Positions 1 to 64,000 of a stretch of DNA of 64,000 nucleotides are shown here, one piece after another. How positions within the stretch are numbered: position 1 is the first letter of the stretch; each line of letters starts with the position of its first letter. The stretch is from Promethearchaeota archaeon (GTDB lineage Archaea > Asgardarchaeota > Lokiarchaeia > Sigyniarchaeales > SOKP01), in assembly GCA_011364925.1 (NCBI GenBank), contig RDOA01000017.1:1-64000 (forward strand), in the 5' to 3' direction. The translations under genes and the position numbers were made by a program. The notes beneath the pieces were generated by a model. It was given only the letters and a program-made list of their open reading frames with translations. It ran no database searches and was not told where the DNA came from.

Positions 1-1
1 A

Positions 2-433
2 CTTGGGAATGAAAAAGTTAAGGAACGATTTCTTACGGGAGGAATCGAAAAAATATCTATTTCTAAAGTTAAGAATGGTCAAATTCGAGAACCTGATAAT
101 GATTTTGATATATCGTTAATACAAGGTTTCAGCCAAAACTTCGATTTTTACAATATGAATTTCGAGATATTCTTGGAAGAATTAGTTAGAATTACAAAAC
201 CAAATGGTATAATCTGTATTTTTGCTCGAAAGGAATTGACACTTCCAGATTCTCCTTCTATATCTAATAATTTTGTAAGAAATATCTTTTCTTTGTATAA
301 TAAATCAATAAGAATCGAAGGAAACAACATTACTAAGGTCCATTTAAATGATGTTTTATTAAAAGCTGACTTAAAAAATATTCAAATTATTGAAGATGAA
401 GGTATAATAATTGGAATAGGTAATGTAGAATAG
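2..433 (+). CDS. Partial CDS (5' end outside window), class I SAM-methyltransferase-like C-terminal region
   Basis: The frame of ORF 155..433 is open back to base 2. EPDNDFD..I and FLEELVRITKPNGIICIF resemble post-motif segments of class I methyltransferases. Confidence 0.5.
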   Translation, partial: LGNEKVKERFLTGGIEKISISKVKNGQIREPDNDFDISLIQGFSQNFDFYNMNFEIFLEELVRITKPNGIICIFARKELTLPDSPSISNNFVRNIFSLYNKSIRIEGNNITKVHLNDVLLKADLKNIQIIEDEGIIIGIGNVE

Positions 434-438
434 CTTTC

Positions 439-1152
439 TTAATCTTCTAAAGTTTTAGCAAGGCCGTAATAAATAAAGCTGAGACCAAGAAAGACAATGA
501 TGAATATGATTATAGTATAAAAGAAAAACGATAGATGGAAAAAAATGAGTATACTAGTGAACATTGGATAGCTGAAGAATAATCCTACTCCCCCTATATA
601 AAACAAAAATCGTTTCTTTAATTCCTTATTTGTAAAACTACTTAAATTCTTAGAAGAGAGATATAAAGTTGCAATTAGCATTATCAGCAGCGTTATAAAG
701 AAGAATAAGAAAAATTCAAGATTCATAGTTGTGACTACTATACTGTTTGTTACTACTTCAATTGTCATTCCCTCAGGAATAAATAACATAATCGATGTGA
801 TTCCAAAATATATGATAAGATAGATAAGAATATTCTTCAATTTAGACATTATATCGTACTTAAATAGGATTAAAGAGTATAAAAATAATAAACCAGCACC
901 CCCAATAGCTCCTATAAAAAAAGCACTAACCGAAATTACAGTAGCAAGTAAAGATAATGCGGGATTTCTAAATAAAATGTAGAATGTTAGGACACTACTT
1001 GAAGACATGGTTAAACAGAACGAAGCAAACACTTGGTTTAACTTACTTCTCACATTTCTCCTCAAAGCCTTATATGTAATATAAATTATAATCCCAGAAT
1101 AGATAAGAAAAATTAAGTAGACTATAATGCTTAAAATGTAATCGAACGACAT
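439..1152 (-). CDS. Multi-pass (~7TM) membrane protein, HisKA_7TM-like stand-alone sensor family
   Basis: About 7 hydrophobic segments; RNVRSKLNQVF after TM1; ELKKRFLFYIGG motif resembles LLRKKFLLLSIG in 44863..45906. Confidence 0.55.
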   Translation of the reverse strand: MSFDYILSIIVYLIFLIYSGIIIYITYKALRRNVRSKLNQVFASFCLTMSSSSVLTFYILFRNPALSLLATVISVSAFFIGAIGGAGLLFLYSLILFKYDIMSKLKNILIYLIIYFGITSIMLFIPEGMTIEVVTNSIVVTTMNLEFFLFFFITLLIMLIATLYLSSKNLSSFTNKELKKRFLFYIGGVGLFFSYPMFTSILIFFHLSFFFYTIIIFIIVFLGLSFIYYGLAKTLED

Positions 1153-1359
1153 TAACGTAAATATTCTCCAAACTACAGCTTAATAGTGCATATTTTAGAT
1201 ATATATTTTATAAATTTTTTCACTTTACTCATTAAATAAATACTCAAATACATGTTTTTTTCAAAAATAGAAAAAATATGCTCTTAGTGTGAAGAAGAAT
1301 TTTTAAAATTTTAATAAAAAAATCATTTGAGAAAATATCTGAAAAAAAAAGAGTTAAAA

Positions 1360-1878
1360 TTAATCTCTTTTAAAAAATCCACTGATAAATCCTATAATTC
1401 CTCCAACTAACATAACGTAAGTCCCGAGGGCAACAGTTGCCATACTCAAAGTTCCCGACGGACCAATTTCTAAAGTGTAGGGTATTATTCCGGGAATTAT
1501 CCCTCCCGTATCTAAAAACACACCGACATAATTAATTATATCTGCAGGCATATCTAGACTTCCAAAGAGAATTGCCATAGTCATCGCGATTGGCATCAAT
1601 GACCCGATTATTGCTAATGCCCGACTTTTTACTCCAATAAGTATTAGAACTCCTGACGCTAAAAATAAGATATAACACGCTCCAACAATATAAATCACAA
1701 AAGTCGGAACGCCCCACAAAGCTGCTACAATCGCTGCGTTTGTAAAGTAGTCAGAAAGATTTTTAATTAATCCAATTCCGGAAGCATCAGCTAGTCCGAC
1801 TGTGAACCAAGTTAAGAAGAATGTGCCCACAAGAACAATTATGCCAGAGATTAAACTTAAAATAGATCCTTTTTCCAT
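1360..1878 (-). CDS. Hypothetical 4TM membrane protein
   Basis: 172-aa ORF with four hydrophobic Gly-rich segments. Confidence 0.7.
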   Translation of the reverse strand: MEKGSILSLISGIIVLVGTFFLTWFTVGLADASGIGLIKNLSDYFTNAAIVAALWGVPTFVIYIVGACYILFLASGVLILIGVKSRALAIIGSLMPIAMTMAILFGSLDMPADIINYVGVFLDTGGIIPGIIPYTLEIGPSGTLSMATVALGTYVMLVGGIIGFISGFFKRD

Positions 1879-1978
1879 TTCACTAACCTTTTTTTTAATT
1901 TTATAATTAGATTTATTGAAATTAATAATCTTATAAGATTTTGTTTTTAATATAGCTTTCGTAATAGAATCTAAGTCA

Positions 1979-4147
1979 CTATGTATTAATATACTCTACC
2001 CATATAGGTCCAGCCCACGTCATCCTCCCATTATCTCCAACAACTCTTACTACATAAAAGTCAAAACCACCAGTATTTAACGTACTTGGGTCAATAGGAT
2101 TATCACTATAGCTATTGATATAATACTTTCCATCAACTTCGAGGCAATAAGGTTCAAAAGTTGCTCCAACTATGGGTTCAGCATCAAATACAGAAACATT
2201 GACTATTGGAGTGGATATATCTATTGATTGCCAGAGAAGTCCATTTTTCAAAATCTCGATTCTTCCTTCCCAATCGGGCGTCCAATGATTATTAACGGAA
2301 GCTGCTATTGATCTTTGACCCGCAGGCGAACCATCTTGAGCTAAAAAGATATTTATCTTTCTGTTTGAAAACTGATTACTTACAAGCAAAGTAGAACCTT
2401 GACCGACTTTCGTCCCATTAATATTAAAAAAAAGAATTGGTCTTCCATGGTCTGAGTTCGCGTAAATCTCTTGATCTTCTAAACCGCTAAATACGCCTTC
2501 TCTGGTTAAGTTATCAACAAAAGCAGCTGTTAATCCTCCTGGGTAGGGATGCTCGTTTCTTGTTAGCCAGATACTATAGGGACGTTGATGACCGATATAA
2601 GCTCTAGTGTGACTTAAACTGTGTCCTGAGTGTCCGTCGTGGTTATCTCCCGAACTATAAAGCGTCATCCTATATCCCATTTTAAATGCGTCCATGATTG
2701 AAGATCCATAAGTGTATTCTGGAGGAGGATCAATTGCTCCGCGATAATTTAACGGATCTCTCTGTTCGAATAAGAAATCTCCATGAACGGAGGATACTTC
2801 CGCAATTTTAACGTATTTGGGATTAATATAGGTCCAATCTTGGATATACGCTTTTTTCGTGGTATGGTGCGGTAACGCTAATGCTCTCGAACCAGTTTGC
2901 CCAGTAAATTCGTCCAAAGCGCTCCATAAGCCTTGAGTAGTAGGAATAGTGATATAGGATAGAATAGGATTCTTCAAAAGCTGATTTCCACTGAAGATAC
3001 AAGTGTAGTGTCCAGTCTGAACCTGTGTCCATTCGATTCCATGAAAAGTAACGAACTCATTTGGCTCATAGGCGAGATTGGTACCTCTCTCTAATCGATC
3101 TAACGACCCAGGATTCCACATCAAAATTTCTCCATGATCAGTTATAGCAGTAAATTCAAGCCCAGCGATGTAGCGAGCGTAATAAAGAGAGTGCTCAGGA
3201 GTTCCTGAACCATCAGAGAGTTCCGTGTGAGCGTGAAAATCTCCCCATACAATTAATTGCTCATTGATCGAGTAATTTTTCACTAGTATGGGATTGCTGT
3301 AATAAGTATTTAAAGTTATAGAGTCGTAAACTAATACATAATGGATTCCTGTGGTGTTAACGCTCATCTGAAAGTTATGAATGCCGTTATCTTTTCCATC
3401 CTTTATTTCATATGCGATATCCGATCCAAAAATCTGTCCGCTAAACGTGTAAGAATTAGGCAAATTCGCGATTGGATTGGTGATTTCACTCCCTGAACTA
3501 ATATTGAGAGAATAAAGTGAAAAATCAACAGTACCCTTATAAGTTGCACTTAAGCGTTCAAATTGGTCCCAGGCTTCAATTTTAAGTTCGAAGGGTTCGC
3601 CTATATTTGCCTTTGAAGGAGCATGAACCCAAAGTAAGCGAGGAGTGTTATCAAACATTACTCCGAGATCAATACTTATACTTGACCATAATAGTATTGG
3701 TGTTATAATTACTCCCAATTTTATCGCTAATCGAGCTTTGTTGGGAATTTTGTAAATTCGGGTTAATATCCGAGAATTAACTGTTTTTACGAAGTTTGTT
3801 TTCTTCTTTATGATACTCACGATTACTAATAGAACATCAAAAGTGAGAAAAATTCCAAGTCCTGAATAGATTGCTAAATTGAGGGGAGAAAGCGCTTTAT
3901 AATAAAAGACCAGCTGAGTTATGAACGCAATCGAGTACGAAAGAAGAACTCCATTTCTTTTCCAGGCAATGTCTTTAAAACCAATAAAATAGAAAACTCC
4001 TATTAACACTCCAATAAAGGACCAAAAATAAAAGAAAAAAGTTATAATTCCAAAGATGTATAACAACATCCTAGGGAGACGCCACCAAGGCGACGGCTCC
4101 GGTTTTCGAAAAAACTCAAAGATTCGATTATTTGATAACTTTTTCAT
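1979..4147 (-). CDS. Membrane-anchored PHP-like metallohydrolase (DUF3604 / CehA-McbA-like)
   Basis: N-terminal TM segments; WGDFHAHTELSDG, AITDH, GIEWT, LPHH and SGDNHDGH metal-binding motifs. Confidence 0.75.
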   Translation of the reverse strand: MKKLSNNRIFEFFRKPEPSPWWRLPRMLLYIFGIITFFFYFWSFIGVLIGVFYFIGFKDIAWKRNGVLLSYSIAFITQLVFYYKALSPLNLAIYSGLGIFLTFDVLLVIVSIIKKKTNFVKTVNSRILTRIYKIPNKARLAIKLGVIITPILLWSSISIDLGVMFDNTPRLLWVHAPSKANIGEPFELKIEAWDQFERLSATYKGTVDFSLYSLNISSGSEITNPIANLPNSYTFSGQIFGSDIAYEIKDGKDNGIHNFQMSVNTTGIHYVLVYDSITLNTYYSNPILVKNYSINEQLIVWGDFHAHTELSDGSGTPEHSLYYARYIAGLEFTAITDHGEILMWNPGSLDRLERGTNLAYEPNEFVTFHGIEWTQVQTGHYTCIFSGNQLLKNPILSYITIPTTQGLWSALDEFTGQTGSRALALPHHTTKKAYIQDWTYINPKYVKIAEVSSVHGDFLFEQRDPLNYRGAIDPPPEYTYGSSIMDAFKMGYRMTLYSSGDNHDGHSGHSLSHTRAYIGHQRPYSIWLTRNEHPYPGGLTAAFVDNLTREGVFSGLEDQEIYANSDHGRPILFFNINGTKVGQGSTLLVSNQFSNRKINIFLAQDGSPAGQRSIAASVNNHWTPDWEGRIEILKNGLLWQSIDISTPIVNVSVFDAEPIVGATFEPYCLEVDGKYYINSYSDNPIDPSTLNTGGFDFYVVRVVGDNGRMTWAGPIWVEYINT

Positions 4148-4167
4148 TTTATCTCCTTCTGTAGAAC

Positions 4168-5346
4168 TCAGCTTTTAACTTCGATGTCAATTTGATCTAA
4201 AATTTCCATCAAATCTAACACTTGGAAGTCGAAATTGTAATGTGTTGCTGAATCTGATAAGTTTGTTTTACAGAATGGACATGTTGATGTAATAATTGTA
4301 GCTCCTGTTTCTTTTGCTTCCTCAAGGCGCTCTTTAGAAACTTCTAAAGCCCATTCAGGATATCCAATCTTTACACCACCCCCTGCTCCACAGCACCACG
4401 CAAAATTTCGGTTTCTTTTCATCTCTACTAATTTTAAACCGGGTATTTGCTTGTAAATTTCTCTCGGTAGCTCGTAAACTCCCATGTGTCTTCCCAAATG
4501 ACACGGATCGTGGTAAGTAACTGTCTTGTTGAATTCAGATTTAAACTCAATCTTTTTATCGTCAAGCAGTTTTTTTACCAACTCGAGGGAATGGTAGATT
4601 TCTAAATCGGAATCGTGTCCAAATCTCTTAAAATCTTTCGTTAACGTTTTATAACATCCAGCACATGAAGTTATAACTTTTGTCGCTCCCGCTTTTTTAA
4701 TTTGTTCGAGGTTGTAACCCATGTAATCATCGATAATGCTTAATTGACCAGTTCTGATCATCGGACTTGTGCAACAATGCTCGTCAATTAACGTAAAATC
4801 TATCCCTACCTTTTTCAAAAACCTGAGCGTAGAATCTCTGAGAGATTTTTGCCGATAATTGGAAGTACAACCAATAAAGTAAACCCATTCTGCTTTCTCC
4901 GGTAAATTGTACTCTTTTTTCAATTCTGAGTTATCTGAATTTGGATCACCATAAGGATTGCAGCTGTCTTCGCATCGACTCACTAAAAACTTTTGTTTTT
5001 CAGCAGGACCAATATTCTTAACAGCTAATTCTCTGAGCGCTTCTATCATTTCTACGATATAATCGGCGTGAGGCGCTTGACATGCGTCCATACATGCACC
5101 GCATGTTGTACAGGCAAATATAGGATCGATTAAATCTTCCGTCCATTCTAAATCTCCGTTTAAAACGCCTCGGATTATTCTAATTCGGCCGGACGCCCAA
5201 TACGATTCGAAGAGGAATTTTTCTCCGCTCGGACAGGATTTCTCGAATTCTTTATAGCTATATTTACACGTACTGCATTTGATGCACCGTTCAAACGCCA
5301 TTTCTAAAACATCTTTTCCGATCAAGCTATCATCTATTTCAACCAT
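4168..5346 (-). CDS. Fe-S oxidoreductase, GlcF/HdrD-like (2x[4Fe-4S] plus CCG domains)
   Basis: CIKCSTC..CP, CTTCGACMDAC, FIGC, HCC, TSCAGC, YHDPCHLGR, CCGAGGG, TCPFC. Confidence 0.9.
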   Translation of the reverse strand: MVEIDDSLIGKDVLEMAFERCIKCSTCKYSYKEFEKSCPSGEKFLFESYWASGRIRIIRGVLNGDLEWTEDLIDPIFACTTCGACMDACQAPHADYIVEMIEALRELAVKNIGPAEKQKFLVSRCEDSCNPYGDPNSDNSELKKEYNLPEKAEWVYFIGCTSNYRQKSLRDSTLRFLKKVGIDFTLIDEHCCTSPMIRTGQLSIIDDYMGYNLEQIKKAGATKVITSCAGCYKTLTKDFKRFGHDSDLEIYHSLELVKKLLDDKKIEFKSEFNKTVTYHDPCHLGRHMGVYELPREIYKQIPGLKLVEMKRNRNFAWCCGAGGGVKIGYPEWALEVSKERLEEAKETGATIITSTCPFCKTNLSDSATHYNFDFQVLDLMEILDQIDIEVKS

Positions 5347-6822
5347 TTATGTGTTCCACCTTCCTGGATTAAATATATTATTTGGATCCAAACAATGTTT
5401 TACTTTTTCAAAAAGAGCGATCCATCCTGGATTGATTTTCTTTCTTAATTTTGCGGTTATCCACGATGGAGTTTTATAGGGAATGCACCCTAAATCTATA
5501 CACACATCAGCAATTTCTTCCACTAGTTTGACAATTTTCTCTTGATCCTTGAATTTTTTAAACCTAAAAATAGGTCGGAATATAGCGTAATGTCCTCCCT
5601 TCATGATTTTAAGGTAATTAAATGGGGGAACTCCGTGTTTACGATAGAGCTCGTCGGTTTTTACAATCAGCTCTTCAAACTTGTGAGACGGAGCGTAAGC
5701 GCCAAACCACGTTAAACCACTATACTCGTGTAAAGATAAAATTTGTGAAGGTAAATCGTAAATATTACGGGCTTTTAAGTTGAATAGCTTTGCAAATTCG
5801 TTGTAGTCAATTACGTGAATATTAGTTCCTTCACTATTCAATTTCTCAATTATAGTATGAAGAATCTCTAACTTAGCGTTCATTTGGTTTTCAGTCTTTG
5901 CAGACATTGGCATTACTGCTGTATAAGGAGGCTCTTCAGGATATCTCACAGGTTCTGGGATACCCACTTCCATTTTTGCAACCTCTACTGAAAATGCGGC
6001 AACATCGTTAACAATTTCTGCTTTTCCAACCTCTCTTAAGAAGGGACCAATATCCGTTAATCCAAAACAGACTACGAGCTGAGGTTTTTCAATTGGTTCT
6101 TTTGGCCATAGTTGCACCGCACACTTTGTAACTAAACCTGTCATTCCCTGAAAGTTAACAAACAAACCCAAAAGATCGGGCATAGGATATCGACACCACC
6201 AACTATCGTCTTCCGCTTTGTCTTTACCATAAAAACAAGAGCCAATTCGAGCCACAGTGCCATCAGCCGTGATAACCTCAAGGCCGTTAATACTATCTGC
6301 CATTGAACCTATTTTAGCCCCTAAATTCGTCATACCACTTAACAACGCATTTCCTACTACGCCTGCATAAGGAGGTGCGTTCGGGAAGCTATACCTTAAG
6401 TTTGGATAATTTTCTTTTAAATATTTTTTAAGCTGACCGAAAGTAACTCCCGGTTCTAAAAGAGCGTACATCATGTTATCGTCGACATGAAGGATTTTAT
6501 TCATTTTTTTACCAAAATCAACAACAACTCCGCCGTAATCCGGAATAGTTAATCCACCTACATTATTTCCCGTCGTATAGGGAACGATTGGAATAGAATA
6601 TTCATTGCAAAATTTAACCAGTTCAATTAATTGTTCCTTATTTTCGGGTATCACAACAAAATCAGGCATATGCGGTTTGTTTTCAGTCATGTCCTGCGAA
6701 TAGGGATACAAGTCAACTGCTTTATCAGTAACATGTTCATTACCAAAAATTTCAATCAGCTTAGAATTAGTTTCTTCTCTTGAAATCTTATCAAAAACAT
6801 TTCTTTGTTCTGTTTGAGTCAT
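5347..6822 (-). CDS. FAD-linked oxidoreductase (VAO/PCMH family; GlcD/Dld/AGPS-like)
   Basis: PDFVVIP, TTGNNVGG, EPGVT, GLEVITADG, GMTGLVTK and C-terminal LDPNNIFNPG. Confidence 0.9.
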   Translation of the reverse strand: MTQTEQRNVFDKISREETNSKLIEIFGNEHVTDKAVDLYPYSQDMTENKPHMPDFVVIPENKEQLIELVKFCNEYSIPIVPYTTGNNVGGLTIPDYGGVVVDFGKKMNKILHVDDNMMYALLEPGVTFGQLKKYLKENYPNLRYSFPNAPPYAGVVGNALLSGMTNLGAKIGSMADSINGLEVITADGTVARIGSCFYGKDKAEDDSWWCRYPMPDLLGLFVNFQGMTGLVTKCAVQLWPKEPIEKPQLVVCFGLTDIGPFLREVGKAEIVNDVAAFSVEVAKMEVGIPEPVRYPEEPPYTAVMPMSAKTENQMNAKLEILHTIIEKLNSEGTNIHVIDYNEFAKLFNLKARNIYDLPSQILSLHEYSGLTWFGAYAPSHKFEELIVKTDELYRKHGVPPFNYLKIMKGGHYAIFRPIFRFKKFKDQEKIVKLVEEIADVCIDLGCIPYKTPSWITAKLRKKINPGWIALFEKVKHCLDPNNIFNPGRWNT

Positions 6823-6832
6823 TAAGATTTTC

Positions 6833-7261
6833 TCACCTTGTCTTTTTATTTAGTTCGTAATAATTGACATTTGGCTCTTGGGCAACCATTTGCATTGAGA
6901 CTACAAATATGTTGTAAAACCGCATAATTTTTTCGCTATCTTCGCCAAGACCTTCAATTTCCATTTTCTTTTCTTCGATGGCGTAAAACGGATTTAACCT
7001 ATCGTTGGCGATATCAAGCATCGTATTAACATGGATTTTTACCTTCATATCGGGCTCTGGGAGCTCTCTCCTTTCAAATCTAATGTTCTCGCCTTCAAAT
7101 ACCACTGTCACTGGGTAGAATGGCTCAATGTGAAGCACAATTTTTTTGTTCCAATCTTTTGCGTGTTTAATAAACTTCTTATCGTTCGCTCTAGAGGAAA
7201 AAACATTATATAAGGACAAGGAGATTAAATCGTCTGGAAATTCAATATTCAACATAAACAC
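6833..7261 (-). CDS. SCP2 sterol/lipid-binding domain protein
   Basis: PDMKVKIHVNTMLDIANDRLNPFYAIEEKKMEIEG matches the SCP2 C-terminal pattern. Confidence 0.65.
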   Translation of the reverse strand: MFMLNIEFPDDLISLSLYNVFSSRANDKKFIKHAKDWNKKIVLHIEPFYPVTVVFEGENIRFERRELPEPDMKVKIHVNTMLDIANDRLNPFYAIEEKKMEIEGLGEDSEKIMRFYNIFVVSMQMVAQEPNVNYYELNKKTR

Positions 7262-7352
7262 TCATAAATTTTCAATTATTTTAATTAAATTATTTTTAAA
7301 TTCAAATTAGTAAATACATAAAAAAATTATTAAAGTTGAATCCATTTTGACT

Positions 7353-8384
7353 CTACTTTAACAGCGAAGCGTTTCTTTTTATTACATCTTCAGCTTTCGT
7401 TATTATTCGTTCAATGATGTCATTTACATCATCTATGCTGTCTATAATTCCAATTGACTGACCAAGTAATACCGCTCCTGTTGTAATATCTCCATTATAT
7501 ACTCTATCGTAAGCACCTAAGTCCCTTGCTCTTTGTTCAGATGTTATTGAATTTTCGTATTCGATCATTTCCTCTTTACTACTAGGAGCAGGATGAGCTA
7601 AAGCGTATTCGTTTTTATACAGACGAATTGGTCCAAAAGAACCTGTATAGAGCCCCGTATCTTGCGGTTGTCCTGGAGGAATCAACGCTTTGTACTTTTC
7701 GTGAAATTCACTCTGCTTAGAGGCGATAAATCTCGATCCCATTGCTATTGCTCCTGCACCCAACGAGAGTGCTGCCGCTAAAGACTCGCCAGTGGCAAAA
7801 CCTCCACAAGCAATCTTTGGTAGATCAGGGAAATACTTGTTGATTTGTTGGAGTAAAACAAGGGTGCTTACTCTCTCATACGATTGGTGTCCTCCCCCTT
7901 CAGTACCGGTTACTACTATTCCATCCACATTAGAATCTAAGCACTTTTTAGCTAACCATACTGCTGGAGCTACGTGGAAGTGCTTGACTTCCGAATTTTC
8001 GCGTAATTCTTGGAAATACTTGGATTCTGGAAGAAATCTTGAAGATCCTGCTGAAGTTAACCAATACTTACACTGATCGCGCATTTTTACATTATTCATT
8101 ACTATTTTCGGTAAGGATCTAACCATTTGTTTGACACCGGGATTATTTCGAGATGTAAGAATATTTAGACCAAATGGTTTATCTGTGTGCTCAATCATGT
8201 ATTCTATACTTGCTTTATGCTCTTCTACGGGATCTGTACCAACAATATTAACGTTTGACAACACCCCTAGCCCTCCAGCTTCACTTACAGCCAATGCTAA
8301 TTCACGGGTAAAGAAGGGACCCATTGGAGCGCTAAAAATAGGATGTTTAATCCCAAACATTTTAGTTATATTTGTTTCAATCAT
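7353..8384 (-). CDS. FMN-dependent nitronate monooxygenase / FabK-like enoyl reductase
   Basis: HPIFSAPMG, AVSEAGGLG, GTEGGGH, IACGGF, LGAGAIAMGSRF, GQSIGII. Confidence 0.88.
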   Translation of the reverse strand: MIETNITKMFGIKHPIFSAPMGPFFTRELALAVSEAGGLGVLSNVNIVGTDPVEEHKASIEYMIEHTDKPFGLNILTSRNNPGVKQMVRSLPKIVMNNVKMRDQCKYWLTSAGSSRFLPESKYFQELRENSEVKHFHVAPAVWLAKKCLDSNVDGIVVTGTEGGGHQSYERVSTLVLLQQINKYFPDLPKIACGGFATGESLAAALSLGAGAIAMGSRFIASKQSEFHEKYKALIPPGQPQDTGLYTGSFGPIRLYKNEYALAHPAPSSKEEMIEYENSITSEQRARDLGAYDRVYNGDITTGAVLLGQSIGIIDSIDDVNDIIERIITKAEDVIKRNASLLK

Positions 8385-8527
8385 TTAATATATCACCTTT
8401 ATTTTGATAAATTAGCAGAATTTTTAAAACTAATTCTTTAGAGGATATGTTTATAATCTGTTTGTTTTTTGATAACAACAAAAAGTATTTAATATTATCA
8501 AGGGAGTAACTCTTAACAAAATCAAAG

Positions 8528-10015
8528 TTGAAAAATATGATAAGCAGCGAAATCATCACCAAATTGGAAACAATTGTTGGAGAGAGATATGTTTCGGATG
8601 AACCAGAAATACAGTACTTATATCATTATGATTTTATTTCAGCAGAACCTGAAGGTAAGTGCGATATCGTTATTATGCCTGGTACAGCTGAAGAAGTCCA
8701 GAACATTGTGAAGATTGCAAATAATTTTAAAATACCGATTGTGCCTTGGGTTTCAGGTATTAATTTTGGGGGTATTGCTACTCCTAGAAAAGGTGGCATC
8801 GTTATTGATATGAGACGATTAAATAAAGTGTTAGAAGTGAACGAAGATGATATGTACGCTGTTGTAGAAGGAGGAATTACTTGGGCAGACCTTAAAGGCT
8901 ATTTAAATAAACACCATCCTGATTTTCAGGCGGGAATTACATGGTCACCTCCTGGAACGGGAGTGATTCCTTCACATTTATGCTATGGGATGTTTAATTT
9001 AGGAATGCTTGGTGGAACGGGAGCAGAGTTTATCAATGGACTTGAAGTAGTATTAGGTTCAGGAGAATTAGTAAAAATTGGCTCCTGTAGTCTTAGTAGT
9101 TATTGGTATGGAAGACAACCGTTACCTGACTTATCAGGACTATTTATTGGTTTCGAAGGTACGACAGGAATAATTACAAAAATGGCAATTAAATTATGGC
9201 CAAAATTACCCTTTCGTACAGATTACTTACCAATTGCCCAAACTGTTGAGGAAGGTGCCCCGATGATGCTTAAGTTAGCAAAAGCCGGGTTGGGGATAAT
9301 CGATCTTTTATTTATTAATCTCGGATGGGCCCAATCTTTAATGTGTCTTGACCAAGCTAACGTTGCTAATGATCCAGTTGAGTTAGGTCTACCAGATTTC
9401 TTAGGACTTATAACAACTCAAGCCTATACAGAAAAACAACATGAAGCGCAGTGTGAAGCCATAATTGATATTTGTAAAGAATTTAACCTCGATCCATTAA
9501 CATTAAAAGAACAAATGAAAAGTTTTCCTGAAAATATGCAGGGTATCATGGGCCATCTGACTCCGTCAACAGGTGGACAAGCACCAGTACAGTTCTGGGG
9601 GTGTTGGAATTTTTCACGAGGAGGAGGTGGAGAATGGGTAGGAAGTTATAATACAACTAGGAATGTCGTGAAATATTACCAACTATCAAGGGATGTTAGT
9701 CTAAAATACGGCAAACCTCCACAATATTATTGTCGATTTATGTTCGGAGGGCATTACTGTGTTACACGTACGAATATCAATTTCAACAAAAACAATCCCG
9801 AAGAAATCCTTAATGCACGTAAGTGTCTAAAAGAAATTCATGATGCTGTTCAACAGCTTGAAGGATCAATAATGTATAAACCTCCTTTATGGGCAGTAAA
9901 TTATTATAACGATAAAATGGACAGAAATATGTATCAGTTAATAAAAAGAGTAAAGGGTTTATTAGACCCTAATAATATAATGAACCCTGGTCAAGGGATT
10001 GAGGGTGAAAAATAG
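8528..10015 (+). CDS. FAD-linked oxidoreductase (VAO/PCMH family), paralog of 5347..6822
   Basis: SGINFGG, VEGGITW, GLEVVLGSG, PLPDLSGLFIGFEGTTGIITK, LDPNNIMNPG. Confidence 0.9.
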   Translation: MKNMISSEIITKLETIVGERYVSDEPEIQYLYHYDFISAEPEGKCDIVIMPGTAEEVQNIVKIANNFKIPIVPWVSGINFGGIATPRKGGIVIDMRRLNKVLEVNEDDMYAVVEGGITWADLKGYLNKHHPDFQAGITWSPPGTGVIPSHLCYGMFNLGMLGGTGAEFINGLEVVLGSGELVKIGSCSLSSYWYGRQPLPDLSGLFIGFEGTTGIITKMAIKLWPKLPFRTDYLPIAQTVEEGAPMMLKLAKAGLGIIDLLFINLGWAQSLMCLDQANVANDPVELGLPDFLGLITTQAYTEKQHEAQCEAIIDICKEFNLDPLTLKEQMKSFPENMQGIMGHLTPSTGGQAPVQFWGCWNFSRGGGGEWVGSYNTTRNVVKYYQLSRDVSLKYGKPPQYYCRFMFGGHYCVTRTNINFNKNNPEEILNARKCLKEIHDAVQQLEGSIMYKPPLWAVNYYNDKMDRNMYQLIKRVKGLLDPNNIMNPGQGIEGEK

Positions 10016-11258
10016 TATGGTTCAAGAATCAAGGAAATACCTCAAGGGGAAAGGTATAACCAAACTAATTAATGTTGCTAATCAAATAATGCTGAAGAAT
10101 TATCAAAATCTCGATCAATATAAGGATATTTTCTATCAATGTGGCAAATGTGGAAATTGTAGGACAGCCTATCAAGAAAATGGTTGGCCAAGAGTATGCC
10201 CCTCTGGGGAATATGGTAAATTTGAAGCATATTATTTAGGTGGTAAGAATCTTCTAACTTGGGGACTAAATAGCGGTAAACTGGAATGGACTGAGAATTT
10301 AGCAAGGATTTTTTATCAATGTTCAGTTTGTCATGCGTGTTTACAACAGTGTAATATACCTGAAATTCATAATTATGCTGGAGAATGGTTAATGGCGATG
10401 CGAGAAGAAGCTGTCAAGAAAGGTTTTGGTCCAATGAAAGAACATACTCTATACACCGACCATATATTAAATGAATATAATCCTTATCTCGAAAAGCACG
10501 AAAAGAGGTTAAATTGGTTAACCAAAGACATAAATTTAGATCCTAGCGGAGATATAGCTTATTTCGTTGGTTGTACGTCAAGTTATCGGGAACAAACTGT
10601 AGCACTCGCGACAGCGGAAATACTGAGTTCTATGCACTTAAAGTTCAAAATTCTAAAAGAGGAACATTGCTGTGGTTCTCCAGTATTTATGACTGGACAG
10701 GCTGAAAAAGCGAAGGAAATTGCCGAAAATAATGTTAATACATTTTCTGAAGAAGGCATCAAGAAGATTATCACATCTTGCGCAGGATGTTACAGAATGT
10801 GGAAAGAAGTATATCCTAACAAGTTCAAGCTTAATCATGGTATGGAAATCGTTCATCTTCCTGAGCTTTTGATAACTGAGATCAAAAACGGCAAAATTGA
10901 CTTAAACCATTCGTTAGATATGAAAATAACTTATCATGATCCTTGTCACTTGGGACGACATATGGGGATGTACGAGATACCTCGTGAATTATTAAAAAAA
11001 ATACCTGGAATTGAGTTAGTCGAAATGGAGAGGAATCGTGAGAACGCATGGTGCTGTGGATCAGGGGGTGGAGTTAGATCTGCTTTTAAAGGATTATCAG
11101 AATCAGCCGCAAATGAAAGAATACAAGAAGCTCTTGAGACTGGCGCAGATGCTATAGTTTCATCTTGTCCCTTTTGTCTAAATCAGTTTAAGTCTAATAT
11201 TAAACAAGAAGACCTTAAAGCTTATGACATATCTGAGTTAATAAATAAATCTTTTTAA
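9999..11258 (+). CDS. Fe-S oxidoreductase, GlcF/HdrD-like, paralog of 4168..5346
   Basis: CGKCGNC..CP, CSVCHACLQQC, HCCG, YHDPCHLGRH, CCGSGGG, SCPFC. The true start may be the ATG at 10017. Confidence 0.9.
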   Translation: MRVKNSMVQESRKYLKGKGITKLINVANQIMLKNYQNLDQYKDIFYQCGKCGNCRTAYQENGWPRVCPSGEYGKFEAYYLGGKNLLTWGLNSGKLEWTENLARIFYQCSVCHACLQQCNIPEIHNYAGEWLMAMREEAVKKGFGPMKEHTLYTDHILNEYNPYLEKHEKRLNWLTKDINLDPSGDIAYFVGCTSSYREQTVALATAEILSSMHLKFKILKEEHCCGSPVFMTGQAEKAKEIAENNVNTFSEEGIKKIITSCAGCYRMWKEVYPNKFKLNHGMEIVHLPELLITEIKNGKIDLNHSLDMKITYHDPCHLGRHMGMYEIPRELLKKIPGIELVEMERNRENAWCCGSGGGVRSAFKGLSESAANERIQEALETGADAIVSSCPFCLNQFKSNIKQEDLKAYDISELINKSF

Positions 11259-11297
11259 TTTAGTTTATCTTTCCTTTTTTTCTTTTCTCTCAAATTC

Positions 11298-11990
11298 TCA
11301 CTTTTTTACTTCTCCTAGATCGCTAGCAAAAAAAGATTTTCCATAATGGTTAAACAAGCAAGCAGCGGGATTGTGAGGTGAAGATCTATCCTTAGCAATT
11401 AATGTAGTAACTGGTGCTTTAGATAAACTAGTAAATATCGTATCGTGCCCTACGCATAATCCTATTATAATGTTTAACTCAGTTTCGGCTTCATTCATTA
11501 AGAGCGCTTGCGCTGAAGGATTACAGCTAATTGTACCTATTGGGTATCCCGTTTTAGAAATCATTGTGTATTCTTCCGGGACACCTACACTTGTTTTTCC
11601 AACGCTCCCGGTTTTACAACAAACTGAAACTACCGTAAATCCATAATTTTCTAAGATTTTAGCAATTTGTTCTGCCTCACTGAGTAATCCTACGCAAAAC
11701 GCTAATCCCAATTTCTTAAACTCCATACCTTTCGCAAATTCAATGGTATCCTTTAATCGGGGCCATTTTATATATCCTGTCGCTTCAACAATAGACGCTT
11801 CGCATACAGATCTCTTGATAAATTCGTCTTTTTTATAAATTTCACGAGCTTGTTTTTCAATCTCGGGAAAAATTATCATTGGGCAATTTTTAATTTTATT
11901 ATTCGATCGACCAGAAACGCAATGCTCAAAACTATTACATAGATGACAGGTTGGCTCTTTTTCGCTCTTATTTTTAGATTGAGGTTGCAT
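11298..11990 (-). CDS. DUF1847 family Cys-rich metal-binding protein
   Basis: LGLAFCVGL, SVCCKTG, CNPSAQA, GLCVGHD, KDR..PHNP. Confidence 0.85.
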   Translation of the reverse strand: MQPQSKNKSEKEPTCHLCNSFEHCVSGRSNNKIKNCPMIIFPEIEKQAREIYKKDEFIKRSVCEASIVEATGYIKWPRLKDTIEFAKGMEFKKLGLAFCVGLLSEAEQIAKILENYGFTVVSVCCKTGSVGKTSVGVPEEYTMISKTGYPIGTISCNPSAQALLMNEAETELNIIIGLCVGHDTIFTSLSKAPVTTLIAKDRSSPHNPAACLFNHYGKSFFASDLGEVKK

Positions 11991-12163
11991 GATTATTCAT
12001 CCATACTATCTATCCTATAATTCAATGAATAACAATTCAGAAATTAATGTTACGCTTTCTATATCAGGTATAGATGTCTTAAAAAACCATCGAAACTTAA
12101 ATAAAGTTTAATACCCTTTCATTATAATTTAATACTGGATTAAATTAGGTAGGAATTATTTTA

Positions 12164-12931
12164 ATGGAACCCAAAATAGCGATTGAGAAAATAAGAGAGT
12201 TTCTAAAGAAGGAGTGCGACACTGGAAAAAACTTAATCACTATTCAATCAATTAGCAATCAGTTTAAGGCTAATGATGACACTAAAATTAAAATTGGGTT
12301 AGATAAGTATAAAGAAGTAATACTTGAAGAAGAAACGGGATTAGAACTCGGAGGCATGAATAAGAAATCGTTTTCAATTGTAATTCCTATCAAAGAACTG
12401 AATTTACTTCATCCCGGAAATATTACGGTTTTAGGGAATGAAGTGAGTACTCTTGAAAAGCTAAAAGTAGATTTTGGAATAATCCTTTTAATTGGTATCC
12501 ATAAAGATAGCCAAAAAAATATAGATGAGTTAAGACAGTTAAATTTTCTGTCAGATAGTATTGAAGGCTTCTCCATCCGTACTATTCCTCGCAGATTTTG
12601 GTGTCGAATCAGTAGTTCTGCCCTCCAAAAAGGATTTTCTTTTGAATTTTTAGGAACCGCAATCATTCAATTGTATCTCCAAAAATTCAAAGCGCTAGTA
12701 AAATCTGTAGAAGTGATATTTATTAATTCTTATCCCGATTCTATCGATCGATTTATCGTGCTCTCATCAGAAATTTTAGCTGAAATTAGGGAGAAGTGGA
12801 AAAAAAAAATTGATGAGTGGAGAAAAAGAATTGATTGTGAATACGATTGGGGTTGTGAAATATGTCCATATCAAGAAGAATGTTACGATATTAAACAAAT
12901 TTTAGCCTCTCGAGAAGAAATAAAAAGTTAA
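12164..12931 (+). CDS. Short acetyl-CoA synthase beta (CdhC/AcsB) middle-domain-like protein with C-terminal 4-Cys motif
   Basis: LELGG, IEGF..R, WCRISSSALQKGFSFEFLG and VEVIFI resemble the ACS middle domain; tail CEYDWGCEICPYQEEC. Confidence 0.6.
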   Translation: MEPKIAIEKIREFLKKECDTGKNLITIQSISNQFKANDDTKIKIGLDKYKEVILEEETGLELGGMNKKSFSIVIPIKELNLLHPGNITVLGNEVSTLEKLKVDFGIILLIGIHKDSQKNIDELRQLNFLSDSIEGFSIRTIPRRFWCRISSSALQKGFSFEFLGTAIIQLYLQKFKALVKSVEVIFINSYPDSIDRFIVLSSEILAEIREKWKKKIDEWRKRIDCEYDWGCEICPYQEECYDIKQILASREEIKS

Positions 12932-12956
12932 AATTCAAAATGAAAAAATTCAAATA

Positions 12957-13730
12957 ATGAAGTTGAAAAAAATCCCGTTGGTCGTAGCTATCACTGGAAA
13001 AGGAGGAGTAGGTAAAACAATTATAACAACACTAATAGCTAAAGCGATATCTAAATATTTTAAATATAAATTATTATTAATCGATGCGGATCCGACGCAC
13101 CCTCACTTAAGTAAGATGGTTAATTTAACGCCAGAGAAAAGTCTCGAAGAAATCAGAGCTGACATAATTGAGAAAACAATTAGTAAAAAAGCACAAGTAC
13201 AGGAAATTGCGGAAAACATAGATTTTGAGGTTTATAACGCTGTCAAAGAGAGTAAAGATTTTAGTTTGTTATCAATTGGACAGCCAGAAGGTCCTGGATG
13301 CTTTTGCCCTTCGAATGCACTCCTACGAAAGGTTATTGAATCAATATCCAATGATTTCGAAGTCGTTTTGATCGATTGTGAAGCGGGTCTCGAGCAAATT
13401 AATCGAATGGTAATTAAATCGGTTGATATTATTTTAATAGTCACTGATATTTCGATTAGGAGCGTTGAAACGGCGAAATCAATTAAGGAAGCTGCGAACA
13501 AATTTTCAAACTACGGTAGAATTGGTGTGATAGTAAATAGAGTTAAAGGTGATTTCTCCAATATTGTGAGTAAACTTAATGAGTATAGGTTACCCCTATT
13601 AGCAGAAATTCCTGAAGATGGGATCATCACGAAATTTGATCTGGAAGGTAAAGCATTAATCACAATTCCAGAAGACTCTTTATCTTTCCAAAAAGTAAAA
13701 GAACATGTCGAAAAATTACTGGAAATATGA
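12957..13730 (+). CDS. cooC: CooC/AcsF-type nickel-insertion ATPase
   Basis: GKGGVGKT, IDADP, GPGCFCP (CxC), IDCEAGLE. Confidence 0.88.
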   Translation: MKLKKIPLVVAITGKGGVGKTIITTLIAKAISKYFKYKLLLIDADPTHPHLSKMVNLTPEKSLEEIRADIIEKTISKKAQVQEIAENIDFEVYNAVKESKDFSLLSIGQPEGPGCFCPSNALLRKVIESISNDFEVVLIDCEAGLEQINRMVIKSVDIILIVTDISIRSVETAKSIKEAANKFSNYGRIGVIVNRVKGDFSNIVSKLNEYRLPLLAEIPEDGIITKFDLEGKALITIPEDSLSFQKVKEHVEKLLEI

Positions 13731-13883
13731 ATTATATGTCCAGCTCCTTCATTTTTCGATTTATAAAAGTTTAAATACAAAAATTTAGATTTAAGAATCA
13801 AAAAAACAATTCTTATTTCTACAAAACCAAATAGAACACAGAATTCTTGATTTTTAATAAAACTACCTATTGAGTTTATTATC

Positions 13884-14918
13884 ATGTTACGTCAAGTGTA
13901 TATCTTAAAGAAGGGCAATATTATTTACGAAAAAGATTTCGGTAGAGTTTTAACCTTTGAGAACTTCCAAAGTATTTTTAAAGAAGTGGAAGCAGAAGTC
14001 TCTCGTGGCTTATTAGACGATTTTGGAAGCACCCATTTTTTCAAGTATAGAATTATTTATACAGTGGATAGTGAATTGGATTTACTATTTATCTTCATAA
14101 TCGGATTCAATGACGATCTCGAAACTGTTAAACGTGAATTAAAAAAATTAAAAACAGAATTTTTGGTGTCCTTTGGGGATATTATTGATAATTTAGACCC
14201 ATCACTCCTCGAAATATTTGATCCTTTAATAGAATCAATTCATAAAAAAATCAGGACTAAAATCTCATTAGTAGGATTTTCAGGAGTAGGGAAAACAACA
14301 ATAACTAAATTGATAAGTGCCGGAGAAATCCCGGACACTCATATTCCTACAATAACTGGAAAAGTTTCTACTATTAAAATAGGAAAATTGGTATTCCACC
14401 TATGGGATTTTGCTGGTCAAGAACAGTTTAGCTATTTATGGAGCGATTTCATCTATGGAAGTGATGCTGTTCTCTTAATTACAGATTCTACTTTAGAAAA
14501 CGTAGAAAAAAGTAGATATTTCGTAGAACTTATAAAAGAACAGACTCCAAACGCACACTCTGCTGCTATCGCTAACAAACAAGATCTGGATAACGCGTTA
14601 AGCGTTGAAAAAATCGAAGAAATTCTTGGGATTAAAGCGTATTCAATGATTGCGATTGAACCAGGGAATCGAGACAAAATGATTCAAATCGTCGCTGATA
14701 TATTAGAAATGAATACTGAAGAGTCAACGCTACTAAAACCATTATTTGAAAGAGATAAATTGATCCAGTTAGCAAAACAAAGCTTAGAAAACGGAGACTT
14801 AGCTGAGAGTGTACAATACTTCGATAAAATAGCAGATTTATGTTTGAAATTAGGAGACGACGCTCTTTATCGAGAATTTTACGATAAGGCACAGAAATTT
14901 AAACGATATCTACATTAA
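13884..14918 (+). CDS. Longin-like domain + Ras-superfamily (Arf/Rab-like) small GTPase + C-terminal helical domain
   Basis: G1 GFSGVGKT, G2 PTI, G3 WDFAGQE, G4 NKQD; N-terminal ~120 aa with longin-like pattern (VYILKKGNIIYEK). Confidence 0.85.
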   Translation: MLRQVYILKKGNIIYEKDFGRVLTFENFQSIFKEVEAEVSRGLLDDFGSTHFFKYRIIYTVDSELDLLFIFIIGFNDDLETVKRELKKLKTEFLVSFGDIIDNLDPSLLEIFDPLIESIHKKIRTKISLVGFSGVGKTTITKLISAGEIPDTHIPTITGKVSTIKIGKLVFHLWDFAGQEQFSYLWSDFIYGSDAVLLITDSTLENVEKSRYFVELIKEQTPNAHSAAIANKQDLDNALSVEKIEEILGIKAYSMIAIEPGNRDKMIQIVADILEMNTEESTLLKPLFERDKLIQLAKQSLENGDLAESVQYFDKIADLCLKLGDDALYREFYDKAQKFKRYLH

Positions 14919-14996
14919 GCGTTATATAAAGTACCGTAGTTTTGTTTAAATGTAAAAAATTAGAAAAAAAAAGTAAAAAAGTAAAATAAAATATAA

Positions 14997-16124
14997 TTAT
15001 TCTTTTGATTTTGCTTTAGGCTTTTCTTTTAGCTTCTCCTTAAATTTATAGGGACGGTATGTATCTTCGAGTACGTTTAGGTATTCGATTAATACTCCGT
15101 TTGCTTTAGATTTGACATCGTATTGATGAAGAATTATATTTAATATATATCTAGGGTACACAAGGGAAATGTCAACATCCGAGATCAATGCGTAAAGGTC
15201 AATCCCTTCCCCAGTTTTGAATATACGTACAATTCCGTAATCCAGTAGCTTTCTGATTCCACTTTCGACATCATTAACACCTTTTTTTTTAAGCTTTTCC
15301 AAACTGTTTCTCGAGACAATTGAAGTTCTTAGGATTTTCAGAATTTCGTAGAGTTGTGGATCAGTCAATAGCGTAATAATCTTTAAATTGTCTTCTTCCG
15401 ATGGATGATAACTTTGGAAGTAGTCCCTCACTTTAAATTTATATTCTTCACTTAAAGTTTCAGGAAGCCCTCGTTCTACAGATTCTCTCAATAAAGTAAG
15501 AGGAGGTCGCCGAATTGTGAATATATCGTTAATTAAAAAGATCAATTCGGAAGGCATCCCCTTTACAGAAGCTTCTTTGATAATCTCTTTTTTAATTAGT
15601 TCAATTAAAATCCCATCGATATCAAAAAATCCTCTGTAGTATTTCTCTTTCATCCACACCTTTAGCTCTGATTTTGAGACTACTCCTTCTTCCCTTAATC
15701 TGTTTATCAATAATCGATTTATCTCGTCTTCATAAGTTAGAGCAAGAGCCTGTTCTGGATTTAGGTGCGGATACGCAGAAAGCCGTTGAAATAAAAACGG
15801 AATCATATCAAGATACGCTTGATTTTCGTAGTTTTGGAGGATAATACGAGAAACATCAGCTAATCCACCTTCGTAAGCATCAGGATCGTCATCAAGGTCG
15901 AGAAGTAAAATAATGTATAAAGGTTTATCTCCTCCAGTGAAATAAGAGGCGATATTCAAATGCCCAACCATTAAGCTGATCATCCCCGGTTCAGCGGTAT
16001 ATTCGTGAGCAGCATAAATCTGCATTAGGGTCTCTTCTGATATGATGAGTTCCTCAGGATATTTTGAAATGATATCCGTACTAACTTTGGGATCCCATCT
16101 CATCAGAACCAATCCGATCGTCAT
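14997..16124 (-). CDS. uDENN/longin-domain protein with C-terminal winged helices (NPRL2/DENN-like architecture)
   Basis: N-terminus GLVLMRWDPKVSTDIISKYP resembles uDENN starts; two wHTH-like segments (DIDGILIELIKKEII; DVESGIRKLLDYGIVR). Confidence 0.6.
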   Translation of the reverse strand: MTIGLVLMRWDPKVSTDIISKYPEELIISEETLMQIYAAHEYTAEPGMISLMVGHLNIASYFTGGDKPLYIILLLDLDDDPDAYEGGLADVSRIILQNYENQAYLDMIPFLFQRLSAYPHLNPEQALALTYEDEINRLLINRLREEGVVSKSELKVWMKEKYYRGFFDIDGILIELIKKEIIKEASVKGMPSELIFLINDIFTIRRPPLTLLRESVERGLPETLSEEYKFKVRDYFQSYHPSEEDNLKIITLLTDPQLYEILKILRTSIVSRNSLEKLKKKGVNDVESGIRKLLDYGIVRIFKTGEGIDLYALISDVDISLVYPRYILNIILHQYDVKSKANGVLIEYLNVLEDTYRPYKFKEKLKEKPKAKSKE

Positions 16125-19100
16125 TAATCTCTTTCACCTCCTATTTCTTTTTCAGTTTCTTTTAATGAAGAAGGTTTCAATTTTGAATCAGGGATACCTA
16201 ATGATTGTTCAAGCGAAAGTTCTAATTCTCTCCAGTCGTCACCATAAAGTTTAACCATCATTTCTTCCTTTGTTCTCGTCGTAATTCCTTCAGAAATAGG
16301 CTTCTTTGATTTGATTAATCCTTTTACCTTTCTGACTTTTTTAACGAATTTTGGAATTCTAGCTTGCTGGACAACTCTATACGTAACCACGGCTCCTACA
16401 ACACCAACAATGGCAGCAGCTATTAAGATGAAGTAAAATGTTGGCATTCCAGGAAAGAGTTCTTCCATTTGCACATTAATATTTACTCCGACCTGCTGAG
16501 TTGTGTAATTATCTTTAGTAATGTAGATTACGCCAGCTAAGAGCTTGGGCGCAAAAAAGGCTTCAATATTTTCAGTATCGAAAACTAAACTGTAAGTTCC
16601 GGGAGAAATTTCATCAAAATTATAATTAGATTCACCAATGCTAAGATATACCATAGCGTTTTCTAATGGTGGTAGTGGATCACCACCAGTCGAACTATCG
16701 ATTAATCTAATCACAATATTCACATCCTCTCCTTGAACGACATTTACTTGCGTTCCTGCTATATTTTCTATGTCTACTTCTGCATTGAATTCTCTTAAAA
16801 CAATCTTTAAATCAACTAGAGCTGACTTGATTTCGTAATTTTCTTTATGTAAAGTAACATAAAGAAGATAGGAACCAACTGGTTTATGTTCAGTTTTAAA
16901 GTCTAATGTATATGTAAGGTCCATATTTTGTGTGAGAGAACCTGAACCATCTCTTCCGGGTATAATAGTTCGATTCTCATAAACTTGGTACCAGACATAC
17001 GAAGCTACGGTCAGATCACCTAATATTTCGTGCGTATTTACATCTGTATAAGAGAATACAAAGTTTTCTGAGTCTGTAACATTTACCTGACGAGTAAGAA
17101 TTAGTAGTTTATTCTCTCCGTTTATTTCAGCTTCTCGCTCGAGAATATTAATGTAAATCAAGAAATTTGTAAGTGTTGAATAATTTTCATAAGATGCGGT
17201 GATACTCATTATTTTTAAACCAGTACTAAGAGCGTCTGAAGTGTTAATCGTAAATGTGAAATATGTACTATCTAAAACATCGGATTCAATCTCGATTGGA
17301 GCAAGACCTATCCATCTATATGTCAAAATCGCATCTTCTAACGGTGTACCAGACCCTTCGATGTAATATTTCATTGAAACGCTTAAAAGTTCATTGAAAT
17401 GGGCAGTGAATGTTTTATCCATTACTTCTGCTCGTGTTACATGATCGTGAGCACTCATGTCTGTCGGGATGGACTTCACTTTAACAACGAAATTGACTGC
17501 ATTTGGTTCGGGATAGCCTGGATATAAACCTTCGATTCTAATGGAATACAATTTAAAGGTTCCTCCCGCAGATAATTCGTTTGAATTAAATGTAATTGTA
17601 AAATTTCCTAAACCTGAACCAGCTCCCATAATCTTCGTTTTGAAATCGATTGTAGTCCCTATTTCCCTAATATACAAAGTACAAGTAGCACTCGGATTTG
17701 TAATAGGCTGCCATGTGTTTCCATTGTTAATAGTATATTGGAATATTGCAGAATAGGTCAAGTCTTCTCCCCAAAAAGCTTCTAATGTTCCAGAGCTATT
17801 TGAAAACGCCGTATCGTAACTAGTAATATTAAGTTGTTGGGTAAAGATTATGTTAAATGTTATTGTTGCTGCTCCTAATAGAGTGTAATTGTAGAACTGT
17901 ACACCTGCGTTGTCTGTTGGTTTCCATTGATTATCGGGAGATAAGAGGGTTACGTTAAAATCTGCGTTCGTGATGTTAACGATGTTAATTGAGAAATTAT
18001 AGACCCTATCTTTGAAAAACCAGAAGGGAATATCGTTAATCTGGCCGAAAGAATACCCATTCCTTCCAGAGTCAGATATTAAGTTCGTTATACTTTGTCC
18101 TGTTTGATTGTCAAACACCTTAACTACAGCATCAACAGGTGCTCCTCCTGGAAACAATTCGTTTATATTGATAACTCTTATATTTAATCTTGATAGATGG
18201 GTTCTATTGAGAACGTTACATGTTTCTATTAAATCTACTGTAATAACTCCATTGCAAGCAGTATCGTTTACACCGTTAATTTCGATATATAATCCATACA
18301 CTTCGAATTTCTCACTCTGTAACTTCGAGTTCTGGACTTTAGGGATGTCGATCTCTATAAAATCGTTATCTTCGTTAAAGCCATAACCGTTTTCGAAGTA
18401 AAGAAGATTTTCAGTACCGGTCCCTGTGGAATTATTTTTATCTATATAATAAATTGAAACATTTACCAATTGATCGTTCATTGATGTCAAAGTAATGTTC
18501 GCCTTTATTATTTTCTTATTCCCAAAATCAGTTTTGGAACCGCCGGTATAGTAGGTTTCTTGAACAATGTATTTCTCTGCAGTTGGTGGTGCAACATTTG
18601 AACTGTCAACTAAGTCCACATGCGTTTGCGCTTTCACATTATTGTATTCTTTCCTAGTAATATATGATTCGTTTAAGAGAAATGGACTATTACTATAATC
18701 CTCGTTTTCATAATATACTCTGAAATAGTACTCTGTTGTGTTCAGCCAACGGAACGTTGCCTTCCCATTACTATCAAGCGTTAAAGTATTAAGCAAAGCG
18801 CCACCATAACTCTCGTTAACCTCAATATAGCCGTAACTCAAAGGAATTCCTTCCCAATCTATTACTTCGAAATCAATTGTCCATAAATTCAAAGTGAAAT
18901 CGTAAGAATATGAAGTTCCGTTGAGTATTTTCACTGTATTTCCGACGAGTTCTTCGCGAGCGCCTAAGGTATAGTTTGCTGTGATGTTGTATTCACCATT
19001 AAGTAGGTCTGAGAAGGTAATTGAACCACTCAGTGCAGAAGTGTAACCTGAATCTACAACATAGCCTGGTGTTCCTTTAGCAGATTCGTTTAGTAAAAAG

Positions 19101-20536
19101 ATTTCTGCATTAGGAACAATACGACCATCAACATCCCGAGCTGTAATAGTCAATTCAGATTTCCTTGCTTGTACTTCGTGAATTGAAGCACTTAGAGTGT
19201 AATCAAATCCAATGTCATCTACTTGGAAAAAAGCTGATTTTTCCTTATAGGTTTGATCAGATTCATCTCCCCACACTCCTATTTCGAAAAATATTTCCTT
19301 CCCCATATAACTACTAACATTAATGTAAATATAACCTGTTAGGTCCCCGTCAGCACCTCCACCGGAAGAATCCGAAACCGTGTCTACTGTGGAAGAATGA
19401 TCGGGAAAATCAAAAAGATCAGTAGGATCATCCCATTTTCTTGCAGGAACATTATAGTATGCGTCTCCATCGTAACTTTCTGCGTAATTTTGGAAAGTCG
19501 GACTTATATCGGCATCATCGTGGTTATCTGGGTTTGTATCGTAATGAGAACTTGATCCATTTAAAATTCTTATAAAATAACCATCCTTATGAATAGAATC
19601 TGGATTTACATTTTTAGGTCTCTCAAATCTGTAGGTTCTAATGTTCCTATATACCCTCAGGAAAATATCTCCACCTTCAACTATTGGAACGGTAAATGGA
19701 TAAGAAAATAGGGTTCCAGCGTAATCATGAACAGCTGGGTCTCCTAAGATATCGTTTTTCGCACCCCATTTATATGCATACTCCCCTTGTGCAACTCTTT
19801 CTGCTCCCGTCGGATTATTAATCAATCTGTTTTCAAAATACTCGTAGCTAGTTGCTGAACTATTAGATGGATTAGGACTCGGATTGCTCTTACCCTTTAT
19901 TGTGTCAACAGGATTGTGCGAGAAAGTCCATCCGTAAGGTACAAATTTGGTATCAGAGCTATAATCTAATTCGAAATTACCATTTTTTACCCACCCAAAA
20001 CTATCACTAGGATCGTCAGCTTCGTTATTTGCTGCTCCTATATTTCCAAAATACATATATGTATCGAGTTCGAAAGTATTTTGAGATACATTGGTGTTAA
20101 AAAACACTGTAGCATAGTTAATGGAAGGATAGTCTTTCACTACGTAATATTTTCGTAAAATTCCGTTCTCTACAATTCTTATATCGTCTAAATCTGACTG
20201 CATCTTACCTGTTTGGACTAATTCATTATAGTTAAACGAAACGCTTATTCCAAAATCTTGGAAGTTATAGGAATAAGGATTTGATACATTAATTAGCATT
20301 CTATAGTCAAAAGAGTTATCCCACCAAGGAGCCTCACCAAAGATACTCAATCGTGGAACTGCAGGAAGCTCATTGTTGAATTCAGTTCCTTTATAGTCAT
20401 CTATGAGTGCTGCGTCTTGTGTTTGGTTTGTTGAAAATAATGCTGGACTTATATAGATACTCGATATAACTAAAATCGAAAAGATAAGTGCTCGTTTGCA
20501 ATATTTTGTTCTTGTCAGTTTTATCAACTTTTCCAT
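16124..20536 (-). CDS. 1470-aa cell-surface glycoprotein: signal/TM, DUF2341-like region, Ig-like beta domains, C-terminal TM, ~85-aa cytoplasmic tail
   Basis: WWDNSFDYRMLINV and DLDDIRIV (DUF2341-like); many N-x-S/T sequons; TM FYFILIAAAIVGVVGAVVTY followed by basic tail RIPKFVKKVRKVKGLIK. Confidence 0.8.
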   Translation of the reverse strand: MEKLIKLTRTKYCKRALIFSILVISSIYISPALFSTNQTQDAALIDDYKGTEFNNELPAVPRLSIFGEAPWWDNSFDYRMLINVSNPYSYNFQDFGISVSFNYNELVQTGKMQSDLDDIRIVENGILRKYYVVKDYPSINYATVFFNTNVSQNTFELDTYMYFGNIGAANNEADDPSDSFGWVKNGNFELDYSSDTKFVPYGWTFSHNPVDTIKGKSNPSPNPSNSSATSYEYFENRLINNPTGAERVAQGEYAYKWGAKNDILGDPAVHDYAGTLFSYPFTVPIVEGGDIFLRVYRNIRTYRFERPKNVNPDSIHKDGYFIRILNGSSSHYDTNPDNHDDADISPTFQNYAESYDGDAYYNVPARKWDDPTDLFDFPDHSSTVDTVSDSSGGGADGDLTGYIYINVSSYMGKEIFFEIGVWGDESDQTYKEKSAFFQVDDIGFDYTLSASIHEVQARKSELTITARDVDGRIVPNAEIFLLNESAKGTPGYVVDSGYTSALSGSITFSDLLNGEYNITANYTLGAREELVGNTVKILNGTSYSYDFTLNLWTIDFEVIDWEGIPLSYGYIEVNESYGGALLNTLTLDSNGKATFRWLNTTEYYFRVYYENEDYSNSPFLLNESYITRKEYNNVKAQTHVDLVDSSNVAPPTAEKYIVQETYYTGGSKTDFGNKKIIKANITLTSMNDQLVNVSIYYIDKNNSTGTGTENLLYFENGYGFNEDNDFIEIDIPKVQNSKLQSEKFEVYGLYIEINGVNDTACNGVITVDLIETCNVLNRTHLSRLNIRVININELFPGGAPVDAVVKVFDNQTGQSITNLISDSGRNGYSFGQINDIPFWFFKDRVYNFSINIVNITNADFNVTLLSPDNQWKPTDNAGVQFYNYTLLGAATITFNIIFTQQLNITSYDTAFSNSSGTLEAFWGEDLTYSAIFQYTINNGNTWQPITNPSATCTLYIREIGTTIDFKTKIMGAGSGLGNFTITFNSNELSAGGTFKLYSIRIEGLYPGYPEPNAVNFVVKVKSIPTDMSAHDHVTRAEVMDKTFTAHFNELLSVSMKYYIEGSGTPLEDAILTYRWIGLAPIEIESDVLDSTYFTFTINTSDALSTGLKIMSITASYENYSTLTNFLIYINILEREAEINGENKLLILTRQVNVTDSENFVFSYTDVNTHEILGDLTVASYVWYQVYENRTIIPGRDGSGSLTQNMDLTYTLDFKTEHKPVGSYLLYVTLHKENYEIKSALVDLKIVLREFNAEVDIENIAGTQVNVVQGEDVNIVIRLIDSSTGGDPLPPLENAMVYLSIGESNYNFDEISPGTYSLVFDTENIEAFFAPKLLAGVIYITKDNYTTQQVGVNINVQMEELFPGMPTFYFILIAAAIVGVVGAVVTYRVVQQARIPKFVKKVRKVKGLIKSKKPISEGITTRTKEEMMVKLYGDDWRELELSLEQSLGIPDSKLKPSSLKETEKEIGGERD

Positions 20537-20730
20537 AAATTTAATAATTTTTTTTTGATAAATTAAATATCTTACCTAATTAGTCAAAGAAAAATTATTT
20601 AAATGCAAACTAATCAGAAAATTTAAAAACAAATTTCTTGAGTTTCCAACTTCTTAAATCCTTAGCTCTAGATTTTTTAAGCTGTAAAAAAGAGTAAATG
20701 GAAGTGTTGCTATATTTCGTTAAAAAATGA

Positions 20731-21765
20731 TTACAAATTAACTAAACAATATTCCACAAATTTCATCGGCTCTAAAGCGCAACCGCTTGAATCAAGTCCA
20801 CCTAATTGTGTTATTAAATCTTCCTCGATGGAGTTACCTTGAAGCCAGAGGTCTTTCAACATCATCAGCGATTCCAATCCCCTGATTTGTCTTATTTTGT
20901 TATTTCCTAAATCTAACGTTTCTAAATTCTGCAGCGTCTCGAGACCTTTTATCGTGGAAATACTGTTTCCCGAGAGAAAAAGCTTGTTAAGGTTTGTTAA
21001 AGAATACAATCCACCGATTTCTGTAATATTATTGTCTTTTAAGTTTAACACGTGTAAATTTGTACATTTATCTAAGTGTTCTATTTTTTCTATTTTGTTT
21101 GCAGTAATCCATAAAGTTTCTAATTGAGTAAGTTTGTCCAATCCATTGACTTCTTTAATGTTATTGTCATTTAGATAAATTTCAGATAGATTTTCTAAAT
21201 GATCAAGACCTTGTATTTCAGATATTTGATTCCCTGCGAGATTTAAAACCTTCAAATTTTTTAAATGCGTAAGACCATTGACCTTCGAAAGCTGATTTCC
21301 GGCTAACCATAAGACTTCTAGATTCTGTAAAGCATCTAGTCCTTCTATTTCCGTAATCAGATTCCACGACAAATCTAACTTTTGAAGAGATTTTAATGAA
21401 TCAAACCCACTTAATCTAAGAATCTGGTTTCCTCTCAGGTATAATTCTTTCAATTCAGAGAGATGATCTAACCCACTTATCTCTCCAATTTGGTTGGATG
21501 CTAAATGCAGAATTTCTAATTTAGAGAGATTTTCTAGTCCCGAAATCTCAGTTAGGTTATTACTTCCACAATTTAGGACTTCTAGATTTTTAAGTTTCTC
21601 TAATCCGTGTAATTCGGTGATCTCGTTCGAACTAAGCTCTAAGTGCCTGATATCAAGTTTGTCTAAACCTTTAATTTCAGAAATATCTTGAATTTCCAAA
21701 AGACCAAGGTCTAAAAAGCCATCTTTAACTTCATACTTTATCTCCTTGTATTCTACTGCTCGCAT
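20731..21765 (-). CDS. Leucine-rich repeat protein (SDS22/internalin-like, 22-aa repeats)
   Basis: About 12 repeats of LxxLxLxxNxIxxIxGLxxLxx. Confidence 0.92.
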   Translation of the reverse strand: MRAVEYKEIKYEVKDGFLDLGLLEIQDISEIKGLDKLDIRHLELSSNEITELHGLEKLKNLEVLNCGSNNLTEISGLENLSKLEILHLASNQIGEISGLDHLSELKELYLRGNQILRLSGFDSLKSLQKLDLSWNLITEIEGLDALQNLEVLWLAGNQLSKVNGLTHLKNLKVLNLAGNQISEIQGLDHLENLSEIYLNDNNIKEVNGLDKLTQLETLWITANKIEKIEHLDKCTNLHVLNLKDNNITEIGGLYSLTNLNKLFLSGNSISTIKGLETLQNLETLDLGNNKIRQIRGLESLMMLKDLWLQGNSIEEDLITQLGGLDSSGCALEPMKFVEYCLVNL

Positions 21766-21945
21766 ATACTTCGCTTTAGGTAAAATTTTAATAGCAAATT
21801 AATAGGTGGCTTTGTGGATTATTATAACTTATTTTAAATAAATAGTTTTACATTATATTCATTAATTATTGCGATATCTCTCAAATATAGGGAATACCTA
21901 TTTCTTATAACTACAATTTTTAAAACTCATCTTAGGTTGTATTAT

Positions 21946-22065
21946 ATGATAAGAATGATATACTGCTTAAACTGTAGATCGATTAAACAAGGCTCAAAAG
22001 AAGGCTACTTTTTCTGTCATGTTTGCAATAAAGTAACCTACTTTTTTCCACTACAATTCAAGTGA
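21946..22065 (+). CDS. Unannotated 39-aa zinc-ribbon microprotein; possible C-terminal Sec if the TGA is recoded (then ending at TAA 22066-22068)
   Basis: Manual translation MIRMIYCLNCRSIKQGSKEGYFFCHVCNKVTYFFPLQFK-TGA-TAA with two CxxC motifs; too short for the ORF track. Confidence 0.55.
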   Translation: MIRMIYCLNCRSIKQGSKEGYFFCHVCNKVTYFFPLQFK

Positions 22066-22091
22066 TAAAACGCTTAATGATAGACTAAAAT

Positions 22092-22170
22092 GATTTTCCC
22101 TCTTAAGAATGAGCTACGCATAAAAAATTTAGATGCGTATCGACGACCTTGCTAGGGTTAGAGGGGAGTT
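22092..22170 (+). promoter_or_regulatory. Structured RNA element, SECIS-like (AUGA...GA core, 9-bp upper helix, A-rich apical loop)
   Basis: CCCU-cu-UAAG-a-AUGA-GcUACGCAU-AAAAAAUUUAG-AUGCGUAuC-GA-cgac-CUUG-cu-AGGG; alternative basal helix UUUCCCUCU/AGAGGGGAG. G-U pairs favour the + strand. Confidence 0.4.
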
Positions 22171-22203
22171 ACTTTCTTTTTCGATTCAAAATTCGTCTTT
22201 AAT

Positions 22204-23166
22204 TTATCTTAAATAGGATTCAATGTTTTCATCCATAATGCTTATCTCGTTAATAACTTTAGAAAACTCTTGAGAAGAAACGCCCTTAATATAGACTAAT
22301 TTGTTGGATAAATCATAATACTTCTTGTATACACCTTCAGGAGCAAAACCTTTCAACTTTGAACTGAAAGAATATAAGTTCGTATAGATCTCTTTATAAT
22401 CTCCTGTCAATAAATCACCTTCTCCGAGTTTATTCAGTGAAATTTTTAACGCATCCTGAATCCTCCTTAAATAAAAATTCAAGCGTAATTTTTGATCTTT
22501 AATCTCATTGACTAGTTTTTTTGCCATATTTTGGTATACTATAAAAACTTGCTCATCTTCTAACTTATCTGAAAGCTCTAAGACTTGTTTGCATAGAGAT
22601 AACTTACTTATCACATTTTTCTCGTTTTGAATTTTATTAACCAGATTTATTCTATCGTTTTCTAGTTCCTTTCTTTGCAATCTTATCTTTTCCGAAAATT
22701 TTCCTCGTTGTTCCCATACAGATTTTAAAAAATCTTTCTGTTTTTCTTCTAAGGCTTTAGTATCCAACACTTTTCTATGCGTAAGAGCTATCGTGTTAAT
22801 TTCTTTATCAAAACTTTCAAATTTCTCTGTTTTAATAAAGTCCACTGAGAACAAATCTTTATACTTCAAAACTAGTTCTTTAAAATCTGAACTCAACTTT
22901 TGAATTTCTTTTTTATCGCCTTTTTCAGCAATTATAACCATATCGATGTTAACCTCAATTATCCGTATTACAGAAGCTATTAACTTTCCAAGTCCAATTG
23001 TTTTTAATTCCTCTCTTGTATCCTCTGCGACTTTGGAAATAAAGATCTTTAAAGCTGAAAAGAAGGAACCAAACAAATCCATTTGAGAATCAATATTCGG
23101 TTGAAATTCTTTTTCATAGAGTAATTCTCCAGATTCCATTTGATATAAAAATAAGAAATAAAGCAT
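22204..23166 (-). CDS. Longin-like N-terminal domain + alpha-helical C-terminal domain
   Basis: FLFLYQMESGELLYEKEF...LFGSFFSALKIF is a longin/roadblock-like signature. Confidence 0.65.
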   Translation of the reverse strand: MLYFLFLYQMESGELLYEKEFQPNIDSQMDLFGSFFSALKIFISKVAEDTREELKTIGLGKLIASVIRIIEVNIDMVIIAEKGDKKEIQKLSSDFKELVLKYKDLFSVDFIKTEKFESFDKEINTIALTHRKVLDTKALEEKQKDFLKSVWEQRGKFSEKIRLQRKELENDRINLVNKIQNEKNVISKLSLCKQVLELSDKLEDEQVFIVYQNMAKKLVNEIKDQKLRLNFYLRRIQDALKISLNKLGEGDLLTGDYKEIYTNLYSFSSKLKGFAPEGVYKKYYDLSNKLVYIKGVSSQEFSKVINEISIMDENIESYLR

Positions 23167-23378
23167 CTATCCACCGATTGAAGTAATATGGGATTTGTTG
23201 ATCATAAATTTTATTTTTCCAAAAGTTAAATGATAATATAGTTCTGTCCCTATTTAAAAGGTTCCATCAACTAGACAAATTTGTTAAGTGTTTCACTAGA
23301 TTTTCCATAACTTTGCCAAAAACCTTATATTTATAGATTAATAGAGCTTAATTAACAGATATTAAGATTTAAGAGGGT

Positions 23379-24245
23379 TTGAAAACGGTAAGTTCTGACG
23401 AAGAAATCCAAGATGATCTAGAAGAAAAGATTGCTAAAGAAAAATTGTTAGGATTAACGAACATCAAGACTTCAGTAATTAACGGAATTGTCACTATTGA
23501 AGGGAGCATTATTTCGTTTTGGCAGAAAGCAAGAATCCTAACTATTACAAAAACAGTCGAAGGCGTAAAAGGCATTGTCAATAAACTAAAGATAAATCCT
23601 AGATCAGAGGTCATTAAAGATTTAATGAGTGAAGATCTCACTAACGAACGGTTACGCCACATCGTTGACGCGCATCTGTCTAAGATCGAATGTTACTTTG
23701 GACTCGTAGGAGTTTTGTCTGCCATTGTTTTTATAGTATTTTCTGCTCTCGTTACACCAGGATATAATCCTCTTGTGGACACAGTAAGTTCTTTAGGAAC
23801 TGGTATCGCAAAAACCCTGTTCAGCATTGGATTTGTTTCAAGCGGTAGTCTTACTATTCCTTTCATTCTCTACCTTGAGAAAACTTTAGTAGGAATAAAC
23901 GAATTTGTGCGAAGAATTGCTACAACCGTGGCAGTTATTAGCGCTGTAAGCGTTGCTTTGGTTGGAATCTTACCTGATCCGGATTATATTAATGTGTTTT
24001 TGGCTTTTCATGGAACTGTTGCTTTTAACGCGTTTTTTGGTTCAACTGCTACCATTATTCTCTACAGCTATTTAATGATGAAAAGCAAAGAATACAAAAT
24101 CTATCACATTCTACTAGGCTACGCAACAGGGATAGAGTTACTTCTACTCTTGATAATCTTCTTCAATCCATTAGTAGAATGGATTTTAACAATAAATATC
24201 ATGCTTTGGATACTTATAACATCTATAAAACTTATACTCAGCTAA
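23379..24245 (+). CDS. BON domain + DUF998-like 5TM membrane domain fusion
   Basis: IKTSVINGIVTIEG...VEGVKGIVNKLKI (BON); PGYNPLVDTVSSLG, LVGILP, FHGTVA (DUF998/Frag1-like). Confidence 0.7.
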   Translation: MKTVSSDEEIQDDLEEKIAKEKLLGLTNIKTSVINGIVTIEGSIISFWQKARILTITKTVEGVKGIVNKLKINPRSEVIKDLMSEDLTNERLRHIVDAHLSKIECYFGLVGVLSAIVFIVFSALVTPGYNPLVDTVSSLGTGIAKTLFSIGFVSSGSLTIPFILYLEKTLVGINEFVRRIATTVAVISAVSVALVGILPDPDYINVFLAFHGTVAFNAFFGSTATIILYSYLMMKSKEYKIYHILLGYATGIELLLLLIIFFNPLVEWILTINIMLWILITSIKLILS

Positions 24246-24297
24246 AAATAACCAAGAATCATTAAAAATTTAAGCAAATCCTTCTTTTTTTATTCCT

Positions 24298-25005
24298 ATG
24301 ACTGAAGCATTATACATGAAAGATTCCTACTTAAAACAATGGGACGCTCAAGTCGTTTCTGTGAAGGACGACAAATATATTGTCCTAGATAAAACCGCGT
24401 TCTACCCTAAAGGAGGAGGTCAACCATGGGACGAGGGCTATATCGTTAAAAACGGCGAAAAATTCAATGTTGTCTATGTAGGAAAGTTCTCGGGCGAAAT
24501 AAGTCACGAAGTAGATAAACCTGGATTAAAAGAAGGGGATACTGTGTCGTGCGAACTCGATTGGGATCGGCGATATACCTACATGCGATACCATACAGCT
24601 TGTCATCTCGTCTCAAATATCCTATATCGACGAGCTAACGCGAAAATCACGGGCAATCAAATTGAATTAGATAAAGCTCGAATGGATTTCTCTATGGAAG
24701 ATTACTCACCAGAAAAGTTGCAGGCATTTGTAGACGAATCAAACGAAATCATTAAAACAAACCTTCCAGTTACAATTGATACAATGTCTCGAGCAGCAGT
24801 CTTAGAAGAACCCGAACTCGCACGATTAGCTATGGGGTTACCTAAAAATTTACAAGAGTTCCGCATAGTAAAGATTGGCGATATCGATAAACAGGTCGAC
24901 GGTGGAACCCATATTAACAATCTTAACGAGATTGGGGAAATTGAGATGACCAAAACGGTAAACAAAGGTAAGAATAATAGGAGATTGTATTTCGTTATTA
25001 AATAA
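24298..25005 (+). CDS. alaX: Alanyl-tRNA editing protein AlaX-M
   Basis: LYMKDSY, FYPKGGGQPWD, MRYHTACHL (HxxxH), DGGTH, KGKNNRRLY. Confidence 0.93.
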   Translation: MTEALYMKDSYLKQWDAQVVSVKDDKYIVLDKTAFYPKGGGQPWDEGYIVKNGEKFNVVYVGKFSGEISHEVDKPGLKEGDTVSCELDWDRRYTYMRYHTACHLVSNILYRRANAKITGNQIELDKARMDFSMEDYSPEKLQAFVDESNEIIKTNLPVTIDTMSRAAVLEEPELARLAMGLPKNLQEFRIVKIGDIDKQVDGGTHINNLNEIGEIEMTKTVNKGKNNRRLYFVIK

Positions 25006-25050
25006 TTACAAGAATATTCTTTTTCTCTACTTCTGATTTTGAATTTTTTA

Positions 25051-25146
25051 GTTCCATTGCGATTCGGAACTCCCACGGAGGTTTCGTAATAAAAACTATA
25101 AATGGAACTGAAACATCATTTTATTTGATTTTCCATTTGAAAATCA
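25051..25146 (+). promoter_or_regulatory. Repeated promoter module, copy 1: GTTCC-N10-GGAAC-N10-GTTTC, BRE/TATA (aaaaactataaatg), 5'-UTR hairpin
   Basis: Half-sites at 25051, 25066, 25081; TATA near 25097; inverted repeat TGATTTTC-CATTT-GAAAATCA. Confidence 0.75.
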
Positions 25147-25168
25147 CATGAAAATTTAACAAAAAGAA

Positions 25169-25972
25169 TTGAGAAAAATGAAAAATTCAAAAAAAACCCA
25201 GCTATTAATTGTATCCGTTGTAGGAATCCTTTTGTTTAGCTTTCTTCCAACAGTACAAGGCTACGGTCGAAGAAGAACTAATATAAATATTCGACCTATC
25301 GAAGATTGGCTTGATAATAATCCATATGGTGCTGGAGCGTATTATATGACAGGATATGTAGGGAGTGATACAAACGATCATTATTACTGGACATGGTTTT
25401 TCGCAGTTACAGAGTTGTTTGAGGGTGAGGCATTTGAATATAGCGGTTATGTCAAGGAAAAAGTTTTGCTCGACGGAGCTATAGAGATTACCGTGAACTT
25501 GTATGTAAAAGATATGGCTGTAGAGTTATACGACAATAACGCTCCTGGTGATCCTATATGGACTTTTGATTACATGGGGCAAATAGTTTTCCAAGGCAGA
25601 ATCGATTACTATTTTCAAATAAAATTTACCCTTGACGCTGAATACGATGGTTACGCACCATTTGATATTGAACCTGGAACAAGAGAAGCAGGCTGTGCTC
25701 TCCCCTCTTCTGAGGCGATAATAGATATACCTGAACAGATGGGGATTCATTTAGAATCAATATTACTAATTGCAACAGGTGAAGGAAACACATTGATGCC
25801 AGGTTGGTATTGGTGGATGTACGATCCAGAAGATCCTACTACATTACCAGTACCAGATGGAGGAACCGCGAAATTATTCATGTTTCACTATGCTCACTTT
25901 GGACCAGATAATCCTTTAGTTTGGCCTTATGGATCATCAGGATTCAAGTTTGCCATAGTTAATCTTTACTAA
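25169..25972 (+). CDS. Secreted hypothetical protein rich in aromatic, acidic and Pro residues
   Basis: Basic N-terminus, hydrophobic core and PTVQG-Y signal peptide; many W/Y/P/D residues. Confidence 0.75.
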   Translation: MRKMKNSKKTQLLIVSVVGILLFSFLPTVQGYGRRRTNINIRPIEDWLDNNPYGAGAYYMTGYVGSDTNDHYYWTWFFAVTELFEGEAFEYSGYVKEKVLLDGAIEITVNLYVKDMAVELYDNNAPGDPIWTFDYMGQIVFQGRIDYYFQIKFTLDAEYDGYAPFDIEPGTREAGCALPSSEAIIDIPEQMGIHLESILLIATGEGNTLMPGWYWWMYDPEDPTTLPVPDGGTAKLFMFHYAHFGPDNPLVWPYGSSGFKFAIVNLY

Positions 25973-25997
25973 TAGGAGAGCGGAATAGGTAATAATT

Positions 25998-26112
25998 AGG
26001 AGAGATAATTTCATCGAGGGTCGAAATCTTTAATCAGCATATAGAACTGGAGAGAAAGCGGTTCGAATATAGCCTAACCGAAAAAATCTTCCTTTTCTAT
26101 ATTTTTTTTTTT
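25998..26112 (+). terminator. Repeated 3' structured element, copy 1 (short hairpin, long hairpin, T tract)
   Basis: ATATAGAA..TTCTATAT, GGAG/CTTCC and CGGTT/AACCG stems followed by T11; homologous to 26335..26449. Confidence 0.65.
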
Positions 26113-26162
26113 ACTTCATAACTATTATCCTGAACCTCTAGAAAGTGTTTTCACTCGTCATA

Positions 26163-26449
26163 GTTCCAATGTGATTCGGAACTTCCATGAATGTTCCAAA
26201 ATAAAAACTATATATGGAATTGAATCGTATATTTCTAGTGATTTTCCATTTTGAAATCACACGAGAATTTAACAATAAGAACTAAGAAAAAAGGTTTATC
26301 ACGGTAATTCACTCGGCAAAATATTTAATAAGTAAGGAGAGAAAATTTCAAAGAGGGTTGAAATCTTTTATCCGTATATAGAACTGGAGGCTGGAGGGAT
26401 TTGCGATGGCCTAGTCCGCACTTAACCTCCTTTTCTATATATCTTTTTT
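26163..26449 (+). ncRNA. ORF-less copy of the cassette (promoter copy 2, 5' hairpin, 3' hairpins): candidate ncRNA or deletion remnant
   Basis: GTTCC 26163, GGAAC 26178, GTTCC 26193; aaaaactatatatg; GTGATTT..AAATCAC. The start context ttgagaaaaatg of copy 1 is replaced by ctaagaaaaaag, and only ~40 nt separate the 5' and 3' homology blocks. Confidence 0.45.
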
Positions 26450-26554
26450 CTTATTCTTGTTAATTCTCACTACCACCACAAATATTAAATAGAAAATCGA
26501 TCTAATCTGATCATTAATCCAATTTTTATGCTATATTTTTAGAATAAAGAGATT

Positions 26555-28321
26555 TTGAATATGAGTACAGAGCATAAAACACCAAAGAAGAGAGATTCAT
26601 CAAAAAAAACCCTTAAAACTAAATTAAAAGAAATAAGAAAACCTCTTTTTGCTGGTAGTATAATCATTGTAGCAGCAGTAACTGGAATTATTGGAGGGTT
26701 TTTTTTTATTAATCAACCTCAAATTGTGGAGAAAGTTTTGATTTGTGGGACTCAAGACAATGTATTTAATTTAGATCCACTTTACGACCCTCATCTCCCC
26801 AGTATCAGATTAATTGACCAAGTTGCTGAAGGATTATTTGACTATGATCAATCTAAAGCAGAAACTCCGCTAATATATAACTTGGCAACAGAAGGGGAAT
26901 GGAGTCCCGACTACTTAAATTTTACATGCTCGCTAAGAAGAGGAGTTCAATTTCACGATGGAACTCCGTTTAATGCTGAAGCTGTTAAATGGAGTTTTGA
27001 CCGAATAAACAGATTTATGGAAATAATGCCTTACGATATAATCCGATACTGGGTTTATATGTATACTAATTCTGACGGTCACCCAATTATTAATAGAACC
27101 GAGGTTTTGGATACCTACACTGTAAGATTTGTATTAAATAAACCTTATATTCCTTTTCCAGATTTATTAACCGCTCGGTCATCCTATATATTATCACCAA
27201 CATCTACCCCATCTGATGAATTTATACCTTTAAATACTAACAACCTTATCGGAACTGGACCTTATAAACTATATTCTTGTATTAGTAATGTCCATGATAC
27301 TCAATACTATTATTGCTTCAATTCAACCTTAAAAGCTAATCGAAACTATTGGAATGGAGAACCGTATTTTGATAAAATAATATTTATACCATTGAGGTAT
27401 CTTAATCTCACGAAAGCGCTGGAGTCTGAACAACTTTCTTTTTCATTTATATTTGATCCTGAAACTCTTCAGATGTTTAAAGACACACCTGGGATGACGC
27501 TTCTTAATAAAACGGACTTAACTGTGGCGTTCATTGGAATGAATAACGATGTAATGAATGTAACGATGAGAAAAGCTATCTCGTATGCATTTAATTACAC
27601 TTATTATTTTGATGTATTAAATTACGGTGAACAATTTGTGGAGAGAGCAAGATCACCGCTTTCAAAAGAAATGCGTTACTCAAACTGGGAAGCTTTCAGT
27701 ATTCCTTACTATAATATTACATTAGCTAGACAGACGTTAATCAATGCAAATTGGAATGGAACAACTGGTTTAACCGCAAATGATGATACAAGCCCAGGAA
27801 ATCCTTGGGAACTAAAAGCTCTCAGTAATTTCCCTTTAGCAACTTATAATATTACATATCCTAATGATAGTTGGAGGATGGGAAATTATTCGCTTGAAAT
27901 AGCTAGAAATCTAAGACAAATCGGAGTAAAAGGGATACTTGATGCTGTCCCTCGATTGGAATGGTATTATAAAGGGTTGGCAGGTGAACTCGACTTCGAT
28001 TTAACAGGATATTATCCTACACTTAACGATCCTGTGGATATGCTAAATCCACAATATTCTAATAAAGGCGATGGTTCTTTTAATATAATTAATTTTAACG
28101 ATACTTTAGTTCAGCAATGGTTAGATGCTGCGATCGAAGAACCTAATACGATAGCTAGAAAGCAATATTACTATAATATTCAAGAACGCTTGATAGAAGA
28201 GCTTTATCCTTGTGTTTGGTTGGGGTCCCCAATAACAAATACAGCTTGGGATTCCAGGATAAAAGGGATGTCGTTTGAAGGAATATTTATAAAAATCCTA
28301 TATAAGCATGGGTATTACTAA
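26555..28321 (+). CDS. ABC-type peptide/nickel solute-binding protein (family 5), N-terminal TM anchor
   Basis: NLDP, EGLFDY, LRRGVQFHDGTPFNAEAVKWSFDR, IGTGPY, MRKAISYAFN. Confidence 0.9.
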   Translation: MNMSTEHKTPKKRDSSKKTLKTKLKEIRKPLFAGSIIIVAAVTGIIGGFFFINQPQIVEKVLICGTQDNVFNLDPLYDPHLPSIRLIDQVAEGLFDYDQSKAETPLIYNLATEGEWSPDYLNFTCSLRRGVQFHDGTPFNAEAVKWSFDRINRFMEIMPYDIIRYWVYMYTNSDGHPIINRTEVLDTYTVRFVLNKPYIPFPDLLTARSSYILSPTSTPSDEFIPLNTNNLIGTGPYKLYSCISNVHDTQYYYCFNSTLKANRNYWNGEPYFDKIIFIPLRYLNLTKALESEQLSFSFIFDPETLQMFKDTPGMTLLNKTDLTVAFIGMNNDVMNVTMRKAISYAFNYTYYFDVLNYGEQFVERARSPLSKEMRYSNWEAFSIPYYNITLARQTLINANWNGTTGLTANDDTSPGNPWELKALSNFPLATYNITYPNDSWRMGNYSLEIARNLRQIGVKGILDAVPRLEWYYKGLAGELDFDLTGYYPTLNDPVDMLNPQYSNKGDGSFNIINFNDTLVQQWLDAAIEEPNTIARKQYYYNIQERLIEELYPCVWLGSPITNTAWDSRIKGMSFEGIFIKILYKHGYY

Positions 28322-28386
28322 AAATCAATGATATTTTCCTGGATCCATATTTTTTTTAGTTTATTTGTATAGGACTTCCTACCTTT

Positions 28387-29394
28387 CTATGTAGGTTTAT
28401 TATATAGATTCCATTTATAGAAAAGATAATATGCATAACATTTTATTGAGATATTATAGTTGCTAACAGCCGGGAAATCATTAGAAACAAATTCATACCC
28501 CGAATCAGAATTGTAATTTGGAGTCCACCCATCTTCATTAAAGTAGTGTTCAAAATCACTGTAGGATCCACTAGTAAGATCCTTCGTTTTAATCCAAGCT
28601 CCCACGGTACTTACATCGTCATAGTACATGATAGTAGCATGATTTTCTAACGATTCTCCGTAACCTGTAATGTTTGCTCCCATTTCTATTGATTGGTCAA
28701 TCCGTATGTCGAATAATATCTCGTCTTCAATACTTTTTAGATACCAAAAGCTGTTGCGTATATATCGGGTATTATAGGATTGTAATATTACATCTCCTTG
28801 GGTAGTTTCCCCCGTAATATTCCCTCCGAGAATACAATTTTCTAAAATATAGACAATTTCCCCAAAGGTATTATTCACTTTTATACTATTAATCTCAACA
28901 TTAAATGGGACAGTAATTTTAAAATTACCCCTAAAAAGTTCAGCAAAAATATCAAAAATTATCCCTTTTTGTAAAGTTACAATTACTGAAACCGATTTTG
29001 TTAAAGTCTCTACAACGGTTTCAGTTATTCCTGGTGAAAGTTTCATTGTAAAGTTTATAGGTGAACTTGTTAAATCACCTTTAATAATGTTATAATAATC
29101 AGAGTACTCTTTACCAACCAATCCAGCACCCCCCATCCTAATATTTACCTCAATCTTAACCAAATAATCTACTGGAGGGTCTATATAATCGATTATAACA
29201 TTTCCATAATCAATATTTAGGTATAAACTCTCTCCATCTGAAGGACTGTCTGATAAATATTCGTAGACCAGTGTTTTATCAATTGAATCGTACGAAGAAA
29301 AACTAAAAGAGAGAACACTGAAGGGAATAGCTATAACAAGTCCGAAACCAATGATACTCATCAAAACGATGACATATAGTGTTCTTTTCAGCAT
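28387..29394 (-). CDS. Membrane-anchored beta-strand-repeat protein (DUF4097/adhesin-like)
   Basis: N-terminal TM; repeated x-x-G-x-I/V strands (NIDYGNVII, NNTFGEIVY, TTQGDVIL). Confidence 0.55.
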   Translation of the reverse strand: MLKRTLYVIVLMSIIGFGLVIAIPFSVLSFSFSSYDSIDKTLVYEYLSDSPSDGESLYLNIDYGNVIIDYIDPPVDYLVKIEVNIRMGGAGLVGKEYSDYYNIIKGDLTSSPINFTMKLSPGITETVVETLTKSVSVIVTLQKGIIFDIFAELFRGNFKITVPFNVEINSIKVNNTFGEIVYILENCILGGNITGETTQGDVILQSYNTRYIRNSFWYLKSIEDEILFDIRIDQSIEMGANITGYGESLENHATIMYYDDVSTVGAWIKTKDLTSGSYSDFEHYFNEDGWTPNYNSDSGYEFVSNDFPAVSNYNISIKCYAYYLFYKWNLYNKPT

Positions 29395-29540
29395 ATTACA
29401 ATTTATTCGAAATATTTCACGGAGCTCTATTTAATTCAATAGGATTTGTTTTTATTTAAAGTAATCACCTCCAACCAATGGAATAATATGGGGTGTATTA
29501 GGCAAGGATAATTACGCTTTTATTAGCTAATAACATTTTA

Positions 29541-29638
29541 ATTCCGTTGTAATTCGGAACTCCCACGAATGTTCCATTCTATAAACTATAAATGAGAGTA
29601 TAACAATTCTTAATATTGGTTATCTTTAGGATAATCAT
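29541..29638 (+). promoter_or_regulatory. Repeated promoter module, copy 3: ATTCC-N10-GGAAC-N10-GTTCC, TATA, 5' hairpin
   Basis: Half-sites at 29541, 29556, 29571; ataaactataaatg; TGGTTATC-TTTAG-GATAATCA. Confidence 0.72.
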
Positions 29639-29670
29639 TTTAAAAGAAAGCGAAATCTAAAAAAAAGAGT

Positions 29671-30312
29671 TTGAAAAAAATGAAAAGAAATAAACTAACA
29701 AAATTGATTCTTTGTATGCTATTGATGGTTCCCGTTTTCAGCTTCATTCCAGTAGTTAACGCAAGTACACCAGAAGATTGGGGTCCTAAGCCATGGCCTT
29801 GGCAGAAAGGAGGTTTTCCTGCGTATTTCTATAAAAAAGATAACGGTAACTGGATCGGTGGTTGGCCAATGCTTGGAGTTGGCGGCGAATGGTGGATTCC
29901 ACATGACGAACCTAGTTGGTTCTATATGGGATGGCAAGTCTCAGATTTTGAGATTGAAGCAGGATGGGATCCTGGTCCAGCCTATAAGTTCCGACTTTTT
30001 GTAGATGGTGAAGAGATACATATGCAAGCATGGGCTCGACACTTTAAAGCCCAAACCGTTATGTTCCCCGACGGTGTGGAGCGAACTGTTACGTCCCGTG
30101 CGTGGTTTTGCTTTGCCAGTTTTGATCCCGATTTTTTTGGAGTTGGCGATCATGAGATCAGGTTCCAATTTCTAGTTAAAAAACCGTATATAGGCAGTGA
30201 CAGTAATGAATGGAGGTACTACGCTAATTATCAAGACGGTCCGGGTTTTATAATGTGGTACGGAGATGTAGGTTTAGAATGGAATCAAATTCACACGTTA
30301 CACGTGTATTAA
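29671..30312 (+). CDS. Secreted Trp/Gly/Pro-rich hypothetical protein
   Basis: Signal peptide ending PVVNA-S; very high Trp content (e.g. WGPKPWPWQKGG). Confidence 0.75.
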   Translation: MKKMKRNKLTKLILCMLLMVPVFSFIPVVNASTPEDWGPKPWPWQKGGFPAYFYKKDNGNWIGGWPMLGVGGEWWIPHDEPSWFYMGWQVSDFEIEAGWDPGPAYKFRLFVDGEEIHMQAWARHFKAQTVMFPDGVERTVTSRAWFCFASFDPDFFGVGDHEIRFQFLVKKPYIGSDSNEWRYYANYQDGPGFIMWYGDVGLEWNQIHTLHVY

Positions 30313-30357
30313 GTAGACATATACAAAGAATTTAGTTCGTGTAATTTTAATTAATAT

Positions 30358-30445
30358 ATGGAATCGGTAGAAAAATGTTTAGATAAACAGCTTCTCGGAC
30401 AAGCATAACTAAACCAATTTTCTTCCTATTCTATTTTTTTTTTTT
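30358..30445 (+). terminator. 3' long hairpin + T tract, diverged copy 3
   Basis: ATGGAAT/ATTCTAT, AGAAAA/TTTTCT, GTTTAG/CTAAAC and GCTT/AAGC stems followed by a T run. Confidence 0.6.
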
Positions 30446-30574
30446 AATTTTGTATAAGTATTTCTTTTAACATCAAAATGGACCTTTTTGTCAAAGCTTA
30501 AATAAACGATTTGTTTATTATTCGTGATAATTTTTCATAAATTTTTTACAAACCATAATTAATGTGATTATATC

Positions 30575-30973
30575 ATGGCAGAATTCTCAAAAGAAATGAA
30601 AATCCTTTTAATTATTAATATGATCGTTGGCTTAGTCTATGGGATAATGTACGCAATCTTTCCCGAAGCGGTTTGGGCTCTTAACGATGCGCCCTATTTT
30701 GACCCTCACTTTTGGCGTCTTTTTGGCGGAACATTAATAGCTGTTGGAATCGGAATTTTCCTTGGATTACTTGGCAAAGATTGGGATAAAATAAAAGTGT
30801 TTTACCAATTCGCATTTGTATTACTTACTATCATCGCACTTGTAAATCTTACCTCGAATTTATATGTCGTACGCTCAGCAACCAATCTTATCTTTCATTG
30901 GTTAGATAATATAGTGATCATTGCATTATTGGTCGTCAATATCTTTTTCTATCTCAGAGAAGAAAAGAAATAA
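30575..30973 (+). CDS. Small 4TM membrane protein
   Basis: 132 aa with four hydrophobic helices; FWRLFGG motif. Confidence 0.75.
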   Translation: MAEFSKEMKILLIINMIVGLVYGIMYAIFPEAVWALNDAPYFDPHFWRLFGGTLIAVGIGIFLGLLGKDWDKIKVFYQFAFVLLTIIALVNLTSNLYVVRSATNLIFHWLDNIVIIALLVVNIFFYLREEKK

Positions 30974-31089
30974 TATTTAAAATAAATCACATTTTTTTTA
31001 TAATTTTTAATCTTGTACGACTTAAATAGTAAAAGTGTCGTCAAAACTTCGTCATCGTCGTCTTCTTTAAGGTCCATTCCGTGCGCAGA

Positions 31090-31986
31090 TTATTCCTGTG
31101 CCTTAGTTCTTTTCTTTTCTTTTCTTCTTTCTAAGAACGATTCTTTTTCTTTTGCATCAACGCGCTTTAGGTACATCTCTTCATATCTTTCTCTAAGCGC
31201 TTCCACATCTTCAACTTGACCAAGTTTATCTTGTAAACCATCTTCAAAGAAATAATTTCTTTTCAATTCTTTTGCCGGAACTCCAACGTAGATATATCCT
31301 TCGTCAAGTGTTTGATCTACCACAGTAACAGAATTAGCTGCTAGCACGCTCCTTCTTTTAATGTGTGTGCCAGGCATTATAATTGCGTGTGAACCTATTC
31401 TCACTTCGTCGTCTATTCTTGTTTTCTTTACGATAAGAAGATTTCCGACTATCATAGAAGACATTACGATCGCTCCTTGGCCCACAACCACGTTTTTACC
31501 GAATTCTATGAATTCTGTATCCACCCAACCTTCAAAAAGTGAGTTTGATATTCTCGTTTTCACTCCAAACATTTTATATAGGAAGTTGTTCATGAAGGGG
31601 AAGGGAAATCGATGACTAAGCCAAAACGGCCATTTTTTAATGACATTCCTTATACACCAATAACGAAAATCTTTGTCGCTTGGATGCCGTAAAAACACTC
31701 CAGTTCTGGGTTTGTGAATGGCGTTTACGATCCAATAAAATAATTTAGCGATAAACGTTGCGCTGAAGACGAGCGTAATATACATAGGAATAACTAACAA
31801 CGGCAAGAACGTATAGAAGTGAATCGGCCGTTCATAATTCCAGAGAAATTGCCAATAGACCCATAATTCAAGAAAAATAGGAATAAAACTAATCCATACG
31901 ATGGCAAAATAAAAAGTTATATATCTTTTTTTTAGTAATATTGTTGGAACAAGCGGTCCAATTCGCATGCTACTAGGTACTGACAT
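31090..31986 (-). CDS. 2TM + left-handed beta-helix (hexapeptide) acyltransferase-like subunit, class C (set 2)
   Basis: Two TM, HKPRTGVF, DFRYW, FGKNVVVGQGAIV, VRIGSHAIIMPG, YVGVPA; close paralog of 36233..37129. Confidence 0.8.
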   Translation of the reverse strand: MSVPSSMRIGPLVPTILLKKRYITFYFAIVWISFIPIFLELWVYWQFLWNYERPIHFYTFLPLLVIPMYITLVFSATFIAKLFYWIVNAIHKPRTGVFLRHPSDKDFRYWCIRNVIKKWPFWLSHRFPFPFMNNFLYKMFGVKTRISNSLFEGWVDTEFIEFGKNVVVGQGAIVMSSMIVGNLLIVKKTRIDDEVRIGSHAIIMPGTHIKRRSVLAANSVTVVDQTLDEGYIYVGVPAKELKRNYFFEDGLQDKLGQVEDVEALRERYEEMYLKRVDAKEKESFLERRKEKKRTKAQE

Positions 31987-31987
31987 T

Positions 31988-33889
31988 TTACTCTTCTGAA
32001 TCTCCTGTTTTTACGAATTTTCGTTTATCTTCGTCAACATGGACTTCGGTTATCTCCTCAACTTTAGTTTCGTCGTCAACGCTCCGTCTAGTTATGACAT
32101 CCCTTCTTGTCGAACCGTATTTATTTTTCTTAAGCTTAATCGCTGGAATTCCGAAGTATATCCATTCTGGTTCAAGAACTTGATTGTACGTCGTAGTACT
32201 CAATGCGCCAATGAAACCGTCGTGTTCAATTATCGTACCAGGGGCTATTGTTGATTGTCCCCCGACTAACACAAAATCATCGAAGATAACTCTCTTAATT
32301 ATCAAGTATTTGCCTACTACCATTGAGGACATTACTGTTGCCCCCTGTCCAACTAAACAATTTCTCCCAAAATCCACAAATTCGGCATCACACCATGCAT
32401 CGTTAAGGTGACTAGTAAAATCCATCCGTATACCAAACCATCTAAACGCTATCACATCTAACCAAGGTAATGGCGTGTTCCTAAAAAACCAGAGAGCAAT
32501 TTTTTTTAACTCTGTTCTCATCATCCAAAATTCGTAGTCTTTATCTCCAATCTCAGCAATAAATACACCCTCACGAGGTTGATGGAGCAAGTTGAGAAAA
32601 ATTAAGAATAATTTGCTAAAAAACAAAACTGCAAAGACGAAAATATAAATCATCGCAAACAGAGCTACAGGGAGAAAGAAAACTGTCGTGAGGTTAAGCC
32701 ATCTCGTATTCTCGTACCAAAACATCGCGACCAATAATCCACTTAGCCAAAAAATGGGAAAGTATACTGCTAAAAACTTTAAATTCACCCTACTAATGGC
32801 ACTACTAGTTGTAAAATCAATAGCGAGATCTTCTTTAGTTAAGCTGTTTATATCAATAGGTTCTTCCACTTTATGCTCTTCTTCGTTGCTCTCGGTGGTT
32901 TCTTGCGATTCTTTCACTTTTTCCTCTTTATTTTTTTTAGACTTCTTCTCTTTTGATTTTAACTTCTTTTCCTTTATTTGGGAAAGGTATTCTTCCATAT
33001 TTTCATTTATTTCTAATTGTTCAGGACTTAAGCCTATGAATTCATTTATCTTCTTTTTGAAAATTTTTCTTGCGGGCATTCCAAAATAATATCCAAAGTT
33101 TTTCTCTCCCTCTTTCCCTATTGTAACATGCTTTTGCACCGATGCTAAGGGCAACAAAAAGCTATTATCATGAACTTCAGTTCCAGGGCCTAAGGAATTA
33201 AAGGCAGCAAAAGTAACGTTATCTCCTGCTTTTACTTCAAAATAGGAGATATTTCCGAAAATGCCTTCGACAACATGAGAAGAAAGTGACGAATTGACCC
33301 CAAAGTAGCAGTTTTTTCCGACAGTCATAAATTTATCGTTAACTAACGACTCTTCGATGGTAGTTCCTTTTCCTATTTTGGCCGATTTCACGAAATTATA
33401 GAACCACTTTGATAACCAGGGCAATGCTCCTTTAGTAAATATACTTTTACCATATTTTAAAACAAAGGATCTTATGTGGTAAAAATCAGCCGCTTTAGAT
33501 TTGATGTTTCGAGGAATTATTCCGGATTTCGATGGTGAAATTTTTTCAGTGATCCCCCAAATAATTCTAGTAGAAAGCCCTATGAAAAACATGCGGACTA
33601 AATAAGCGAGAATAAGAACCAACGGCATTAGAAATAGAGCTAATAATGGGTTTAGTTCAGTAAAAATTGCTAGAAAAGTAGGGGCATCTAAGAAATATGT
33701 TCGAAAGATAATTACAAAATAGGAAATGAGGATAAAACTCGGACCGATCCACGATATATAATAAATAATAAAGAATAAGATCATGTATAATACATATTGC
33801 ATTCTAACTTCTTCTCTTACGGGTTCTTCTTCAGAATCCTCAGACTCTTCAGATTCAGTGAAATTCTCCGCTTTCCCCTCTATAGTCAC
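31988..33889 (-). CDS. Fused class A + class B 2TM-LbH acyltransferase-like protein (set 2)
   Basis: N-half matches 38057..38974 and 39013..39921 (GIIPRNI, SHVVEGIFGNI). C-half matches 37126..38049 (IDFTTSSAI, SHLNDAWCDAEFV). Lys/Glu-rich linker between them. Confidence 0.82.
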   Translation of the reverse strand: MTIEGKAENFTESEESEDSEEEPVREEVRMQYVLYMILFFIIYYISWIGPSFILISYFVIIFRTYFLDAPTFLAIFTELNPLLALFLMPLVLILAYLVRMFFIGLSTRIIWGITEKISPSKSGIIPRNIKSKAADFYHIRSFVLKYGKSIFTKGALPWLSKWFYNFVKSAKIGKGTTIEESLVNDKFMTVGKNCYFGVNSSLSSHVVEGIFGNISYFEVKAGDNVTFAAFNSLGPGTEVHDNSFLLPLASVQKHVTIGKEGEKNFGYYFGMPARKIFKKKINEFIGLSPEQLEINENMEEYLSQIKEKKLKSKEKKSKKNKEEKVKESQETTESNEEEHKVEEPIDINSLTKEDLAIDFTTSSAISRVNLKFLAVYFPIFWLSGLLVAMFWYENTRWLNLTTVFFLPVALFAMIYIFVFAVLFFSKLFLIFLNLLHQPREGVFIAEIGDKDYEFWMMRTELKKIALWFFRNTPLPWLDVIAFRWFGIRMDFTSHLNDAWCDAEFVDFGRNCLVGQGATVMSSMVVGKYLIIKRVIFDDFVLVGGQSTIAPGTIIEHDGFIGALSTTTYNQVLEPEWIYFGIPAIKLKKNKYGSTRRDVITRRSVDDETKVEEITEVHVDEDKRKFVKTGDSEE

Positions 33890-34015
33890 GATTTATCAAA
33901 TCAAAAATTATATACGATTAAACTATAATTAAGATAAGAAATTACATTTCTAGTATAAAAGATTTGTTCTTTCATTTGTAAAATCGAGTTTAAAACAGAG
34001 AGGCTACTATTAACG

Positions 34016-34414
34016 ATGAAAAATTTATGCGAAGGCTGTGGAAACTGTTGTCACGAAACTGAAATGATTCTCTCAGCTCGAGATATAGCCCGTATTATGA
34101 AAAATGGTCCAAAAAGCTTGAGACCAAGCGATTTTATTATGAAAACCGAAGATAGATTGTTTCAGTTAAAAAATGTTAATGGCCATTGCGTTTTTTTTGA
34201 TATAAGGTCTCAACTTTGTAAAATCTATGAATTTAGACCTCAGGGATGTCGATTTTACCCTTTAACGCTCGATTTAGATACGAAGATGTGTGTTTTAGAT
34301 GGTGATTGTCCAAGACCAGAATTGTTTTATCCTAATAGTAAATCTCGCATTAATACCTGTAAAAGCCTTATAAAATTTTTAGAAGATGAAGTGTTATTTA
34401 CTAAACTACGATAA
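34016..34414 (+). CDS. YkgJ family CxxCxxCC cysteine-cluster protein
   Basis: CEGCGNCC, CVFF, CKIYEFRPQGCRFYP. Confidence 0.9.
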   Translation: MKNLCEGCGNCCHETEMILSARDIARIMKNGPKSLRPSDFIMKTEDRLFQLKNVNGHCVFFDIRSQLCKIYEFRPQGCRFYPLTLDLDTKMCVLDGDCPRPELFYPNSKSRINTCKSLIKFLEDEVLFTKLR

Positions 34415-35408
34415 CTGCTTTTATGAAATCTCGACTGGTTTCATATGCAGCAAAAGCTTCCTTAATGTTTTCAAGGTTAAATGTTTTTGAAATCAAATTT
34501 TTAACCTTAATTTCTCCAGAACTTAATCCCTCAATTGCTTTGTTAAATGGTCCACATCTGCTACTATATAGAGTAATTTCTCTGACCACTATATCAGTAA
34601 GATTTATTGGAGTATTTCGTCCATGAGTGCTCTTAATATGAATTTTCCCTCGGGTTTTACATGAAGCAACGATGTTCGTAAGAACTTCAGGATTACCCGT
34701 AGTATCCGCAACAATATCCGCTCCAAGCTTGTCAGTCAAACCTTTGATTTCGTCAACGATATTTTCAGTTTCAAAGTAGTTTATTAAATGTTTTACTCCA
34801 TACTTTTGAGCTATGGCAAGCTTATTATCTGAACTATCAACAGCAATTACCTCCAATCCTTTGGATAAGGCGACTTGAGTAAGTAATAAACCTAATTTTC
34901 CGAGCCCGAAAATCGCAATAATTTTATCGTCATCTCCTAAGGGCATCATTTCAAACGTTTGATACGCTGCTGCTAAAGGTTCTATAAAAGTTGCGTCTTT
35001 GTAAGAAATGTTTCTCGGCAATTCGTGAAGCAGATATGGCTCAAGAACTATATATTCAGCGAAAGAACCGTCAATATCTATGCCCAAAGCTTTACGCGAT
35101 ACACATTGGGAATATATTTTTCGTTGACAGTAATAACAGTTAAAATCGATGTTTGTATTAATTTCGGATGTAATCTGTTTACCTTCCCAGTTTGAGTCAA
35201 CACTTCTGCCAACTTCTATAACCTCGCCAGCAAACTCGTGTCCTAAAATAAGCGGAGTTGGAGTTGGTAAATCCCCTTTGACTATCGCGATATCAGTCCC
35301 ACATATTCCTGACGCTTTAATTTGAATTAAAACTTGAGAATCTTCAAGTTTAGGAATCGGAACTTCCTTAATAGAGATATCTTGTCCGTCGAATACAGCC
35401 GCTTTCAT
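34401..35408 (-). CDS. Zinc-dependent medium-chain alcohol dehydrogenase
   Basis: GICGTD, LGHEFAG, CYYCQ..C, IEPLAAA, GLGKLG, SSRCGPF. Confidence 0.9.
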   Translation of the reverse strand: MKAAVFDGQDISIKEVPIPKLEDSQVLIQIKASGICGTDIAIVKGDLPTPTPLILGHEFAGEVIEVGRSVDSNWEGKQITSEINTNIDFNCYYCQRKIYSQCVSRKALGIDIDGSFAEYIVLEPYLLHELPRNISYKDATFIEPLAAAYQTFEMMPLGDDDKIIAIFGLGKLGLLLTQVALSKGLEVIAVDSSDNKLAIAQKYGVKHLINYFETENIVDEIKGLTDKLGADIVADTTGNPEVLTNIVASCKTRGKIHIKSTHGRNTPINLTDIVVREITLYSSRCGPFNKAIEGLSSGEIKVKNLISKTFNLENIKEAFAAYETSRDFIKAVIVV

Positions 35409-35441
35409 ATTTAACTCAATATTTTTAATTTTTACAATTTA

Positions 35442-36230
35442 TTACTTAAGAAAATAAAACTCAGTTCTTCTATCCTCAATAATATTATTGTACTTGTTGA
35501 TGTTTTTATTTCTCGCGTGGGTAACATCAATTTCAACGAAATCGACATAAACCTTATCTGGTGGTGCAGATGAAAGCACATCGCCATTAAACGAGGTGAT
35601 TTGACTCCCACCTGTAAATGTAAAATTATCTTCACCTCTCACTTCGTTTCCAATCCGATTTGATGTCACAGCAAAAACGCGATTTACTAAGCAATGGTTC
35701 GTCATCGCTCTTTGGCAGTAAGGAAGGACTAAATTCGCAGGATGAGCAATAATATCTGCTCCAAGGAGAGCAAGGCTCCGAATTGTTTCAGGAAAAAACC
35801 AATCGAAACAGATCATAATTCCTATTTTTACACCTTTTAGGTCGTAAGTTTTTAACGGTTTGTTTCCCGACGAGAACCAGAGCTTTTCTTTATAGTATAA
35901 ATGGATTTTCCGATAAATGCCAACAACCTCGTCATCAGAAACTATTAATGAGGAATTATAGATATGATCGCCATCTTTTTCTGCAAAACCAGCGACTACA
36001 ATTGCACCCGTTTTTCGAGCTAGTTCGATTAAAAACTGAGAGGTGTCACCGTCTTTTTTTTCACTTAATGCTATTGCTTCGTTTTTAGAAATAAATGTAT
36101 ACCCTGTAGCAAACAATTCGGGTAAAATAATTAAATCCGCTTTAGTTTTCCCTATAAACTTGTAAACCTGTTCGAAATTTTTGTGTTTTTCCCCAAATAT
36201 AGGAGATGTTTGCACGTATCCAACTTTCAC
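35442..36230 (-). CDS. Carbon-nitrogen hydrolase (nitrilase superfamily amidase)
   Basis: Glu-Lys-Cys triad: LPELF, YRKIHL, ICFDW. Confidence 0.92.
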   Translation of the reverse strand: MKVGYVQTSPIFGEKHKNFEQVYKFIGKTKADLIILPELFATGYTFISKNEAIALSEKKDGDTSQFLIELARKTGAIVVAGFAEKDGDHIYNSSLIVSDDEVVGIYRKIHLYYKEKLWFSSGNKPLKTYDLKGVKIGIMICFDWFFPETIRSLALLGADIIAHPANLVLPYCQRAMTNHCLVNRVFAVTSNRIGNEVRGEDNFTFTGGSQITSFNGDVLSSAPPDKVYVDFVEIDVTHARNKNINKYNNIIEDRRTEFYFLK

Positions 36231-36232
36231 TT

Positions 36233-37129
36233 TTACTCATCTTCTATTTCGGATTCGTCTTCCTTTTCTTCTTGGTCCAGAAATTGCCTTTCTTTCACAA
36301 CTCTTGCTACGCGCGCTTCGTCGTATTTTTTTAGTAGTAGATCGATATTCCCGATTGATTTGTTTAGTTTTTCAAAAGGAATGTCTTCGAAAAACCTGTT
36401 TCTTTTAAACTTTTTAGCTGGGCTTCCGTTATATATCCAACCTTCTTCTAGTTCTTGACCCACCATTGTAGAAGACCAGGTATTTAAAATACAATTTTTT
36501 CCGATGTGAGTTCCTGGCATGATTATAACGTGGGTTCCTACCCTTACATTCTCTTCAATGACGGTTTTCCTAATGATTAGTAAGTTCCCTACTATAACAG
36601 AAGACTGGACTATAGCACCTTGACCTATAACAACGTTTTTACCAAATTCCATGAATTCTGTATCAACCCAGCCCTCAAAAAGAGAATTTGAGAATTTAGT
36701 TTTGACACCAAGAACTCTAAAACATATATTATCTAAAAATGGGAACGGAAATTTATGAGCAAGCCACGTAGGCCATTTCTTAAGCGTATTTCGCAGACTC
36801 CAATAGCGATAGTCCTTGTCCGAAGGATCTCTTAGAAAGGTTCCTTCTCGTGGTTTGTGAAATATGTTAATGATCAAGAGGAAAATCTTGGTGAAAATAA
36901 TAGCAACGAAAACGGTCGAAACATAAATGACGAACAAAACCAAGGGTAAAAATATATAAAAGTGGATTGGTCTAACTTCGTACCATAACCATTGCCAATA
37001 CCACCACATTTCTAATATTGCCGGAAGTAGAGTCAACCATATAAGGAAGACGTACAAAATCAAATATTTCTTCTTAACTAACACGCTGGCACAGAAAGGT
37101 CCAACCCTCATTGAGTTTGGTACGCTCAT
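36233..37129 (-). CDS. 2TM-LbH acyltransferase-like subunit, class C (set 1)
   Basis: HKPREGTF, DYRYW, FGKNVVIGQGAIV, YNGSPA; ATGA overlap with the upstream gene. Confidence 0.8.
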   Translation of the reverse strand: MSVPNSMRVGPFCASVLVKKKYLILYVFLIWLTLLPAILEMWWYWQWLWYEVRPIHFYIFLPLVLFVIYVSTVFVAIIFTKIFLLIINIFHKPREGTFLRDPSDKDYRYWSLRNTLKKWPTWLAHKFPFPFLDNICFRVLGVKTKFSNSLFEGWVDTEFMEFGKNVVIGQGAIVQSSVIVGNLLIIRKTVIEENVRVGTHVIIMPGTHIGKNCILNTWSSTMVGQELEEGWIYNGSPAKKFKRNRFFEDIPFEKLNKSIGNIDLLLKKYDEARVARVVKERQFLDQEEKEDESEIEDE

Positions 37130-38049
37130 TTCTTAGCACTTCTCCTTCTATGTTTAAGTAAATGTTTTTTATCTTCATCGATAACAACTTCGTGTTCAAT
37201 TTCAACCTTTTTTGCCTCATCCACATCAACTTTTTGAATGATGTCTCTTCGCGTTTCAGCGTATTGGTTAAGTTTTAGTTTTCTTGCGGGTATTCCAGAG
37301 TAGATCCAACCATCTTCTAAATCTTGGTTAAGTGTAGTAACTGACACAGCTCCTAACATTGTGTCTTCACCGAGGTGAGTTCCAGGTGCAATCGTGCTTT
37401 GTCCTCCAACAAGAGCATAATCGTCAAATCTAATCTTTTTAATAATCAAATAATTACCCACGATCATGGAACTCATAATAACTGCTCCCTGACCGATTGT
37501 AACGTTCTTTCCAAAGGAAACGAACTCAGCATCGCACCACGCATCGTTTAAGTGGCTAGAAAAGTCCATTTTGATTCCGAACCAACGAAAAGCGATGACG
37601 TCAATCCACGGTAAAGGCCAATTTCTTAGTAACCACAACACAATCTTTTTTATTTCCGTTCTGAGCCTCCAAAACTCAAAGTCCATGTTTTTCTTCTCTG
37701 CTCTAAAGATGCCCTCCTTAGGTGCGTGAATTAAGTTAATGAAAATTAACAGCATTTTACTGAAAAATAAACAGCTAATGATAAATAAAAAGCTAAAACC
37801 TAGTAATAATAGCGGGAGAAATAGCAATTTTATTGCCCAAGGCACTGGACCGATTACGTAACCGTACCAAAACGAGGCGACCACAAGGCCACTGAACCAA
37901 AATATTGGAATATAAACTAATAGGAACTTCAAGCCGACTTTATTTATTGCTGAACTTGTAGTAAAGTCGATAACAAAATCAGAATCGTCTTCTTCCTTTA
38001 AATCTTTTTCTTCTTCATTTTCAATTTCTTCACTCATTTCATTTCTCAC
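37126..38049 (-). CDS. 2TM-LbH acyltransferase-like subunit, class B (set 1)
   Basis: IDFTTSSAI, PKEGIF, FEFWRLR, FGKNVTIGQGAVI, YSGIPA. Confidence 0.8.
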   Translation of the reverse strand: MRNEMSEEIENEEEKDLKEEDDSDFVIDFTTSSAINKVGLKFLLVYIPIFWFSGLVVASFWYGYVIGPVPWAIKLLFLPLLLLGFSFLFIISCLFFSKMLLIFINLIHAPKEGIFRAEKKNMDFEFWRLRTEIKKIVLWLLRNWPLPWIDVIAFRWFGIKMDFSSHLNDAWCDAEFVSFGKNVTIGQGAVIMSSMIVGNYLIIKKIRFDDYALVGGQSTIAPGTHLGEDTMLGAVSVTTLNQDLEDGWIYSGIPARKLKLNQYAETRRDIIQKVDVDEAKKVEIEHEVVIDEDKKHLLKHRRRSAKK

Positions 38050-38056
38050 CTTAACT

Positions 38057-38974
38057 TTACTTTATCTGCTTTCTCTTCATTTCTTCTTTTTTTATCCTTT
38101 CTAATTGTTCTTGTTCTTGTTTTATTCTTAGAGCTTCAGAGCGTTGTAAGTCCTCTTCTGTAATTTTTAAGTAGTCTAATATTTTTTTCTTGAATATGCG
38201 ACGCAGGGGCATACCATAGTAATAGCTATTACCTTTTGTCGTATTATATTTTGTAGCAGCTGCCATTGGGAGTAAGTAGGAACTATGTTTTAACTCACAT
38301 CCGGGCGCGATTATATTAAATCCACCAAGCGTTGAATTTTCTCCAACCGTGACCTTAAAATAAATAATATTGCCAAAAATCCCTTCAACCAAATGTGCCG
38401 CTAAGGCAGAATTAACTCCCATATATACGTTTCTTTTTACATATACGTTCCTATCACTACTAACGGTTTCTTCCATTGTCGACCCTTTTTCGATAACGCT
38501 GGCACCAACGACATTAAAAAACCAATTAGAGAGCCATGGAAAAATTCCTTTCATGAACGCGTTTTTTCCATATTTTATCATGAAGCTTCGGTAATGATAA
38601 AAATTCAGCGTTTTTGATTGGATGTTGCGGGGTATGATGCCATCTTTTGTAGGACTCTTTCTCTCAGTATATCTCCAAAATATTCGTGTGATAATTCCAA
38701 TAAAATACTTTTGAATGAGATAAGCGCAAAGAAAAACGAGAGGAAAGGTAAAAAAAACGAGCAGATGGTCGAAACTCGTAAATATTACAACAAGGTCTCC
38801 CACTTCCAAGAACAGTGGTTTAAATACTAAAAATAGGTAGAACATTAAGCCGATTACAGGTATTAGATACGAGCCACAATAAATACATAAGAAGATAGCA
38901 AAATATTTATGATATTGAAATTGAACGTTTTCTCTGTAAATATCGTATCCAGAGTCTACTGATTCATCAATCAT
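38057..38974 (-). CDS. 2TM-LbH acyltransferase-like subunit, class A (set 1, copy 2)
   Basis: SPTKDGIIPRNI, GVNSALAAHLVEGIFGNI, YYGMP. Confidence 0.8.
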   Translation of the reverse strand: MIDESVDSGYDIYRENVQFQYHKYFAIFLCIYCGSYLIPVIGLMFYLFLVFKPLFLEVGDLVVIFTSFDHLLVFFTFPLVFLCAYLIQKYFIGIITRIFWRYTERKSPTKDGIIPRNIQSKTLNFYHYRSFMIKYGKNAFMKGIFPWLSNWFFNVVGASVIEKGSTMEETVSSDRNVYVKRNVYMGVNSALAAHLVEGIFGNIIYFKVTVGENSTLGGFNIIAPGCELKHSSYLLPMAAATKYNTTKGNSYYYGMPLRRIFKKKILDYLKITEEDLQRSEALRIKQEQEQLERIKKEEMKRKQIK

Positions 38975-39012
38975 ACCTATTTCATCTCTTCTTCTCTGTT
39001 TTTTTTCAAATT

Positions 39013-39921
39013 CTATTCTTGATTGCTCCTATTTCCTTTTTTATTTTCTTGTTTTATTCTTAATTCTTCAGCACGGTTTAGATCTTCTTCAGAAACCTTC
39101 AAATAATCCATGGTTTTTTTCTTGAAGATGCGACGTAAAGGCATGCCATAATAATAGCTGTCCCCTTTAGTTTTGTTATGTTTAGTGGCAGCTGCCATAG
39201 GTAAAAGATACGAGTTGTCGCTTAGAAGATTTCCCGGCCCAATCGTGTTAAACCCTGCCAATGTAACATTATCTCCCAGTACCACTTTGAAGTAAGAAAT
39301 GTTGCCAAATATTCCTTCTACAACATGCGACGCTAAAGCAGAATTAACCCCGACGTAGCAATTCTCTCCAATTTGCACATTCTTATCGGTCACCACCGAT
39401 TCCTCTAAAGTAGCTCCCCTTTTAATAACGCTGGTGCCTACAAAATTAAAAAACCAATTTGCGAACCAAGGAAACACACTTTTCATAAATGTATTTTTCC
39501 CATACTTTATCATGAACGATTTTATATGGTAATAATTAACAGCTTTGGAGGCAATATTACGCGGTATCACTCCATCTTTCGTCGGACTTCTTCTCTCCGC
39601 AAAACTCCAAAACATTCGAGTAATTAAACCAACGATAAATAAACGAGACAAATAACTAAAAACAATAACTAAAGGTAAAGCGAAAAAAGCCAATAATGAT
39701 TCTAAGTGAGTAAATAAAGCAACGAAACCGTTTACTAATAAAACATATGGAACGAAAATATATACAATGTAGAACATAAAAATCATTCCAGAGATGACGT
39801 AAGATAAATAGTAAATAATAAAGAAGATCATTAAATACCAATGAAACTGAAGCTTAATTTCTTCTTTTGGTACTTCTTTATCAGAATCCTCTTTTTCAGA
39901 AGCTTCACTTTCATCTAGCAC
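39013..39921 (-). CDS. 2TM-LbH acyltransferase-like subunit, class A (set 1, copy 1)
   Basis: SPTKDGVIPRNI, IGENCYVGVNSALASHVVEGIFGNI, YYGMP. Confidence 0.8.
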   Translation of the reverse strand: MLDESEASEKEDSDKEVPKEEIKLQFHWYLMIFFIIYYLSYVISGMIFMFYIVYIFVPYVLLVNGFVALFTHLESLLAFFALPLVIVFSYLSRLFIVGLITRMFWSFAERRSPTKDGVIPRNIASKAVNYYHIKSFMIKYGKNTFMKSVFPWFANWFFNFVGTSVIKRGATLEESVVTDKNVQIGENCYVGVNSALASHVVEGIFGNISYFKVVLGDNVTLAGFNTIGPGNLLSDNSYLLPMAAATKHNKTKGDSYYYGMPLRRIFKKKTMDYLKVSEEDLNRAEELRIKQENKKGNRSNQE

Positions 39922-40096
39922 ATTAATTTACCTTTCCTTTATTAATGATTCCAGATAGGTTCCCCTATAAAGCTTACTAGCATAACTTTGAATTGTTTAA
40001 TATAAATAATCATCTAGCAAATTTCAGTGTTGTTCTTTTAATTTAGCAAATTCTTCTTCACAAAAATGTCAACAAAGAGAGTATCCCCTTTTTAAT

Positions 40097-41983
40097 TTAA
40101 TCACTTTCGATAAATCTTCTTATTTCTTTTATTAAAACTATAGTTGTTAAAGAAATCAGTCCAAGTATCAAAAATATATCGTATCCAAAAATAAGTTCTG
40201 GTGGTGTTAAATCGTTGAATTCGATATATACAGGATAAAACCATTTTATTTGTAAAGGATTAGGGATCCATCCATGGACATTAGTTCTCCAGGCGCTATA
40301 ATAATTATCTGAGAAAAGTAGAATAGCTGGCAAATATTCCTCTACCATAAGTCTTTGAATTTCATTGTATATATGTTTTCTTATTGTAGGATCAGTTTCT
40401 GTGAGACCAGCCTCCATCAATGCTTGTACATCAGGTTCATAGAAATTACCACCATTTATATCTGATAGATTACTCCACAATGGATTTATAAAATTTTCTG
40501 GGTCGTAGTATTCTGGTAACCATCCCAGCATATACATGTTTAATCTATGCCTATTAAGAGTTATACTATCAAGCCAATCGAGAAATGTGACATATAAAAC
40601 CTCTATTTTAACTCCTATATATTCCGTATCAGAAGCTAATCTATTAGCAATAAGAGGTATTTTTGGATTACTAGTTATCAATGTTGTGAAGTTATAATGT
40701 TCAAGAGGAGCTGGCCCATTTGCGAGATTTAACCACGCAGAATCAGGACTATCATCCGTTATACCAACCCCTGCAAGTATTGGTCCATAATATGGATCAT
40801 CAAGGAGGAAATGTCTTGCTAATTCACGGTCAAATTGAGGAGCATTTAAGCTGTAGTTAGCGTATGAGATACCGAAAGGAATATAAGTCGGTAATCTAAC
40901 AGCTAATCCTTTATAAGCCACATCCAATATGGAAGAATAGTTCAAACACCATGAAATTGCTTTTCTCATTGTTAAATTAATAAGAAGATAATTAAAGATA
41001 ACCCATGTACTGGCTAGGGTATTTCCAATATAACTTATTTCGATATTAGGATCAGCTTGGAATTGAGGTATGAAGCTTGGATCAATTTTATCTATAATGG
41101 CAACAGGACCCCATGCTAGAAGATCAATTAAAATCTTATCATCTGGTACAATCAAATATATTAACGATTCAAGTTGAGTAGTACCTGTATTATCAGGAGT
41201 ACCCCAATAGTCCGGATTGGAAGCGAACTTTACCTCAACGTCTGGTATAAATCCTATATATTTGAATGGCCCAGAACCTATCAATGTATCATTCAATTGA
41301 TAATAATCAAGAGGAGGTGTTGATTTTGGCGACAATATACCAGAACCAAATTGAGCTAAAAGAGATAGGAATGATGCTTTTGGCGCATTTAATGTAATTC
41401 TAATGGAATAAAGACTGAGGACATCAGTTTTGTTAATAATTCGTTTTCCGTCGGATTGTATATAAAGAGATTGTAATTTAGTTGGTTGTATATGTGCAGG
41501 AAGTGGGACATTAAATGGTACTGGCAGATCTGAATTACCTGAATAATTTATGAAATAACATAATCTATCGAAACTCCATTTAACGGCTGTTGCGTTCAAT
41601 GTAGCGTTATCATGGAATACAATCCCTTGTCTGAGCGTAATGATATATTCAGTTCCATTAGACGAAATTGAAGGGAAACTTGATGCTAACCATGGAATAA
41701 GGGGAAGGGTAGGGTCCGAGAGATTAAACTGATAGAGATGTTCAACAACTTGATTAATTACATCATTTGAAGACCAATCGTAGGCATTGTGAGGATCTAA
41801 GTCCACAATGTTTCCTTGTTCTGTACCAAAAATAAGTGATTGGGCTGATGGTGCAGATGATTTAAGAAAAGATTTATCATAATACTCTTGATATTTCTGA
41901 ATTCTTCTGGTTAATATACTGGATATTACTAAATTACATCCCAACAGTAAGAAAACTATTAATACCTTAATTTCTCTTTTCAT
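40097..41983 (-). CDS. ABC-type family 5 solute-binding protein with C-terminal Loki-CTERM-like anchor
   Basis: DLDPH, LRQGIVFHD..LNATAVKWSFDR, IGSGPF, MRKAIS; C-terminus IFGYDIFLILGLISLTTIVLIKEIRR. Confidence 0.88.
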   Translation of the reverse strand: MKREIKVLIVFLLLGCNLVISSILTRRIQKYQEYYDKSFLKSSAPSAQSLIFGTEQGNIVDLDPHNAYDWSSNDVINQVVEHLYQFNLSDPTLPLIPWLASSFPSISSNGTEYIITLRQGIVFHDNATLNATAVKWSFDRLCYFINYSGNSDLPVPFNVPLPAHIQPTKLQSLYIQSDGKRIINKTDVLSLYSIRITLNAPKASFLSLLAQFGSGILSPKSTPPLDYYQLNDTLIGSGPFKYIGFIPDVEVKFASNPDYWGTPDNTGTTQLESLIYLIVPDDKILIDLLAWGPVAIIDKIDPSFIPQFQADPNIEISYIGNTLASTWVIFNYLLINLTMRKAISWCLNYSSILDVAYKGLAVRLPTYIPFGISYANYSLNAPQFDRELARHFLLDDPYYGPILAGVGITDDSPDSAWLNLANGPAPLEHYNFTTLITSNPKIPLIANRLASDTEYIGVKIEVLYVTFLDWLDSITLNRHRLNMYMLGWLPEYYDPENFINPLWSNLSDINGGNFYEPDVQALMEAGLTETDPTIRKHIYNEIQRLMVEEYLPAILLFSDNYYSAWRTNVHGWIPNPLQIKWFYPVYIEFNDLTPPELIFGYDIFLILGLISLTTIVLIKEIRRFIESD

Positions 41984-42507
41984 TTGTATAATTATTAAAT
42001 CTATAGGTTCAAATATTATGATAATAGTTTGCTATTTATTTCTTTTGAGATAAAAAAGATAAGAATATCGTAAAATTAAGAAATAAAAAATTTAATCAGA
42101 TATATGCAATTTCTAATACGCCCTCCCCGTCAAAAATTCAAATTACTCTATATAGTACCTAACGATAAAAAATTATAAATTAAGCAATCAATTTTTGTTT
42201 AAAAGGAATGCGCTATTCATTAAATTAATAATATCGACATAATTTCGACTCAATCTTATAAAATACTTATACGAAAAAAGCGGTAAAAATTAATGCGTGA
42301 ATTACTAATTAATACATAGAACTAACAGATTAACCCGATTCTTAAATTTAAGAGGTTCATCAATCGCTTAATATTTTTCGAACATTATCTTTATATTCAA
42401 TTAAAACTTAATTTAAAAATTAGGTTAAGGCATTATAAAATGGGAGTTTATTATAACTGCCGATAAAATTACGGTATTAATCGTTATCGCAATCAAAAGG
42501 TAGAAAA

Positions 42508-44748
42508 ATGACTGATAATTCGTTTTCGTTAGTAGATTTGTATCCAAAATATGTTATCAACTCGAAGGGTGAAAAGAAAAAGTTTGATGTGACCAACATC
42601 GCTAAAGTACTAAATAAAGAAACCGGACTCGATATAAACATCGCAGAAAAGGTAACAGAAGACGTTATCCGTATTATTATAGGACTTGGATACGAGGAAA
42701 TCACCACCAACTACATTAGAGAATTGGTATGCGTGGAGTTAACCCAAAGAGGCTTGAACAAGTATCGAAATTTATTCGCGCGAGCTATTAATCTCGAAAA
42801 CATCTCGTTCAAGTTGGACGAAGATTTTATGAAAAACTTCAAGGGGAAACAACCTGAGTGGGGACCTTTAGGTTACATTACGTATAAAAGAACGTACGCG
42901 AGAATCATCGAAGGAGAAGGTAGGAAAGAAGAATTCTGGGAAACAATTAGAAGAGTTGTGGAAGGATGTTATTCTATTCAGAAGGAGCATTGCATAAAGT
43001 TAAGTTTACCCTGGAGTGATTCAAAAGCTCAACGATCTGCGCAAAAAATGTTTACGAAAATTTGGAATTTTAAGCTTTTACCACCTGGTAGAGGACTCTG
43101 GATGATGGGAACGGAATTCATCGCTCGACATGGTTCTATGTCGCTAAATAACTGTGGCTTTGCCTCGACAGAGGATATTGACCTAAAATATTCCAAAGCT
43201 TTTGCCTTCGTTATGGACGCTTTAATGTTAGGTGTCGGCGTCGGTTTTGATACCAAGGGGGCGGGAAAAGTCGTTATAAAAAAACCAAAAGAGGAGTTAC
43301 TCACTTTTCAAATTCCCGATAGCAGGGAAGGTTGGGTAGAAGCTTTACAAAGAGTCTTAGATGCGTATTTCTTAGGAAAACCTCTTCCAGAATTTGATTT
43401 CAGCTCAATACGACCCGCGGGGGACCCCATTCGAGGATTTGGGGGGATCGCTAGTGGTCCCAATCCATTAAAGGAAATGTTAAAGGATATTCAGAAGATT
43501 TTGGAGGCTCGAATCGGTCAGAAAATAACTTCAATTGATATTTTAGACATTATGAATCTTATTGGGAAATGTGTTGTTGCGGGAAATGTAAGACGTAGTG
43601 CTGAAATAGCGCTAGGCGATCCCACAGATCTTGATTTCGTTACCTCAAAACAAGACGAAGAGAAGCTATATTCTCATAGATGGGCAAGCAACAATAGTAT
43701 TTTTGCCTTTAAAGGATTAGATTATTCCTTTATCGCAGATCAAATCGCTGTGAATGGTGAACCCGGAGTATTTTGGTTGGATAACGCGAAAGCATATTCT
43801 CGAATGAAAGATGAACCAGATTATAAAGATAAAAAAGCTGCCGGCGTGAATCCTTGCGGAGAACAAACCCTAGAATCTTTCGAACTTTGCTGCCTTGTAG
43901 AAACTTTTCCCTCACACCATGATTCGTACGAAGAATTCAGAGAAACTCTAAAGTTTGCCTATTTATACGCTAAGTCGGTGACTCTCGTTAACACTCATTG
44001 GCAAGAAACTAACGCGGTTATGCTAAAAAATCGACGAATGGGAATATCCCAGACGGGGATAATCGAAGCGTTTGTAAAGCACGGGAGACGGACTATGCTC
44101 GAATGGTGCAATAAAGGGTATAGTTATTTACAGAGTTTAGACGAACAATACTCAGGTTGGCTTTGCATCCCAAGGAGTATTAAAATAACCACGGTTAAGC
44201 CGAGTGGAACTGTCAGTCTTCTACCTGGCGTTCCTCCTGGAATTCATTACCCTCATTCTGAATATTACATCCGAAGGATACGCATTTCTAAAAATTCTGA
44301 TCTAATCAAACCTATCAAAAAAGCAGGATACTTCGTCGAAGACGATCTTTATTCGCCCAATACAGTAGTAGTTGAATTTCCCGTCCACGAGAAGTATTTT
44401 GATCGCTCTAAAAACGAAGTTTCAATATGGGAACAAGCAGAAAATGCGGCTGATTATCAAAAGTATTGGTCGGACAACCAAGTATCAATTACTATCACGT
44501 TTAAACCCGAAGAGGCAAATCAAATTAGACACGTTCTTGAATGCTTTGAAGACAAGCTGAAAAGCGCGAGTTTTCTGCCAATAAAAGAACACGGATATAA
44601 GCAAGCACCTTACGAGGAAATTACTAAAGAGAAGTACGAAGAGATGATAGCTCAAATTAAGCCACTGTCTCTCGATGAGACAAAAGATAGGGCAATTGGA
44701 GAAAAATTTTGTGACTCTGATCGATGCGAAGTTAATTTAAAACTATAA
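42508..44748 (+). CDS. nrdJ: Class II (adenosylcobalamin) ribonucleotide reductase, RTPR/monomeric type, with N-terminal ATP cone
   Basis: ATP cone (VINSKGEKKKFD..IRELVCVEL), PPGRGLW, NNC, GNVRRSA, NPCGE, CCLVE, VKPSGT, C-terminal CDSDRC. Confidence 0.92.
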   Translation: MTDNSFSLVDLYPKYVINSKGEKKKFDVTNIAKVLNKETGLDINIAEKVTEDVIRIIIGLGYEEITTNYIRELVCVELTQRGLNKYRNLFARAINLENISFKLDEDFMKNFKGKQPEWGPLGYITYKRTYARIIEGEGRKEEFWETIRRVVEGCYSIQKEHCIKLSLPWSDSKAQRSAQKMFTKIWNFKLLPPGRGLWMMGTEFIARHGSMSLNNCGFASTEDIDLKYSKAFAFVMDALMLGVGVGFDTKGAGKVVIKKPKEELLTFQIPDSREGWVEALQRVLDAYFLGKPLPEFDFSSIRPAGDPIRGFGGIASGPNPLKEMLKDIQKILEARIGQKITSIDILDIMNLIGKCVVAGNVRRSAEIALGDPTDLDFVTSKQDEEKLYSHRWASNNSIFAFKGLDYSFIADQIAVNGEPGVFWLDNAKAYSRMKDEPDYKDKKAAGVNPCGEQTLESFELCCLVETFPSHHDSYEEFRETLKFAYLYAKSVTLVNTHWQETNAVMLKNRRMGISQTGIIEAFVKHGRRTMLEWCNKGYSYLQSLDEQYSGWLCIPRSIKITTVKPSGTVSLLPGVPPGIHYPHSEYYIRRIRISKNSDLIKPIKKAGYFVEDDLYSPNTVVVEFPVHEKYFDRSKNEVSIWEQAENAADYQKYWSDNQVSITITFKPEEANQIRHVLECFEDKLKSASFLPIKEHGYKQAPYEEITKEKYEEMIAQIKPLSLDETKDRAIGEKFCDSDRCEVNLKL

Positions 44749-44862
44749 ACTATACTGTTTCCTTACACATTTATATGTAATTTAGTTTAATCAACAGTAT
44801 TGATAACTCTTTTAAGCTAAATTACCTATTTTATCTATAACAATATTTAGTGGTGAAATTTC

Positions 44863-45906
44863 TTGGATCTTCCTTATGAAGCAGTAGTTAATGGCATTTC
44901 TGTAACGATTTTTGTTATTGTTGGATGGATTATAGGTATTGCTTTTATAGCAAAATCCAGAAGTAGTCAAGCAAAGCTTCTTTTCTACTATGGTTTGGGG
45001 CTAATATTTGGTGTTTCAAACTGGTTAGGAACATTCCTTGATTTTATATTTGTTATTTTTACCAATGAAAACATAGGTATTATGCTGGCAATCTTAGGAT
45101 ATGCTACAATGCCAATAGGAGTAATTTTTGTGATGTATGTTTTCGCTGAGTTAATCCTACCACAAAAAAAATATTTAATATTATCACTTTACCTTATTTT
45201 AGGGATTATTTTTGAAATCCTACTTTTAATAAATCCGACTTACTCAATTAATATTACTTATCCTTCAGTTTCAGGTTCAGATCTAATAGAGCTATCTGTA
45301 AAGCTTGGAACTCCCCTCTTCTTCTTGAGTTTAATTTTTCAAATGTCTATTTTAATATTTCTTGGATTTGGGTTTTTGATCAAAAGCTTTTTATCAAAAG
45401 GATTACTAAGAAAGAAGTTCTTATTACTATCAATAGGGTGGTTTATCTTTGTGGTATGTGCTATGATTGACAATTTAATCGATCCTGGTGTTTTTATAAT
45501 ACTAGTAAGAATAGGCCTTATAAGCAATGGATATTTCTCTTACATGGGATTAAGGGAAGAACCTATAAAAACCGAGAATAGCAAAGCAACAAAGGAAGTT
45601 GAAATCGAGAAATCTCTTTTTAGACTCTATAAAAACAGAGCTGGGGTTACAGAAGAAGAAATTATATATCATCGGGAAAAGAAAATTTGTTTGATTTGTA
45701 AGAGTCCAGCAATTAAGTATACATATATATGTCCTAAATGTGAAGCTCTTTATTGTCAAAATTGTGCCCAAACCTTAGAAAGTATTGAAAACGCTTGTTG
45801 GGTGTGTTTAACTCCAATCGATGAAAATAAACCAACCAAACCGTATATTGAACGTAAACAAAAGTTAAAAGTTGGGTTTGAAGACAAAAAGAAATTGAAA
45901 GAATAA
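44863..45906 (+). CDS. 7TM-like membrane protein with C-terminal C4C4 RING-like zinc finger
   Basis: Seven hydrophobic segments followed by CLIC-x10-CPKC-x4-CQNC-x10-CWVC. Confidence 0.75.
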   Translation: MDLPYEAVVNGISVTIFVIVGWIIGIAFIAKSRSSQAKLLFYYGLGLIFGVSNWLGTFLDFIFVIFTNENIGIMLAILGYATMPIGVIFVMYVFAELILPQKKYLILSLYLILGIIFEILLLINPTYSINITYPSVSGSDLIELSVKLGTPLFFLSLIFQMSILIFLGFGFLIKSFLSKGLLRKKFLLLSIGWFIFVVCAMIDNLIDPGVFIILVRIGLISNGYFSYMGLREEPIKTENSKATKEVEIEKSLFRLYKNRAGVTEEEIIYHREKKICLICKSPAIKYTYICPKCEALYCQNCAQTLESIENACWVCLTPIDENKPTKPYIERKQKLKVGFEDKKKLKE

Positions 45907-46038
45907 CTTACAGTTCAATTTTTTCCCTATTTTATTTAATTGATGTGAATAAAATTTTTAACCGCAAATCATATTATTATTACTAACAAATTTATTTTTT
46001 AAAAACATAAATAGCTGAAATCATAAAAGTGATAATTT

Positions 46039-46959
46039 ATGGAAAATGATCCAGAAGAGGATAATAAAACAAGGAAAGAACGGGAAAAAGCAAGGGCAAC
46101 TCCTGAAAAGGAAAAGAAAGCTGCAAAAACTCCTGATGCCAAACTACCCGAAGCTCCTAAAACTCCTACCAAAAAAATAGTTTATAAGAGATTAAACATA
46201 AATTTTTGGAGAACGCGATTACACGACGAAGAGTTAGGAGTTCATCAACAGTTGAAATATACTGCAAAAACTCGTTGGTTTTCTAAGAATTTTGATATTG
46301 AAGGTGTTATAGAGGAAGACAACGAAAAGAAGTATATAATTGCGTTTAATAAACAGGAATGGGAGGAAGGACCATTTGAAAATAAAAGACTCGTGTGTAG
46401 ATACTTTACAATAATGGAGGAAACAATTGATGCTAAAGCAAAAGGAGGTAACTTTAAAGGTGGTGTAGAATTAAGCGTCCTCCATTCTCTCGTTCAGAGT
46501 TTCGAGGTTAGACACGCCGCACCCGTTTTTTTCGCGCAAATTCCTGGCTTAATGGTCTTGATTCGTTTTGTAAGAGGATGGAGATTAATCGGAACTCGTT
46601 GGAGTTTCCCACTCCTTCCTGAACAAAAAGGCGACAAATTACAAATAGTACACGCACGAGGTGTTGTCGGCCCCGGCAGAAACTATAAATTGCGCATTGG
46701 AAAGAAGTTAATAGCACGAGTGGACGGACATCCAATACAAAAAGAATTTGCAGTTGAAATTTACGACGAAGATTACGCAAAAGATAAGACATTTGTAAAA
46801 TACATGACATTATTCGCAATGGCGTGCAATTTTATGGACGAATCAATAAAAGTCGTCAAACGATTATATAAAAAGATGAAATCTAATGGAACTTCGGATT
46901 ATAAACCCCCCAAAACTGAAATGGATTTGTTTAGGAATCCACGAATGATGAGAAGATAA
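46039..46959 (+). CDS. Hypothetical protein, possible tubby-C/LURP-one-like beta-barrel with disordered N-terminus
   Basis: Charged Pro-rich N-terminus; GRNYKLRIGKKLIARVDG..FAVEIYD followed by a hydrophobic helix. Fold call is tentative. Confidence 0.4.
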   Translation: MENDPEEDNKTRKEREKARATPEKEKKAAKTPDAKLPEAPKTPTKKIVYKRLNINFWRTRLHDEELGVHQQLKYTAKTRWFSKNFDIEGVIEEDNEKKYIIAFNKQEWEEGPFENKRLVCRYFTIMEETIDAKAKGGNFKGGVELSVLHSLVQSFEVRHAAPVFFAQIPGLMVLIRFVRGWRLIGTRWSFPLLPEQKGDKLQIVHARGVVGPGRNYKLRIGKKLIARVDGHPIQKEFAVEIYDEDYAKDKTFVKYMTLFAMACNFMDESIKVVKRLYKKMKSNGTSDYKPPKTEMDLFRNPRMMRR

Positions 46960-47128
46960 ATACATAATAATACAATTATAAACTTTTTTTATTTCTTAAT
47001 TTTCTGAGTCCTAAATTATACATAATACAAGCAAAAATTGCAGATTGTTTTATATAATTAATTATATCTAAGTGAAATAAAAAAATCAAAAATTTTTTTC
47101 TCAAGAAGAAAGGAGGCTAGTCCATCAA

Positions 47129-47701
47129 ATGAATGAGGTTTTTAACATAGTTACAAAGCCAAAAGCCAAATTATATAAGAAATTTCCCCTCTCTAGGGTA
47201 TTCGTTTATGAATTTTCAACAATTCTCCATTATTTGGTAGGAGGGTTAGGATTAATTATAGGGTATTCATTTTTACAGTTGGGATATATGATAGGTTTAA
47301 TCTACATTATCTTTGCTTTTTTACAGATGTATATTCTTATGCCGTTAACTGTGTGTCCAAATTGTGTATATTATAGAATGGATGGATCACGATGCGTTTC
47401 GGGTTTGAATATAATTTCGAGAAAATTGGCAAAGGAAGGAAGGCAAGAAGATTTTCAAAAAAGAGCAGAAGGTTTATTTTGCTACAATAATATCTATATG
47501 GTCGCGTTATTCTTTCCTATTGTTGCTGTGATTCCTGCTCTAATTTTAAACTTCTCTCTATTTCTGTTAATCCCGTTTTTAGTAGTTCTCGGATTGTTGA
47601 TCTTCCGTTTCTTTGTGATTTTTCCGAAAATCGCATGTCTGCACTGCAACGCAAAATTTACCTGCCCTATTGGTGAAAAAATAGGCGTTCGAGACAAGTA
47701 G
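47129..47701 (+). CDS. 4TM membrane protein with two Cys clusters
   Basis: VCPNCVYY..RC and ACLHCNAKFTCP next to TM pairs. Confidence 0.7.
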   Translation: MNEVFNIVTKPKAKLYKKFPLSRVFVYEFSTILHYLVGGLGLIIGYSFLQLGYMIGLIYIIFAFLQMYILMPLTVCPNCVYYRMDGSRCVSGLNIISRKLAKEGRQEDFQKRAEGLFCYNNIYMVALFFPIVAVIPALILNFSLFLLIPFLVVLGLLIFRFFVIFPKIACLHCNAKFTCPIGEKIGVRDK

Positions 47702-47744
47702 TATAATGAAAGAAATGTGGGAATAAGGAAATCTATATTATGAA

Positions 47745-49544
47745 TTAAAACCGATTTTTTACTACTTTTATTCTTCTTTTTTTGATAAACATAATTAGAA
47801 TCATACTGAAGAATGCTATTATAATGGGAAAGTAAATTAACGAGGATATTGTAGGATTTTCTGGTTTATGATAAATGAATTTAAGTACCAGAGTAGATTG
47901 GGTGCAAATAATCTCTTTTTTGGAATTTTCAAAAAGAGCGGAATTGTCGATACCGCGATTATTGATAGCAAAAGTGATTCTGATGTGTTCGTCTAACAAC
48001 CACATTTGTAAGTCGTCATTTCTACCAATTAAAATACCATTCTCGATTGTGCTATAGCATAATGTTGGTTCTACTATTACGTCTCCTCCATAAATATCGG
48101 AAAAGTCAACAAAATCGGTTGTAATTATTTCTCTCTCCATAGATCCTTCTGGAATCTTATAGAGAGTGTTGTTATACGCCTCATAAAGAAAGATATTTCC
48201 ATTTGTATCAGTTACACCAACAATCTTCGTGGTTTTTTCAAACGTGTCTATCTTATGGTAATCCATTGGATTACTTATGGGTATTCGGTAAACATAAGTC
48301 TCGTTTTTTAGTATATCTTCTGTTAAGAGTATGATCTCGTTATTTTTAACATCATAATGGATTGATTTAGCCCACTCGTGAAATTCATGAATGAACCAAT
48401 CTTCGAAAGAACCATCGTGATGAACGCGAAGGATTGTTACCGAATCGTTTCCTAACAACGCATATATATTGTTATCTGCATCTACTATTAATTTCGATAT
48501 TGTTTTATTGTACGGATTCCTCCCGAAATACGTTGGTCCTGTTTGATTTATTTTGTAGATGGTGTCATCAATTACATAGAGGATCATTCCATCGTTAGTC
48601 TCAATTATAGATTGAGAGTTTATCAAGGGAGTAAGTATTTCTGCTTCCGTTTTATCCGGATCGTAGCTGATAAGGCATCCCCCAAAGCTCCCCGCGGCAA
48701 TAAAGGTTTGCATTTTAGTTGACCAAGTTAATGTGCTCATTCCAACTTTGGAAGCCATTAAGAATACAAAATCGGTATTATTATACTTATAAAATCCCCT
48801 ATTATTACCATCTGCTGTCATATAGTAAAGATCATCATTATCATCTACACCAATTCCAATTACTTCTTGCGTACCTGGAAGTCCAACTCCTGTTTTTAAT
48901 ACCGTCGTCATTGAAGACGTTAAATTCATCATAGAAAATGACCCGAGATATGTTTCTGTATAATAAAGAATGCTTTGCTCGTTATTTAAAACAATCTGAC
49001 TACAACCTTGCACATTTGACAGGATCGTTGTAATGAAGTTACCATCAGCATCAAATTTTAAAATGTCTGTTCCGTTTGTTAAAGAGCCAGAATAGAACGA
49101 ATCGTCTGTAGGATCAACGGTTAATGTCGATAAATATCCTCCAGAAGAATAATTATTTAATAAATTAAATTCGCTGGAAGTTATAGTATAAAAACAGAAT
49201 CCATCAACTCCTATATAACGATTATGGATAGGTTGGTACACAATATCACTCAACGATATGTTCAAGGTACGGTACTCTGTATGAATTCCAAATTCGTCCA
49301 TTTTCATCATTACGTGATTAAGGTTATCAACATAATAAAGATCGTTATTCTCCCCTATACATTTCGGTCCTGGAGGATGTTGAATCTCATAAATCCGTAA
49401 TATGTCCCACCCTGGCCTAACCTCTCTCATAGGTTCGTTTTGAACAACACTACCACCCATCGGAATAATCGAGATGATATTGGAAAAAAATAAAATCGTA
49501 ATTACAAAACAAAATCGAGCTTTATTCAATGTCAAAATTACCAA
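47745..49544 (-). CDS. Surface-anchored beta-propeller protein (NHL/SMP-30-like), N-terminal signal and C-terminal TM
   Basis: Repeated blades (LTVDPTDDSFY, IGVDDNDDLYY, LIVDADNNIY, VTDTNGNIFLY); C-terminal TM followed by KKRR. Confidence 0.7.
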   Translation of the reverse strand: MVILTLNKARFCFVITILFFSNIISIIPMGGSVVQNEPMREVRPGWDILRIYEIQHPPGPKCIGENNDLYYVDNLNHVMMKMDEFGIHTEYRTLNISLSDIVYQPIHNRYIGVDGFCFYTITSSEFNLLNNYSSGGYLSTLTVDPTDDSFYSGSLTNGTDILKFDADGNFITTILSNVQGCSQIVLNNEQSILYYTETYLGSFSMMNLTSSMTTVLKTGVGLPGTQEVIGIGVDDNDDLYYMTADGNNRGFYKYNNTDFVFLMASKVGMSTLTWSTKMQTFIAAGSFGGCLISYDPDKTEAEILTPLINSQSIIETNDGMILYVIDDTIYKINQTGPTYFGRNPYNKTISKLIVDADNNIYALLGNDSVTILRVHHDGSFEDWFIHEFHEWAKSIHYDVKNNEIILLTEDILKNETYVYRIPISNPMDYHKIDTFEKTTKIVGVTDTNGNIFLYEAYNNTLYKIPEGSMEREIITTDFVDFSDIYGGDVIVEPTLCYSTIENGILIGRNDDLQMWLLDEHIRITFAINNRGIDNSALFENSKKEIICTQSTLVLKFIYHKPENPTISSLIYFPIIIAFFSMILIMFIKKRRIKVVKNRF

Positions 49545-49595
49545 CTTTTCAGCTAAGATATAAAAATAATAAAAAATGAAAATTTTTTTATTAAA

Positions 49596-50369
49596 CTAAG
49601 AAAGCATACTTTTTTTCCAAGCTATATATCCTCGAGTTTCTTTTCCTCGATAGATTGCGCTTTTACCTGTCTGTTTTTCGTAGACGCGTTGAAGAGTTTC
49701 TTCGTCAGCTCCTTGTAGTTCTTCTCTTTTTATTTCTTCTTCAACTTCCATCTCCTCTTCTATTTTTTTAACGCGTTTGAGAACAGCAAAGACTCCATGG
49801 TTCCATAATACGAAGGCTATGTAAACAAGCATCACGATTACAAATAACACACCTCCAACGAAGAGAACCCATTCTCCGGGATTAAAGTGATTTATAATGT
49901 AAATCCATAGATCTGCGATAAAATTTGGGAAAACTGTATAAGGTAGGATAACGACTAGAAGAGTGATAATAAAGGCATAAACCCCTACCAATGTCACTGC
50001 TATTAAAAGTCTCAGTGTGGTATAATCTTCGTATTTCTTAGCCAATATCCTATCCTTGAATAATCTCTGACAAAGCTTAAGTATCCCGCCCCTGAATAAT
50101 ACGTAGAAAAGGACTAACAAGAAAAGATGGAGAACCACGATTCCAACAATTATTAGTGCAACCCAACCTACACCTAAATTCCATATTTGAAACCATAAAC
50201 CTTGATCTATAAGCCAACCTATAATTGTGAGCCAAATACCGAGAATAGTTATCGCTGAGGCAACAATGATTGCATAATATATTAACTTAGCAATACGTAT
50301 ATCCCAAGTACTATATTCATCAAGTGGATCTGGTGGTCTTGTTGGTGCTTTTCGCGATTGACGTGGCAT
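49596..50369 (-). CDS. 4TM membrane protein with charged C-terminal domain
   Basis: Four TM segments; Glu-rich coil; tail YEKQTGKSAIYRGKETRGYIAWKK. Confidence 0.7.
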   Translation of the reverse strand: MPRQSRKAPTRPPDPLDEYSTWDIRIAKLIYYAIIVASAITILGIWLTIIGWLIDQGLWFQIWNLGVGWVALIIVGIVVLHLFLLVLFYVLFRGGILKLCQRLFKDRILAKKYEDYTTLRLLIAVTLVGVYAFIITLLVVILPYTVFPNFIADLWIYIINHFNPGEWVLFVGGVLFVIVMLVYIAFVLWNHGVFAVLKRVKKIEEEMEVEEEIKREELQGADEETLQRVYEKQTGKSAIYRGKETRGYIAWKKSMLS

Positions 50370-50489
50370 TTTTTTTCCTCTAATTGTATTAGATTTTTAC
50401 AATTTATATTATTATATTGGTGTTTTAGTTTATTTGAATAATTTGCCTATTTAAATATTATGTGATTGATAAAATAGACAACGGCGATT

Positions 50490-50939
50490 TTAGGACGATG
50501 TTTTTAAAGACGAGTGACAGTATGGGCACCGACTAATTCCTACTTCAATATCCTCACCGCAATAAGGGCAGAAATTTTGGCCTTTTTCTTCTCTTCCCTC
50601 TTTAATTTTCGAAGGAGCTTCCTTTGCTTCCTTCTGTTTCTTTTCTTTTGCTTTCCCAGCTTTTTTAAGCACTTTTTCCTTTGCAGTTAATGGTTCTTCC
50701 TCTTCTTTTGGTTTTACATGGGGTTCAGTCGAAAATTCTACTTTAGATCTACAGGTAGGACAGTGTTCCTTCTTTTTTTTTGCGTAGATAAATGCGAAAA
50801 TAATTGCTCCGATTCCAACAGAAGCTATCGAGATTAAAACCCATTCAACTTTTTGAAATGTTTCCAGTGGCTTTTTTATAGGTTTTGTAACCTCTTTATC
50901 ACAAACTTTACAGTACGCGTATTTTGGCATCTTATTCAA
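50490..50939 (-). CDS. LITAF-like zinc-ribbon membrane protein with C-terminal zinc ribbon
   Basis: CKVC, ~22-aa hydrophobic stretch, EHCPTC; then CPYC-x10-CPYC. Confidence 0.6.
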   Translation of the reverse strand: MNKMPKYAYCKVCDKEVTKPIKKPLETFQKVEWVLISIASVGIGAIIFAFIYAKKKKEHCPTCRSKVEFSTEPHVKPKEEEEPLTAKEKVLKKAGKAKEKKQKEAKEAPSKIKEGREEKGQNFCPYCGEDIEVGISRCPYCHSSLKTSS

Positions 50940-51088
50940 TTTTTTATTAGTAGCTAATTAAGTCTTATTATAGAAGGTTTTATTAAAAAAATTACCATTC
51001 TAAAATTTATTTTTTACTTAGTTTCTTCAAAATTTTTTACTTACACTACATTTTATTTATTACTAACTCAAACTCACTTTATTCTCGC

Positions 51089-52402
51089 ATGGAAAAGAAT
51101 TCTTTTTACATTGAAACATATGGATGTTTTTCTAATAAATCAGATTCGTATATAATCTCAACACTTCTGAATAAATCTGGATACACTCCGACTACCATTG
51201 AAGAAGCAGAGTTTGTGATAATAAACACCTGTGCTGTAAAGCAACAAACTGAAAATAAAATTAAAACTCGTTTGAGTGAACTTTATAACCACTATAAAGA
51301 AGATAGAAATAAACATTTCATCATTGCCGGTTGTTTACCGCATGTTGATCCTTCATATATAGATGTCGTTAAAAATTTAATTCCTAATTTCTCAGCAATA
51401 ATCGATCTCGATAATTTAAAAGAAATTCCTTTCATTTTTGAAGAAATCAGATCAGGAAAAACCAATCTTGTCCGTAAATCAACGGGTTCAATTGATAAAT
51501 CTGAAATATTAATTGATTATCCCGAAGGAAAAATTACTGGAATCGTTCCAATCTCAGAAGGTTGTTTAGGTTCATGCACATATTGCTGCGTGAAAAACGC
51601 CCGAGGACGCCTAAAATGTTACAATCATCAAACTATTCTTGAAAATGTAAAGCATCAATTACAGTCAGGTATTAAGCAAATTTACTTGACATCCCAAGAT
51701 TGTAGCACTTATGAGTACGATAATATTAAATTGGTTGATTTAATATCTGAAATTGCTGTTTTGGACTACAAATTCTTTTTAAGAATCGGCATGCTCAATC
51801 CAAGGTTTTTAATAGACGAATTCGAACAATTACTTACTATATATAAACATAAAAAAATCTATCATTTTTTACATGTCCCAATACAATCTGGGAGTGATTC
51901 AATTCTTAAATTAATGAATCGTAATTATGTTATCTCAGATATCATGGAGAAATTGAAAATCCTTAGAAGCAAGTTTCCGTTTCTTTCGATCTCAACCGAT
52001 ATCATATGTGGTTTCCCTGGAGAAACTGAAGAAGATTTTAGTAAGACCATAGATTTGATTAAATGGCTAAAACCCGAAATTCTTAACGTATCAAAATATA
52101 CACCTCGACCTGGCACGAAAGCGAAATATATGGAGCAATTGAATAGTAAGACAATAAAAGAGCGTTCCACAACTCTTTCTGGTGTTTTTCGGGAATCTTT
52201 AAACGATATTAATTCTAAGTGGAAGAATTGGGAAGGAGAAGTTTTAGTTTTACATAAAGGAACTAGAGATAACCAAGTATTTGGAAGAAATTTCGCATAT
52301 AAAAATGTGTTCATCGATAATTTTACAGGTGATTATGGATCTTTTGTAAAAGTACGCATTTCTAATGTTGACGGATTTAACTTATTTGTAGAATGTATAT
52401 AA
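51089..52402 (+). CDS. mtaB: Radical-SAM tRNA methylthiotransferase (archaeal/eukaryal e-MtaB, CDKAL1-like)
   Basis: ETYGC, INTCAVK, IAGCLP, SEGCLGSCTYC, LRIGMLNP, TDIICGFPGET, C-terminal TRAM-like domain. Confidence 0.85.
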   Translation: MEKNSFYIETYGCFSNKSDSYIISTLLNKSGYTPTTIEEAEFVIINTCAVKQQTENKIKTRLSELYNHYKEDRNKHFIIAGCLPHVDPSYIDVVKNLIPNFSAIIDLDNLKEIPFIFEEIRSGKTNLVRKSTGSIDKSEILIDYPEGKITGIVPISEGCLGSCTYCCVKNARGRLKCYNHQTILENVKHQLQSGIKQIYLTSQDCSTYEYDNIKLVDLISEIAVLDYKFFLRIGMLNPRFLIDEFEQLLTIYKHKKIYHFLHVPIQSGSDSILKLMNRNYVISDIMEKLKILRSKFPFLSISTDIICGFPGETEEDFSKTIDLIKWLKPEILNVSKYTPRPGTKAKYMEQLNSKTIKERSTTLSGVFRESLNDINSKWKNWEGEVLVLHKGTRDNQVFGRNFAYKNVFIDNFTGDYGSFVKVRISNVDGFNLFVECI

Positions 52403-52488
52403 ATCGATGACAAGAAATAATTAAACTTTTATTTAATGATACTTCAGTTAACTTACAACTTTAAATTATTAGGATAAAGTGATTATAA

Positions 52489-52722
52489 ATGGCATGGACA
52501 CCACCAAGTAAATTTATAGTATTTTTGACCTTCATTTTAATGGCATTTGGAGTGTTTATTATACTTGACCAATCTACTATCTTTTGGTCAGGAAATATAT
52601 TGCCATCCATGAATATAATAAGTGGATTAAGCTCTCCTCAATTCTGGTTATTAGCTGCGGTGATACTTTTCTTTCTGACTTGGTTCCTTTTTTTCCTTGC
52701 AGTTAAGTTAAAGGGCTTATAA
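52489..52722 (+). CDS. Small 2TM membrane protein
   Basis: 77 aa with two hydrophobic helices, in its own intergenic slot with a downstream T tract. Confidence 0.65.
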   Translation: MAWTPPSKFIVFLTFILMAFGVFIILDQSTIFWSGNILPSMNIISGLSSPQFWLLAAVILFFLTWFLFFLAVKLKGL

Positions 52723-52841
52723 ATAGAATTATTTCTTTTTTTTCTTTTTTAATCTTAGATGTAATTTTTTATTAAAATAAAAACCTCTAAAGTTTTCTTT
52801 GCTGCGCTGTATATAAAAAAATAGTAAAGAAAAAGAATTAA

Positions 52842-53738
52842 TTAAGCTTTCTTTTGAAGACCTACCTTTTCAAGAAAACCGGCTAACCGTGCGCGATGGA
52901 ATTTCAAACCTAAGTCATCCGGGTTAAATCCAAACGCTAAAGCATATAATTCTGTTAAGTATAACACTGGAATGTCAAATTCGTTGTTAGATTGTGTACC
53001 CGCTTTTTTTTGATTGGTATCTAACTGTTGAAAACAAGCAGGACAAATTACAACAAAAGCGTCAGCTCCAGCTTTAGTAGCGCTAGCTAATTTATTTGCT
53101 AAAATTTGTAGCCCAACTTCTGGCTCCGTATTTCCCGCACCAGTTCCACAACAAACAAATTCTTCTTCGTATTCTACTGGTGTTGCCCCAGTAGCGGCTA
53201 CGAGTTCCCTTAACTTCTTAGGTTCCATTGGATCGTCCGTTTGGACAATCTCAGATGGTCTATTATAGTGACATCCTGTATGGCATGCGATTTTTACACC
53301 TGAAAAGTCTTGAGTAACGAATTCTTTTATTTTATCTACTCCGTAATCATGTAGAACTTCTACAAAATGCTTAACATTAATCGTGCCTTTAAATTCTCTC
53401 CCTAATTTTTCCAAAATTTTATTTATCTTTTCTTTCTCGTGATCGTCGCTGTTCAATTCAGTGTTCACAAGCTTTAAAGTTTGAAAACAGCCATTGCAAA
53501 GCGATACAATATCTTTACCTTCAGCCTCAGCAATTGTTAGATTACGAGCGCCCATAGCTAACCAACTCGTGTGATCAATTGCGTGAAATCCAACCGGATC
53601 GGGACAGCACGCAAAATCAGCGTCAGAAGTTTTGATTCCAAGCTTATCAAAAACTTTACGAGAGCTAGCTTCTATAAATGGAATTCTGTTTCCGATCGTG
53701 CAGCCGGCGAACATTTTGTATTCATCAACTTTAGCCAA
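52842..53738 (-). CDS. hdrB: Heterodisulfide reductase subunit B
   Basis: FAGC, ACCPDP, GARNL, SLCNGC, HTGCH, CCGTG, ICPACFQQLD. Confidence 0.92.
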   Translation of the reverse strand: MAKVDEYKMFAGCTIGNRIPFIEASSRKVFDKLGIKTSDADFACCPDPVGFHAIDHTSWLAMGARNLTIAEAEGKDIVSLCNGCFQTLKLVNTELNSDDHEKEKINKILEKLGREFKGTINVKHFVEVLHDYGVDKIKEFVTQDFSGVKIACHTGCHYNRPSEIVQTDDPMEPKKLRELVAATGATPVEYEEEFVCCGTGAGNTEPEVGLQILANKLASATKAGADAFVVICPACFQQLDTNQKKAGTQSNNEFDIPVLYLTELYALAFGFNPDDLGLKFHRARLAGFLEKVGLQKKA

Positions 53739-53899
53739 ATTTAATCCTCTCTTCCGATATAATATTATTTCTTTAGTAGCTTTAATTTAGGAATAATAAT
53801 AATTATTCTAATACTAAATTTAATTAAAAATTTATTGAATCGAATTCATTTAATTTTATAAAATTAAAGAATACAAAAATGTGATGTATCTTTCAAGTC

Positions 53900-55489
53900 T
53901 TATTTCAAAGTATATTTTTCACCTTTAACAGGTAAAATTATTTTCCCAGATAATCCAAATTCTTGAAATGTTTCGGGATGTTCAGTGTGTACGGGAATTA
54001 TATTATCAGCATCAACTTTTTGCAAAAAATCTATTAACCCATCAACACTACAATGACCGGAAGAATGAATTGTGTCAGTTTTAGAAATCTTTAACTTCTC
54101 TAACCACGCATTCAGTTTATCTTCTTGGATCTCCATTTCTTCATTGAATGGATCTGTAATGGAGTTAATAAATACAGTGCTATTTGGTTTCTGGTTGATA
54201 TCAATTAGTTCGTTGAACATAAAATAATCGAGATATAATAAGTATTTATCGGGCTCCTTTTTCACGTCTTTGTAAGTTATATAGTTATCGATTCTAAAAA
54301 TATCGCTTTGGTACGCTTCTCTATAATCTGCGGCTTCAAATTTGCCCCAACCCTTACGAGGCATATATACTACGAAATTTTTATCGCTATAATCTGGTAG
54401 TGGATAATATCCGTAATATTGCTTTATCCGCTCTTCTTCCATAGTATCGAATTTCATTCTAAAACTATCGATCAAGTGAAATATCTTCGGAGTGATCGCG
54501 AATCTTCTATCAAACTTCTTAGCGAGGGAATAAAATGACAAAATTCTATCAAGGTTCCTTGGGGAACATCTCATGAGTATTAACCCGGGATGGCTTTTTA
54601 TAATATCACTTGCTAAACTTTTCACTTCATTTTCTGTTTGTTCATCATCACGATACGAACCTGTTTTAAAATCTTCAATAGAAGGAACTCTGGTACCTTC
54701 AGTAATTATTGATATTGGATTAGCATCACGAGCTTTTTCCATGAAATCATTCACCCATTCGCTATGAAATCCGTGTCTTCTAAAATCTCCTGTGTATATT
54801 ATACTTCTCCCATCGTTCTCAATTATAAATGAGCACGCACCGGGAATCGAATGATCTGTCTGAAACTGGGTGATATCAACCTCTCCTTTGGACGATTTAA
54901 ACCTTGAAGGTTTACCCTCTTTTAAGATCCTAATCGGTCTTTTGATCTCTGAATCCTTAAAATCGGGTTTTTTTGCTCTTTTATACTCGATTTCTCCATT
55001 TTCACTTTTTCTCTTTTTTGGAACCATCTTAAAAGATTCATAGTAATTTAAGACTTCGTCTAAAAGTGGATCTTTAGAAGTGCTTGTTAAATGCTCCAAT
55101 ACCATTTGCGAAATCCAATTCATATAAATAGGGGTATCTTGTTTAAGAAAACCTATAAACTGGTAATGATCTAAGTGTGCGTGAGAGAGAAAACACGCTT
55201 CAACGATATTTTCGTTGGTGGTAATTATATTATATGGGTTGGAATTTAAGATATCAGAAAATGGAGTAATTAAATCGTTGCGATAAAGCTTATTGATTGG
55301 TGGAATAAGTCCTAAATACAAATAATCAATTATGCCATTGAGTTTACGAGGTTTGAGAAACTCTGAAAAATATTTTTGGCTTTCACTAAAAGAAAGGCCA
55401 AAGTCGAATAGGAATTTCTTATCACCAATAGTAATGAAAATTTTATTTCCACCAATCTCGCCAACTCCGCCAAAAATTTCAACATTCAT
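53900..55489 (-). CDS. Metallo-beta-lactamase beta-CASP hydrolase (RNase J-like)
   Basis: GGVGEIGGN, LSHAHLDH, DHSIPGA, YTGDFR, HSSGH, IPVHTE. Confidence 0.85.
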   Translation of the reverse strand: MNVEIFGGVGEIGGNKIFITIGDKKFLFDFGLSFSESQKYFSEFLKPRKLNGIIDYLYLGLIPPINKLYRNDLITPFSDILNSNPYNIITTNENIVEACFLSHAHLDHYQFIGFLKQDTPIYMNWISQMVLEHLTSTSKDPLLDEVLNYYESFKMVPKKRKSENGEIEYKRAKKPDFKDSEIKRPIRILKEGKPSRFKSSKGEVDITQFQTDHSIPGACSFIIENDGRSIIYTGDFRRHGFHSEWVNDFMEKARDANPISIITEGTRVPSIEDFKTGSYRDDEQTENEVKSLASDIIKSHPGLILMRCSPRNLDRILSFYSLAKKFDRRFAITPKIFHLIDSFRMKFDTMEEERIKQYYGYYPLPDYSDKNFVVYMPRKGWGKFEAADYREAYQSDIFRIDNYITYKDVKKEPDKYLLYLDYFMFNELIDINQKPNSTVFINSITDPFNEEMEIQEDKLNAWLEKLKISKTDTIHSSGHCSVDGLIDFLQKVDADNIIPVHTEHPETFQEFGLSGKIILPVKGEKYTLK

Positions 55490-55636
55490 TGCTTAATTAA
55501 CTTTTGATTGTAATGACCCTAGATATTAATATATACGATTTGAAATATAAAAATCTGCTAATTAATGGCTAGATGTTTTTTTAGGTATCCTACTCGATTT
55601 AAATCTAAGGTAATAAAAAAGAAAAGATGGAGTTAA

Positions 55637-56248
55637 TTAATCGAAATTTTTCCCACATTTGTTGCAAAAGTTAGCATGGGCCGGTAATTGTGCTCCACAT
55701 TCAGGACAATATTTAGTATTAGCATCAATAGTAGGTGACTCTTCTTCAGCTACTTGTTCTAATGCTTCTTTGGCTTCTTTTTTGTAGGCTTTCTCAGCTC
55801 TCTTTAATCCAAACTTTCCAATAACTGCTATAGCAGTACCAGCAAATGCCATTCCTGAATTGAAAGTGAATAGCAAATAAATTGTATCTAGGACAGTTTG
55901 CCATGTAGGATTTAATGGAATGTTGAAATATCCTACTATCCATGCAACAGCGTAGATAATTAGCCCCAACAATCCAAAACTCGTAGCAATTGTTATCACT
56001 AACCTTCCTAACCTGTTAAATTTTATCAGAATTAGGAAAACGCCAACAAGGACTGACCAACCTCCGTAAAAAGCTATATACTCTAATACAACCATAATTG
56101 CTGTAACAAGCGGAACAAATTCAGGTCCAATATAAGAAGTCATAAGGGTTAAAAGATAAGCGTAGAGACCAGCGCTTCCAGTAGCAGAACCAATGATCAT
56201 CAAAACGGCGCCAGCGATTATTACTAAGATCCAAAATAGTTTTTTCAT
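55637..56248 (-). CDS. 4TM membrane protein with C-terminal zinc ribbon
   Basis: Four TM segments; CPECGAQLPAHANFCNKCG. Confidence 0.75.
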   Translation of the reverse strand: MKKLFWILVIIAGAVLMIIGSATGSAGLYAYLLTLMTSYIGPEFVPLVTAIMVVLEYIAFYGGWSVLVGVFLILIKFNRLGRLVITIATSFGLLGLIIYAVAWIVGYFNIPLNPTWQTVLDTIYLLFTFNSGMAFAGTAIAVIGKFGLKRAEKAYKKEAKEALEQVAEEESPTIDANTKYCPECGAQLPAHANFCNKCGKNFD

Positions 56249-56356
56249 TAACTTTTCTCTCTTTAAATATTGTAAGTAAATTACTTTGAACTAATTATGA
56301 TAATATAGAAATTAAAGTTTTTAATTCTATTCTAACTCAAAAATAATATTTTGATA

Positions 56357-57175
56357 TTAAGACTTTATTCTCTTAGGATTCGCGTAGATATTCATTCTCC
56401 TCCCTCGAACGAATCCAATTAATGTAATTCCGTAGGAATCTGCTAACATAATACCAGATTCAACGGCTGCAGATATAGAAGAAACAATTGGAATTTGTGC
56501 CCTTACCGCTTTAAGAACTGAATCTCCAGTTAACCTTCCAGTTGAAGTTAGAAGTTTATTCTTGATCTGTTGGTTCTTAAGCAATAACGCTCCAATAACT
56601 TTATCTATTGCGTTGTGTCTCCCAATGTCTTCCTTTACAGTCAAGAGAGAACCATTTAAGTCAAACATGGCGGCACCATGACACCCTCCCGTTTCTCTAA
56701 ACAAGCGTGTATTTTTTTGCATCTCTAGCATCGATGAAAAAATAAGCTCTGCGTTCACAGTCAAGTCCTTATTATAGTCTAAGATATTGTCTGTCTCTAT
56801 TAATTTCTCTTTGATTAATTTTCGCCAGGGGGAGGGAATTCCACACGTTGTATCGATAATCCTACTCACTGGAGTAAGTTCCATCGTTTCTGAACGAAAA
56901 TCTTTAGAATCTACCAAGTCGACATAAACTCGACCTTCCGAATTATTTACTTTTATTAAGTTTATATCATTCATACCATCTATGATTCCGATTGAAAATA
57001 AAAAGCCAACCGTTAACTCTTTTAAATCTTTATTTAAACAAATTATGTTTACCAAAGGTTCTGAATTGACAAAGATATCAATTGAACTTTCTATTAGAAC
57101 GGTATCTAACTCCTCAGTTCTTTCTTCCTTATGAATTCTTGTAATACTCACTTCTTTTTGAAACATCTTACTCAC
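56357..57175 (-). CDS. fdhD: Formate/formylmethanofuran dehydrogenase accessory sulfurtransferase FdhD
   Basis: ELTVGFLFS, TTCG, TGGCHGAA, EDIGRHNAIDKVIG, LIGFVRG. Confidence 0.93.
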   Translation of the reverse strand: MSKMFQKEVSITRIHKEERTEELDTVLIESSIDIFVNSEPLVNIICLNKDLKELTVGFLFSIGIIDGMNDINLIKVNNSEGRVYVDLVDSKDFRSETMELTPVSRIIDTTCGIPSPWRKLIKEKLIETDNILDYNKDLTVNAELIFSSMLEMQKNTRLFRETGGCHGAAMFDLNGSLLTVKEDIGRHNAIDKVIGALLLKNQQIKNKLLTSTGRLTGDSVLKAVRAQIPIVSSISAAVESGIMLADSYGITLIGFVRGRRMNIYANPKRIKS

Positions 57176-57311
57176 TTTTTATTCATACGGGTAATTAATA
57201 AAGGCTTCTCAAATAAAAATAGATAGCATCATCAATAAAAGCAACTTTTATTCACTATAATCTAAAAAAAAAAAATAAAACTGAAAAATAAAAAAAAAGA
57301 GGGTTATCGAT

Positions 57312-60300
57312 TTAATCCCATAAACTTTCGATTTTTCTTACTTCTTTATCGCTTGTTCTATGGAATTTCCTTCTCCGAATTATAATAGCTACTACTATGA
57401 CCACTACTATGGCGACCATTATTGCGATACCAAAAGGGCTTAATAGGAACGCAATAAAATCAAAAGGCGCGGGTATGTCCCTAATCAGCGTAATGCTATC
57501 AGAAGACTCATATAGACTATCATTCGCATAAAATACAATCAGTACTGGCCCATTTGAAAGAGCGTTCCACGCAGCCTGGTCAATGGTTACTACATTAGTC
57601 CCAGGAACAACTGCAAATGAATAATTACGCCCTCCTATTGAATACCAGGCAGAATCGAGGTTAGCGTCGTTAATTGTCAAAGTAATTTCTGGAGGTGTAC
57701 TCGAATAATATGTAGTATTTGCCGCAGGTAGTATAATGTTAACTACTGGTGCTACAGTGTCTTTAATAAGATTAAATGTGTAAAGACTATTTAAGTTACC
57801 CGCAGTATCGTTAGCAAAGAACGCTATCGTGAACGGTCCTTCTGGTATCGCATCCCAGATCGCTAAGTCCATGAGTTGATTGGTGTTGTTTCCTGTGTAA
57901 AACACAGGAGCATAAGGCGCTACAACGTACCAAATCGAATCTACATTTGTATCGTAGATAATAATATTGATGTATGGTTGTGTCCCTATAGTCGTGTCGT
58001 CTACTGGAAGGTTTACAATTATAGTTGGAACATTTTTATCAACTGTTACTGTGACCGTATCAAAAGCTTCGTTACCGGCTGTATCATTTGCATAGAAGTA
58101 GATCGTCAATGATCCACCCGGAAAAGAATCCCACGCTAGTTGATTAAAGGTACCGTTAGTTAAAAATGTATAATTAGTCAACCCATTATCAAGAGAATAC
58201 CACATTGAAACCAAATGAGGATCATTAATTTCGACCGTAAAACTAGGTGGATTTATATTAAGTAATTGAAGCGCTATGGGTGTTAGAATATTAACCGTCG
58301 GAGCAACCGTGTCCCTGTTGATTTGTACATATTGATAAGCAAAGTTACCTGCGGTGTCGTTAGCATAAAAAGTCAAAGTAATAAGGCCATCGCTAAGAGC
58401 GTTCCATTCAATTTGATCTATTGTTCCATTAGTAAAAAATGTGATATTAGTGGGTGGAATGACTCCATCATCAAGAGAATACCACATCGAATCAAGATCG
58501 CTATCGAAAATTTCAACGATAAAACTTGGAGCCGCTGGTCCGAAATAAGTCCCTGGAGTTGGTGAAACTATTGTTATATCAGGTGCATTTGCGTTTTTAT
58601 TAAAAGTTCGTGAAGCTGAGTTCATATGACCAAATGTATCATTAGCATAAAATGTTATAGTAACAGAAATAGGTCCATCTCCAAGATTAGCCCACGCAGT
58701 TGGATCGATAGTTCCATTTACTATAAACGTAAAATTATTTAGTCCTGCATCAATTGTATACCACATCGTATCAAGGGTGTTATCACTAATTTCAACAATG
58801 AAATTTGGTGCTGTAGCTCCAAACGTTTGACCTGGGAGAGGAGAAACGGCATTGATCACTGGAGCAAGAGTATCTCTATTAACTCCTACGCTCGCAGAGA
58901 TCAAGTTACCCGCAGAATCGTTCACATAGAATGTAATCGTAACGGACCCTTGCCCTGCAATGCTCCAGGCTGTAGAGTTAATCGTTCCACTCGCTGCTCC
59001 TGTGTAGTTGTTCGCACCTCCATCGAGCGTATACCAAATGGTATCTAAATTCGTTTCGGTTATCGAAAGGCTATAAGTTGGAGGTGTGCTATCAAACCAT
59101 GTTCCCGACAACGGCGAATCAATGCTGTCTATTGAAGGATTGATGCTATCCCTATTAATTATTACGCTCGCGATGTCCAAGTTACCCGCAGAATCGTTCG
59201 CATAGAACGTAATCGTAACTGCACCTTGACCTGCGCCACTCCAAGCTGTAGAATCGATCGTTCCGCTCGCTGCTCCCGTGTAATTGTTCGCACCTCCATC
59301 GATCGTATACCAAATGGTATCTAAATTCGTTTCGGTTATTGAGAGACTATAAGTTGGAGGAGTGCTATCAAACCAAGTTCCTGACAACGGTGAGTCTATG
59401 CTATCTATTGAAGGATTCACACTATCTTTATTAATAGTTACACTCGCGGTATCCCAGTTACCTGCAGAGTCGTTCACGTAAAACGTAATTGTCACGGAAC
59501 CTTGACCTGCGTTAGTCCAAGCAGTCGTGTCGATGGTTCCACTCACAGCTCCCGTGTAGTTGTTCGTACCTCCATTAAGCGTATACCAAATTGAATCTAA
59601 ATTTGCTTCGGTTATGGAGAGACTGTAGTCAGGTGGTGATGAATGGTAAGAACCGGGGGAGGGAGAACCTATACTATCGATTGAAGGGTCGATACTATCT
59701 TTATTAATTCCCACGCTTGCGGTGTCCCAATTACCCGCAGTATCGTTTGTGTAGAATATAATCGTCACGCCACCTTGACCCGCGTTAGTCCAAGCAGTAG
59801 AATCGATGCTTCCGCTCGCTGCTCCCGTGTAGTTGTTCGTACCTCCATCGAGCGTATACCAAATGGTATCTAAATTCGTTTCGGTTATTGAAAGGCTATA
59901 ACTTGGAGGAGTACTATCATACCACGTTCCAGGTAATGGCGAATCAATACTATCAATGGAGGGATCAATAGAATCTTTATTTACTATAACGCTCGCGGTA
60001 TCCCAATTACCTACGGAGTCATTTACATAGAACGTAATCGTGACAGCGCCTTGACCAGCGTTAGTCCACGCAGTCGTGTCGATGGTTCCACTCGCCGCTC
60101 CCGTGTAATTATTCGTGCCTCCGTTAAGCGTATACCATATTATATCTAAATTTGCCTCGGTGATTGAAAGACTGTAAGTAGGAGGAGTACCACCAAACCA
60201 CACTCCCGGTAATGGAGAATCGATACTATCGATCGATGGATCGAGACTATCTTTGTTTACTATAACGCTTGCGGTGTCCCAGTTACCCGCAGAGTCGTTC

Positions 60301-62039
60301 GCATAAAACGTAATGGTAACTGTGCCGTCACCCGCGTTAGTCCAAGCAGTAGAATCGATGGTTCCACTCGCCGCTCCCGTGTAATTGTTTGTGCCTCCAT
60401 CGAGCGTATACCAAATAGTGTCTAAATTCGTTTCGGTTATAGAGAGACTATAAGTTGGAGGAGTACTATCAAACCACGTTCCAGGTAATGGCGAATCAAT
60501 ACTATCTATTGAAGGATTCACACTATCTTTAGTAATTGTTACGCTTGCGGTATCCCAATTACCCGCAGAGTCATTCACGTAAAACGTAATTGTCACGGAA
60601 CCTTGACCTGCGTTAGTCCAAGCAGTAGAATCGATCGTTCCACTTGCCGCTCCCGTGTAGTTATTCGTACCTCCGTCAAGCGTATACCAAATAGTATCTA
60701 AATTTGCCTCGGTGATTGAAAGACTATAATCTGGCGGTGTTGAGTGGTAAGAACCAGGGGAGGGAGAACCAATACTATCAATTGAGGGATCAATGGAATC
60801 TTTATTTACTATAACGCTTGCGACATCCCAGTTACCCGCAGAGTCGTTCACGTAGAATGTAATTGTCACGGAGCCTTGACCCGCGTTAGTCCAAGCAGTC
60901 GTGCCAATGGTTCCACTCGCTGCTCCTGTATAATTATTTGTGCCTCCATCGAGCGTATACCAAATAGTATCCAAATTCGTTTCGGTTATAGAGAGACTAT
61001 AGGTTGGAGGAGTGCTATCAAACCATGTTCCTGACAACGGCGAATCAATGCTATCAATGGAAGGATCAATGGAATCTTTAGTAATTGTTACGCCTGCGGT
61101 ATCCCAGTTACCCGCAGAGTCGTTCACGTAAAACGTAATTGTCACGGAACCTTGACCTGCGTTAGTCCAAGCAGTGGTATCTATGGTTCCACTCGCTGCT
61201 CCCGTGTAGTTGTTCGTACCTCCGTCGAGCGTGTACCATATAGTATCTAAATTAGCCTCGGTTATGGAGAGGCTATAGCTAGGTGGAACTGAATGATTTG
61301 AGAAAGGTATTGGGGAATCTATACTATCGATTGAAGGGTTAATACTATCTTTATTAATTCCCACGCTTGCAGTGTCCCAGTTAGTTGCGGAATCGTTCAC
61401 GTAGAAAGTAATAGTTATGCCTCCTTGACCCGCGTTAGTCCAGGCTGTGGAATCGATCGTTCCGCTCACTGCTCCCGTGTAATTATTCGTGCCTCCGTCG
61501 AGCGTATACCAAATAGTATCTAAATTCGTTTCGGTTATGGAAAGGCTATAGTCTGGTGGTGCCGAGTGATATGAACTAGGGGAAGGAGAATCGATGCTAT
61601 CAATGGTAGGATCGACGCTATCTTTATTGATAATAACCGATGCAAAATCCTCTTCAGAAATACTATTGTTGGCGTAAAAGGTTAAAGTGACTGATCCTTC
61701 TCCGTGAGCAGTCCACTCAGTTTGATCGAGAGTTCCGTTTGATATAAAAGTAATGTTGGTTGAACCTCCATCAATAGTGTACCACATTGTATCTATCGTA
61801 TCCGCAGGGTCGCTTATCTCAACAATAAAACCTGGTGCTGTCGCATTAAAGTATTCCCCATTGGTAGGCGAAACGATATTTATTGATATCGCTGCTGTCT
61901 TTGGATATTCATTGTTATAAATTAAGTTATCTTGAGGAGAGTATTTGCTTGCGATGTTCACTGATAAAAACAATAAAGTAAGTAAACCAAATAAAACTAA
62001 CAAATGAATTTCTTTTTTTTGATTATTTAATTTCTTCAT
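57312..62039 (-). CDS. 1575-aa cell-surface protein with ~16 tandem Ig-like domains and a C-terminal TM
   Basis: Signal/TM; repeats SP..G....PP.(Y/F)....D..WY..D.G...W.......ITFYANDxAGN; C-terminal TM and tail RRRKFHRTSDKEVRKIESLWD. Confidence 0.88.
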   Translation of the reverse strand: MKKLNNQKKEIHLLVLFGLLTLLFLSVNIASKYSPQDNLIYNNEYPKTAAISINIVSPTNGEYFNATAPGFIVEISDPADTIDTMWYTIDGGSTNITFISNGTLDQTEWTAHGEGSVTLTFYANNSISEEDFASVIINKDSVDPTIDSIDSPSPSSYHSAPPDYSLSITETNLDTIWYTLDGGTNNYTGAVSGTIDSTAWTNAGQGGITITFYVNDSATNWDTASVGINKDSINPSIDSIDSPIPFSNHSVPPSYSLSITEANLDTIWYTLDGGTNNYTGAASGTIDTTAWTNAGQGSVTITFYVNDSAGNWDTAGVTITKDSIDPSIDSIDSPLSGTWFDSTPPTYSLSITETNLDTIWYTLDGGTNNYTGAASGTIGTTAWTNAGQGSVTITFYVNDSAGNWDVASVIVNKDSIDPSIDSIGSPSPGSYHSTPPDYSLSITEANLDTIWYTLDGGTNNYTGAASGTIDSTAWTNAGQGSVTITFYVNDSAGNWDTASVTITKDSVNPSIDSIDSPLPGTWFDSTPPTYSLSITETNLDTIWYTLDGGTNNYTGAASGTIDSTAWTNAGDGTVTITFYANDSAGNWDTASVIVNKDSLDPSIDSIDSPLPGVWFGGTPPTYSLSITEANLDIIWYTLNGGTNNYTGAASGTIDTTAWTNAGQGAVTITFYVNDSVGNWDTASVIVNKDSIDPSIDSIDSPLPGTWYDSTPPSYSLSITETNLDTIWYTLDGGTNNYTGAASGSIDSTAWTNAGQGGVTIIFYTNDTAGNWDTASVGINKDSIDPSIDSIGSPSPGSYHSSPPDYSLSITEANLDSIWYTLNGGTNNYTGAVSGTIDTTAWTNAGQGSVTITFYVNDSAGNWDTASVTINKDSVNPSIDSIDSPLSGTWFDSTPPTYSLSITETNLDTIWYTIDGGANNYTGAASGTIDSTAWSGAGQGAVTITFYANDSAGNLDIASVIINRDSINPSIDSIDSPLSGTWFDSTPPTYSLSITETNLDTIWYTLDGGANNYTGAASGTINSTAWSIAGQGSVTITFYVNDSAGNLISASVGVNRDTLAPVINAVSPLPGQTFGATAPNFIVEISDNTLDTMWYTIDAGLNNFTFIVNGTIDPTAWANLGDGPISVTITFYANDTFGHMNSASRTFNKNANAPDITIVSPTPGTYFGPAAPSFIVEIFDSDLDSMWYSLDDGVIPPTNITFFTNGTIDQIEWNALSDGLITLTFYANDTAGNFAYQYVQINRDTVAPTVNILTPIALQLLNINPPSFTVEINDPHLVSMWYSLDNGLTNYTFLTNGTFNQLAWDSFPGGSLTIYFYANDTAGNEAFDTVTVTVDKNVPTIIVNLPVDDTTIGTQPYINIIIYDTNVDSIWYVVAPYAPVFYTGNNTNQLMDLAIWDAIPEGPFTIAFFANDTAGNLNSLYTFNLIKDTVAPVVNIILPAANTTYYSSTPPEITLTINDANLDSAWYSIGGRNYSFAVVPGTNVVTIDQAAWNALSNGPVLIVFYANDSLYESSDSITLIRDIPAPFDFIAFLLSPFGIAIMVAIVVVIVVAIIIRRRKFHRTSDKEVRKIESLWD
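58875..61625 (-). repeat. Ten near-identical 273/276-bp tandem coding repeats
   Basis: The IWYT codon block recurs near 59027, 59303, 59579, 59852, 60128, 60404, 60680, 60953, 61229 and 61502. Confidence 0.92.
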
Positions 62040-62229
62040 TTAGAAAACACTGGTTTTTTTAACGAATTGCTATTTAAGAAGAATTTAAGCAATTTATCAA
62101 TATTAATTTTGGCTTTTTAATTATCTAAATCACACTTTAAATTTGTCATCTAACTGTTTAACTTAGAAATAAGACGAAATAATCGTTTAATTAGAATTAG
62201 TACAAATTAAATATATATATTAAAAAGAA

Positions 62230-63039
62230 TTAAGCAGCGACGTACAATCTGCCAGCAGTTTCTTTTTTAATAGTGTGATCTCCACTATACTCAATGAATT
62301 TACCTTTTATTACTTCTCCGTTAGGGAGTTGAACTTCCTTAACTTCTCCAACTTTTTTATATGAGGGTAAAAGTCTTGAAACTTTTCCTTTGACTACAAT
62401 ATTACCCCACGCTTGATCTGCTCCAGTACAACGATCAACGTCTCCTTCTACTACGATCGTCCCGCCGTGGTTATGAATCCCTAAAAATGCATCCGCGCTA
62501 CCACAGTACAATGTTGGCCACTTATTTGCAGGTTTTGAACTCTTTGCCCATAACATTGATTCGATGCCTACTCTACCTTTTACTTTTATAACGCCATCTT
62601 TCATCCCTTGCCAGAAGCCTCTATACGCAGATCCCACGTAGTGTCCAGCATCTCCCGTAATTTCGAGCTCGCCACCTTGAAGCATAGCACCAGCCCAATC
62701 GTCCGCATTTCCGTTAACAACTATTTTACCACCCGACATATTATTCCCGACATGCATCCCGACATCACTATTAATTTCAATCTCTCCGCCAGTCATCTTC
62801 TCGCCAATTCGTTTAACATTAGATAAGTCTCCTTCCATGATGATTTTAGTATTTCCAACTTCAGTAGATTTTCCAGACACATCGAAAAAATCCCCAATTG
62901 TCATCTTTTTAGTTGCGTAATAAACCGGTAGCTTTTTGATTGCAGCGATAGTTTTACCCGCAAAGTTATCTGGGGTTATAGAATCTGCTTCTAATGGGAA
63001 TTTAAGATTTTTCTTTATCTTTAATTTTATCTCATCCAC
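62230..63039 (-). CDS. fwdC: Formylmethanofuran dehydrogenase subunit C
   Basis: PLEADSITP, IGDFFDV, GxxMxGGxIxxxG repeats, GSAYRG; directly downstream of fwdB. Confidence 0.93.
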   Translation of the reverse strand: MDEIKLKIKKNLKFPLEADSITPDNFAGKTIAAIKKLPVYYATKKMTIGDFFDVSGKSTEVGNTKIIMEGDLSNVKRIGEKMTGGEIEINSDVGMHVGNNMSGGKIVVNGNADDWAGAMLQGGELEITGDAGHYVGSAYRGFWQGMKDGVIKVKGRVGIESMLWAKSSKPANKWPTLYCGSADAFLGIHNHGGTIVVEGDVDRCTGADQAWGNIVVKGKVSRLLPSYKKVGEVKEVQLPNGEVIKGKFIEYSGDHTIKKETAGRLYVAA

Positions 63040-63042
63040 GAT

Positions 63043-63999
63043 TTATTCACCCAATTTCCCTTTTACTTTTTCAATAATCCGTTCTAAAATCTCTTTATCT
63101 GACAAACTTTCTCCTGGCGCTTCTTTAACTTTCCTTAATCTTAATGGAACTTTATCCATTCTGTATGCTGTTCCTTCGCATTCGATTCCAGCTATGGCTG
63201 CAGGCAAAACTACATCCGCAAACGCAGAAGTTGGCGTTTTATGAGGTTCAATAGCAATTAATGGGTGTTTAAACAAGTTTTTTACGGCTCCTGCTGGAAA
63301 GTTGCTCCCAGGGTCAGAGGCAACGACTAACGACGCATCAACTTCGTCTCTCATGAGAAGTTGAACAGAAGAAAATTCTCCTGGATTATAGCGTGGATAC
63401 CCTCGCGAAAAATCAATCGAATAAGCGTAACCAGTATTCCAAGCAAAAACTTGGTTCGCACCTGCAACATTATAATGTCCACGCATTGGAATTAAAATGA
63501 ATTTATTATAATCGTTTAATTCTGTTACCAAGCGTATAGCAGTCTCAATATTACGATGATGTGCTAAACTCTGAGTCAAACCCATACCAAAAAAGAGCAC
63601 ACCAAAATTAGCTGATTTTAATCTTTCAACTAGTTCCTTAATGTCTTCTATAGGAACGCCAGCAACTTCTTTTACATCCAGGTCAGTTCCTCTCAACACT
63701 GCCCGTATTGATTGAATTAGCTCGTAATCTTCGTTAGGCTTAACTTTAATATATTTATCTGCAATTTGGGCAGTATGAGTATATCTCGGATCAACAACGA
63801 TTATATATCTATCGTTTCGACCATCGGTTCTAAAATATCCTCTTATAAAATCACTATATCTACTTAAATGTCTGGGGTGAGCGTGAACTGGATTAGATCC
63901 CCAAAAAATAACTGTATCAGCCCTATTTTTGATTTCTCCTAAAGTTGCTAGAGACGCGCCGACATCTTGAATTGCTAACAAACTAGGACCATGACAAAC
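63043..63999 (-). CDS. fwdB: Formylmethanofuran dehydrogenase subunit B (5' part outside window)
   Basis: [49 protein letters not shown]. Confidence 0.95.
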
Positions 64000-64000
64000 C

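Follow-up and report, generated by a model that had tools for sequence, protein, structure and literature searches.

Two paralogous gene sets in a Promethearchaeota genome probably encode membrane-embedded LbH heterotrimers homologous to Pls/PosA terminal domains

Enzymes with a left-handed beta-helix (LbH) are normally homotrimers. This also holds for the soluble CoA-dependent LbH acetyltransferases (maltose/galactoside O-acetyltransferase, YvoF, AntD and LpxD), which possess neither a transmembrane (TM) hairpin nor juxtamembrane helices. In the membrane-bound C-terminal domain of the epsilon-poly-L-lysine and delta-poly-L-ornithine synthetases (Pls/PosA), three units (TM1-2/C1, TM3-4/C2 and TM5-6/C3) are placed on one chain that also carries N-terminal adenylation and thiolation domains. 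We know of no established catalytic residue in this polymerisation domain, and no solved Pls-like structure was found in the PDB by sequence, profile or Foldseek searches. In the published model of PosA, each unit consists of a TM hairpin, a strand, two helices and an LbH (PMC10522769).

Here, we have examined a window of 64,000 nucleotides from a Promethearchaeota archaeon, in which the region 31090-39921 (Table 1) probably encodes an A-B-C heterotrimer in two paralogous versions, a ring embedded in the membrane that would have one active site and be homologous to Pls/PosA, as judged from sequence comparisons and structure models. The interpretation given in an earlier note on this DNA is thereby supported. 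Literature searches revealed no published account of such an Asgard system and no relevant literature on the family TIGR02353. On the basis of ORF coordinates and pairwise blastp, six co-oriented genes encode seven units with two TM helices and an LbH each, and these units fall into three classes, as the earlier note had described. Set 1 comprises A, A', B and C as separate genes, and set 2 an A-B fusion and C. Within the sets, the genes overlap or are separated by gaps of less than 40 bp (g1/g2 38 bp, g2/g3 7 bp, g3/g4 4-bp overlap, g7/g8 1 bp). It should be noted that two additional co-oriented genes, which had not been counted before, lie between the sets (g5 and g6); the former starts 2 bp past g4 and is possibly a co-transcribed accessory gene of set 1.

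Table 1. Genes in the region 31090-39921 of the window
Feature	Length (aa)	Coordinates	Strand	Remarks
g1, class A unit, 2 TM + LbH, candidate catalytic subunit	302	39013..39921	-	SHVVEG at residues 198-203 (His199, Glu202)
g2, class A' unit	305	38057..38974	-	Tandem paralogue of g1; AHLVEG at residues 193-198
g3, class B unit	307	37126..38049	-	SSMIVG replaces His motif; conserved HxPxEG past TM2
g4, class C unit	298	36233..37129	-	SSVIVG replaces His motif
g5, carbon-nitrogen (CN) hydrolase	262	35442..36230	-	PF00795, 2.4e-40; strings PELF, YRKIHL, MICFD present
g6, Zn-dependent alcohol/threonine-dehydrogenase-like protein	335	34401..35408	-	
CxxCxxCC (YkgJ-type) protein	132	34016..34414	+	PF03692, 6e-15; divergent from A-B fusion gene
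g7, A-B fusion	633	31988..33889	-	A unit ~1-330, K/E-rich linker, B unit ~331-633; SHVVEG at residues 204-209
g8, class C unit of set 2	298	31090..31986	-	Starts 1 bp past g7

In pairwise blastp, identities were 46-58% among class A members, 58% between class B members, 53-55% within class C, ~39% between B and C, and 20-24% (E 1e-8 to 1e-14) between A and either B or C. The proteins g1 and g2 are 58% identical and are sisters in the tree (SH-aLRT 97), and g2 is evidently a recent tandem paralogue of g1. Two hydrophobic helices are present in every unit, and the positive-inside pattern places the beta-helices in the cytoplasm. The AlphaFold2 (AF2) model of the A-B fusion (pLDDT 72.7, pTM 0.66) shows a strand, two helices and a beta-helix after each helix hairpin. 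Pfam Hexapep (PF00132) was above cut-off for g4, g7 and g8, while g1 and g3 each scored 25.2 bits (cut-off 27) and g2 13.5 bits; the LbH fold was also indicated by the AF2 strand pattern and by Foldseek matches to MAT/GAT (probability 1.00). Soluble CoA-dependent LbH acetyltransferases were the best PDB match of the beta-helix by both sequence and structure, but these matches cover the C-terminal ~60-110 residues only. The YvoF family (NF058585) left g2 unmatched and gave 26-39 bits for the other five proteins against a cut-off of 300, matches which indicate generic LbH similarity only. Homologues of g7 amounted to 419 matches, and the 120 listed were mostly ~600-645 aa in length.

Further investigation by motif search agreed with the previous statement that, among these units, His-x-x-Glu is confined to class A. 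The motif reads SHVVEG or AHLVEG in class A and SSMIVG, SSMVVG or SSVIVG at the same position in B and C, in whose alignments Ser stands where A has His. H199 and E202, together with several other polar residues, were invariant in an alignment of 17 class A sequences, and His205 of g7 was invariant as well. The class A SHxVEG aligns with QTHLFEDR of Pls C3. Of 18 three-unit proteins inspected, 17 had exactly one His-bearing unit, the exception being P0329 with His in all three units. Because one unit keeps His-x-x-Glu/Asp and most of the distant single-unit relatives also retain the motif, a catalytic hypothesis could be put forward for both the Asgard and the Pls/PosA systems. Profile-to-PDB alignments gave no decisive correspondence between the class A His and the catalytic His of soluble LbH enzymes, and we call the former a candidate catalytic residue only.

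TIGR02353 was the top NCBIfam match for g3 (E 3.3e-10), g4 (E 3.1e-14) and g8 (E 1.2e-10), with the g8 alignment running from TM2 to the end of the LbH. Each protein matched one unit of this 695-position three-unit model with 12-52 bits (B and C, 39-52 bits), far under the cut-off of 423.1 bits; the controls P0381, P0380 and P0377 scored 580-618 bits, and weak matches also occurred in 14 of 14 control genomes. A B/C profile matched verified Pls-family NRPSs with E values of 1e-24 to 1e-30, in three stretches each that span TM, linker and LbH, and HHalign against Pls units gave probabilities of 97.6-99.6%. KPxG and RxWW elements past TM2 are common to the Asgard units and Pls. The expected profile similarity to Pls/PosA terminal domains thus turned out to be strong and to reach past the beta-helix into the juxtamembrane region. 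On the other hand, the proposed likeness to a C1-C2-C3 module stood with regard to homology and three-unit build but not with regard to one-to-one counterparts: orthology of A, B and C with C1, C2 and C3 was rejected, as C1 was the best-scoring match of all three classes and the two triads lie apart in the tree. In this quick tree, A/B/C group with single-unit acyltransferase-like proteins outside the Pls clade, and A-like singles group with class A (SH-aLRT 99). The Asgard and Pls triads probably arose independently, each by triplication of a single-unit ancestor common to both. Three tandem units in one polypeptide were not found in this region, where they are distributed over the genes as 1+1+1(+1) and 2+1; such a fusion occurs in P0241 of a related MAG.

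Failure of A, B and C to co-occur in other genomes had been set beforehand as a refuting outcome. Instead, the same order was found in 16 loci of 13 further genomes belonging to this family, with G144 and G040 each giving several of these loci. All natural fusions, namely A-B, C-A and the triple C-A-B of P0241, keep one cyclic order. Some genomes have A-B fusions without an adjacent C, two loci of a sister family (G089 and G162) consist of one A-like and one C-like gene with no third type, and a third locus in the present genome has two unit types only. The genomes keep several paralogous sets and several A paralogues each. The strong form of the system was found only in this archaeal order, where it was present in 43 of 43 sampled genomes; in other Asgard families, single-unit relatives are scattered as lone genes. 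Stop codons inside genome-search matches accompanied matches spanning the boundaries of separately called genes. They were taken as probable gene boundaries and not as recoding, because the match coordinates cross gene limits.

The AF2 model of P0241 had a pLDDT of 80.6 and a pTM of 0.82, compared with a pTM of 0.66 for the A-B fusion by itself. It was folded from an alignment without added single C proteins, the addition of which misplaced A-B fusions. On the basis of the fusions and the global pTM, A, B and C most likely assemble as a ring. The third refuting test of the earlier note, a comparison with homotrimers, was replaced by three indirect lines of evidence: the fusions in one cyclic order, the pTM of the triple fusion and the loss of His-x-x-Glu in B and C. 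In the proposed ring, each subunit would supply a membrane hairpin of two helices and a cytoplasmic LbH domain, with six TM helices in total, and the three beta-helices would pack as in ordinary LbH trimers. The active site would be single, because only A keeps His-x-x-Glu, and would lie at an interface involving A, whereas B and C may be degenerate subunits with a scaffold role, closing the ring and filling up the membrane bundle. In set 1, alternative A subunits (A and A') would be available, and in set 2 A is fused to B. Subunit stoichiometry may vary, since set 1 codes for four subunits where the ring has three places, and not every A-B fusion has a C next to it. The His/Glu of A could act as general base when an amine or hydroxyl acceptor attacks a cytoplasmic acyl thioester, and the six-helix bundle may either hold the acceptor or product or let it pass. 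The statement that the window contains no adenylation or carrier domain was upheld by Pfam/NCBIfam searches for adenylation or thiolation domains and could be extended, in that a search of the entire genome, whose completeness is rated 100%, found no PP-binding (carrier) domain. Because the genome lacks a carrier, a Pls-type thioester donor is unlikely and the donor would most likely be acyl-CoA.

We also analyzed the neighbouring genes in 18 sequence sets (window included). The CN-hydrolase family occurred in 6 of them, the Zn-dehydrogenase in 8 and the YkgJ-type protein in 9, the last two being conserved neighbours only in close genera. In three loci (L014, L016 and L026), a C gene is immediately followed by the CN-hydrolase gene in the same orientation. 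Two unannotated neighbours of ~550 aa are unrelated to each other. An ADP-forming acyl-CoA-synthetase-like gene near three sets was rejected as a partner, as two of these are orthologous loci, and YkgJ, Zn-dehydrogenase, CN-hydrolase, AlaX-like, GH3-like and other candidates for conserved partners were absent from more distant loci. Most neighbour recurrence is read as shared synteny, and no partner gene conserved beyond close genera was found among the 18 sets.

A different function, which we consider rather unlikely, would be that of a carrier-independent polyamide polymerase/exporter, in which an activated amino acid is added repeatedly to a free chain that is extruded through the six-helix bundle. 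Its donor would then be supplied in trans, for example as aminoacyl-tRNA, or by a stand-alone ligase as an aminoacyl- or acyl-adenylate or CoA ester. It is in favour of such a function that the only studied relatives are polymerases with an identical single-His three-unit layout (PMC10522769). The genome also encodes 15 stand-alone AMP-binding enzymes, and 5 related loci have, between two sets, a 551-aa protein without Pfam or NCBIfam match that appears partly GH3/AMP-binding-like, some of its closest ESM-Atlas clusters carrying GH3 or AMP-binding domains. In addition, an amidase gene adjoins the set; in Streptomyces, pls presumably adjoins the gene of a polymer-degrading enzyme. However, the carrier domain is missing from the genome, its GH3-like gene sits on another contig, the tree joins A/B/C to single-unit acyltransferase-like proteins and not to the Pls clade, and, to our knowledge, no polymer has been described from these archaea.

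It seems quite improbable that A, B and C, as tandem paralogues, form separate homotrimers, each acting on a different substrate. The usual homotrimeric state of LbH enzymes, the single occurrence of relatives in other Asgard families and the A-B fusions without adjacent C would agree with it, but B and C, which lack His-x-x-Glu, are the most conserved units (60-70% identity across MAGs), and the genes are translationally coupled in a strict order. Moreover, A-B, C-A and C-A-B fusions are incompatible with rings of one class, and the high pTM of the triple fusion also argues against separate homotrimers. The gamma-carbonic-anhydrase-like LbH trimer in mitochondrial complex I is a structural module, and a similar non-catalytic membrane scaffold, that is, a ring with a structural or regulatory instead of an enzymatic role, might be imagined here. 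Degeneracy is seen in two units out of three, the LbH parts resemble complex I CA/CAL subunits in sequence, and a conserved metabolic partner was not found among the sequence sets compared. Nevertheless, such a scaffold is highly improbable given the invariant His199, Glu202 and other polar residues of class A and the several A paralogues kept per genome, which suggest diversified specificity.

The favoured A-B-C heterotrimer with one active site would be a lineage-wide, multi-copy predicted membrane enzyme in one order of the Asgard archaea, and its role may concern the chemistry of the envelope or of lipids in this group, to which eukaryotes are more closely related than to any other prokaryotes. 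An unlikely extension is that the ring serves as a carrier-independent polymerase/exporter for a novel acyl-linked polymer, such as a polyamide, on the cell surface of Loki-type Asgard archaea, with stand-alone ligases feeding it and alternative A subunits setting the monomer. If this were true, Pls-type membrane polymerisation chemistry would have evolved twice and could run without NRPS parts.

Compared with Pls/PosA, the Asgard system has the same unit layout (TM-TM-strand-two helices-LbH), likewise three units per machine and a single unit with His-x-x-Glu/Asp (class A in Asgard, C3 in Pls). It differs in being archaeal, in having several paralogous sets per genome, in having neither N-terminal domain encoded in the window and in being distributed over two to four polypeptides, where Pls/PosA has a single chain. 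The Asgard system looks like the Pls/PosA polymerisation machine in separable pieces. The previous description as a stand-alone module holds in so far as no adenylation or thiolation domain is present here, but this is not unique: bacteria also have stand-alone three-unit proteins (~650-960 aa; for example P0377, P0301, P0307, the P0326 cluster and P0316) without either domain. In these, one chain carries all units, and nearly all have one His unit, in second or third place. With 580 bits, P0377 truly belongs to TIGR02353, whereas the others have intermediate scores (~168-184 bits); the P0326 cluster includes a member from Elusimicrobiota, and P0316 is fused to an SDR. Single-unit proteins with two TM helices and an LbH (~220-320 aa) occur in archaea and bacteria, an example being an A-like protein of Ca. 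Lokiarchaeum ossiferum (UYP45917.1). They have the same unit build and retain His-x-x-Glu, but are lone scattered genes without A/B/C specialisation, and are presumably homotrimers with three active sites. In this comparison of sequences, the Asgard case looks like a clean example of how homotrimers have repeatedly given rise to heterotrimers or pseudo-trimers with one active site.

In the window, the locus (31090-39921) comprises eight tightly packed minus-strand genes, with one divergent plus-strand gene interposed (see table). ORF calling and blastp confirmed the earlier note's description of seven units, each consisting of two transmembrane (TM) helices and a left-handed beta-helix (LbH), encoded by six co-oriented genes and falling into three classes. 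Neighboring genes are separated by 38 bp (g1-g2), 7 bp (g2-g3), 2 bp (g4-g5) and 1 bp (g7-g8), and g3 and g4 overlap by 4 bp.

Genes of the A-B-C locus and nearby reading frames in the window
Feature	Position	Strand	Length (aa)
g1, class A	39013-39921	-	302
g2, class A (A')	38057-38974	-	305
g3, class B	37126-38049	-	307
g4, class C	36233-37129	-	298
g5, carbon-nitrogen hydrolase	35442-36230	-	
g6, Zn-dehydrogenase	34401-35408	-	
CxxCxxCC (YkgJ-type) gene, divergent, between g6 and g7	34016-34414	+	
g7, A-B fusion	31988-33889	-	633
g8, class C	31090-31986	-	298
ORF clustering with AlaX-like protein (blastp)	24298-25005	+	
Family-5 solute-binding protein (PF00496)	26555-28321	+	
Family-5 solute-binding protein (PF00496)	40097-41983	-	

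The classes were defined by all-against-all blastp of the seven units. Identity was 46-58% within class A (g1, g2 and the N-terminal half of g7), 58% within class B (g3 and the C-terminal half of g7) and 53-55% within class C (g4 and g8), compared with ∼39% between B and C and 20-24% between A and either of them (E 1e-8 to 1e-14). Every unit opens with two hydrophobic helices, and its hexapeptide repeats gave weak Pfam matches. In all units, Lys/Arg-rich stretches precede TM1 and follow TM2, and the intervening loop is Trp/Tyr-rich and nearly uncharged, a charge pattern that places the soluble domain in the cytoplasm.

We classified all ORFs in 18 further loci (13-20 kb each), drawn from 14 genomes within the window's order. 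A-B-C order was kept in all 16 loci of the window's own family, whether encoded by three genes or with A and B fused and C separate, bearing out the expectation that the classes co-occur in other genomes; split and fused paralogous sets both recurred across genera, and some arrays had the layout AB, AB, AB+C. The two sister-family loci had an A-like and a C-like gene only. Among Asgard MAGs, class C had 685 homologous proteins and the A-B fusion 419 (both E ≤ 0.001), those listed for the latter being mostly ∼600-645 aa. Several C-A fusions were among the matches when 1.84 billion representatives were searched with a profile built from B and C units; one Asgard locus (G144:C10) has a C-A fusion followed by a B/C-like gene, and a 797-aa protein from a Promethearchaeota MAG (P0241) is a natural triple fusion in the order C, A, B. 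The cyclic order is identical in all fusion types (A-B, C-A and C-A-B), as expected for three units side by side in one ring.

In a sample of 200 genomes of the phylum, strong matches occurred in all 40 genomes of the window's family and all three of a sister family, the number of units scored reaching 12 or more in a genome. In a further five families the matches were only weaker ones (E 1e-19 to 1e-29); five genomes representing four of these families were examined, and there the matches were scattered single-unit genes. All other families of the sample had no match at that threshold. No published description of the system was found in literature searches.

Several neighbors were seen again in the compared loci, all confined to close genera. 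Two are the CN-hydrolase gene, which comes immediately after C, and the Zn-dehydrogenase gene; the others encode the YkgJ-type protein, an AlaX-like protein and a 551-aa protein. The last had no Pfam, NCBIfam or PDB match, and its nearest ESM-Atlas clusters (scores 0.94-0.96) in part contain GH3 or AMP-binding domains. In five related genomes, this GH3-like gene is flanked by the two LbH sets (L017 8168-9823, with orthologs in L016, L018, L019 and L026); the copy in the window's genome is unlinked to the sets, on another contig (G000:C80:7661-9268). In a related genome, a heliorhodopsin gene (PF18761, 4.4e-85) likewise falls in the stretch separating the two LbH sets (L016 10706-11545, minus strand), with a homolog in L026 by blastp clustering. 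The AlaX-like protein, so called by Pfam on its L015 ortholog (C-terminal part of tRNA-synt_2c plus tRNA_SAD), is encoded just past class C of the fused set in L014, L015 and L019 and ∼6 kb away in the window. One solute-binding protein gene (40097-41983), oriented like g1 and located 175 bp upstream of it, encodes a hydrophobic C-terminal end; as a neighbor it is not conserved among the more distant of the compared loci. A third locus in the same genome (L001 6824-8428, equal to G000:C112:38823-40427) has two genes, for a B-like unit (287 aa) keeping a His motif, SHLIYHD, that recalls THLFED of Pls C3, and for a C-like unit (245 aa), and no class A gene. It is preceded by genes for an ADP-forming acyl-CoA-synthetase-like protein (482 aa) and an MFS_2 transporter and followed by those for a 531-aa metallophosphoesterase and a ThiI-like protein.

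The likeness to the terminal units (C1, C2 and C3) of the epsilon-poly-L-lysine and delta-poly-L-ornithine synthetases Pls and PosA was borne out at profile level. TIGR02353, the NCBIfam model of this region, was the top NCBIfam match of each B unit and each C unit, at E 3e-10 to 3e-14, and its alignment with g8 extends back to TM2. This match is insufficient by itself, because the scores lie far below the curated cut-off (423.1 bits) and all 14 control genomes also gave weak matches. Stronger evidence of homology comes from the B/C profile, which found the NRPSs P0381, P0380 and P0333 at E 1e-24 to 1e-30, with three matched stretches each and the best spanning profile positions 16-255; TIGR02353 scores of 471-618 bits and an adenylation domain mark these as genuine Pls-family members. 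HHalign of class against Pls unit alignments gave 97.6-99.6% probability for all nine pairs, led by C-C1 (9e-25) and B-C1 (1e-23), and the aligned region takes in the KPxG element after TM2 and the next Arg/Trp helix besides the beta-helix. A further architecture of the family without adenylation and carrier domains is P0316 (metagenome, 960 aa), in which a short-chain dehydrogenase domain, a redox partner, is attached to a three-unit TM+LbH region (TIGR02353 168 bits).

The motifs named in the earlier note were found: class A units read SHVVEG or AHLVEG, and B and C units carry SSMIVG, SSMVVG or SSVIVG. His-x-x-Glu is indeed limited to class A, where His199 and Glu202 (g1 numbering) are invariant; Ser occupies the His position in B and C. 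By HHalign, SHxVEG of class A aligns with the Pls C3 motif (QTHLFEDR in 7 of 10 sequences, its His conserved in all 10), which C1 and C2 lack. Since most distant single-unit relatives (∼220-320 aa) have H-x-x-E/D at the matching position, the motif looks ancestral to the family. The 18 three-unit proteins compared comprise the Asgard triple fusion, members of the Pls family and a second family of bacterial stand-alone proteins. Of these, 17 have exactly one His-bearing unit, the exception, P0329, having His in all three. AlphaFold2 gave pLDDT 72.7 and pTM 0.66 for the A-B fusion g7, and pLDDT 80.6 and pTM 0.82 for the triple fusion; for a three-unit chain with disordered linkers, the latter pTM is reached only if the units are placed confidently relative to one another, from which we infer a ring of three. 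The A+B+C heterotrimer with one active site proposed in the earlier note is a prediction, strongly suggested by gene order, fusions, fold and the single-His pattern.

In a quick maximum-likelihood analysis covering 86 units (SH-aLRT support only, midpoint root, several long branches), Pls C1, C2 and C3 shared a single clade (support 92). Class A clustered with A-like single-unit proteins (99), among them one encoded by Ca. Lokiarchaeum ossiferum, which is in culture; the third-locus pair joined B and C in a separate group (87), and the A and B/C groups adjoin (94). This topology tentatively suggests that the Asgard and Pls triads arose independently, each from single-unit ancestors. As to the donor, the earlier note had allowed for acyl-CoA or for one acting in trans. 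Genome-wide, 15 stand-alone AMP-binding enzymes are present, and no PP-binding (carrier) domain was found in the whole genome (rated completeness 100%, contamination 4.2%); a carrier-tethered donor of the Pls type is thus unlikely. For the chemistry of the A-B-C system we infer that acyl-CoA-dependent transfer to a membrane-side acceptor is favored over carrier-independent polymerization, mainly on the basis of the absent carrier and the tree.

Sequence, profile and fold searches of the PDB found no Pls-like structure, the matches being soluble LbH enzymes only. In the AlphaFold2 model, the unit runs from two long helices through a strand and a further pair of helices to the beta-helix, in agreement with the layout of the published PosA model (PMC10522769). 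The unit architecture and the homology to Pls/PosA are well supported. The Asgard system has in common with these synthetases both the three units and the same secondary-structure layout as modeled for PosA.
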